A stretch of DNA of 32,622 bases from Promethearchaeia archaeon (GTDB taxonomy: Archaea > Asgardarchaeota > Lokiarchaeia > Sigyniarchaeales > SOKP01). A program made the translations under genes and the position numbers. Of the stretch, positions 1 to 32,622 are shown piece after piece. The stretch spans positions 1-32,622 of the forward strand of contig JAHQWH010000111.1 in the NCBI GenBank assembly GCA_029856105.1, given 5' to 3'. Under the pieces are notes generated by a model. The model was not told the origin of the DNA, did no database searches, and saw only the letters and a list, made by a program, of their open reading frames with translations. Each line of letters starts with the position of its first letter. Positions within the stretch are counted from its first letter, which is position 1.

Positions 1-1534
1 CATCTCTACTTGATACAATCATTCCTTTTTGTTTGGCTTCTTCTGTAATAAATCTTTCTTGGATGTGATATCTATGCCTGAACCTTTCTTTAATTTCTTT
101 TTGGTTATAAGCGTTAAAGAGTTTAGTCTTCTTCTCAATTATTATTTTATGAGCACCTAATCTCATGCTTCCTCCTTTTTCAGTCACGAATTTCTGGCTT
201 TCTAAAAGATCTACCACCGGATATGGCGTATCGGGATCTATTTCAGAGGTGTTTGCTCCAGTTAATCCTAAATATTTTCTACAGAAAGCAATATAAAACA
301 ATTGAGCACCAAAACAAATACCTAAAAAGGGCACTTTCTTTTCCATAGCATATTCAGCCGATTTAATCATCCCTTCAACAGCCCTCTCTCCAAAACCAGG
401 CGTTAATAATATTCCATCGCAATCACTTAATGCTTCTTCAATATTGGTGTCTTCGGTAATATTAATCATTTTCAATTCAGTCCTATATCCTTGATGAGCC
501 GCTGCGTGTTCTAAAGCGTCGTTGATGGAGATATACGAATCAGATATATTAAAATATTTACCAGGCATCGCAATTCTTACCGTTTTACTAGCGTTTTTGT
601 ATAACTCTACCATTTTTACCCATTCGGAATAATTAGTGACTTCACTATACGAAACTAATTTTGCTTTTAAATCTATAAGTTCACAAAGAAAATCTCCTAA
701 TCCTTGTTCCTCAAATAATAAAGGTAATTCGTATACGACATCTAAATCGGGATTTGAAACTACTGCGGCTTCTGGAATGTTTGAATAAAGGGAGATTTTC
801 GATTTTATATCGTCAGCTAAAGGTTTTTCACTTCGACCTATTATAATATCTGGTTGTAACCCCACGCTTTGAAGCATTCTAACGGAATGTTGCGTTGGTT
901 TTGATTTTTGTTGACCAACTGCCCGAGAATAAGGAACAAGAGTTACATGAACTAAAGCTGTACGATGAACATTTTCCAATTTGATTTGTCGAAATGTTTC
1001 TAAAAAAATGCTTGATTCTAAATCGCCTACAGTCCCTCCACATTCAATTAATAGCACATCTAAATTCTCACTTTCTGATATTTCCATTAATCTTTTCTTT
1101 ATAATATTAGTCACATGAGGGATTAATTGTACGGTTTTTCCTAAAAATTTACCTTTTCTTTCTCTTAAGATAGTTGATAAATAAATCTGGCCAGAAGTTA
1201 TATTATGTGAAGGATGCATCTCGATACCCAAAAACCTACTGTAAGTCCCGAAGTCCTGGTCTATCTCAGATATTTTATAACATCTTTCGTCTGACCCGGG
1301 CACGGGCGTAAAGTCCCATACATCTTCAGTTATAAAACATTCACCGTGTTCAATTGGATTAAGCGTTCCTGGATCAACATTTAAGTAAGGGTCGATCTTA
1401 ACCGCCGAAATATTGAAACCCCGGAATTGAAGCACCTTTCCTATACTAGCGGTAACCACTCCCTTACCTATACCAGACATTACACCTCCCGTAATGAATA
1501 TAAATCGAATATTACTCTCATTGGCATCTGTCAA
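1..1534 (-). CDS. pyrG: CTP synthase (3' end runs off the window)
   Basis: Not in the ORF track. Manual translation from TTG at 1534 gives LTDANESNIRFIFITGGVMSGIGKGVVTASIG...KIDPYLNVDPGTLNPIEHGE, then ECGGTVGDLES, KSKPTQHSV, GICFGAQ (glutaminase Cys) and ERFRHRY. A GGAGATGTGA SD-like motif lies upstream. Confidence 0.95.
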   Translation of the reverse strand, partial: MTDANESNIRFIFITGGVMSGIGKGVVTASIGKVLQFRGFNISAVKIDPYLNVDPGTLNPIEHGECFITEDVWDFTPVPGSDERCYKISEIDQDFGTYSRFLGIEMHPSHNITSGQIYLSTILRERKGKFLGKTVQLIPHVTNIIKKRLMEISESENLDVLLIECGGTVGDLESSIFLETFRQIKLENVHRTALVHVTLVPYSRAVGQQKSKPTQHSVRMLQSVGLQPDIIIGRSEKPLADDIKSKISLYSNIPEAAVVSNPDLDVVYELPLLFEEQGLGDFLCELIDLKAKLVSYSEVTNYSEWVKMVELYKNASKTVRIAMPGKYFNISDSYISINDALEHAAAHQGYRTELKMINITEDTNIEEALSDCDGILLTPGFGERAVEGMIKSAEYAMEKKVPFLGICFGAQLFYIAFCRKYLGLTGANTSEIDPDTPYPVVDLLESQKFVTEKGGSMRLGAHKIIIEKKTKLFNAYNQKEIKERFRHRYHIQERFITEEAKQKGMIVSSRD

Positions 1535-1656
1535 TTCTATATTTCACATCTCCGATTTTTATAATAATTATTAATTAGTCTTTATAAAAATATTAAATAG
1601 CAACCACATTTAATAAGAATTTCGAGATTATAAAAAATTAAATTATTGATAGATAA

Positions 1657-3177
1657 TTAGGTTATAAAAAGACTTCTTGATGAAAAATTTGGATCTGATG
1701 TTATATTAAGTCCTAATCTTCTCAAGCCAGCTTCGTCTCCTGGAGTGGGTATATGAGTCGAATGCATTTCGCAACCAGAAAGTTCCTTAAGCTTTTCTAT
1801 TGCAACTTTAGCAGAAGGATTGAAATCGGCACTTATACTTAAGGCTATAAGAGTCTCTTCAAGATTAAGACTCAATCTCTTGTTATTAAAAATCTCCGAT
1901 TTTAAGTAACTTATAGATTTTAAAATATTTGGAGACAAAAGATAAATGTTTTTAGGGATCCCGGCTAATTCTTTTATCGTATTTAAGACTAAACTGGAAG
2001 CGGCATGCATCAGTGGAGAATTATTACCAGTTATTATTTTTCCATTCCTCAATTGTAATGCGGCTCCAGCAAATACACCATCATTTCCTTTACCTTTTTT
2101 TTGGGCAGCTATAGACGCTTGACGAGCCTCTTTTACCACTTCTCTATCAAATACTGTGAGATTCAATTCTTTCATCAACAATTCCGCTTTCTGCACAGTT
2201 TTCTTTTCGGCAACACCCATTGCATATTCGCAACTATATCGAAAAAATCTTCGGATCAATTCCTGTTTTGCTGCTTGCTGCACCAGATCATCGTTAATTA
2301 TAGCAAAACCTGCTTTACTTACACCCATATCAGTAGGAGATTTATATACTAATTTGTTACCCATAATCCTTAGCATAATTTTCTTGACCACCGGAAAAAT
2401 CTCAACATCTCTGTTATAATTAATTGCGGTAATATTATAGGTTTCTAGATGAAAGGGATCCACTTGATTAAAATCTCCGATGTCGGCAGTCGCCGATTCA
2501 TATGCCATATTTACAGGATGTTTTAACGGCAAGTTCCAAATTGGAAAAGTTTCAAATTTAGCATAACCCGCATCTATCCCCCTTATATGTTCGTGATACA
2601 TTTGAGAAAGACAAGTTGCCAACTTCCCACTACCTGGTCCGGGTGCAGTAACAATGATTATAGGCTTGGATGTTTCAATATAATCATTTGAACCATACCC
2701 CTCTTTACTTATAATTAAATCAATATTGGTTGGATAACCTCTAATTAAGTGATGTGTAACTACTTTTATATCACGCCGTTCCAGTTTATTCATGAATTGT
2801 TTTACTACTTGTTGGCCATTATAACGCGTCACTACCACAGCACATATGTTAATCCCCCCATCGCGAAGATCGTCGATTAATTTCAGTGCATTATTGTCAT
2901 ATGTTATGCCAAAATCTGCGCGAATCTTCCTCCTTTCTATATCTCCAGAATATATACAAATAATTACCTCAATTTTATCTTTAAGAGTCTTCAAAAGCTT
3001 CATTTTCACATTTGGGTCGAACCCAGGAAGGACTCGCGAAGCATGATAATCATAGACCAGCTTTCCACCGAATTCAAGATACAATTTATTTCCAAATTGA
3101 GCGGCTCGATCTAAGATGCTCTTAGATTGTTCTTTTAGATACTTTTCGTTATCAAAACCAATTTTATCAATAGTCAT
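1657..3177 (-). CDS. DUF1846 family protein (P-loop)
   Basis: Family-typical motifs LYLEFGGKL, HASRVLPGFDP, TAPGPGSGKLATCLSQ, YAKFETFPIWNLPLKHPVN and SPTDMGV. Confidence 0.88.
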   Translation of the reverse strand: MTIDKIGFDNEKYLKEQSKSILDRAAQFGNKLYLEFGGKLVYDYHASRVLPGFDPNVKMKLLKTLKDKIEVIICIYSGDIERRKIRADFGITYDNNALKLIDDLRDGGINICAVVVTRYNGQQVVKQFMNKLERRDIKVVTHHLIRGYPTNIDLIISKEGYGSNDYIETSKPIIIVTAPGPGSGKLATCLSQMYHEHIRGIDAGYAKFETFPIWNLPLKHPVNMAYESATADIGDFNQVDPFHLETYNITAINYNRDVEIFPVVKKIMLRIMGNKLVYKSPTDMGVSKAGFAIINDDLVQQAAKQELIRRFFRYSCEYAMGVAEKKTVQKAELLMKELNLTVFDREVVKEARQASIAAQKKGKGNDGVFAGAALQLRNGKIITGNNSPLMHAASSLVLNTIKELAGIPKNIYLLSPNILKSISYLKSEIFNNKRLSLNLEETLIALSISADFNPSAKVAIEKLKELSGCEMHSTHIPTPGDEAGLRRLGLNITSDPNFSSRSLFIT

Positions 3178-3222
3178 AGTCCAAATCTAACTTAGTTAAA
3201 ACAATTATTATCACATAAATTA

Positions 3223-4044
3223 CTATTTTCCTTTAAAAGTTGGATCTCGTTTCTGAATTAATGCTTTCAACGATTCTCTAAAGTCGTGGGTTTTTAAAAG
3301 AGTTCTGAGAGCTTCGTTTTCAAGATCTAACGTTTTTGATAAAATGTCTTTAAAATAATCGTGCATAGTTTTTTTCATTAATTTTAACGATAAAGATGGA
3401 CCTTTAGGAGGAATAAGTTTTAACGCTTGTTCTCTAACAAATGACATTAATTCTTCTTTTGGTAAAACTTTATTTACAAGGCCAAGCTCGTAGGCTTCTT
3501 GAGCAGTTATCTTTTTACCAAAATAAAGCAATTCTTTGGTTTTCTGAAAACCAATGTAAAAAGGAAGTAAAAAATCGGCGCCGAATTCTGCTATAACTGC
3601 GCGCCTTATAAAATAAAAACCAATCCAAGCATCTTCAGACATATAAATTAAATCGGCCCCTATCAATGGCATAGTAAAACCCGCACCTACCGCTAGTCCG
3701 TTTATAGCAGCGATCACCGGTTTAGAAAAACTCCAAAATTTTATAGCCAATCTTTTTATCGCGATATCTGTTAAATCAATTTCTTCCAATATTTCTTTTG
3801 GAATTGAAGTTATCATGCTCATATTGAAATAACCACCCGACGAAAACGCGTTAGCTTCTTCGCAGCCAGTTATAATTAAAACTTTAGCATTTTTATCAGC
3901 TTCCATATCTGCTAACACCGTCTCAATTTCTAAAAAGGTTACAAATGACATTGCGTTTTTCCTTTTGGGTTGGTTAATTGTAACGGTACAGATTCCGTTT
4001 TCTTCCTTTTTATAGACTATATCTTGAATATCTTCGATTTTCAT
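3223..4044 (-). CDS. Crotonase-fold enoyl-CoA hydratase/isomerase (PaaG/ECI2-like isomerase signature)
   Basis: TINQPKRKNAM, AFSSGG, KPVIAAINGLAVGAG, AQEAYELGLVNKV, C-terminal KRDPTFKGK. Confidence 0.9.
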   Translation of the reverse strand: MKIEDIQDIVYKKEENGICTVTINQPKRKNAMSFVTFLEIETVLADMEADKNAKVLIITGCEEANAFSSGGYFNMSMITSIPKEILEEIDLTDIAIKRLAIKFWSFSKPVIAAINGLAVGAGFTMPLIGADLIYMSEDAWIGFYFIRRAVIAEFGADFLLPFYIGFQKTKELLYFGKKITAQEAYELGLVNKVLPKEELMSFVREQALKLIPPKGPSLSLKLMKKTMHDYFKDILSKTLDLENEALRTLLKTHDFRESLKALIQKRDPTFKGK

Positions 4045-4110
4045 AAAAAATTCTCAAAATGATTAATTTGAATAATAAGAAATTTAATTATACATTGTTT
4101 TTTAAAATAT

Positions 4111-4698
4111 ATGGATCTCTTAAATAAATTTAAAGAGGGCATTCTAAAAGTAATAGGATATCTTGTTCCTGTTTTTCAATACATACCAAATGCTTCTTTA
4201 TGGCATGGAATTATGAGTATTCCCTTAATTTCATATTTAATAGCATTTTTGAGTTATCCTAATATTGCAATGATGGATTTTGGATTCTTCTTTTCTTATG
4301 GAGCTCCATGGAGTTATTTAGCTATATTTGGGGGGATCTTTTTCTTGTATTCTTTTTTTTATCAACTCTTTAATAGAAAAAAATTGATCACTAAAGGACT
4401 ATATAAATATTTAAGACATCCTCAATATTTGGGGATGATAATAATGACTCTTGGGCTTACTTTATTATGCCTTAATACAAGCCCAATTTACCCTTTTGTT
4501 CAAGAACCGTTTTACGATAAATCTTGGATTTTATTCATTTGGATTGCTGAAGCTTTAATATATGTTCTTTTAGCTAAAATTGAAGATTTATCTTTAAAAG
4601 CCAAACATGGTGAAGAGTTTTTAAATTATGCTTCTAAAGTACCATTTATGTTTCCGTTTTTCAATCTCAATAAAGAAAAAAATAGAAAGAATAAATAA
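4111..4698 (+). CDS. ICMT/PEMT-family membrane methyltransferase
   Basis: Multiple hydrophobic helices, LITKGLYKYLRHPQYLG motif and E..L..KHGEEFLNYASKVP C-terminal motif. Confidence 0.8.
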   Translation: MDLLNKFKEGILKVIGYLVPVFQYIPNASLWHGIMSIPLISYLIAFLSYPNIAMMDFGFFFSYGAPWSYLAIFGGIFFLYSFFYQLFNRKKLITKGLYKYLRHPQYLGMIIMTLGLTLLCLNTSPIYPFVQEPFYDKSWILFIWIAEALIYVLLAKIEDLSLKAKHGEEFLNYASKVPFMFPFFNLNKEKNRKNK

Positions 4699-4704
4699 AA
4701 ATTT

Positions 4705-4890
4705 TCACAGAAATTTGTCCATGAGGTATTCTTTTGCCTTTATATTAGTTATGCTAAAATCTAAAGTATCAATGATATGTTGAGCTTGGTCATTAGCGAT
4801 TTTTCTTGCTTCCTTTTCATCTTTAGCGCTTATTTTAAATTTTCTATATGGAAAAATGTAGAATTTTACCTTAACTTCATATTCTGGCAA
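4705..4890 (-). CDS. Small hypothetical protein (61 aa)
   Basis: TTG start preceded by GAGGGA SD. It fills the gap between genes and shows a beta-beta-alpha-beta pattern (YEVKVKF...FKISAKDEKEARKIA). Confidence 0.65.
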   Translation of the reverse strand: MPEYEVKVKFYIFPYRKFKISAKDEKEARKIANDQAQHIIDTLDFSITNIKAKEYLMDKFL

Positions 4891-4983
4891 CTTGATTCCC
4901 TCTAATTATTTTAATATTATCGTAAAAGTTTTACTATACTTTAAGAAATCTTATTTTATAAAACCAAATTATCTACCAGATAA

Positions 4984-5023
4984 TTCTTCAAATTGGAAAA
5001 GAAAAAAAAATATATTTGAAGAA
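4984..5023 (-). terminator. Probable terminator of the acyl-CoA dehydrogenase gene
   Basis: Perfect 10-bp inverted repeat TTCTTCAAAT/ATTTGAAGAA enclosing a minus-strand oligo-T tract, immediately after the stop at 5032. Confidence 0.5.
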
Positions 5024-5031
5024 ATGGGACG

Positions 5032-6216
5032 CTACAGTAACCGGAACAATTGTCTTAGCGTATAACTCATAATATACTGCTGTATTTGTCTTGTTCCGCC
5101 TCCAATTTCTTGGATTCTACTAATCCCTAATAAATCATGCATTAAAGTATTATCACAAACTCCTGCTCCACCCATAAGGTTGGCACATTCATACACCACC
5201 CGCTCAGAAAGTTTTGTACTAAGGAACTTAAGTTGTGACGCAGTAGCACCCAAGGCTAAATTAAACTCTTTAGGAAGCGTCCCGAGCTTCTCCATTTTGT
5301 CGTCAATTGTTTGGCAAATATTTAAGATTGCTAAAGTCATGCTCGTTGTTTGAGCCCAGAGATCAGTCAGAGGAAATCCTACGCCTTGATGTTTCAATAT
5401 TTCCTTATCAAATTGTTTTCTCATGTTAGTATATATTACGGCATGAGTAACCGCGTTCCAAGCCTCAGCAATATTTAAACACACGATCCCTAATCTTTCT
5501 AAATTAAGGCCTTCAAATAAGTGTTCCCGCCCCTCGCCTGGTTTACCTAACACATATTCAGGAGGAATTTTCATATTTGTAAAAGTTTCTTTACCTATAT
5601 GTATCCTTGGAGTCCAGGGGATGTTAACCCGTTCGGCTTCCCATCCGTCCCACGAAGTATCAACTAATAATTGAGCCATTGTGTTGCCATTATTTTTTTC
5701 TGTAACAGCGTAAATAACCGCCCAATCTGCTTTAGGTCCATTAGTTTGATATATCTTTACTCCATTAAGATGGAGGCTTCCATCCTCTTGTTTGTCACAG
5801 GTAGTTAGCATATGAACCGCATCAGAGCCTCTTTCGGGTTCAGTTATACAAATACAGCCTACCTTTTCTCCCGTTACTAACTCTTTTAGCGCTTTTAATC
5901 GAATATCGACATTTTCGTGATGGAGCATTAATGGATTCACTACTAAAACAGTAGCCCCAGCGCCCATTGCTAGCTGGGGATCGAAGAAATCCATAGCCAA
6001 AACTCTCATAAATTCAGTCGTCATCCCATAAGGTTCGAAATCTAAACCGATATTGTCAAATTTATGCATTCGAGTTATATATCCATTTCTTCCGATCTCG
6101 GGAATCCACTCGTAGAAATCCTCGTTATGCGTAATGTTATTATTTTTTTCAAATTTTTCGAAAAACTTTTGGGCTTGCTTAAGGAAATTGAAATGCTTCG
6201 GTTTCAAAAAACTCAT
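5032..6216 (-). CDS. Acyl-CoA dehydrogenase
   Basis: GCICITEPERGSDA, LNGVKIYQTNG, RKQFDK, GGAG, IQEIGGGTRQIQ. Start moved to the ATG at 6216 (MSFLKPKH) because the upstream TTG extension looks non-coding. Confidence 0.92.
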   Translation of the reverse strand: MSFLKPKHFNFLKQAQKFFEKFEKNNNITHNEDFYEWIPEIGRNGYITRMHKFDNIGLDFEPYGMTTEFMRVLAMDFFDPQLAMGAGATVLVVNPLMLHHENVDIRLKALKELVTGEKVGCICITEPERGSDAVHMLTTCDKQEDGSLHLNGVKIYQTNGPKADWAVIYAVTEKNNGNTMAQLLVDTSWDGWEAERVNIPWTPRIHIGKETFTNMKIPPEYVLGKPGEGREHLFEGLNLERLGIVCLNIAEAWNAVTHAVIYTNMRKQFDKEILKHQGVGFPLTDLWAQTTSMTLAILNICQTIDDKMEKLGTLPKEFNLALGATASQLKFLSTKLSERVVYECANLMGGAGVCDNTLMHDLLGISRIQEIGGGTRQIQQYIMSYTLRQLFRLL

Positions 6217-6416
6217 CAAATTGTAATTCAAAAATTTATTACGGGTTTTTAACGATAGTTTTTTTAGAATATCATCATTTATACATTGCACATTACCTTT
6301 CAATAACATCAACTCTTTAAATTAGAAATAAATTTATATTTATGAATAAGTATTTGATGAAGTCCTTAAAATAATTTCATATAATTGAGGTTAAAAAATT
6401 TAAAAAAAAGTTTTAA

Positions 6417-8150
6417 TTAATCATTTTTGATTTCTTCTTCTCGAAGTGCTCTTTTTAATATTTTACCTACTAATGTGAGAGGTAACTCTTCTCTAAAGGC
6501 CCAAACTCTAGGGTTTTCATATTTCGAAAGATGTTCAGAAGCGTATTTTTTTAAAGTCTCTTTTACAGATTCATTTGGTTCGATCCCCTCTTTAAGCTGA
6601 ACGACTGCTTTGACAATTTCACTTCCCGGTCGATCGGGATCTTTTAATCCAATAATGGCAACTAATTCGATGTCTGGGTGTTTTGTTAATACATCCTCAA
6701 CATGAACGCTATAAACCTTAAATCCGCTTACGATTAACATATCTTTAGTTCGATCTACAATTGTAATAAACCCATCTTCATCCATTACACCAACATCTCC
6801 AGTATGAAGCCATCCATCGATAATTGTTTTTTCATTTGCTTCTGGCTTGTTATAATAACCTCTTGTAACTTGAGGACCTTTACAAATAATCTCTCCAGGC
6901 TTTCCTAGCTCAACTTGTTCTCCAGTCTCAACATCAACAAGGCGTATTTCGGTATCTGGCATTGGTATCCCTACTGTCCCAACTTTCTTTTTACCATAAT
7001 AAGGATTCATGGTGAGCACGGGTGATGTCTCGGTCATTCCATATAATTCCAATAATTTATTTTTCGCAAACATCGAATCTTCGAAATCGTGAATTGCTTC
7101 TGCAGGAAACGGTGCTGCACCAGAAATATAAACCTCAAGATTATCAAAAGTGGACTTGGAAACATCCTTTATTTTTGGATTATTTTTTATAGATAAAAAT
7201 AATGTTGGTACATTCACCATTAACCTAGGATTTTTATCCATCATTTCTTTTATAATATGGTCTGTATCCCTAGGGTTAGCAATTAATATTTGCCCCCCTG
7301 AAGCATACAAGGTTGCCATACCCATAAATAGACCTGCTAAATGAAATAATGGAAAAGCGGATAAGTTAAATTCTCCTTCTTTTGCTTCAAGAGCATCAAG
7401 CCAAGTTAAAGCTTGAACCATATTGGAAATTATGTTGGCATGAGTAAGTTCTGTACCTTTAGGAAGCCCTGTGGTTCCACCTGTATATTGTAGTAACGAA
7501 AGATCTTTATTAATGTCTATTCCTACTTCTTGGAAGTCGATTGATGTTTTCATCACATCTAAGAAATCAATAACCATTTTTCCTTCATATGGCGTAACTT
7601 TCCCTTTTGGAATCTTTCCTATTAATTTACCAAGAATTACTTTGACTTTAGAAAGTCCCATATAATCCGAGACATTAGTGGTTATTATGCACTTAAGATT
7701 TGGTGTTTTAGCTAAGACTTTTATTAATACCTTCGCATATACCGCATCCAAAGTTACGAAAAATTTAGCTTCACTGTCATTTATTTGATAAGTAATTTCA
7801 GTAGGACTTAAAAGGGGCGAACACCCTGAGGCTACACCACCAACTAATAATGTTGCGAAATGTGCCACTAAATATTGAGGACAATTAGGTAAGTTTATAG
7901 CAACACGATCTCCCTTTTTCAAACCATTTTTTTGTAAAAATGTTGCAAATCTATGTATGTAATCTCTAAGTTCTTTAAAAGGAATTTCTCTTTCCATGAA
8001 AAAGCAGGCAGGTCTTTCAGGAAATTTCGCCATTGCGTTATCGAATAATTTGCCAAGGCTTTCTTTAGGATATTCTAAATTCGGTTTTACATGTTCATCA
8101 TAAGATTTTAACCATATTTTTGAATCATATGGAGATTTTTGATTTTGCAT
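6417..8150 (-). CDS. Long-chain fatty acid--CoA ligase (FadD-like)
   Basis: AMP-binding motif LLQYTGGTTGLPKG, YGMTETSP, GWLHTGD, DRTKDM, VGKILKRALR. AGGTG SD upstream. Confidence 0.93.
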   Translation of the reverse strand: MQNQKSPYDSKIWLKSYDEHVKPNLEYPKESLGKLFDNAMAKFPERPACFFMEREIPFKELRDYIHRFATFLQKNGLKKGDRVAINLPNCPQYLVAHFATLLVGGVASGCSPLLSPTEITYQINDSEAKFFVTLDAVYAKVLIKVLAKTPNLKCIITTNVSDYMGLSKVKVILGKLIGKIPKGKVTPYEGKMVIDFLDVMKTSIDFQEVGIDINKDLSLLQYTGGTTGLPKGTELTHANIISNMVQALTWLDALEAKEGEFNLSAFPLFHLAGLFMGMATLYASGGQILIANPRDTDHIIKEMMDKNPRLMVNVPTLFLSIKNNPKIKDVSKSTFDNLEVYISGAAPFPAEAIHDFEDSMFAKNKLLELYGMTETSPVLTMNPYYGKKKVGTVGIPMPDTEIRLVDVETGEQVELGKPGEIICKGPQVTRGYYNKPEANEKTIIDGWLHTGDVGVMDEDGFITIVDRTKDMLIVSGFKVYSVHVEDVLTKHPDIELVAIIGLKDPDRPGSEIVKAVVQLKEGIEPNESVKETLKKYASEHLSKYENPRVWAFREELPLTLVGKILKRALREEEIKND

Positions 8151-8340
8151 TTTTATTTAACACCTTTTTTTTCACTTACATATTAATTAGATTTTTCCTA
8201 AATCAGTAAGTATCGTTTAAATTATTTTGGGAATTTATAAAATTATTCTATAATTTGATTGAAAATAGTAACTAAAATATGTATTTTGTATAATTTTCAA
8301 CAATTAAAAAAATATAGAAATTTGATAATTAATTTAATAG

Positions 8341-9360
8341 TTAATCGAACTCTACAAGCACTTTTATCTCTTCATGTGGAGGGTTAGCTAACGTTTTAAA
8401 CATTGCGGGTACTTCGTCTATTTTAATCGTTTTTGTAATTATTGGGTCTACGTTTACTTTACTTCCAGCGATTAAATTTAACGAGGTTGCGAAAACTTCT
8501 TGATTAAAACTAAATACACCTCTCATTGAAATGTTTTTGAGCATTAGCTGCATAAAACCTTTCATTTCAAAAGGTTCTACGTGTATTCCAATAAGAGTAA
8601 TTTGGCCTCCTCTTTTAACTAAATTCATTGATGTCATATAAGTTTCTGGAAGCCCTACACAATCAAAAACATGATCAGGTCCAATCTTATTAGTAAATCT
8701 AACTATCTTATTCCAAGCATTTGGTTTTAGCGCTTTTGTGGCACCAACTTCAAGCGCTTTTTTTTGTTTTGATTCAACTGGTTCTATTATGTAAATACTA
8801 CCAGCACCGGCAACTTTTAGCGCTTGAATCGTCATTAATCCTATTGTTCCCGCTCCAATAACTGCAACATTATCGCCAATTTTTAAACCAGATTGTTGAA
8901 CTGCGTACACACAGTTTGCTAACGGTTCTACTGTAGCTCCTGCTTTGAACGACATTGAATCTGGTAAGGCGTGTAGCCTCTCCGCCTTTACATTTATGTA
9001 GTCTGCCATTCCACCGTTTTGTGTCGTACCTAAACCATTATTACTTAGCTTGCACATGTTTTCTTGGTAATGGTTACACCAATAACAATCGTGGCATGGA
9101 ACATTAGGATTTACCGTTACTCGATGACCTATTTTCCATTTTCTTACGTTATCGCCTACTTCCGCGATTTCTCCCGAAAACTCGTGACCAATTACGATTC
9201 CAGGCAGATACATTCCCCCAGATTCATAAGATTCAATTCCAGAACCACATATACCGCAATATTTTATCTTTATTAATACCTCGTCAGAAAGAACCTCTGG
9301 TTTAGGTAAGTCGTCTCTTATTTCTATTTGATGTTTTCCTACAAATACTGCTCCTTTCAT
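8341..9360 (-). CDS. Zinc-binding medium-chain dehydrogenase (sorbitol/butanediol/threonine dehydrogenase-like)
   Basis: CGICGS, GHEFSG, structural Zn motif CHDCYWC..C, VEPLA, Rossmann GAGTIG. Confidence 0.92.
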   Translation of the reverse strand: MKGAVFVGKHQIEIRDDLPKPEVLSDEVLIKIKYCGICGSGIESYESGGMYLPGIVIGHEFSGEIAEVGDNVRKWKIGHRVTVNPNVPCHDCYWCNHYQENMCKLSNNGLGTTQNGGMADYINVKAERLHALPDSMSFKAGATVEPLANCVYAVQQSGLKIGDNVAVIGAGTIGLMTIQALKVAGAGSIYIIEPVESKQKKALEVGATKALKPNAWNKIVRFTNKIGPDHVFDCVGLPETYMTSMNLVKRGGQITLIGIHVEPFEMKGFMQLMLKNISMRGVFSFNQEVFATSLNLIAGSKVNVDPIITKTIKIDEVPAMFKTLANPPHEEIKVLVEFD

Positions 9361-9426
9361 ATTATAACATCTTTAAAAAATTTTTCTTTTGATTTAAGAT
9401 TATAAAAAAAATTAAGAAATTATTAT

Positions 9427-11139
9427 TTATAGAATTCCCATACTTCCCATCAATTTAGTAGCGTCTGGAATATCATATTTTATTTTTACATCAAGAATTG
9501 CTGGTTTACCCGAGTTTTTCGCCCTATCAAGTGCGGGTTTAAGTTCATTAGGATCAGTGACCACTTCTCCATAACAGCCAAAACCTTCAGCACATTTTGC
9601 ATAATCAAATTCTGGAAGGTCCACATCAATATAACGTTTGCCCATGAAAAGTTTTTGTCCAGATTTAATCATACCCCAAGCATTATTGTTTCCAATGACG
9701 TAAATTAGGTTTTTTAATCCCAATCTAACGGCTGTTTCTAAATCTTGGATATTAATCATAAAAGCTCCATCTCCAGATATTGTTACGACTTGTTTATCGG
9801 GTTTCGCTAATTTTGCACCAATACCATAAGGCACAGATACTCCAAGTTGCCCCATACCAACGGTTTGAAGCGTAGAAAGTGGCTCTCGTGATTTATAAAA
9901 ATCAACTTGTTCTATAGCATAACAAGCAATGTCTCCACCATCAATGATTAAAATAGCATCCTCATCAATCCATTCTAAAACATCTTTAATCATCCTTTTT
10001 GGAATAATTGGTATTTTATCTTTTGAAGATTTCTTAATCGAAGTTTCAATAGTCTTTTTTCTAATTTCGGTTAAATCTTCCAACCAATCTCGTTTTTCAA
10101 CTTTATTAGTCTTTTTAACCTCATCTAACATTTGTTTTAAAAATTGCTTACAATCTCCAACAATACCAAGAGATATAGGTTTAGCTCTTCCTATAATGGA
10201 AGGATCTATATCAACTTGTATCATTTTTTGCGAATTCTTCCAAAACGGCTCATCGCCATGTCCCATAGCATAGGAAAACCTACATCCAAGTGCTAAAATA
10301 ACATCGGATTCAGCTGCAGCTTTCAAACTCGGACCTGCAATTGAAGCCCCAATCAAGCATTTTGACTTATTAGATATTGTTCCAATTCCCATAATGGTTG
10401 TCATAACGGGGATATGTAAATATTCTGCAAATTCTTGTAATTCCTTCCAAGCTCCAGCCCGACTTACACCACCACCGGATATTATCAGTGGCTTTTCAGC
10501 TTTCGATAAGAGATCAAGAGATTTTTTAATAGATTCATTGCTAATTCCTGGTGGTTCAATTGCACGATAATTTTCAGCTTCAAGAATGAGCAATTCTTTT
10601 TCCTCAATTTCGCCTAAAAATGCATCTTCATAAATTTCTAACAACACTGGTCGAGGCCGTCCTCCTAAGGCTTCTCGAAAACATTTTTGTACTGCATCAG
10701 GGATTTTTTCAATATTAAGAACACTCTTTTGATATTTTGTTATGGGTGTAAACATAGTAACTTGATCAAGTCCCGACTGAAGACTAAAGGAATCTTGATA
10801 TTTCGATATTACTTGCGGAACAAGTGCAATTAGGGGGATATTATCACCCCAAGCAGCATTAACACCAGGAACTAAATCCACAGCTCCTGGACCTGCGGTT
10901 CCAAAACATACTCCAGGAGTGTTTGTAACCCTTGCGTAAGCATCAGCAGCATGAGCTGCAGCTTGTTCATGTCTAAATAATACAGTCTGAATGCCTTGCT
11001 CTTTGCCCCATTTATAAATAGCATCATACATATTTAAAAATTGTCCCCCGGGGATTCCAAACATGTATTTTACATTTTCTTTAAGCAAGCATTTAATTAA
11101 AACATCGCCACCATTCAAAATATTCTTACTTTCTTCCAA
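9427..11139 (-). CDS. Thiamine diphosphate-dependent enzyme (acetolactate synthase / 2-hydroxyacyl-CoA lyase family)
   Basis: MFGIPGG, RHEQAAAHAADAYAR, TAGPG, ThDP motif GDGAF...GNNNAWG. TTG start with AGGTG SD. Confidence 0.9.
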   Translation of the reverse strand: MEESKNILNGGDVLIKCLLKENVKYMFGIPGGQFLNMYDAIYKWGKEQGIQTVLFRHEQAAAHAADAYARVTNTPGVCFGTAGPGAVDLVPGVNAAWGDNIPLIALVPQVISKYQDSFSLQSGLDQVTMFTPITKYQKSVLNIEKIPDAVQKCFREALGGRPRPVLLEIYEDAFLGEIEEKELLILEAENYRAIEPPGISNESIKKSLDLLSKAEKPLIISGGGVSRAGAWKELQEFAEYLHIPVMTTIMGIGTISNKSKCLIGASIAGPSLKAAAESDVILALGCRFSYAMGHGDEPFWKNSQKMIQVDIDPSIIGRAKPISLGIVGDCKQFLKQMLDEVKKTNKVEKRDWLEDLTEIRKKTIETSIKKSSKDKIPIIPKRMIKDVLEWIDEDAILIIDGGDIACYAIEQVDFYKSREPLSTLQTVGMGQLGVSVPYGIGAKLAKPDKQVVTISGDGAFMINIQDLETAVRLGLKNLIYVIGNNNAWGMIKSGQKLFMGKRYIDVDLPEFDYAKCAEGFGCYGEVVTDPNELKPALDRAKNSGKPAILDVKIKYDIPDATKLMGSMGIL

Positions 11140-11229
11140 ATTTTTACACCTTTGTTCTAAATTATGTTATTGATTTTACTTTCTATTTTATTCCTTAAAT
11201 AATTATCTTAGATTAAAGTGTAGATGTAT

Positions 11230-12216
11230 TTAAATTTTAAAATCTGGAAGCGTAAGCAAGAATTCTCTTAGGAAATTTGGAATTTGTCGAAGTTGATTAT
11301 GGTTAATTCTCAGAACATCCAATGAGTTTAAGTTATTAATTTCCACAGGTATATCAGAAATTTTATTATGACTTATGTCTAAATACTTAAGATAAGTAAG
11401 TGATAAAATTGATTTTGGAAATACCTTAATATTATTTCTGCTTAAATTCAGTTTTTTAAGATTTGTGAGTAGCGCTAGAGAGTCGGGTAATTTGAGAATT
11501 ATATTGCTTTTAAGAGCAAGCTTTCCTAAGAAATTTAAATAAACCATGGGGTCTTGCAATTTAGAAATTGAGTTAAACATACTAGGGATTTCTTTCAAAT
11601 ATTTCCAATTGTAATAATTAAAACTCAAGGATTCGATGCGTTTATTCCTTATCGTAAGCCAATATTCTCCAAGTTTATTATCTTTTAATTTTTTGTAGAA
11701 TTGATAAGTTTTTAACTCGAGCTCATAATCAATTTCGTTTTGAGCAAAGATAGCTTCCAAATCTAATATAAATTTTGCTTCATTTTGAATTATACCAACG
11801 GATAACGCTATTTCTGCCAAATACGCATTTATTTCTTTACTTAACGACTCAAATCGGGCTTTATTAAGTCTGCTATTCAAATCAGAAATAACTTTTAGAA
11901 CCAGAGGAGATTTATCGTGCTGTACAACCCATCTTAGCGTGTTCAAACCTTTTTTTAAAAAAATTTGTCCAATAAAATTTGCAGCTGATTTCCTGACTAA
12001 TGGGCTTTCGTCGGATAATAGAGAATTTTCTAAAATTTTAAAGATTTTTTGGTCGTGAATTTTCAATTTCTCAGAAATATTTATTGACTCAGCACGAATT
12101 GTTGGGTTATCGCTTCCTTCGATTAATGAGATCAACTGCTCAGCAGCTATAGCCTTACTTACTTTCCCATTTGCCACGCTAGAATAAATTTTATCCGGCG
12201 ATAAGAAGTTTTTCAT
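11230..12216 (-). CDS. HEAT-repeat + leucine-rich-repeat protein
   Basis: N-terminal HEAT-like repeats (SDNPTIRAESI; SDESPLVRKSAA) and C-terminal LRRs (LTNLKKLNLSRNNI; LKYLDISHNKI; LDVLRINHNQL). Confidence 0.85.
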   Translation of the reverse strand: MKNFLSPDKIYSSVANGKVSKAIAAEQLISLIEGSDNPTIRAESINISEKLKIHDQKIFKILENSLLSDESPLVRKSAANFIGQIFLKKGLNTLRWVVQHDKSPLVLKVISDLNSRLNKARFESLSKEINAYLAEIALSVGIIQNEAKFILDLEAIFAQNEIDYELELKTYQFYKKLKDNKLGEYWLTIRNKRIESLSFNYYNWKYLKEIPSMFNSISKLQDPMVYLNFLGKLALKSNIILKLPDSLALLTNLKKLNLSRNNIKVFPKSILSLTYLKYLDISHNKISDIPVEINNLNSLDVLRINHNQLRQIPNFLREFLLTLPDFKI

Positions 12217-12416
12217 TTCTACTTGAAATTGAAAAAATCAATAGTTACCACTAAATTGTCTTAGAAATTTAAAAAATTTTCCTTATTAATTCAAAACAAC
12301 ATGTTTAGAGTTTAAGGTATAAAATTATTATCTAAATAAATTAAATTTATATAATTGGTAAAACATCTTCATACTCAGCATTTAATCTTTGTTAAATGTA
12401 AAAGGTTTGATAAAAA

Positions 12417-12854
12417 ATGAGCGAAAAAAAAAAGAAAGATTCGAATGAGCTATTAAATATTTTAATGATTTTGATGGGTCTTGCGTTCCTTTTCAAAGGT
12501 ATTATGGAAATCTTAGCCTGGGCAAACATTATTGCTCCTTCATGGTTATCTGATCCTAGTTTAGCTGCGGCTCTCACCTTTTTTGGAAGTCAAGGTTTAA
12601 TTTCAATAGTCTTGGGCTTCTGGTGTCTTGTAGCTGGAATTGGTATGTTCAGAGAGGAAGAATACGCAATGGGAATAGGGTTGGTTGTGCTTTCTATCAT
12701 GGCTGTACAAGGAGTCACCTCAATAATTGGATGGGCTTCTCATCCTGCAACATTTGATTTAACCTACTGGCCAAATTACATTCTGATTGTTGCTTTTATA
12801 GTAGGAGTACTTGGATTTTTCTGGTTACTTTTCACATATAAAAGATACGATTAA
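12417..12854 (+). CDS. Hypothetical membrane protein, about 4 TM helices
   Basis: Four hydrophobic segments, basic N-terminus, clean ORF followed by a T-rich tract. Confidence 0.8.
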   Translation: MSEKKKKDSNELLNILMILMGLAFLFKGIMEILAWANIIAPSWLSDPSLAAALTFFGSQGLISIVLGFWCLVAGIGMFREEEYAMGIGLVVLSIMAVQGVTSIIGWASHPATFDLTYWPNYILIVAFIVGVLGFFWLLFTYKRYD

Positions 12855-12910
12855 GTAATTAGGAGAAATTAAGAATAACTTTAATTAAATTTATTTTTTT
12901 ATTTATTTTT

Positions 12911-13873
12911 TTATAACAAACATAATCCAAACAATTGACTCTCAGAAAAAGTATCAATTGTAATATCTTTATGCTCTCTTAAAAATTGAACCAGGGGAAT
13001 TCCTTTTTCGAACAATTCATTAAATTTATCGTAAAAAATTTGGTTAATTTTTGCATTTCGAGAGATAAAGGAGCCAAACAATTTATTAGTTGGATCAAAA
13101 CTGGGTTGAATTAATTCATTATCAGTTAAACTAAAATTACTAAAAACTTCGTCAGTGACACGTACATCGATACTTTTAAAGTCTAAATCATAAGAATCAA
13201 TGTAATTTGAAAAAAGGTTAAATTCCTCGCTTGATAATAATTCTTTAATCAATTCGGTACTAAATACAACTTGAATATTGATATTTATTAGATTTTCTTT
13301 AATTTTATTCATCCCAGCTCTCATGGATTTATTTAAATCCTCTGGAATATTCGAAATTCCATATTTTTTTATAATTGAAGTTAAATCATTTCCATATCTT
13401 ATTCCTAAAGCAATTTTACATTCTTTTTCTGCCATAAATGAATGATATGTTTCATCGAAATTGTTTAGGTCGTAATTAATAAACTCTACGAATTCTTGAG
13501 TTATTTGTTCGACAAAATTATAATTTTTTATGAATTCTTTTAACGCGTTTTCCGCGTTCTCTTTTTTTTCCTGAAAAAGCTGTGATAACTCCTCAATACG
13601 ATCGTTTATAATTCTTTGCCAAATCGCCACAGGTGGAGTAGATAAATGTATTTTCATTGGTCTATCGTAAATTTGAACTAATCCTAAGTCGTTTAAAACG
13701 GCACAAATTTTATAGCCTCTTTTTAATGTAAGATTAAATTGCGTACTGACTTCCTTTAAATTGTCAATTTTCTGGTGTTGTAATAAATAGTGATAAACTT
13801 TTTCAATACCTTTTTCGATAAGTCCTATAGAATCAAATAAAGAGTTAAGAGACAAAAATTCACGTTCGACCAT
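12911..13873 (-). CDS. TrmB-like transcriptional regulator (wHTH, coiled coil, putative effector-binding domain)
   Basis: N-terminal IEKVYHYLL...LKEVSTQFNLTLKRGYKICAVLNDLGLV wHTH pattern, PP + helical linker, C-terminal FSLTD..LI...IFYDKFNELFEKGIPL typical of TrmB effector domains. Confidence 0.7.
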   Translation of the reverse strand: MVEREFLSLNSLFDSIGLIEKGIEKVYHYLLQHQKIDNLKEVSTQFNLTLKRGYKICAVLNDLGLVQIYDRPMKIHLSTPPVAIWQRIINDRIEELSQLFQEKKENAENALKEFIKNYNFVEQITQEFVEFINYDLNNFDETYHSFMAEKECKIALGIRYGNDLTSIIKKYGISNIPEDLNKSMRAGMNKIKENLININIQVVFSTELIKELLSSEEFNLFSNYIDSYDLDFKSIDVRVTDEVFSNFSLTDNELIQPSFDPTNKLFGSFISRNAKINQIFYDKFNELFEKGIPLVQFLREHKDITIDTFSESQLFGLCLL

Positions 13874-13881
13874 TTAATCAC

Positions 13882-14415
13882 CTATTCCCTATTTTCAATT
13901 CTTTCTAATGTAAGCTCTGTGAGAACTTCAAAGGTTTTGTCAACATTTTGACCTGATTTACTCGATATTTCGGCAAAAGAATCCATGTTATTTTTTTCAG
14001 CTACTTGAATTCCATACTCTCGAAGAATTTCACGTTGAGCGTCCCCTAAGTCGATCTTTGAGCCTACGAGCATGATTGGAATAGGGCCACTTTTTTGGCG
14101 AACGATATTGGTCCATTCAACAATATTGTCTAAGGTCTGAGATCTGGTAACATCATAAAGCAAAAATGCCGCATTAGCACCGAGACAATAAGTTGGTAAT
14201 AAAAATCTGAAGCGCTCTTCCCCTCCAACATCCCAAATCTGCAATTTTATCTTTTTACCATGTAAATCAATTGTCTTAACGTGAAAGTCTACGCCAATTG
14301 TTAGCCTTTCTGAGGGATTGAAGAGATTATAGCAAAATCGTTTAGTAAACGACGTTTTCCCGACTGACGCGTCGCCTAATAGCAAGATTTTGAAAGTAAA
14401 ATCGTATGATGGAAT
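13882..14415 (-). CDS. Rab-like small GTPase (Ras superfamily)
   Basis: G1 GDASVGKT, G2 TIGVDF, G3 WDVGG, G4 SKID, G5 SSK. Extended upstream of the track's TTG to include YDFTFKILLLG, with probable ATT start at 14415 after an AGGTG SD. Confidence 0.93.
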   Translation of the reverse strand: MPSYDFTFKILLLGDASVGKTSFTKRFCYNLFNPSERLTIGVDFHVKTIDLHGKKIKLQIWDVGGEERFRFLLPTYCLGANAAFLLYDVTRSQTLDNIVEWTNIVRQKSGPIPIMLVGSKIDLGDAQREILREYGIQVAEKNNMDSFAEISSKSGQNVDKTFEVLTELTLERIENRE

Positions 14416-14718
14416 TACATAACACCTTTTTTAGAAATTTTTTTAATACCTCAAGTTTGATAAATAAAATGATATATACTAAGATTTTATCGATATTATA
14501 AATTTTGAGTCTTAATACTAGATATATATATAATCAAAAATCTCTTTTTTAATTCTTTACTTTTTTATTAAATAAAATAAGTCTTAAACTAACAAAATTC
14601 AACAGTGAATTTTTAAATAAAAAAGTTAAAGGGCACCAAGACATTTAAAAATAAAAATAGATGTAATTCTAAGTTGTTTTTTTTATCTTCTTATTCACTA
14701 TTCTCTAATTTTATGCTC

Positions 14719-15264
14719 TTATTCAAATATTTCTTTCAAATTTTCGTAAATTATAGGATTTAACTCCTTATTTAAGTGGTTTTTTAATTCGTTAAAGATG
14801 ATTGGATTATTTTTATGTTTAGCCAAGAATTTTATCACGCTCCATCTTACGGAATCGTCAGGGTCGTCTAATAACGGGAGTAGGAACTTTAGATATCTTG
14901 TATCGTTGTTTTGTTTAATTTTCATTACGGCTCGAGCCCTAACGATGAAATCTGGGCTATATATTTGAGGTAATAAGTGAAATTCTACTGTGCCATTTTT
15001 TATAAAGCTTAAAATAAACTGAAACAAATCCTTTTTGAAACTGTTAGTTTGGTCTAAATCATTGATAATGTTTTGAATTGTAGCTTCTGGGACTTTATTT
15101 CCTAATTTTAAAAGGCTTTCAAAGGAAATAAAGAAATTTTCTGATATATCATATTTCAGATAATTTAAAAGCTTTTTAATAATTTTGTCGTTAACCTTTG
15201 AAACTTCTATGACATCCCAATTATTGATTTCTTTGTAGTCGTTATCATCCCCTAAATTTTTCAC
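14719..15264 (-). CDS. HEAT-repeat (PBS lyase-like) protein
   Basis: SPDFIVRARAV and LLPLLDDPDDSVRWSVIKFL repeats. GTG start. Confidence 0.8.
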   Translation of the reverse strand: MKNLGDDNDYKEINNWDVIEVSKVNDKIIKKLLNYLKYDISENFFISFESLLKLGNKVPEATIQNIINDLDQTNSFKKDLFQFILSFIKNGTVEFHLLPQIYSPDFIVRARAVMKIKQNNDTRYLKFLLPLLDDPDDSVRWSVIKFLAKHKNNPIIFNELKNHLNKELNPIIYENLKEIFE

Positions 15265-15485
15265 TGTATCAACTCGAATAAATTTTTACAAGATTATAAT
15301 AAAAAATTACACAACTACGTTTATATATTCTATTATTAAAACAGAAATAATCGACTTAATCTATAATAATTTTCTCGACAATTAATTTAAAGTCAAATTT
15401 AATTAATTAGTTAATATTGATAAAATGTTAGTCGAAGATTTGAAAGACAATCCAAAAAAGTTTAAAAAATTTGAAAAATAATGGT

Positions 15486-16352
15486 TTAATTTCTAATTAT
15501 GCCATCAATGTTGTTAAAAAAAACATCTTGTTTTTGATCATCGGAAATTGGCAAGCATAATATTTTATCAATTTCAAGTTTTATTGGATTAGTGACTGGC
15601 GCATCTGTTCCAAATAATACGCGTTTATGCCCTACCATTTTTATCAAACTTAATATTCCGTAAGGTATAGAACAGGAGGTTTCAAAAAATACGTTTTTGT
15701 ATTGTTTTAAGCTCAATCCAAGATCAATTGCAAACTCCATCGCCAATGCAGCATGTCCAATAATGATACGCAAATTTGGAAAATTTTTTGCTAATTTTGC
15801 TATATCTTTGCTACTTATCCCTCCAAAAGCAGAAAATTTTGGCGTAAAGTGAATAAATAACGGAAACTTTTTGTTATAATCTTGCATAAAAGTAACTAAT
15901 TTTATGATGTCTCTTGGAATCTTTATTAAATGAATGCCAGAATGAATCTTAACCCCACAAAAACCTAAGTCGAAATGATTTTCTAAGACTTTGTAATTGC
16001 TGTCCTCATCTTCAGGTTTGATTTTTGGGTTGAACCAGAAGAATTTATAAAATCTTTCTGGATCTTTGTTTGATACGTTAATAACATCTTGATGGTCCAA
16101 TTGACCTTCAGGCATTAACTTCCTTAAATTTTCAAACGCTTTCTTTACAACATTATCGTTAGAAGAGTTATTTTCATCATCGTTATTTTTGTTAGCATAG
16201 ATTTTTGAGCTTGCGGCTCTATTAACTGTAGTAATAATTGCTTTTTCGATGTTGTATTTATCCAGATAACTAATTAAATCTTCATTTTTAGGTAGAAATG
16301 TGCCATAGGTATGTAGATGAGCGTCAAAAATTTTAAAATTCTTACTTTCTAT
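15486..16352 (-). CDS. Amidohydrolase family protein (TIM barrel, Amidohydro_2-like)
   Basis: The frame stays open upstream of the track's ATG and contains the metal motif IFDAHLH. Also GVKIH, LFIH, IIGHA, VLFGTDAP. Probable ATA start at 16352 after AGGTGA. Confidence 0.88.
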   Translation of the reverse strand: MESKNFKIFDAHLHTYGTFLPKNEDLISYLDKYNIEKAIITTVNRAASSKIYANKNNDDENNSSNDNVVKKAFENLRKLMPEGQLDHQDVINVSNKDPERFYKFFWFNPKIKPEDEDSNYKVLENHFDLGFCGVKIHSGIHLIKIPRDIIKLVTFMQDYNKKFPLFIHFTPKFSAFGGISSKDIAKLAKNFPNLRIIIGHAALAMEFAIDLGLSLKQYKNVFFETSCSIPYGILSLIKMVGHKRVLFGTDAPVTNPIKLEIDKILCLPISDDQKQDVFFNNIDGIIRN

Positions 16353-16439
16353 ATCTTTTCACCTGTAATTTGAATTCAAATTCATTTTATTTTAAATTAA
16401 AAAATCATAAAAAAATATTAAAAATTTACATTTACATTG

Positions 16440-17699
16440 TTATTTTTCGAATTCTTTCGCTTTAACTATAGGGATCAGTACTAGTAACATTAAGAAAGCG
16501 GCTACAATGAAAATTAAAGGCGGTGGAATAAAACCAACTATTCCTTCAATTAATATAGGTATGCCGTATGTTTCAGAAATCACGCCCCCTATTAGCGGTC
16601 CAATCGTCATTCCAATTAAGACGTTAAATAGGATAAAATATCCCGAAAATTGTCCTCTCTTATCGTCTGGTAATAAATCTCTTACCCAAGTTTTTGAAGC
16701 TATATCCCAAGTGACCATCGCAAATACCCAAATTGCTGCTGTTATGGCAACGAATACAATGAGTTCAGAAAAGGCAAAAAGAAACAAAGATACAAACTCT
16801 AGAAAGACAGCTCCTATAGCTATTTTTTTCCTGCCAACCTTATCAACGATCTTTCCCACTGGATAGGCTGCGATAATCGAAATCAATAATGCTACGAAGA
16901 TTACAATTGATGCCAAAAAAATTTCAATGTGCAAAAAATGTTCAAGATAAATTAAAACGAATGGAAAGAAGACATTAAACGCAATACCCCACAACGCCGT
17001 ACCAAGTAAAATAAGGAAAAGATTCTTGTTCTTAGTAATTGCAGCTCGATTAAAGGTACTTTTAATAGTTCCCCAATAGCCCAAGGTTGATGGTCTTAAA
17101 TCTTCGGGCTCAGGAGCAAACAACGCACCAGGGATTCCAATTAACGCTACTAATCCACCTACAATATAGAAAAATACATAATATCCCACTGCTTCAATTA
17201 TGAATCCTGCAAATCCATATATTATTAATGTAGCAATAAGAAACATAATTTCCATTAGGGATGTGATTTTTCCTCGATTCTGAGTATTAGTAACATCGGT
17301 AACATATGCGTTTAATGCGGCATCGTTAGCCATAGCACCAAAGAACGTCATAATACTGTCAAAAAGTATTGCGATCGTGACAGCAAGTATAACGGGTCGA
17401 AAATAACCTGCTAATGGAAACATAGCAGTTGTAAGTGCCCACAATGAGTAGCCGATTAACATAAAAATTCTTCTTTTTCCCTTTACATCGCTTAGAGCTC
17501 CCATAAAAATTGCTGTTACCGTGGAAGCAACCGCGGTTATGGCAACTAATAAAGAAACATACATTGGCACGGGAGCGATTTCGTTATATAAGAAAAGATT
17601 AAAATACTGGTTTTCTACAGCCCAAGCAAGTTGGCCAGCAAAACTTAGAAGGATAATTGACCATTTTATCTTTGTAGATATTTTTTCAGTTTTAGACAA
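16440..17699 (-). CDS. MFS transporter (sugar-porter/GPH-like)
   Basis: About 12 TM helices, GALSDVKGKRR and GKIVDKVGRKK motif A, N-terminal GQLAWAVENQYFN. Confidence 0.9.
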   Translation of the reverse strand: MSKTEKISTKIKWSIILLSFAGQLAWAVENQYFNLFLYNEIAPVPMYVSLLVAITAVASTVTAIFMGALSDVKGKRRIFMLIGYSLWALTTAMFPLAGYFRPVILAVTIAILFDSIMTFFGAMANDAALNAYVTDVTNTQNRGKITSLMEIMFLIATLIIYGFAGFIIEAVGYYVFFYIVGGLVALIGIPGALFAPEPEDLRPSTLGYWGTIKSTFNRAAITKNKNLFLILLGTALWGIAFNVFFPFVLIYLEHFLHIEIFLASIVIFVALLISIIAAYPVGKIVDKVGRKKIAIGAVFLEFVSLFLFAFSELIVFVAITAAIWVFAMVTWDIASKTWVRDLLPDDKRGQFSGYFILFNVLIGMTIGPLIGGVISETYGIPILIEGIVGFIPPPLIFIVAAFLMLLVLIPIVKAKEFEK

Positions 17700-17782
17700 A
17701 AAAATCCTCTGATTTATTAATTTTTAAGAAAAAATTATGTTAATATTTTATTATTAAAATTGATTGTAAAAAAACTCTTTTA

Positions 17783-18943
17783 TTAATAATTTCCAAACTC
17801 GTTAGCAGCATCAAACATGGCTACAATATTCTGAGGAGGAACTTCGGCAGTTATATTATGGATGTTAGATGCAACAAAACCTCCACCGGGTTTGAAACAT
17901 TCGAAATTTCTTCTGACTTCTTCTCTAATCTGTTCTGGAGTTCCGAAGGGTAAGGTTTTTTGTGAGTTGCATAAGCCTCCCCAGAACGACATGATACTCC
18001 CAAATCTTTTTTTCAGAGAACAAGGTTCCATATCGTAAGCGCTTATTTGAACTGGATTAATGATATCGTATTCAATTTCGGCGAAGTGAGGGATAAATAA
18101 AGAAATTGAACCACATGAATGGTAGTTTATTTTGGCGTCTGTAATATCGTGAATTTTTTGTGATAACTTCCTTTCAATAGGTTTTATCATGTTCTCGTAA
18201 AGTTTTAAACTCATTATAGGACCTGCTTGTTCCGCAACGTCTCCGTTAATGCACACAACATCTAGACACTCTCCAACTTCAGTAAGGAAAGTTGTAGCAT
18301 AATCTGTCCAATACTTAAGTAATTCTTCCATAGTTGAGATTAGGATTTCTGGTTTAGTTTTTAAATATCTAAGCGTTTTTGTGAATCCAAATAAGAAGGT
18401 GCAGTATTCGTAAATGCAACCCACTGGAGGTGTTGATAAGGCAAACTCAGTGTCGTTGCGTAATTTCTTAGCGTATTCTTTCAAACCAATAAAAGGAGTC
18501 TTATCTAGCCCATCTGGCCAATCATAATTCTTCACATCACTTACCGATTTAAAATCTGCAAAAGGATGAATAACAGGATCGTAATATAATATATCGTCTA
18601 ATTCTTTTTTAGCGTTGTTCCCCCAAAACACACCAAACTGGTCATATAAGCCCACATATTTACCCTCGTATTGAGGTTCCATGTCTTGAACTCTAACCAT
18701 CCCCCCTAAAGGTTGAACATATCTTATATCAATGCTAAATCTTTCTAAGACTTTATCACATGGGCGTACGATTTGTTGAACGAAATCAGCGTATTGAACG
18801 TTCTCATCTTCAATTTCAAGGTAATCCAATAATTTTTTATACGCTTTAATATGAATACTTGATTGATTTCCTCCTAAATCAATCGGAACTTTATCGGGTT
18901 CTTTTCTATTTAAAGTTGTATTTACTCTTTCCCTTGAGTTCAT
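17783..18943 (-). CDS. Uroporphyrinogen decarboxylase / MtaA-CmuA methyltransferase family protein
   Basis: MNSRERV...EPDKVPIDLGG, YHSCG, NPVQISA, FWGG, GGGFV..HNI, PPQNIVAMFDA. Confidence 0.88.
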   Translation of the reverse strand: MNSRERVNTTLNRKEPDKVPIDLGGNQSSIHIKAYKKLLDYLEIEDENVQYADFVQQIVRPCDKVLERFSIDIRYVQPLGGMVRVQDMEPQYEGKYVGLYDQFGVFWGNNAKKELDDILYYDPVIHPFADFKSVSDVKNYDWPDGLDKTPFIGLKEYAKKLRNDTEFALSTPPVGCIYEYCTFLFGFTKTLRYLKTKPEILISTMEELLKYWTDYATTFLTEVGECLDVVCINGDVAEQAGPIMSLKLYENMIKPIERKLSQKIHDITDAKINYHSCGSISLFIPHFAEIEYDIINPVQISAYDMEPCSLKKRFGSIMSFWGGLCNSQKTLPFGTPEQIREEVRRNFECFKPGGGFVASNIHNITAEVPPQNIVAMFDAANEFGNY

Positions 18944-19067
18944 AGTTTATATCCTTTTGAATAATTGTTCGAAAATTAAAAGTATTGAGATATTTATATT
19001 AGATTTTGATTATTTTAAAATAACCTTGAATTCTTAATTATTAAACTTTTAAATATTAAATGATAAT

Positions 19068-20519
19068 ATGTTAAACATGGCAAATGAGAAACTGCTCCCT
19101 AATATAATTTTTTTTGTAGCAGATGAAATGCGTGGAGATTGCGTTTCTTTTGATGGTCGAAGAAATCCCGTTATTAAAACGCCAAATATTGACAATCTTG
19201 CTAAGGATGGTGCTGCTTTTACTAATTGTTTCACTGTAAATCCCGTTTGTGGACCTTCTAGATGTTGTACTTTTACGGGTCAATATGTGCACTCGAATGG
19301 GCACAGAAGCCTTTACCAATTATTACAACCGCACGAGGAAAATTTATTCAAATTCTTAACAAATAAGGGATATGAAGTTGTTTGGATAGGAAGGAACGAT
19401 CTTTTTAGTAAAGATGCTATTAAACAAAGCGTAACGAAAAGATTAAGAATGAAAACTGGTGCTTGGAAATCTAATCCCTATCCCTTAGATCATCCTATGA
19501 GAAAATCTTTTTATTATGGTGAGAGAACATTAGAACAATCAAAAGATATTGATTATCACATTATTCAAAAGGCAATTAACTATTTAAATTCTGAACATAA
19601 GAATCCTTTTTGCCTATACATAGCCTTGAACTTCCCTCATCCTCCTTACACGGTTGAGGAACCTTACTTTTCTATGTACGATCGAGAATTAGTACCGGCC
19701 CCAGTGCCGCCTAAATTGGACGATAAACCAGAATTTATGCGTTTAATTCGTGAGAAGTACGGTTTGAACAATTTAGATAAAGATGATTTTAAAGAAATTA
19801 TCGCTACATATTATGGAATGGTTTCTCGGGTAGATTACCAATTTGGGCAAATAATCGATAAATTAAAGGGTATCGGAGCATATGAAAACAGCGCAATCTT
19901 CTTCTTTGCTGATCACGGAGATTATACTGGAGACTATGGATTAACAGAAAAATGGCCTAACGCGTTCCAAGATTGTCTTATTAACGTTCCGTTAATTACA
20001 AAAATACCTGGTATCGAATCAAAAGGAAATCTATACGAGCAATTTATTCAAACTATTGATCTTTTTCCTACAGTATTGAATATTGCTCAAATTGAAACTC
20101 AATATACTCACTTTGGCAAAAATTTAATTCCTTTTCTAGAAGGAAACTTACTGAAACTAAGAGACGCTGTTTTTGCTGAGGGAGGATATAACCCTCGCGA
20201 ACCTCAATGTTTTGAACCGGTTGTTAAAAATCCTGAAATGCCGGGCATTGGTATTTATTACGATAAAACTAATATACCTCAAGAAAATCCATCAACTGTA
20301 GCACGATCTGCTATGATCAGAACCAAAACATGGAAACTCGTTATTCGAGATAGTGGGAAGGAAGAGCTTTACGATTTAATGTACGATCCATTTGAAGCTA
20401 GTAATTTAATTGATGTATATGCTTACGACAAAATTAAAGCCGATCTCAAAGAACAATTGCTCCGGTGGTACTTAAGGACGAGCGATAATGCCAATTGGAA
20501 ACGTGAAAGAAATGTTTAA
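19068..20519 (+). CDS. Cys-type formylglycine-dependent sulfatase
   Basis: PNIIFFVADEMR, TPNIDNLA, CGPSR (CxPxR), PHPPY, ADHGD, ELYDL.DP.E. Confidence 0.92.
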   Translation: MLNMANEKLLPNIIFFVADEMRGDCVSFDGRRNPVIKTPNIDNLAKDGAAFTNCFTVNPVCGPSRCCTFTGQYVHSNGHRSLYQLLQPHEENLFKFLTNKGYEVVWIGRNDLFSKDAIKQSVTKRLRMKTGAWKSNPYPLDHPMRKSFYYGERTLEQSKDIDYHIIQKAINYLNSEHKNPFCLYIALNFPHPPYTVEEPYFSMYDRELVPAPVPPKLDDKPEFMRLIREKYGLNNLDKDDFKEIIATYYGMVSRVDYQFGQIIDKLKGIGAYENSAIFFFADHGDYTGDYGLTEKWPNAFQDCLINVPLITKIPGIESKGNLYEQFIQTIDLFPTVLNIAQIETQYTHFGKNLIPFLEGNLLKLRDAVFAEGGYNPREPQCFEPVVKNPEMPGIGIYYDKTNIPQENPSTVARSAMIRTKTWKLVIRDSGKEELYDLMYDPFEASNLIDVYAYDKIKADLKEQLLRWYLRTSDNANWKRERNV

Positions 20520-20577
20520 TTTAAAGTTTTTAAAGTTTAGAACCTAATGGATAAGTAATACAATTTATCGATTTGCA

Positions 20578-22086
20578 GTGAATTTTAAAATGATTAGTAA
20601 AGATGTTAAAATAGAAATTGTGTTTATAGGAAAACCACAGTGGGAAGCTGGATGGCCTTATTTGGGATTTGACAATAACAAAACGATAGATTCCATTAGA
20701 AAACATCTAAACGAGAAATTTATTAAAATTGAGTTTATCTATAGTGAAATTATTACGACATACGATAACGAATTAGTTAACCAGATTAAAAAGGATATCG
20801 AAGAGGCTGACGGGGTTATAGTTTTTACGATAGGTCATTATGGAGACCCCGGAATTGTTCAAGCAGGCATTGAATTTATTGAGAGCAAAAAGCCAGTAAT
20901 ATTAGCCAATTATATTTATGCTGGAGATCATACATTCACAAAAATATTCTCAAGTGTTAAAGACAAGAATTATCAGCTATCGATATTGTCTTCAAAAAAT
21001 TTAGAGGATTTTGACAAGATGTTTGAGAATATGTTTAATCTCGTGCGTTTAAGAGGAAAAAGAGTCTTAGTTTACGCCAAGGACGTCATAAAAATGAACT
21101 GGGATGTCATATTAGGGTTGTTTAATCCCGAACGAATGCGAATAGCTAAAAATCATCCAGAGTTTTTGGATCAAATAGGTAAAATGAGTAGCGATGAGGA
21201 GTTTGAATTTTATACCGATACGGTTGGTTTTGATCAAGCACACCAGTGGAGAAAGGATGAAGTGCTTTATAAAGAAATTTTAAAGAATGTATTCGATATA
21301 GAAATGATTAGAGGAGATCCACAGGAGATTCTCAAATATTATAATGAAGCTAACACGGACCAAGCAAAAGAAATCGCTCAAAAATGGATTAAAAATGCTG
21401 CAATAGTAGAACCCACTGATAAAACCATTTTAAATTCCGCAAAACTATACCTAGCTTTTAAAAATATCTTGAAAGATAAAGACATTGACATTTTTACTCC
21501 TGATTGTGGCACCTTCCTATTGTGCGGCGCGTTTCCCGCTTATCCTTGCATGGCTTTTTTCGAATTAAGTAAAGAAGGAAAATACGGCATATGTGAATCC
21601 GACATGGATTCGACCATAAGCTTTCTTTTTGGACTGTACCTAACTGGTAGACCGGGATATGTGTCCAACCACACTTTTGATATCAAAAAAAATCAAATCA
21701 CTTATATGCATTGTGTAGCACCATGTAATTTGCAAGGATCAGAGGGTCCACAAGCGCTTTATGATATCGTTTACCATGGTGAAACTCATTTTTTAGGTGC
21801 CTCACCTCGCGTTAAATTTCCAATAGGGGAACCAGTAACGACTATTAAAATCAGCGTTTTTGAAAAAAAAATTTCAATCCGTACGGGAAAAATAATAGAT
21901 AACATAGTGGATGAAAGGGGCTGCGTTTCTAAAATGTTAGTAGAAAGCGATGTTGAAAAAATTATGGAGAACTATGATTGGAACGCATTTGGGTGGCATA
22001 GGGTAACTTTCATAGGCGATTGGAAGGAAGATTTCATAAACGGAGCAAAAATTTTAGGTTTAAAAGTTGTAGAAGATGACAAATAA
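20578..22086 (+). CDS. L-fucose/arabinose isomerase-like protein
   Basis: YPC...CESD metal motif, MHC, and C-terminal GEPVT...C....GWHRVTFIGD, resembling FucI-like C-terminal domains. Confidence 0.7.
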   Translation: MNFKMISKDVKIEIVFIGKPQWEAGWPYLGFDNNKTIDSIRKHLNEKFIKIEFIYSEIITTYDNELVNQIKKDIEEADGVIVFTIGHYGDPGIVQAGIEFIESKKPVILANYIYAGDHTFTKIFSSVKDKNYQLSILSSKNLEDFDKMFENMFNLVRLRGKRVLVYAKDVIKMNWDVILGLFNPERMRIAKNHPEFLDQIGKMSSDEEFEFYTDTVGFDQAHQWRKDEVLYKEILKNVFDIEMIRGDPQEILKYYNEANTDQAKEIAQKWIKNAAIVEPTDKTILNSAKLYLAFKNILKDKDIDIFTPDCGTFLLCGAFPAYPCMAFFELSKEGKYGICESDMDSTISFLFGLYLTGRPGYVSNHTFDIKKNQITYMHCVAPCNLQGSEGPQALYDIVYHGETHFLGASPRVKFPIGEPVTTIKISVFEKKISIRTGKIIDNIVDERGCVSKMLVESDVEKIMENYDWNAFGWHRVTFIGDWKEDFINGAKILGLKVVEDDK

Positions 22087-22162
22087 ATATCAGAAAGCAT
22101 TAAAATAGTTTCTCAACAAAATTGTATATAAATAATTAATATTAAATGAAAAGTGATAAAAT

Positions 22163-23515
22163 TTGAGAGAAAAAGATAGAATTCATTCATTTTCAGGTCA
22201 TTTTCTTTATTCGTTAGCAGCGATTCCAAGCGCATTGCATTACAATATGATCCAATCATTTTTAATATTTTTTTATACTATCGTAGCTGGGTTATCGCTT
22301 GGAGCAGCCGGGATGCTTTTGCTATTATATGGTATTTGGAACGCCGTTAACGACCCGCTAATGGGATATTACATGGATAAATGGAAATTCAAAAAATGGG
22401 GTCGACGCATCCCTTATATTGTAATTGGAATAGTTCCATTTACTATTGGTTTTATATTTTTATGGTGGGTTCCGTGGACAGACCAAACGGGAATTTTCTT
22501 ACATGGTTTGATTATGTTGTTTTTATTTGATTTCGGTTTCACACTGGCAATGACCGCATGGTCGGCGTTGTACACAGAAATGTATGAAGACGAAAAGGAG
22601 CGCGCGTCAGTTGTTGCCATTAAAGACTTGATTGCTTTTCTTTCTGCGATGATTGGGATAATATTACCTCCTTTATTAGCATCTGCAATGGGATGGCCCA
22701 TAGTAGGTATATTATTTGGTGCTTTAATACCGGTTACTATGTTATTGTCTCTTTTGGGTACAAAGGAAAGAAAGGAATATCAGATCGATGATCCGCTCCC
22801 TGTTTTTACGGCATTTAAAGAAACTTTATCGAATATGCCATTTCTAAACATTACATTGACCTACACATTAATAGATTTCTTTACAGGATTAACACTAACC
22901 ATTCTCCCTTTATATGCCCGATTTATTCTTAATATGGATGAGGGATTAGTTGGATTTGCGGCAATAGGGATTGCCCTAGGGATTCTTACAAGCGTTTTAT
23001 TCTGGAAGTGGGTTTATGCCAAAAAAGGTCCAAAGTATGGATTATTGCTCTCTATTGGAATTTTTACGATTGGAATTTGGCCTTTATTCCTTGTTGATAA
23101 CTTTCCTCTCCTAGTTATTCTTACAATAATTCCAGGATTTGGAGCAGGGGGGATGCTAATGACTGAACCAGCTATGAGCGCCGCAATAGATTCAGACGAG
23201 TTAAAGACGGGTAAAAGGCGAGAAGCAACATTTATGGGGGTCTTAACTTTTGTAGCAAGATTAGCAATGGTTTTTTCAGGTTTAACATTGATAATCGTAC
23301 AAGTTTTAACGGGATTTGATTCAGAAGCTATCACACAATCCCCACAAGCGGAGATTGGATTAAAAGCATTAGTATCGTTCGTTCCAGTTATAGGTGGTTT
23401 ACTTGCTTTGTTTGTGTTTAAGTTTTTCCCACTTAACTACGATAAATTCATGGAGCAACAAAAAAAGTTGAGCGATCTACACGAAGAACGTTTGACTAAA
23501 TTAAAGAATTTATAA
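22163..23515 (+). CDS. Glycoside-pentoside-hexuronide (MelB-like) transporter
   Basis: IWNAVNDPLMGYYMD, WGRRIPY, DSDELKTGKRREA, about 12 TM helices. Confidence 0.92.
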   Translation: MREKDRIHSFSGHFLYSLAAIPSALHYNMIQSFLIFFYTIVAGLSLGAAGMLLLLYGIWNAVNDPLMGYYMDKWKFKKWGRRIPYIVIGIVPFTIGFIFLWWVPWTDQTGIFLHGLIMLFLFDFGFTLAMTAWSALYTEMYEDEKERASVVAIKDLIAFLSAMIGIILPPLLASAMGWPIVGILFGALIPVTMLLSLLGTKERKEYQIDDPLPVFTAFKETLSNMPFLNITLTYTLIDFFTGLTLTILPLYARFILNMDEGLVGFAAIGIALGILTSVLFWKWVYAKKGPKYGLLLSIGIFTIGIWPLFLVDNFPLLVILTIIPGFGAGGMLMTEPAMSAAIDSDELKTGKRREATFMGVLTFVARLAMVFSGLTLIIVQVLTGFDSEAITQSPQAEIGLKALVSFVPVIGGLLALFVFKFFPLNYDKFMEQQKKLSDLHEERLTKLKNL

Positions 23516-23542
23516 AAAGTTAAATTTTTTTATTTTTTATTT

Positions 23543-24616
23543 TTAAGTTTCGATCTCTTTAGGTTCTTCTCTAGGTAATCTATCGTCAACTACCGGAATA
23601 GATTTGAATTTCTGATGTGGCTCTGTTTGATACCAGTAAGCTGTTGAAGACCAATCGTCTGATCTTTGATTCGCGTGACCGTGTTCTATCTTTACTTTAA
23701 TATTTTTGTGAAAATATATTGGATCTTCAATGTGATACCTATAATAGGATATTTTTCCGCTCCAGTTTTTACCTCCTGGCAATGGAATTCCAAAATAAGG
23801 CGAACAATAGTATTGGTTTGGAGCCCATGAAGTACAAAAATAATCTTCGGTCCCAGTTCCGTAAAGTATAATTTCGCCGTCATCGATCTCTATGTAATCG
23901 TCTCCCTCACCAGGCCACCATAGATCATTTCTTGAAGCATTTTCAGGAGTCATAAGATTATGAATATTCATATTGCAACCCACATAATGACCCTCTCCAA
24001 CCGCATCAAGAACAAGATAATCTTTATCATGTGTTTTATTCTTCTTAATAAAATGTTCCACTTTCGATCCAGTTCCATACGGCTTTCCTTCGCAAGGATT
24101 TTCTCGATTCCAAAAAGCATGAAACCTACCATAATCAGAATGCAGTTTTGAGTGTTCTTCATAATCAATATAAAAATATAATACAGTTATGGTATCCGAT
24201 TCATTCTCTACTTCGATTTTGGCATGAGTGGTAAAAGGCATTGGGAAAAAGCAATTAAATCCTTTGCCATCATTTGGCCCATTGGAAAATGGAAGGCTCC
24301 AAAAGTTCACGGTTTTACCGTGTCCAATTCCAAAAAAGTCTCCTATAGGAACTTCAACTGAAGGGTTATTTTCGTTATCCCACCACATTCTCAAAACTAA
24401 TTTTCGAAGATAATTAGGATCTGAGGATGCAATCGTCATCCAAATGTGTTTAATTATCCCAGCTCCAGATATATCGCATATTTGATATGTTTCACTTGGT
24501 TTTATTATAATATTATCCATATTACCTCCAGACTTATCGTAACTCGAAATTCGCTTTCTTTTTATATCCTTACGGATTATCGCTAAATTTGATAAAGAAT
24601 TAAATCCAAACTCCAT
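23543..24616 (-). CDS. DUF2961 / glycoside hydrolase family 172
   Basis: SSYDKSGGN.D, GAGIIKHIWMT, EVPIGDFFG, FNCFFPMPF, WWPGEGDD, GTGTEDYF, YRYHIEDPI, IEHGHAN, AYWYQ. Confidence 0.9.
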   Translation of the reverse strand: MEFGFNSLSNLAIIRKDIKRKRISSYDKSGGNMDNIIIKPSETYQICDISGAGIIKHIWMTIASSDPNYLRKLVLRMWWDNENNPSVEVPIGDFFGIGHGKTVNFWSLPFSNGPNDGKGFNCFFPMPFTTHAKIEVENESDTITVLYFYIDYEEHSKLHSDYGRFHAFWNRENPCEGKPYGTGSKVEHFIKKNKTHDKDYLVLDAVGEGHYVGCNMNIHNLMTPENASRNDLWWPGEGDDYIEIDDGEIILYGTGTEDYFCTSWAPNQYYCSPYFGIPLPGGKNWSGKISYYRYHIEDPIYFHKNIKVKIEHGHANQRSDDWSSTAYWYQTEPHQKFKSIPVVDDRLPREEPKEIET

Positions 24617-24726
24617 AATTATCCCCTTTTTCCAAATTAATAACTAAGATTATGTAAATATGAGTATTAAAAGCTTAAAATATTGCGAAAAATAACTTTA
24701 AATTTATTTCTTAATTTCTAAAGTAA

Positions 24727-25965
24727 ATGGGGATTAAAACTGAGGATAATTTAAAGCGTTCAAAGAGCAATTTTGGAAAGCACGTAAAAATTTTGCTATT
24801 TGTTGTCTTAATGGGAGTATTTTTTAGAAATCTAGGAATAAGCGTAATTAATATTGGGTTACCTTCTTTTATTATAAGCCTATCTGGAACGCTTACTGCT
24901 TATGGAATCGTAATAGGGATTTTTTCTGTAACGCAAGCATTGTTTCAATTTCCATTCGCTGCTGCTTCAGATAAGTATGGTAGAAGATTAGTTGTACTTA
25001 TCGGAATGATTATATATGTAATTGGAACTTTTTTATGTTTTATCGCTCAGGACATTGTTCAACTTATAATCTTTAGAGCAATTCAAGGTGCAGGAGCTTA
25101 TACATCCATTTTACAAGCAATTATTGGTGACATTTATGAGAAAGAAGAGCACGGAAAAGGGATGGGGTTATATGCTTTATCGATGTCCTTAGGTATCTTT
25201 GGGGGCATCGTTATTGGGGGATATATTTCTTCATATTTCGGGTTTAGGAATATATTTTCTATTTCGGGGATTTTAACAATAATATCGGGTGTAGTTATGA
25301 TTATTTTCTTAAAAGAAAAAGGAAATAAAAAGGCGAAATCCGATTTAGAAGGTCTCAAAAATGAGAATAAAATGTCGCTAAATTTAGAAAATGTAAAAAC
25401 CTTATTGCAAGAAAGGCAGTTTATAATTACAATTTTTTTAAATAGCGTGAGATGGTTTATATTTGGAGGAATTATGGCTTATTTAATTTGGGTCTTACAA
25501 GTCCAATTTATTTTAGACGAAATTCAAACGAGCTATGCTTTAATTCTTATTGTAGCGACTTACATTATCTTTGTATTTTTCTCTGGTAGATTAACGGATC
25601 GTCATAGCCCAAGAAAAATGATGTTAATAGGACAAATAGTTGTTATCGCTTTTTCTCTTTCGTTCTTGACTAGTATTGTTTTTAATCTGATTGTATTTTT
25701 ATTTATTTCGACATTAATTGGGATAGGGTTAGCGTTGTACGAACCAGCGGGAAATACATTATTATTAAACATTATAGAAAAAATTGACCCGAATTTAAAA
25801 GGTACGGGCATCGGATTTAACAACGCTATAGGATTTTTGTGTAGCGCGATTGGACCAATTGTTATTAGTTCTTTAGGGGAAATCTATATATTTTTACCCT
25901 TTTACTTAATTAATGGTTTATTAGTTATCACATTCTTTATAACGTTGAAATTAGTAAAGAAATGA
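24727..25965 (+). CDS. MFS transporter (DHA1/YajR-like)
   Basis: QFPFAAASDKYGRR, FRAIQGAGA, GRLTDRHSPR, about 12 TM helices. Confidence 0.9.
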   Translation: MGIKTEDNLKRSKSNFGKHVKILLFVVLMGVFFRNLGISVINIGLPSFIISLSGTLTAYGIVIGIFSVTQALFQFPFAAASDKYGRRLVVLIGMIIYVIGTFLCFIAQDIVQLIIFRAIQGAGAYTSILQAIIGDIYEKEEHGKGMGLYALSMSLGIFGGIVIGGYISSYFGFRNIFSISGILTIISGVVMIIFLKEKGNKKAKSDLEGLKNENKMSLNLENVKTLLQERQFIITIFLNSVRWFIFGGIMAYLIWVLQVQFILDEIQTSYALILIVATYIIFVFFSGRLTDRHSPRKMMLIGQIVVIAFSLSFLTSIVFNLIVFLFISTLIGIGLALYEPAGNTLLLNIIEKIDPNLKGTGIGFNNAIGFLCSAIGPIVISSLGEIYIFLPFYLINGLLVITFFITLKLVKK

Positions 25966-25987
25966 TGTATAATTTATTGAGATTATT

Positions 25988-26410
25988 TCAATTAATTTCT
26001 CCTTGAATTTGGACAAAGACTTTCCTGTTTCGCGGACCGTCATATTCTACTAAATGACAACCTTGCCATGTACCAAGCATTAATCTACCTTCATGAATTA
26101 ATAATTCTAACGAGTGTCCCGTTAAAGAGCATTTAATATGCGCGTCTGAGTTACCTTCCATGTGCTTAAACGAATAACCTAAACTTCCGCCTTTTGGTAT
26201 TAATTTACTCAAATAATTAGAAATATCTTTCATAACAGATGGATCTGCGTTCTCATTAATAGTTATTCCCGCAGTAGTATGAGGTACAAATACGCGACAG
26301 ACACCTTCATTTATACCCGAATTTTTAACAATCTTTCTAATTTCATTTGTAATGTCTAGTAAAACTTCTCTTTCGGGGGTTTTTACTCTAAATTCTTCAA
26401 ACACAATCAT
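25988..26410 (-). CDS. yjbQ: YjbQ/UPF0047 family protein
   Basis: HTTAGITINENADP, H.EGNSDAHIK, LGTWQG, E.DGPR.R. Confidence 0.93.
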   Translation of the reverse strand: MIVFEEFRVKTPEREVLLDITNEIRKIVKNSGINEGVCRVFVPHTTAGITINENADPSVMKDISNYLSKLIPKGGSLGYSFKHMEGNSDAHIKCSLTGHSLELLIHEGRLMLGTWQGCHLVEYDGPRNRKVFVQIQGEIN

Positions 26411-26434
26411 TTAATCACCATATTACATATTATT

Positions 26435-27205
26435 TTATATCTTCTTAAAATTACCGTGTTTACCTTTACCTTTAGTAAAAGCTTGGCTTCCCTCCATGTA
26501 TTCTCCGCTTTCTAAGGTTTTCAAACCGTATTCAAATTCATTTACCATCGCATCATTAATATCTAATCCAAATTGTTCATAAGCTGAGAAGCGATCGTTT
26601 CTCATGCAAGTTTTTGGAAAAGCCGCAATTTCTCTTGCTAATTTTTCTGCTTCTATTCTCGATCGACCTATATCAACTACTCGATTAGCAAGTCCCCATG
26701 CGAGTGCTTCTTCAGCATTCACAGAGCGTCCAGTAAGAATCATATCCATAGCACGACTTAATCCTATAAGCCTTGGTAATCTCACAGTACCGCCATCTAT
26801 AAGTGGCACTCCAAATCTACGACAAAACACTCCAAAAATTGCATCTTTCTCAACAACACGCATATCACACCATAAAGCAAGTTCTAGTCCTCCTGCAACA
26901 GCATAACCTGCTATAGCTGCAATAACTGGCTTTGATAAAAACATCCTCGTGGGACCCATCGGACCATCTCCCTCTTTCTCAATTCGATTTCCCTTTCCTT
27001 CAACAATAGCTTTCAGATTTGCGCCCGAACAAAACGTTCCATTAGAGCCCCATAATACAGCAACTAAAGCTTTTTTATCGTTTTCGAATTCTCTAAATGC
27101 AACACTTAATTCTTGAGCTGTAGGACCATCTACTGCGTTCTTAACTTCGGGATTTTTAATAACAATGGTAAATACCGGATAATTTTTTTCAATTAATATT
27201 ACCAT
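26435..27205 (-). CDS. Enoyl-CoA hydratase (crotonase family)
   Basis: KNAVDGPTA, FCSGANL, GPMGPTR, AVAGGLELALWCD, RRFGVPLIDGGTVRLPRLIG. Confidence 0.92.
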   Translation of the reverse strand: MVILIEKNYPVFTIVIKNPEVKNAVDGPTAQELSVAFREFENDKKALVAVLWGSNGTFCSGANLKAIVEGKGNRIEKEGDGPMGPTRMFLSKPVIAAIAGYAVAGGLELALWCDMRVVEKDAIFGVFCRRFGVPLIDGGTVRLPRLIGLSRAMDMILTGRSVNAEEALAWGLANRVVDIGRSRIEAEKLAREIAAFPKTCMRNDRFSAYEQFGLDINDAMVNEFEYGLKTLESGEYMEGSQAFTKGKGKHGNFKKI

Positions 27206-27308
27206 GTAAGTTATTAGAATTAGAAAATAGATAAATTTATTTTCGGATTATTTCTTTTCTTTTTATCTTATCTTATACAAGATTTAAAATTAAATCATCC
27301 TAGAAATT

Positions 27309-27488
27309 ATGAACGCACGGGAAAGAATGTTAAGAGCATTAAACCATGAAGAAGTCGATCGGATCCCTCTTTTCTGTCAAGAAATAATGCCTGGCTTTAG
27401 AAAAGAGCTATTAAAATATTGGGGCGATGATTTCAAAAGGGTTAGAAAATCTTTTTTTTTTATCCTTTTTTTTTTAACTCTTTTATAG
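27309..27488 (+). pseudogene. N-terminal fragment of a UroD/MtaA-family gene
   Basis: Translates MNARERMLRALNHEEVDRIPLFCQEIMPGFRKELLKYWG, matching the N-terminus of the 17783..18943 family (MNSRERVNTTLNRKEPDKVP). It then runs into poly-T and a stop after 59 codons. Confidence 0.8.
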
Positions 27489-27513
27489 CTAATAATCTCA
27501 GTTCTCAAAAATT

Positions 27514-28803
27514 TTAGCTTTTTTCAGACTCATTTTCTGCATCGTCAAGTTCCTCTTTTAATTCTTTATATAATGAGATAAAGCCTGCTGCGGTATTTTC
27601 TGGAGTGCGAAATATTTCAGATTTGATGAAATTTAGCTCTTTTTCATCTTTGATAATTGTTTTAAGGTCTGTATCTAACGTTAAAGGGAGTTTTAATAAT
27701 CTTTCAGTTAAAAGTAAAGGTTTTCTCTTATGAGAAATTATTCTGGAAGGGAAATTGGAGAAATACTTCTCAATTAATTCATCGGCGCTTTCATATTCTC
27801 TCATATCTTTATTTCCTTCCTTAAGACTTTTTTCAAATATATTTTCAAAATCACGTGTAAAATTGGTTAAAGAAGACTTGAGTAGCTTGGATGATTTCGA
27901 GGTTATTAATCCAACTGTAATATTCTCAGATTCATGCAAAATTAGAATCCCATCTTTTAACTGGATATCGAGTAAGCCTCCTATATTCATAATTTCTTCA
28001 CTCATAAGTTGTATAGCATTTATAAACCCCGTGAAGATATTTTCACTTATTTCTGATTTCGACCAATCGTGATCAAATAAAGGATATCCCTCGCGATCTT
28101 TCACAACGATCCTATAAACTGTAAAGGGCAAAATATAAAGCAATTTGGGTTCAATCATTACTGATAAAGTTATGATTAGGAGACCAATAAATAGAGCAAA
28201 ATTAGACACTAGAATATAAAATGGGTCAATTAAATATAATACATAAAAAATCATCGATACAACCGTGGCTACGAAGATTCCAAGGAAGAACAAATAGGCT
28301 TCTTTTTTAATCAAAAATGGAGCATTCTTAAGAGTTTTTATACCCCAATAAAATATATACACTCCACCTATAGCAGATAGTATCATACCAATATTACCAA
28401 ATAGACCAATCCAAGGTAGCCGAATATATCCTCCTTGTTCCTGGAGAATAACGGCATTTGGCTGAAAACCAAGATATATGAATAAAATACTCAATCCGAT
28501 TACTATTACAAATCCAGGTGAGTAAAAATTTTCTTTTATAATATACGTTACCCCGATTACTAATGACAATGTAAATGGTATTAGGATAAAACCAGAAATT
28601 ATACTCAGAAGCTTGCTTATATAGAGGATAGATAATCCATCTATAAAAATAAAGATGCTAAAAACGAGTATTGCTAACCTAATATAATTTAAAGAGGTAA
28701 TCTTTTTAGTTTTTGGTTTTATGTAAGTTATTATAGTTAAGACAAATCCACTAATAGCTACGATAAAAGCTACAATAACTTCAGGTGTCCAATTCAATGT
28801 CAT
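27514..28803 (-). CDS. 7-transmembrane sensor-like protein with a cytoplasmic longin-like domain
   Basis: Seven hydrophobic segments in about the first 218 aa, then VYRIVVKDREGYPLF...FTGFINAIQLMSEE...DIQLKDGILIL...VGLIT...LTNFTRDFE...DELIEKYF (beta-beta-alpha-beta-beta-beta-alpha-alpha longin pattern). Confidence 0.7.
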   Translation of the reverse strand: MTLNWTPEVIVAFIVAISGFVLTIITYIKPKTKKITSLNYIRLAILVFSIFIFIDGLSILYISKLLSIISGFILIPFTLSLVIGVTYIIKENFYSPGFVIVIGLSILFIYLGFQPNAVILQEQGGYIRLPWIGLFGNIGMILSAIGGVYIFYWGIKTLKNAPFLIKKEAYLFFLGIFVATVVSMIFYVLYLIDPFYILVSNFALFIGLLIITLSVMIEPKLLYILPFTVYRIVVKDREGYPLFDHDWSKSEISENIFTGFINAIQLMSEEIMNIGGLLDIQLKDGILILHESENITVGLITSKSSKLLKSSLTNFTRDFENIFEKSLKEGNKDMREYESADELIEKYFSNFPSRIISHKRKPLLLTERLLKLPLTLDTDLKTIIKDEKELNFIKSEIFRTPENTAAGFISLYKELKEELDDAENESEKS

Positions 28804-28819
28804 TTAATTTTTAACCTCG

Positions 28820-29566
28820 TTACTCGCTACTGAAATTCAACTTTTTAATTTGGGGTTTATTTTGGGATAATGTCTTTATTATTGAAATTATATCGTCTTT
28901 CTTACGGGTATTAAGAACGAGAGAATTTTTATCTCCACTTAATTTAATAACATTAAATTCGATAAGGTTATTAATTCGATAGTAAATTGTCTCTCTTTTT
29001 TCATTTACCAATTTATGGACATCACTTCTTTTGAGTTTTTCATTTCTAATTAGCAATTGAATAATTTTTAAGTATATCTCATCAAGTAAAATAAAATAAA
29101 TTAAACCGATTTCGTCATCAATCTCATAAGGAAGAAAAACAGTGTAGTTTTTAATTTTAATCTTTTTAATGTAATTAAATTTGATAAGCATTTCCAAATG
29201 CCATATTAACTGACCAGAACTTCCCAAGTTGCCAATACTATCTGTTATGATTTGTTTTTTAATAGTTGAAAAATGAGCTCCTAAATTGGAGGTCAAAAAT
29301 CTATAAAGTTTAAACCTATACTTATTATTAAGAACTTCATCTCTTGTGTATTTTGAGCCCTCAACTAACACTTTTTTATTAATAAGTAACTGTATGATGC
29401 TCAAGAGCCCTTTTCGGGGAAGTTTTAATCGTCTTTTAGCCAGATTATACAGTAATTCTGTATCTAACACATTGTTATTGTTTATTACATCTTTTGCGAT
29501 GTCTATTACACTTTGTACGCTTGGATGTTTCAGTGTTAACGAAAGTGCAATATTTAAATTAGACAT
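28820..29566 (-). CDS. Tandem winged-helix transcriptional regulator
   Basis: VLNNKYRFKLYRFL..NLGAHFSTIK...SSGQLIWHLEML, and a second HTH KRSDVHKLVNEKRETIYYRINNLIEFNVI. Confidence 0.8.
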   Translation of the reverse strand: MSNLNIALSLTLKHPSVQSVIDIAKDVINNNNVLDTELLYNLAKRRLKLPRKGLLSIIQLLINKKVLVEGSKYTRDEVLNNKYRFKLYRFLTSNLGAHFSTIKKQIITDSIGNLGSSGQLIWHLEMLIKFNYIKKIKIKNYTVFLPYEIDDEIGLIYFILLDEIYLKIIQLLIRNEKLKRSDVHKLVNEKRETIYYRINNLIEFNVIKLSGDKNSLVLNTRKKDDIISIIKTLSQNKPQIKKLNFSSE

Positions 29567-29584
29567 TTTTAGCTAAATTTTATC

Positions 29585-29607
29585 AGATAGTAGATAGATA
29601 GTAGATA
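29585..29607. repeat. 11-bp tandem direct repeat (AGATAGTAGAT x2) upstream of the wHTH gene
   Basis: agatagtagat agatagtagat a read directly, 19-41 nt upstream of the start at 29566. Confidence 0.7.
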
Positions 29608-29818
29608 AATATTTGCGGTATTCAAATATAAAAATATAGTTTTTGTAAAAATTCAATCCTAATACATTTAAATATTCTAGATAAATAATCTCTCATGTCA
29701 AGTATAGTTGATTTACCTTGATGTTATTAACGGAGATAATTAAAAATAGAGGGCTATTTTTTATTTTTAAACATTTAAATTGTTTTTTGAGTTAATAGAT
29801 TTAAAATATCTAAGATCC

Positions 29819-30025
29819 CTAATTCTTACTCAAGTTTCTTATAGGATAAGTTCCAGATTTCTTAACAGTCTCAACCATAGCTTTTACGTTTTCATATTTG
29901 CACGTACTTAAAATATCAGAACCAGCACCCAAAATATATCCACCACTCTCCGCAGCATCTTGTAGAGCTTGCTTTGTAGCTTCTGTTGTAGTCTCTATTG
30001 AACCGTATGTTATATTGTTGTTCAG
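29819..30025 (-). pseudogene. C-terminal fragment of a UroD/MtaA-family gene
   Basis: Translates ...ITYGSIETTTEATKQALQDAAESGGYILGAGSDILSTCKYENVKAMVETVKKSGTYPIRNLSKN*. There is an in-frame stop shortly upstream and no N-terminal part. Confidence 0.82.
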
Positions 30026-30185
30026 AAATTTTCTTTCTAGTTCTTTCTAAACCAAAACTAACTTCATAGACTGTTATCGAAGTTATGTGAATTAAGTTTT
30101 CTTGTTCAAATAAAACTTTTTTAAGTTGCTTGTTACCATTTAAATAATCAATACAGGCTGTTATTTACTTTAAAAAATAAGAATT
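30020..30185 (-). pseudogene. Degenerate PIN-domain (VapC-like) toxin, 5' half
   Basis: Translates YFLK*ITACIDYLNGNKQLKKVLFEQENLIHITSITVYEVSFGLERTRKKISEQ. It matches the PIN pattern hhhDT.hhIDYL.G...ITSIT.YE..G, with the first Asp region replaced by a stop. Confidence 0.68.
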
Positions 30186-30335
30186 TTAGGCTTGCTCTCT
30201 TAAATTAACTCGCAAGAAATTCAAGAGCTTTTGATCTTTCTCCATTTTTATTAATATTATATTCGTATAATGATGAAACAGACATACTGGAGGATTAGCA
30301 TTAATTTTGAATAAAAAAGAATAAAAAAAGTAATT

Positions 30336-31772
30336 TTAATAGATCTGATCCCAAAGTTCCTTATATTTTATATAAATGAGATTATTTTGCTCAAATAAAG
30401 TTTCTAAATCTACTAAAGCTTCTGATTTAATCCTTTCTATGTTTCGCTCAAAATCTTTTTTAAATTTAAATATCTCAGCCTTAACAACTTTAGTTGGATT
30501 GATTGGTTTATAATTGCCGTTTGAAGTAATTATCCATTCACGTTGTATAAGAGAATTAAGAGCGTTATTAAGCTTTTTTTCCTCTAATTTCATAACATTA
30601 TTTAACATCGTTAAATCAGCGTTTCCTAAAGATACAAGAGTTGCATATGTTTTTATCTCAATATCAGAGATTTTTAAAAACCGCATAGCTGAAAATACTT
30701 TTTCATTTAATTTTTTTATTTTTGATTTCTTTTTTAAGGCTTCTTTTTTTATTTTTGAAAGATTAACTGTATTAGAAAGAATAATTTTTCTTGCGGAAAC
30801 TCCTTCATCAAATAATTTCTTACCAACATCACTACGTATAATTACACTATTCCAACCTTCTTCAGGTTTACCTACACTTCCTACAGAGATATCTGCAAAT
30901 TCGGCAGAATAATCTTTACAATACTGACAACTAGCCCAATTATAATTTTTAGTTTCTTTTATTGGAACCTTTTTAATTGAACCATCTTTCGTGTAAACTA
31001 CGAAATTACCACGAGACATATCAAATTTTTCTACATCACTTAACACTATTCCAAGTTTTTCTTGAACAAGCTTTTCCATTAAATCATAAGAATAATTAGA
31101 GGTGCAATAAAGCCCAATGATCAATGTAAACTTACCATATTTATTAGAAAGAGGCGGCCATAGTTGAAATTTCCGTGCTGCCCTAATTTGGCATGGCATA
31201 CCAACAAAAGCTAATTTTTCGAGTTTATACTTATTAACCGCATCATCATATGCCAGTAGAGTTGGTGCCATTGTGTAAATTGAACCAGCTACATTTAAGA
31301 TTTCTTCAGGTGTTCTTACTACTATAGGTTTTGGACGCCAATTTTCATCCCTAGCTGCTAAAAGTACCCCATCGATTAAACCTGTGTTTAGAGCTTGAAT
31401 AAGTAACGTTGAAACTATTCCACCATTTTGAGCTACATTTAGAATTTCCTCATTAGCGCTTCTTGCTGCGGTTATTTGTTGATAGTGTCCTATTAGCTGA
31501 TCTTTAGAAACTTGTTCTTTAAAAAGTTCTTTCTCGAACATCTCTTCTGGAAAATATGTTCTCGCGCAATATTTAAAACATAATGAACATTCTGGACAAC
31601 TTTCAAGAAGTACTGGTTTTTCATCCTTTACGCCAATACGAGGACAAAGTGAGACGCAGGCCCCACAAAAGACACACGCATCTTTATTTATAACATGGTC
31701 GTATAAATCGTTAAAACCAATACCCGCTTCAGTAGTTTGCAAATAATCAATAAATTCTTCTTTATTATCCAT
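30336..31772 (-). CDS. FrhB/FdhB-like F420-interacting flavo-iron-sulfur protein with C-terminal TrmB-type HTH
   Basis: N-terminal ferredoxin CVFCGACVSLCP/CPECSLCFKYC; FrhB motifs QNGGIVSTLL, VGMPCQ, IGLYC, CQYCKD...ADISVG; C-terminal ISDIEIKTYATLVSLG...LNNALNSLIQREWI...YKPINP. Confidence 0.88.
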   Translation of the reverse strand: MDNKEEFIDYLQTTEAGIGFNDLYDHVINKDACVFCGACVSLCPRIGVKDEKPVLLESCPECSLCFKYCARTYFPEEMFEKELFKEQVSKDQLIGHYQQITAARSANEEILNVAQNGGIVSTLLIQALNTGLIDGVLLAARDENWRPKPIVVRTPEEILNVAGSIYTMAPTLLAYDDAVNKYKLEKLAFVGMPCQIRAARKFQLWPPLSNKYGKFTLIIGLYCTSNYSYDLMEKLVQEKLGIVLSDVEKFDMSRGNFVVYTKDGSIKKVPIKETKNYNWASCQYCKDYSAEFADISVGSVGKPEEGWNSVIIRSDVGKKLFDEGVSARKIILSNTVNLSKIKKEALKKKSKIKKLNEKVFSAMRFLKISDIEIKTYATLVSLGNADLTMLNNVMKLEEKKLNNALNSLIQREWIITSNGNYKPINPTKVVKAEIFKFKKDFERNIERIKSEALVDLETLFEQNNLIYIKYKELWDQIY

Positions 31773-32218
31773 TTTCTCCCTTACAAAATATTTTCTTTAA
31801 TTATGATTTTTAAAAGTTTTTATTTAAACAATAATAATATAAATGATTTCTGAAAAATTTTAACATTTTTTAGCTATTATATTTATCAATTTCAATTATG
31901 ATTTTTTTAATATATAACAATGTAATTAATGGATATTAACATATAAATAAAGTATAAAAAACTTTTTTTGCAGAATAATCTTTGTGACCTTTCAGAAAGC
32001 TTTTATTCGGCGATTCTACAAGGTGACTAAAATTATTTTACAACCTTATATTTTTTTTCCATAAATTTAAAAAAATTTTAATATGTTATTTTATTTTTCA
32101 TTAGGAAGGGAGTTTAAAACACTTGAAATGCTAAAATTTCTCTTAATATTCCACAATATTATCTTTATTTATTAAATTGGATATTAAAAAAATAGGTATA
32201 AAAAAATTATTTAATAAA

Positions 32219-32622
32219 TTATTGGTTTAAATACTCGTTCATTTCTACGAAGGAACTCGTTCGTATGAGAGCAGATTTGAGAAATTGAAATCCAATGTCG
32301 TATGTAGAGCCATCGCCGGCAATATGTATAACATACGGCACCTCTCCATTGAACAAACCTTTCGATTTAAGAATTTTATAGGTTGTGTTTATTCCTTCGG
32401 CTATAGTAGCTCCGCTTTCAAATAAGTGGTGAACCCAAGGAACTTTCCAAGAAGTCACAAAATCTTTCGCTGTCGATACTTCGCTACAACTCGTGTTATT
32501 CACATAAATAATGTTGTTACCCGCGACTGCTGTAGCTGCTGTAGCCATCTGATTCAAGATCATTCCAGCGCCACAACCAGGGCATAATCCGTGTCCCGGA
32601 TGGAGATGTTGTTGAGGTTCTA
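32219..32622 (-). CDS. 2-oxoacid:ferredoxin oxidoreductase beta-subunit-like region (5' end outside window, C-terminally short)
   Basis: The frame is open to the window edge: HPGHGLCPGCG, NNTSCSEVST, WKVPWVHHLFES, AGDGSTYDIGFQ. Confidence 0.85.
   Translation of the reverse strand, partial: EPQQHLHPGHGLCPGCGAGMILNQMATAATAVAGNNIIYVNNTSCSEVSTAKDFVTSWKVPWVHHLFESGATIAEGINTTYKILKSKGLFNGEVPYVIHIAGDGSTYDIGFQFLKSALIRTSSFVEMNEYLNQ

Follow-up and report, generated by a model that had tools for sequence, protein, structure and literature searches.

The window analysed here is a 32,622-nt contig from a Promethearchaeia archaeon. One gene on its minus strand joins a ferredoxin domain, an FrhB-type domain and a TrmB-type tail in a single protein. 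From the amino to the carboxyl terminus, the features are:

30336..31772, minus strand: the whole gene, 478 aa, comprising ferredoxin, FrhB and TrmB-type tail (open reading frame, translation, Pfam, NCBIfam and homologues)
31518..31697, minus strand: N-terminal 2x[4Fe-4S] ferredoxin domain, aa 26-85 (Fer4 matches, a match to FrhG TIGR03294, invariant Cys residues)
31257..31472, minus strand: FrhB_FdhB_N domain, aa 101-172 (PF04422, 85.8 bits, 2e-24)
30771..31220, minus strand: FrhB_FdhB_C domain with [4Fe-4S] Cys ligands, aa 185-334 (PF04432, 143.5 bits, 6e-42)
30681..30767, minus strand: basic helical linker, aa 336-364 (K348 and K349 invariant; residues 353-366 in the predicted dimer interface)
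30498..30680, minus strand: TrmB-type winged helix, aa 365-425 (PF01978, Foldseek match to TrmBL2, column comparison)
30360..30497, minus strand: long amphipathic helix, predicted to pair antiparallel, aa 426-471 (AlphaFold2, homodimer model)

The open reading frame is single and starts with ATG, with a GGGAG Shine-Dalgarno sequence 4 nt upstream (31776-31780). Pfam matches cover all of the domains: Fer4 at residues 27-44, followed by a second Cys group (C59/C62/C65/C69); FrhB_FdhB_N and FrhB_FdhB_C, both above their gathering cut-offs of 22 and 23.3 bits; and TrmB at 365-425, with 32.2 bits in the whole protein and 35.2 bits for the tail alone (cut-off 25.6). AlphaFold2 models the entire fusion with a pLDDT of 82 and a pTM of 0.82 (36-sequence alignment). 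The open reading frame, the Pfam matches and the model confirm the layout proposed in the preliminary description: ferredoxin, FrhB, linker, TrmB winged helix and long helix in one frame. Current annotation labels the fusion family only as "F420 hydrogenase beta subunit C-terminal domain".

The amino-terminal part (aa 20-80) matches positions 163-226 of the FrhG model TIGR03294, which is the C-terminal ferredoxin part of FrhG. Residues C33/C36/C39/C43 and C62/C65/C69 do not vary among 36 relatives; the second cluster, in most of them, has Asp instead of Cys as its first ligand. The two-cluster ferredoxin first described stands as a domain and in its first motif, with the second cluster less uniform. 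The FrhB Cys motifs, described as intact, are so throughout: the [4Fe-4S] ligands C194 (PCQ), C223 (GLYC) and C282/C285 (CxxC) are invariant in the same relatives. The redox module is also the best-kept part of the protein (62-66% pairwise identity, versus 47-48% for the tail). Judged from its sequence, this module is complete.

Which FrhB protein does it resemble? The NCBIfam subfamily model PRK09325 is matched at 281 bits (cut-off 269). The equivalog model for FrhB proper, TIGR03289, scores 265.5 bits, under its cut-off of 331.5; the FpoF/FqoF models NF040616 and NF006808 score 192.8 and 189.3 bits, far under theirs of 475 and 444. The nearest solved relative is 8riu_B, the zeta subunit of Ethanoperedens CO dehydrogenase (281 bits), and other close ones are FrhB (9r51_B, 262 bits), FwdI and Fsr. 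The alignment with 8riu_B extends through the basic RKK motif of the linker, a region rightly called Lys-rich, with a mean net charge of +4.1.

The host genome encodes CofH, two CofE proteins and Mtd, so F420 is available in the cell. It also encodes FrhB paralogues, about ten in number, that are joined to other modules (GltD/NfnB-like, DHODB-type Fe-S, extra ferredoxins); FrhB is therefore a general electron-input module in this host. Homology and the F420 biosynthesis genes are what suggest that the fusion binds FAD and reacts with F420.

The preliminary description saw in the fusion a redox-sensing transcription factor, a proposal that turns on the tail. Modelled alone, the tail reaches a pLDDT of 87.8 (residues about 85-95) and forms three helices, a two-strand wing, and then the helix 426-471. 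The top Foldseek match is TrmBL2 (TM 0.65-0.67, rmsd about 2.4-2.6 Å), and profile searches of the PDB with the tail find TrmBL2 and TrmB. A winged helix with a following long helix was thus correctly recognized. DNA binding gains from this: the tail has the complete architecture of a TrmB DNA-binding domain, and its best structural match is an archaeal chromatin protein whose PDB entry title refers to a novel mode of DNA binding.

The residues tell against it. Recognition-helix residues Y50 and D51 of TrmB bind DNA (PMC4158304). When 36 fusion tails were aligned with 95 ordinary TrmB proteins, the ordinary proteins gave the signature P (61), R (48), S (44), R/K (60), x, Y (87), D/E (52), where the fusions carry E/D-E/K-x-x-I/V-x-N. 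The signature Tyr is present in 4 of 36 fusions versus 87 of 95 ordinary TrmBs, and the Pro in 0 of 36 versus 61 of 95; the window protein has N402 and N403 at the Y50 and D51 positions. The replacement residues at this DNA-reading signature are variable and often acidic, and no part of the tail varies more than the exposed face of the recognition helix. Mean net charge of the winged helix is only +0.8 (range -4 to +7).

Not all basic character is gone. Residues flanking the recognition helix are kept (K395 in 31 of 36, K409 in 24 of 36, R411 in 35 of 36) and could contact the DNA backbone. Moreover, MreA, a DNA-binding regulator of the TrmB family, also lacks the Y-D pair (PMC4158304 Table 1). 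The invariant residues of the tail lie elsewhere: Y376, L379, L390, L408 and W413 in the core, together with P426, E433, L456, N463 and N464.

In TrmB proteins an antiparallel coiled coil serves as the dimer device (PMC4158304). A homodimer model of the fusion tail scores 0.66, and the best of three controls 0.00. Of proteins solved as one-chain pairs, 20 of 30 reach the mark set for such models; of those solved as single chains, 1 of 23 does. At least 94% of contacts are shared between runs, and partner pLDDT is at least 83. This pass may reflect likeness to solved TrmB dimers. In the model the long helix pairs antiparallel, joined in the interface by helix 353-366 and the first helix of the winged-helix domain, and the conserved P426, I434, L456 and N463 lie within it. 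The recognition helix and wing are left solvent-exposed, which counts in favour of DNA binding. The kept features of the tail map to the hydrophobic core and the predicted interface, and are therefore explained by fold and pairing rather than by a DNA-reading surface.

A large protein collection holds 352 homologues. All but one of the best 120 are 472-497 aa long, with at least 97% query coverage and 53-98% identity; the exception is a 370-aa fragment on a 1.3-kb contig. Such conserved full-length relatives show that the fusion is not an assembly artefact. A tail-only profile matched 149 proteins among 1.84 billion, the top ones being fusions or fragments of fusions, and a score gap from E 1e-19 to 1e-8 separates fusion tails from ordinary TrmB regulators of 245-290 aa. 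Short tail hits are mostly fragments of the fusion as well. The best candidates for stand-alone tails, P0122 and P0130, lie on contigs of 664-816 nt with unreadable context, and were set aside; so was the C-terminal 160-aa segment of an FrhB paralogue from the same genome (contig C132), which has no similarity to the tail.

A survey of 400 Asgard species genomes gave matches in 53 (E <= 1e-10), of which about 50 are fusions. They occur in 43 of 134 genomes of the window's family, in only 10 of 41 of its genus, and in 5 of 5 of one other family. This patchy occurrence marks the fusion as an accessory gene, which would suit a regulator. The relatives include Promethearchaeota, Hodarchaeota and Borrarchaeum. 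A collinear form with all three Pfam domains is present at 30% identity in ethane-oxidising GoM-Arc1 archaea (Ca. Argoarchaeum, Ca. Ethanoperedens), and the winged helix, wing included, is a confident fold across this whole span.

A quick maximum-likelihood tree that included the tail columns groups the Asgard fusions in a single supported clade. The GoM-Arc1 fusions branch apart from it on a long stem, and their fork with unfused proteins of Methanothrix and Syntrophoarchaeum is unresolved. The tree gives no evidence for a single origin of the two sets and none against it. Within the Asgard fusion clade, one protein, L047 (588 aa), has a polyferredoxin instead of the tail. A literature search for FrhB with TrmB, Asgard or DNA-binding found no published description of an FrhB-TrmB fusion; the preliminary description likewise knew of no characterised protein with this architecture.

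In the window, the end of a PorB-like 2-oxoacid:ferredoxin oxidoreductase beta subunit gene lies upstream of the fusion, across 446 bp (31773-32218; first put at about 445 bp). Downstream, a 769-bp gap precedes a gene for a weak winged-helix protein. As first described, no hydrogenase, formate dehydrogenase or Fpo subunit gene adjoins the fusion in the window; hydrogenase genes are also absent beside it in 31 related loci. The window also carries Ras-type GTPase and LRR/HEAT genes.

Open reading frames were called and neighbours clustered across these 31 Asgard loci. The fusion gene stands alone in all of them, with an upstream gap of 186-563 nt and no operon coupling in any locus. Sixteen loci have, within 8 kb, a gene for an HdrA-like, Fer4+CCG (HdrD-like), MvhD-FrhB, other FrhB, or 561-aa Mpt_N protein, and in five loci the fusion is divergent from an FrhB paralogue. 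By a rough estimate, proximity to such Hdr/FrhB islands is far above chance for about ten islands per 3.7-Mb genome. Such placement would be expected equally of a local regulator, an alternative input module or a docking subunit. The window copy has no Hdr island adjoining, which weighs against the regulator and the docking subunit alike. The 561-aa Mpt_N protein was rejected as a partner: of 135 family genomes, 100 encode it, many of these lacking the fusion, and some fusion-bearing genomes do not.

Two further features concern the upstream region:

31773..32218, minus strand: 446-bp upstream region, with a AAAAGTTT-type BRE/TATA-like element about 194 nt before the start (word statistics, Rfam, folding)
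31907..31942, minus strand: candidate 11-codon upstream open reading frame MLISINYIVIY, its ATG inside a conserved TTATATG word

In the window leader the AAAAGTTT word lies at -194, and TTATATG, which opens the candidate reading frame, at -174. The corresponding position in L014, a 98%-identical relative, reads MFISINYIVKY. Word statistics over 35 upstream regions revealed two conserved layouts. Type 1 (13 loci) has a AAAAGTTTATA promoter-like element and then a 28-codon reading frame of consensus MISSNTAKRILVRVLISLSIIILAVLII; directly after its stop codon come a hairpin, AAGCG-N9-CGCTT, with a T-run, and then TTGTTCGCTT, which can pair with AAGCGAA as an alternative to the hairpin. RNA folding of this type gives z = -5.3. 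Type 2 (12 loci) is marked by an invariant GATCATTTATATG lying about 98 nt upstream of the start, and the ATG within it opens a reading frame of 5-11 codons, rich in I/L/V/F. The window leader is unstructured as RNA (z = +2.05).

These 35 upstream regions yielded no palindromic operator common to the lineages. Their one strong dyad, AAGCG-N9-CGCTT, was rejected as an operator, being the hairpin that follows the 28-codon reading frame in one subclade; the window lacks it. Inverted repeats within 31773-32218 are confined to AT-rich low-complexity pairs, and alignment of close-relative upstream regions shows no conserved block beyond promoter-like A/T words. Rfam gave no match in 29500-32622 or in four related loci, and no tRNA was found. 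A sigma-70 promoter scan was set aside as not meaningful for an archaeon. The conserved upstream elements look like a promoter and an upstream reading frame, not an operator.

These observations leave even confidence in one explanation, the best of those considered: the fusion is a stand-alone, homodimeric oxidoreductase of the F420/ferredoxin type, with an exapted TrmB-derived tail as its pairing clamp. The protein would be a soluble flavo-iron-sulfur enzyme. Its FrhB module, with FAD and one [4Fe-4S] cluster, would exchange hydride with coenzyme F420, and the two-cluster ferredoxin domain would hand electrons to ferredoxin or to an Hdr/Mvh-type partner that is loosely bound. The winged helix, with the long helix, would act mainly as an antiparallel clamp that holds the two copies together, elaborating the short dimer-forming extension present in the related CO dehydrogenase zeta subunit. 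Sequence-specific binding to DNA would presumably be absent.

Three lines of evidence favour this enzyme. First, the nearest solved relatives react with F420, and the redox module is complete and best conserved. Second, the TrmB DNA signature is replaced with the core kept, and the homodimer model passes its controls. Third, L047 swaps the tail for a polyferredoxin, and other FrhB paralogues are fused to enzyme modules. Other observations count against it. The winged helix with its wing is kept across 30% identity, more than a bare pairing helix needs; MreA binds DNA without the Y-D pair, and K395, K409 and R411 are kept; and the gene, monocistronic and preceded by a long 5' region, is often divergent from Hdr/FrhB operons. 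Such solo, divergent placement is the usual position of a local regulator. To our knowledge, every characterised member of PF01978 binds DNA, which also counts against the enzyme.

The strongest rival is a one-component, redox-responsive DNA-binding protein on the pattern of PutA or Rex, a possibility that must be called doubtful. The state of the FAD and Fe-S centres, set by the F420H2/F420 or ferredoxin pools, would shift the geometry of the dimeric winged helix and alter its binding to DNA, with Hdr/FrhB-type redox genes as the targets. Binding could be non-canonical or of low sequence specificity, as in TrmBL2. A promoter region of its own, always present, and the islands near 16 of 31 loci argue for this protein, together with the conserved basic residues and the intact architecture of the tail. 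Against it stand the lost contact residues, the exposed recognition positions (the least conserved in the tail), the low charge of the winged helix, and enriched upstream words that belong to promoter, small upstream reading frame and hairpin, with no palindrome across lineages. A related proposal, somewhat more doubtful still, is a PutA-like moonlighting dimer, bound to DNA in one redox state and reporting the F420H2/F420 or ferredoxin ratio to electron-bifurcation genes of the Hdr/FrhB type.

The redox-sensing transcription factor of the preliminary description thus holds up in its redox half, through architecture, conservation and F420 genes. Its regulatory half is weakened by the loss of DNA-contact residues, the variable recognition face and the lack of a conserved palindrome. 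DNA binding by the tail is unsupported, though it keeps some probability.

A docking subunit, in which the tail is a protein-protein adaptor that plugs the F420-oxidising module into electron-bifurcating Hdr/Mvh-type complexes encoded nearby, is improbable: proximity to HdrA/MvhD/CCG/FrhB islands and winged-helix-like insertions in other Asgard island redox proteins (an HTH_DeoR match inside the 638-aa MvhD-Fer4-FrhB protein of L040, and DUF7347 at the start of the 849-aa HdrA-MvhD protein of L030, both in Hdr-type islands) speak for it, but the fusion is never operon-coupled to a partner, the variable winged-helix surface counters a conserved protein partner as much as it does DNA, and the 561-aa Mpt_N protein shows no clean co-occurrence.

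We know of no F420 redox-state sensor, and a fusion of FrhB to a DNA-binding domain is an obvious candidate for one. Were the protein such a dimer, bound to DNA in one redox state, it would be the first known F420-redox-sensing transcription factor. Should it instead be the homodimeric enzyme, it would clearly exemplify the recruitment of a DNA-binding domain from a transcription factor for pairing, and would caution against labelling all enzyme-HTH fusions as regulators. In both cases it belongs, as a widespread and uncharacterised protein, to the large set of FrhB fusions through which electrons are routed in Asgard archaea and ethane oxidisers.

How does the fusion compare with known systems? 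PutA and Rex bind DNA in a manner that depends on redox state, and serve as conceptual models for gating by a flavin or dinucleotide. Their folds and cofactors are unrelated to those of the fusion, so the likeness is conceptual only. DsrD, a winged-helix protein of sulfite-reductase clusters, acts on the enzyme and not on DNA. It sets a precedent for a winged helix with a protein function in a redox-enzyme context, although it is a separate small protein, unlike the fusion.

TrmB regulators and TrmBL2 (3QPH, 5BPD; PMC4158304) combine a winged helix with an antiparallel amphipathic pairing helix, as the fusion tail does. In these regulators the DNA-binding domain is typically N-terminal and the effector domain C-terminal. 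In the fusion, the domain is C-terminal (aa 365-471), the TrmB_C sugar-binding domain is absent, and the P-R-S-K/R-x-Y-D signature is not kept.

The FrhB subunit of F420-reducing [NiFe] hydrogenase (3ZFS/4OMF, 9R51) and FpoF/FqoF have FrhB_N, FrhB_C and the Fe-S ligands in common with the fusion, which nevertheless falls below the FrhB equivalog cut-off and the FpoF cut-off and has no FrhA/FrhG or Fpo genes adjoining. Its ferredoxin domain is fused, whereas in the FrhB system FrhG supplies it.

The closest known systems are the CODH/ACDS zeta subunit of Ca. Ethanoperedens thermophilum (8RIU chain B; PMC11493965) and FwdI (8RJA chain E). The zeta subunit has a ferredoxin domain and an F420-reductase domain, and it homodimerises through a C-terminal extension (PMC11493965). 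It shares its layout with the fusion to residue 365, including the basic C-terminal extension that in zeta makes the dimer interface. Beyond that point the two differ: zeta, at 370 aa, has no winged helix, is encoded in the ACDS operon and is tightly bound to CODH, whereas the fusion is a solo gene whose product continues for about 115 aa as a TrmB-type domain.

A conserved feature precedes the fusion gene in related loci. An invariant GATCATTTATATG lies about 98 nt upstream of the main start in L019, L027, L029, L032, L033, L036, and L038–L042; its window counterpart is TTATATG. The ATG within this element begins an ORF of 5–11 codons that encodes many I, L, V, and F residues (MLGLI, MLVIL, MFVFI, and MLISINYIVIY); its distance to the main start is constant in 10 loci:

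Window 31907–31942, minus strand: short upstream ORF, MLISINYIVIY, with its ATG in TTATATG

A 28-codon upstream ORF (consensus MISSNTAKRILVRVLISLSIIILAVLII), ending in a run of I, L, and V, is conserved at L044:6731–6900 and in matching stretches of L009, L013, L026, L028, L031, L034, L035, L037, L048, L050, and L051. Directly downstream of its stop codon is the hairpin AAGCG-N9-CGCTT with a T-run, followed by TTGTTCGCTT, an alternative pairing partner for the first hairpin arm; RNA folding of this leader gives z = −5.3. Together, the ORF and hairpin resemble a leader-peptide attenuator or, alternatively, the gene for a tiny membrane protein.

The upstream neighbour of the fusion gene is a PorB-like oxidoreductase beta subunit:

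Window 32219–32620, minus strand: PorB-like protein
L014:987–2069: PorB-like protein

In this 360-residue protein, residues 21–192 align to PorB positions 119–291, and residues 228–350 to positions 12–122. Because the halves match PorB in apparently exchanged order, the alignment suggests a circular permutation. Downstream of the fusion gene, the 769-bp stretch 29567–30335 contains no Rfam match, no tRNA, and no ORF longer than 50 codons except one on the opposite strand.

A 561-residue Mpt_N-domain protein and its 209–227-residue partner form a widespread pair, found at L038:7903–10271 and in many of the family's genomes. A genome often has two or three copies of the pair, its members are fused in some cases, and in one genus they are often convergent with the fusion gene; NCBIfam has no model for either. 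A 753-residue protein encoded directly downstream of the fusion gene joins a degenerate FrhB-like domain to a GlcD-type FAD oxidase; in Borrarchaeum each part has its own gene, and a CCG protein comes after them. These arrangements are those of L022:5885–8146 and L023:9667–13382.

The window's own genome encodes about 10 FrhB paralogues with varied fusion partners, including Fer4-FrhB-Fer4_20-Pyr_redox_2 (912 residues), FrhB-DHODB Fe-S (605), and Fer4-FrhB with a 160-residue tail lacking an assigned domain (499). Winged-helix-like pieces are present in further Asgard Hdr-island proteins, with an HTH_DeoR match (residues 209–251) inside a 638-residue MvhD-Fer4-FrhB protein, and DUF7347 as the N-terminal part of an 849-residue HdrA-MvhD protein:

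C11:19623–22361: FrhB paralogue
C194:70801–72618: FrhB paralogue
C132:13547–15046, 21670–23175, and 23168–24280: FrhB paralogues
L040:3936–5852, minus strand: Hdr-island protein
L038:4241–6106, minus strand: Hdr-island protein
L030:14137–16686, plus strand: Hdr-island protein

Nested in the fusion clade is a 588-residue protein (L047:7827–9593) with a C-terminal polyferredoxin of about four Fer4 motifs in place of the TrmB tail. The tail subfamily also has a stand-alone member of 133 residues (L097:222–626, on a 664-nt contig), with a heme-copper-oxidase-like fragment upstream on the other strand. Finally, collinear FrhB-TrmB fusions (30% identity) are present in Ca. Argoarchaeum and Ca. Ethanoperedens, archaea that oxidise ethane:

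L055:1272–2687: FrhB-TrmB fusion
L053:3902–5236: FrhB-TrmB fusion

In both organisms the F420-reductase (zeta) subunit of CO dehydrogenase is a protein separate from this fusion.
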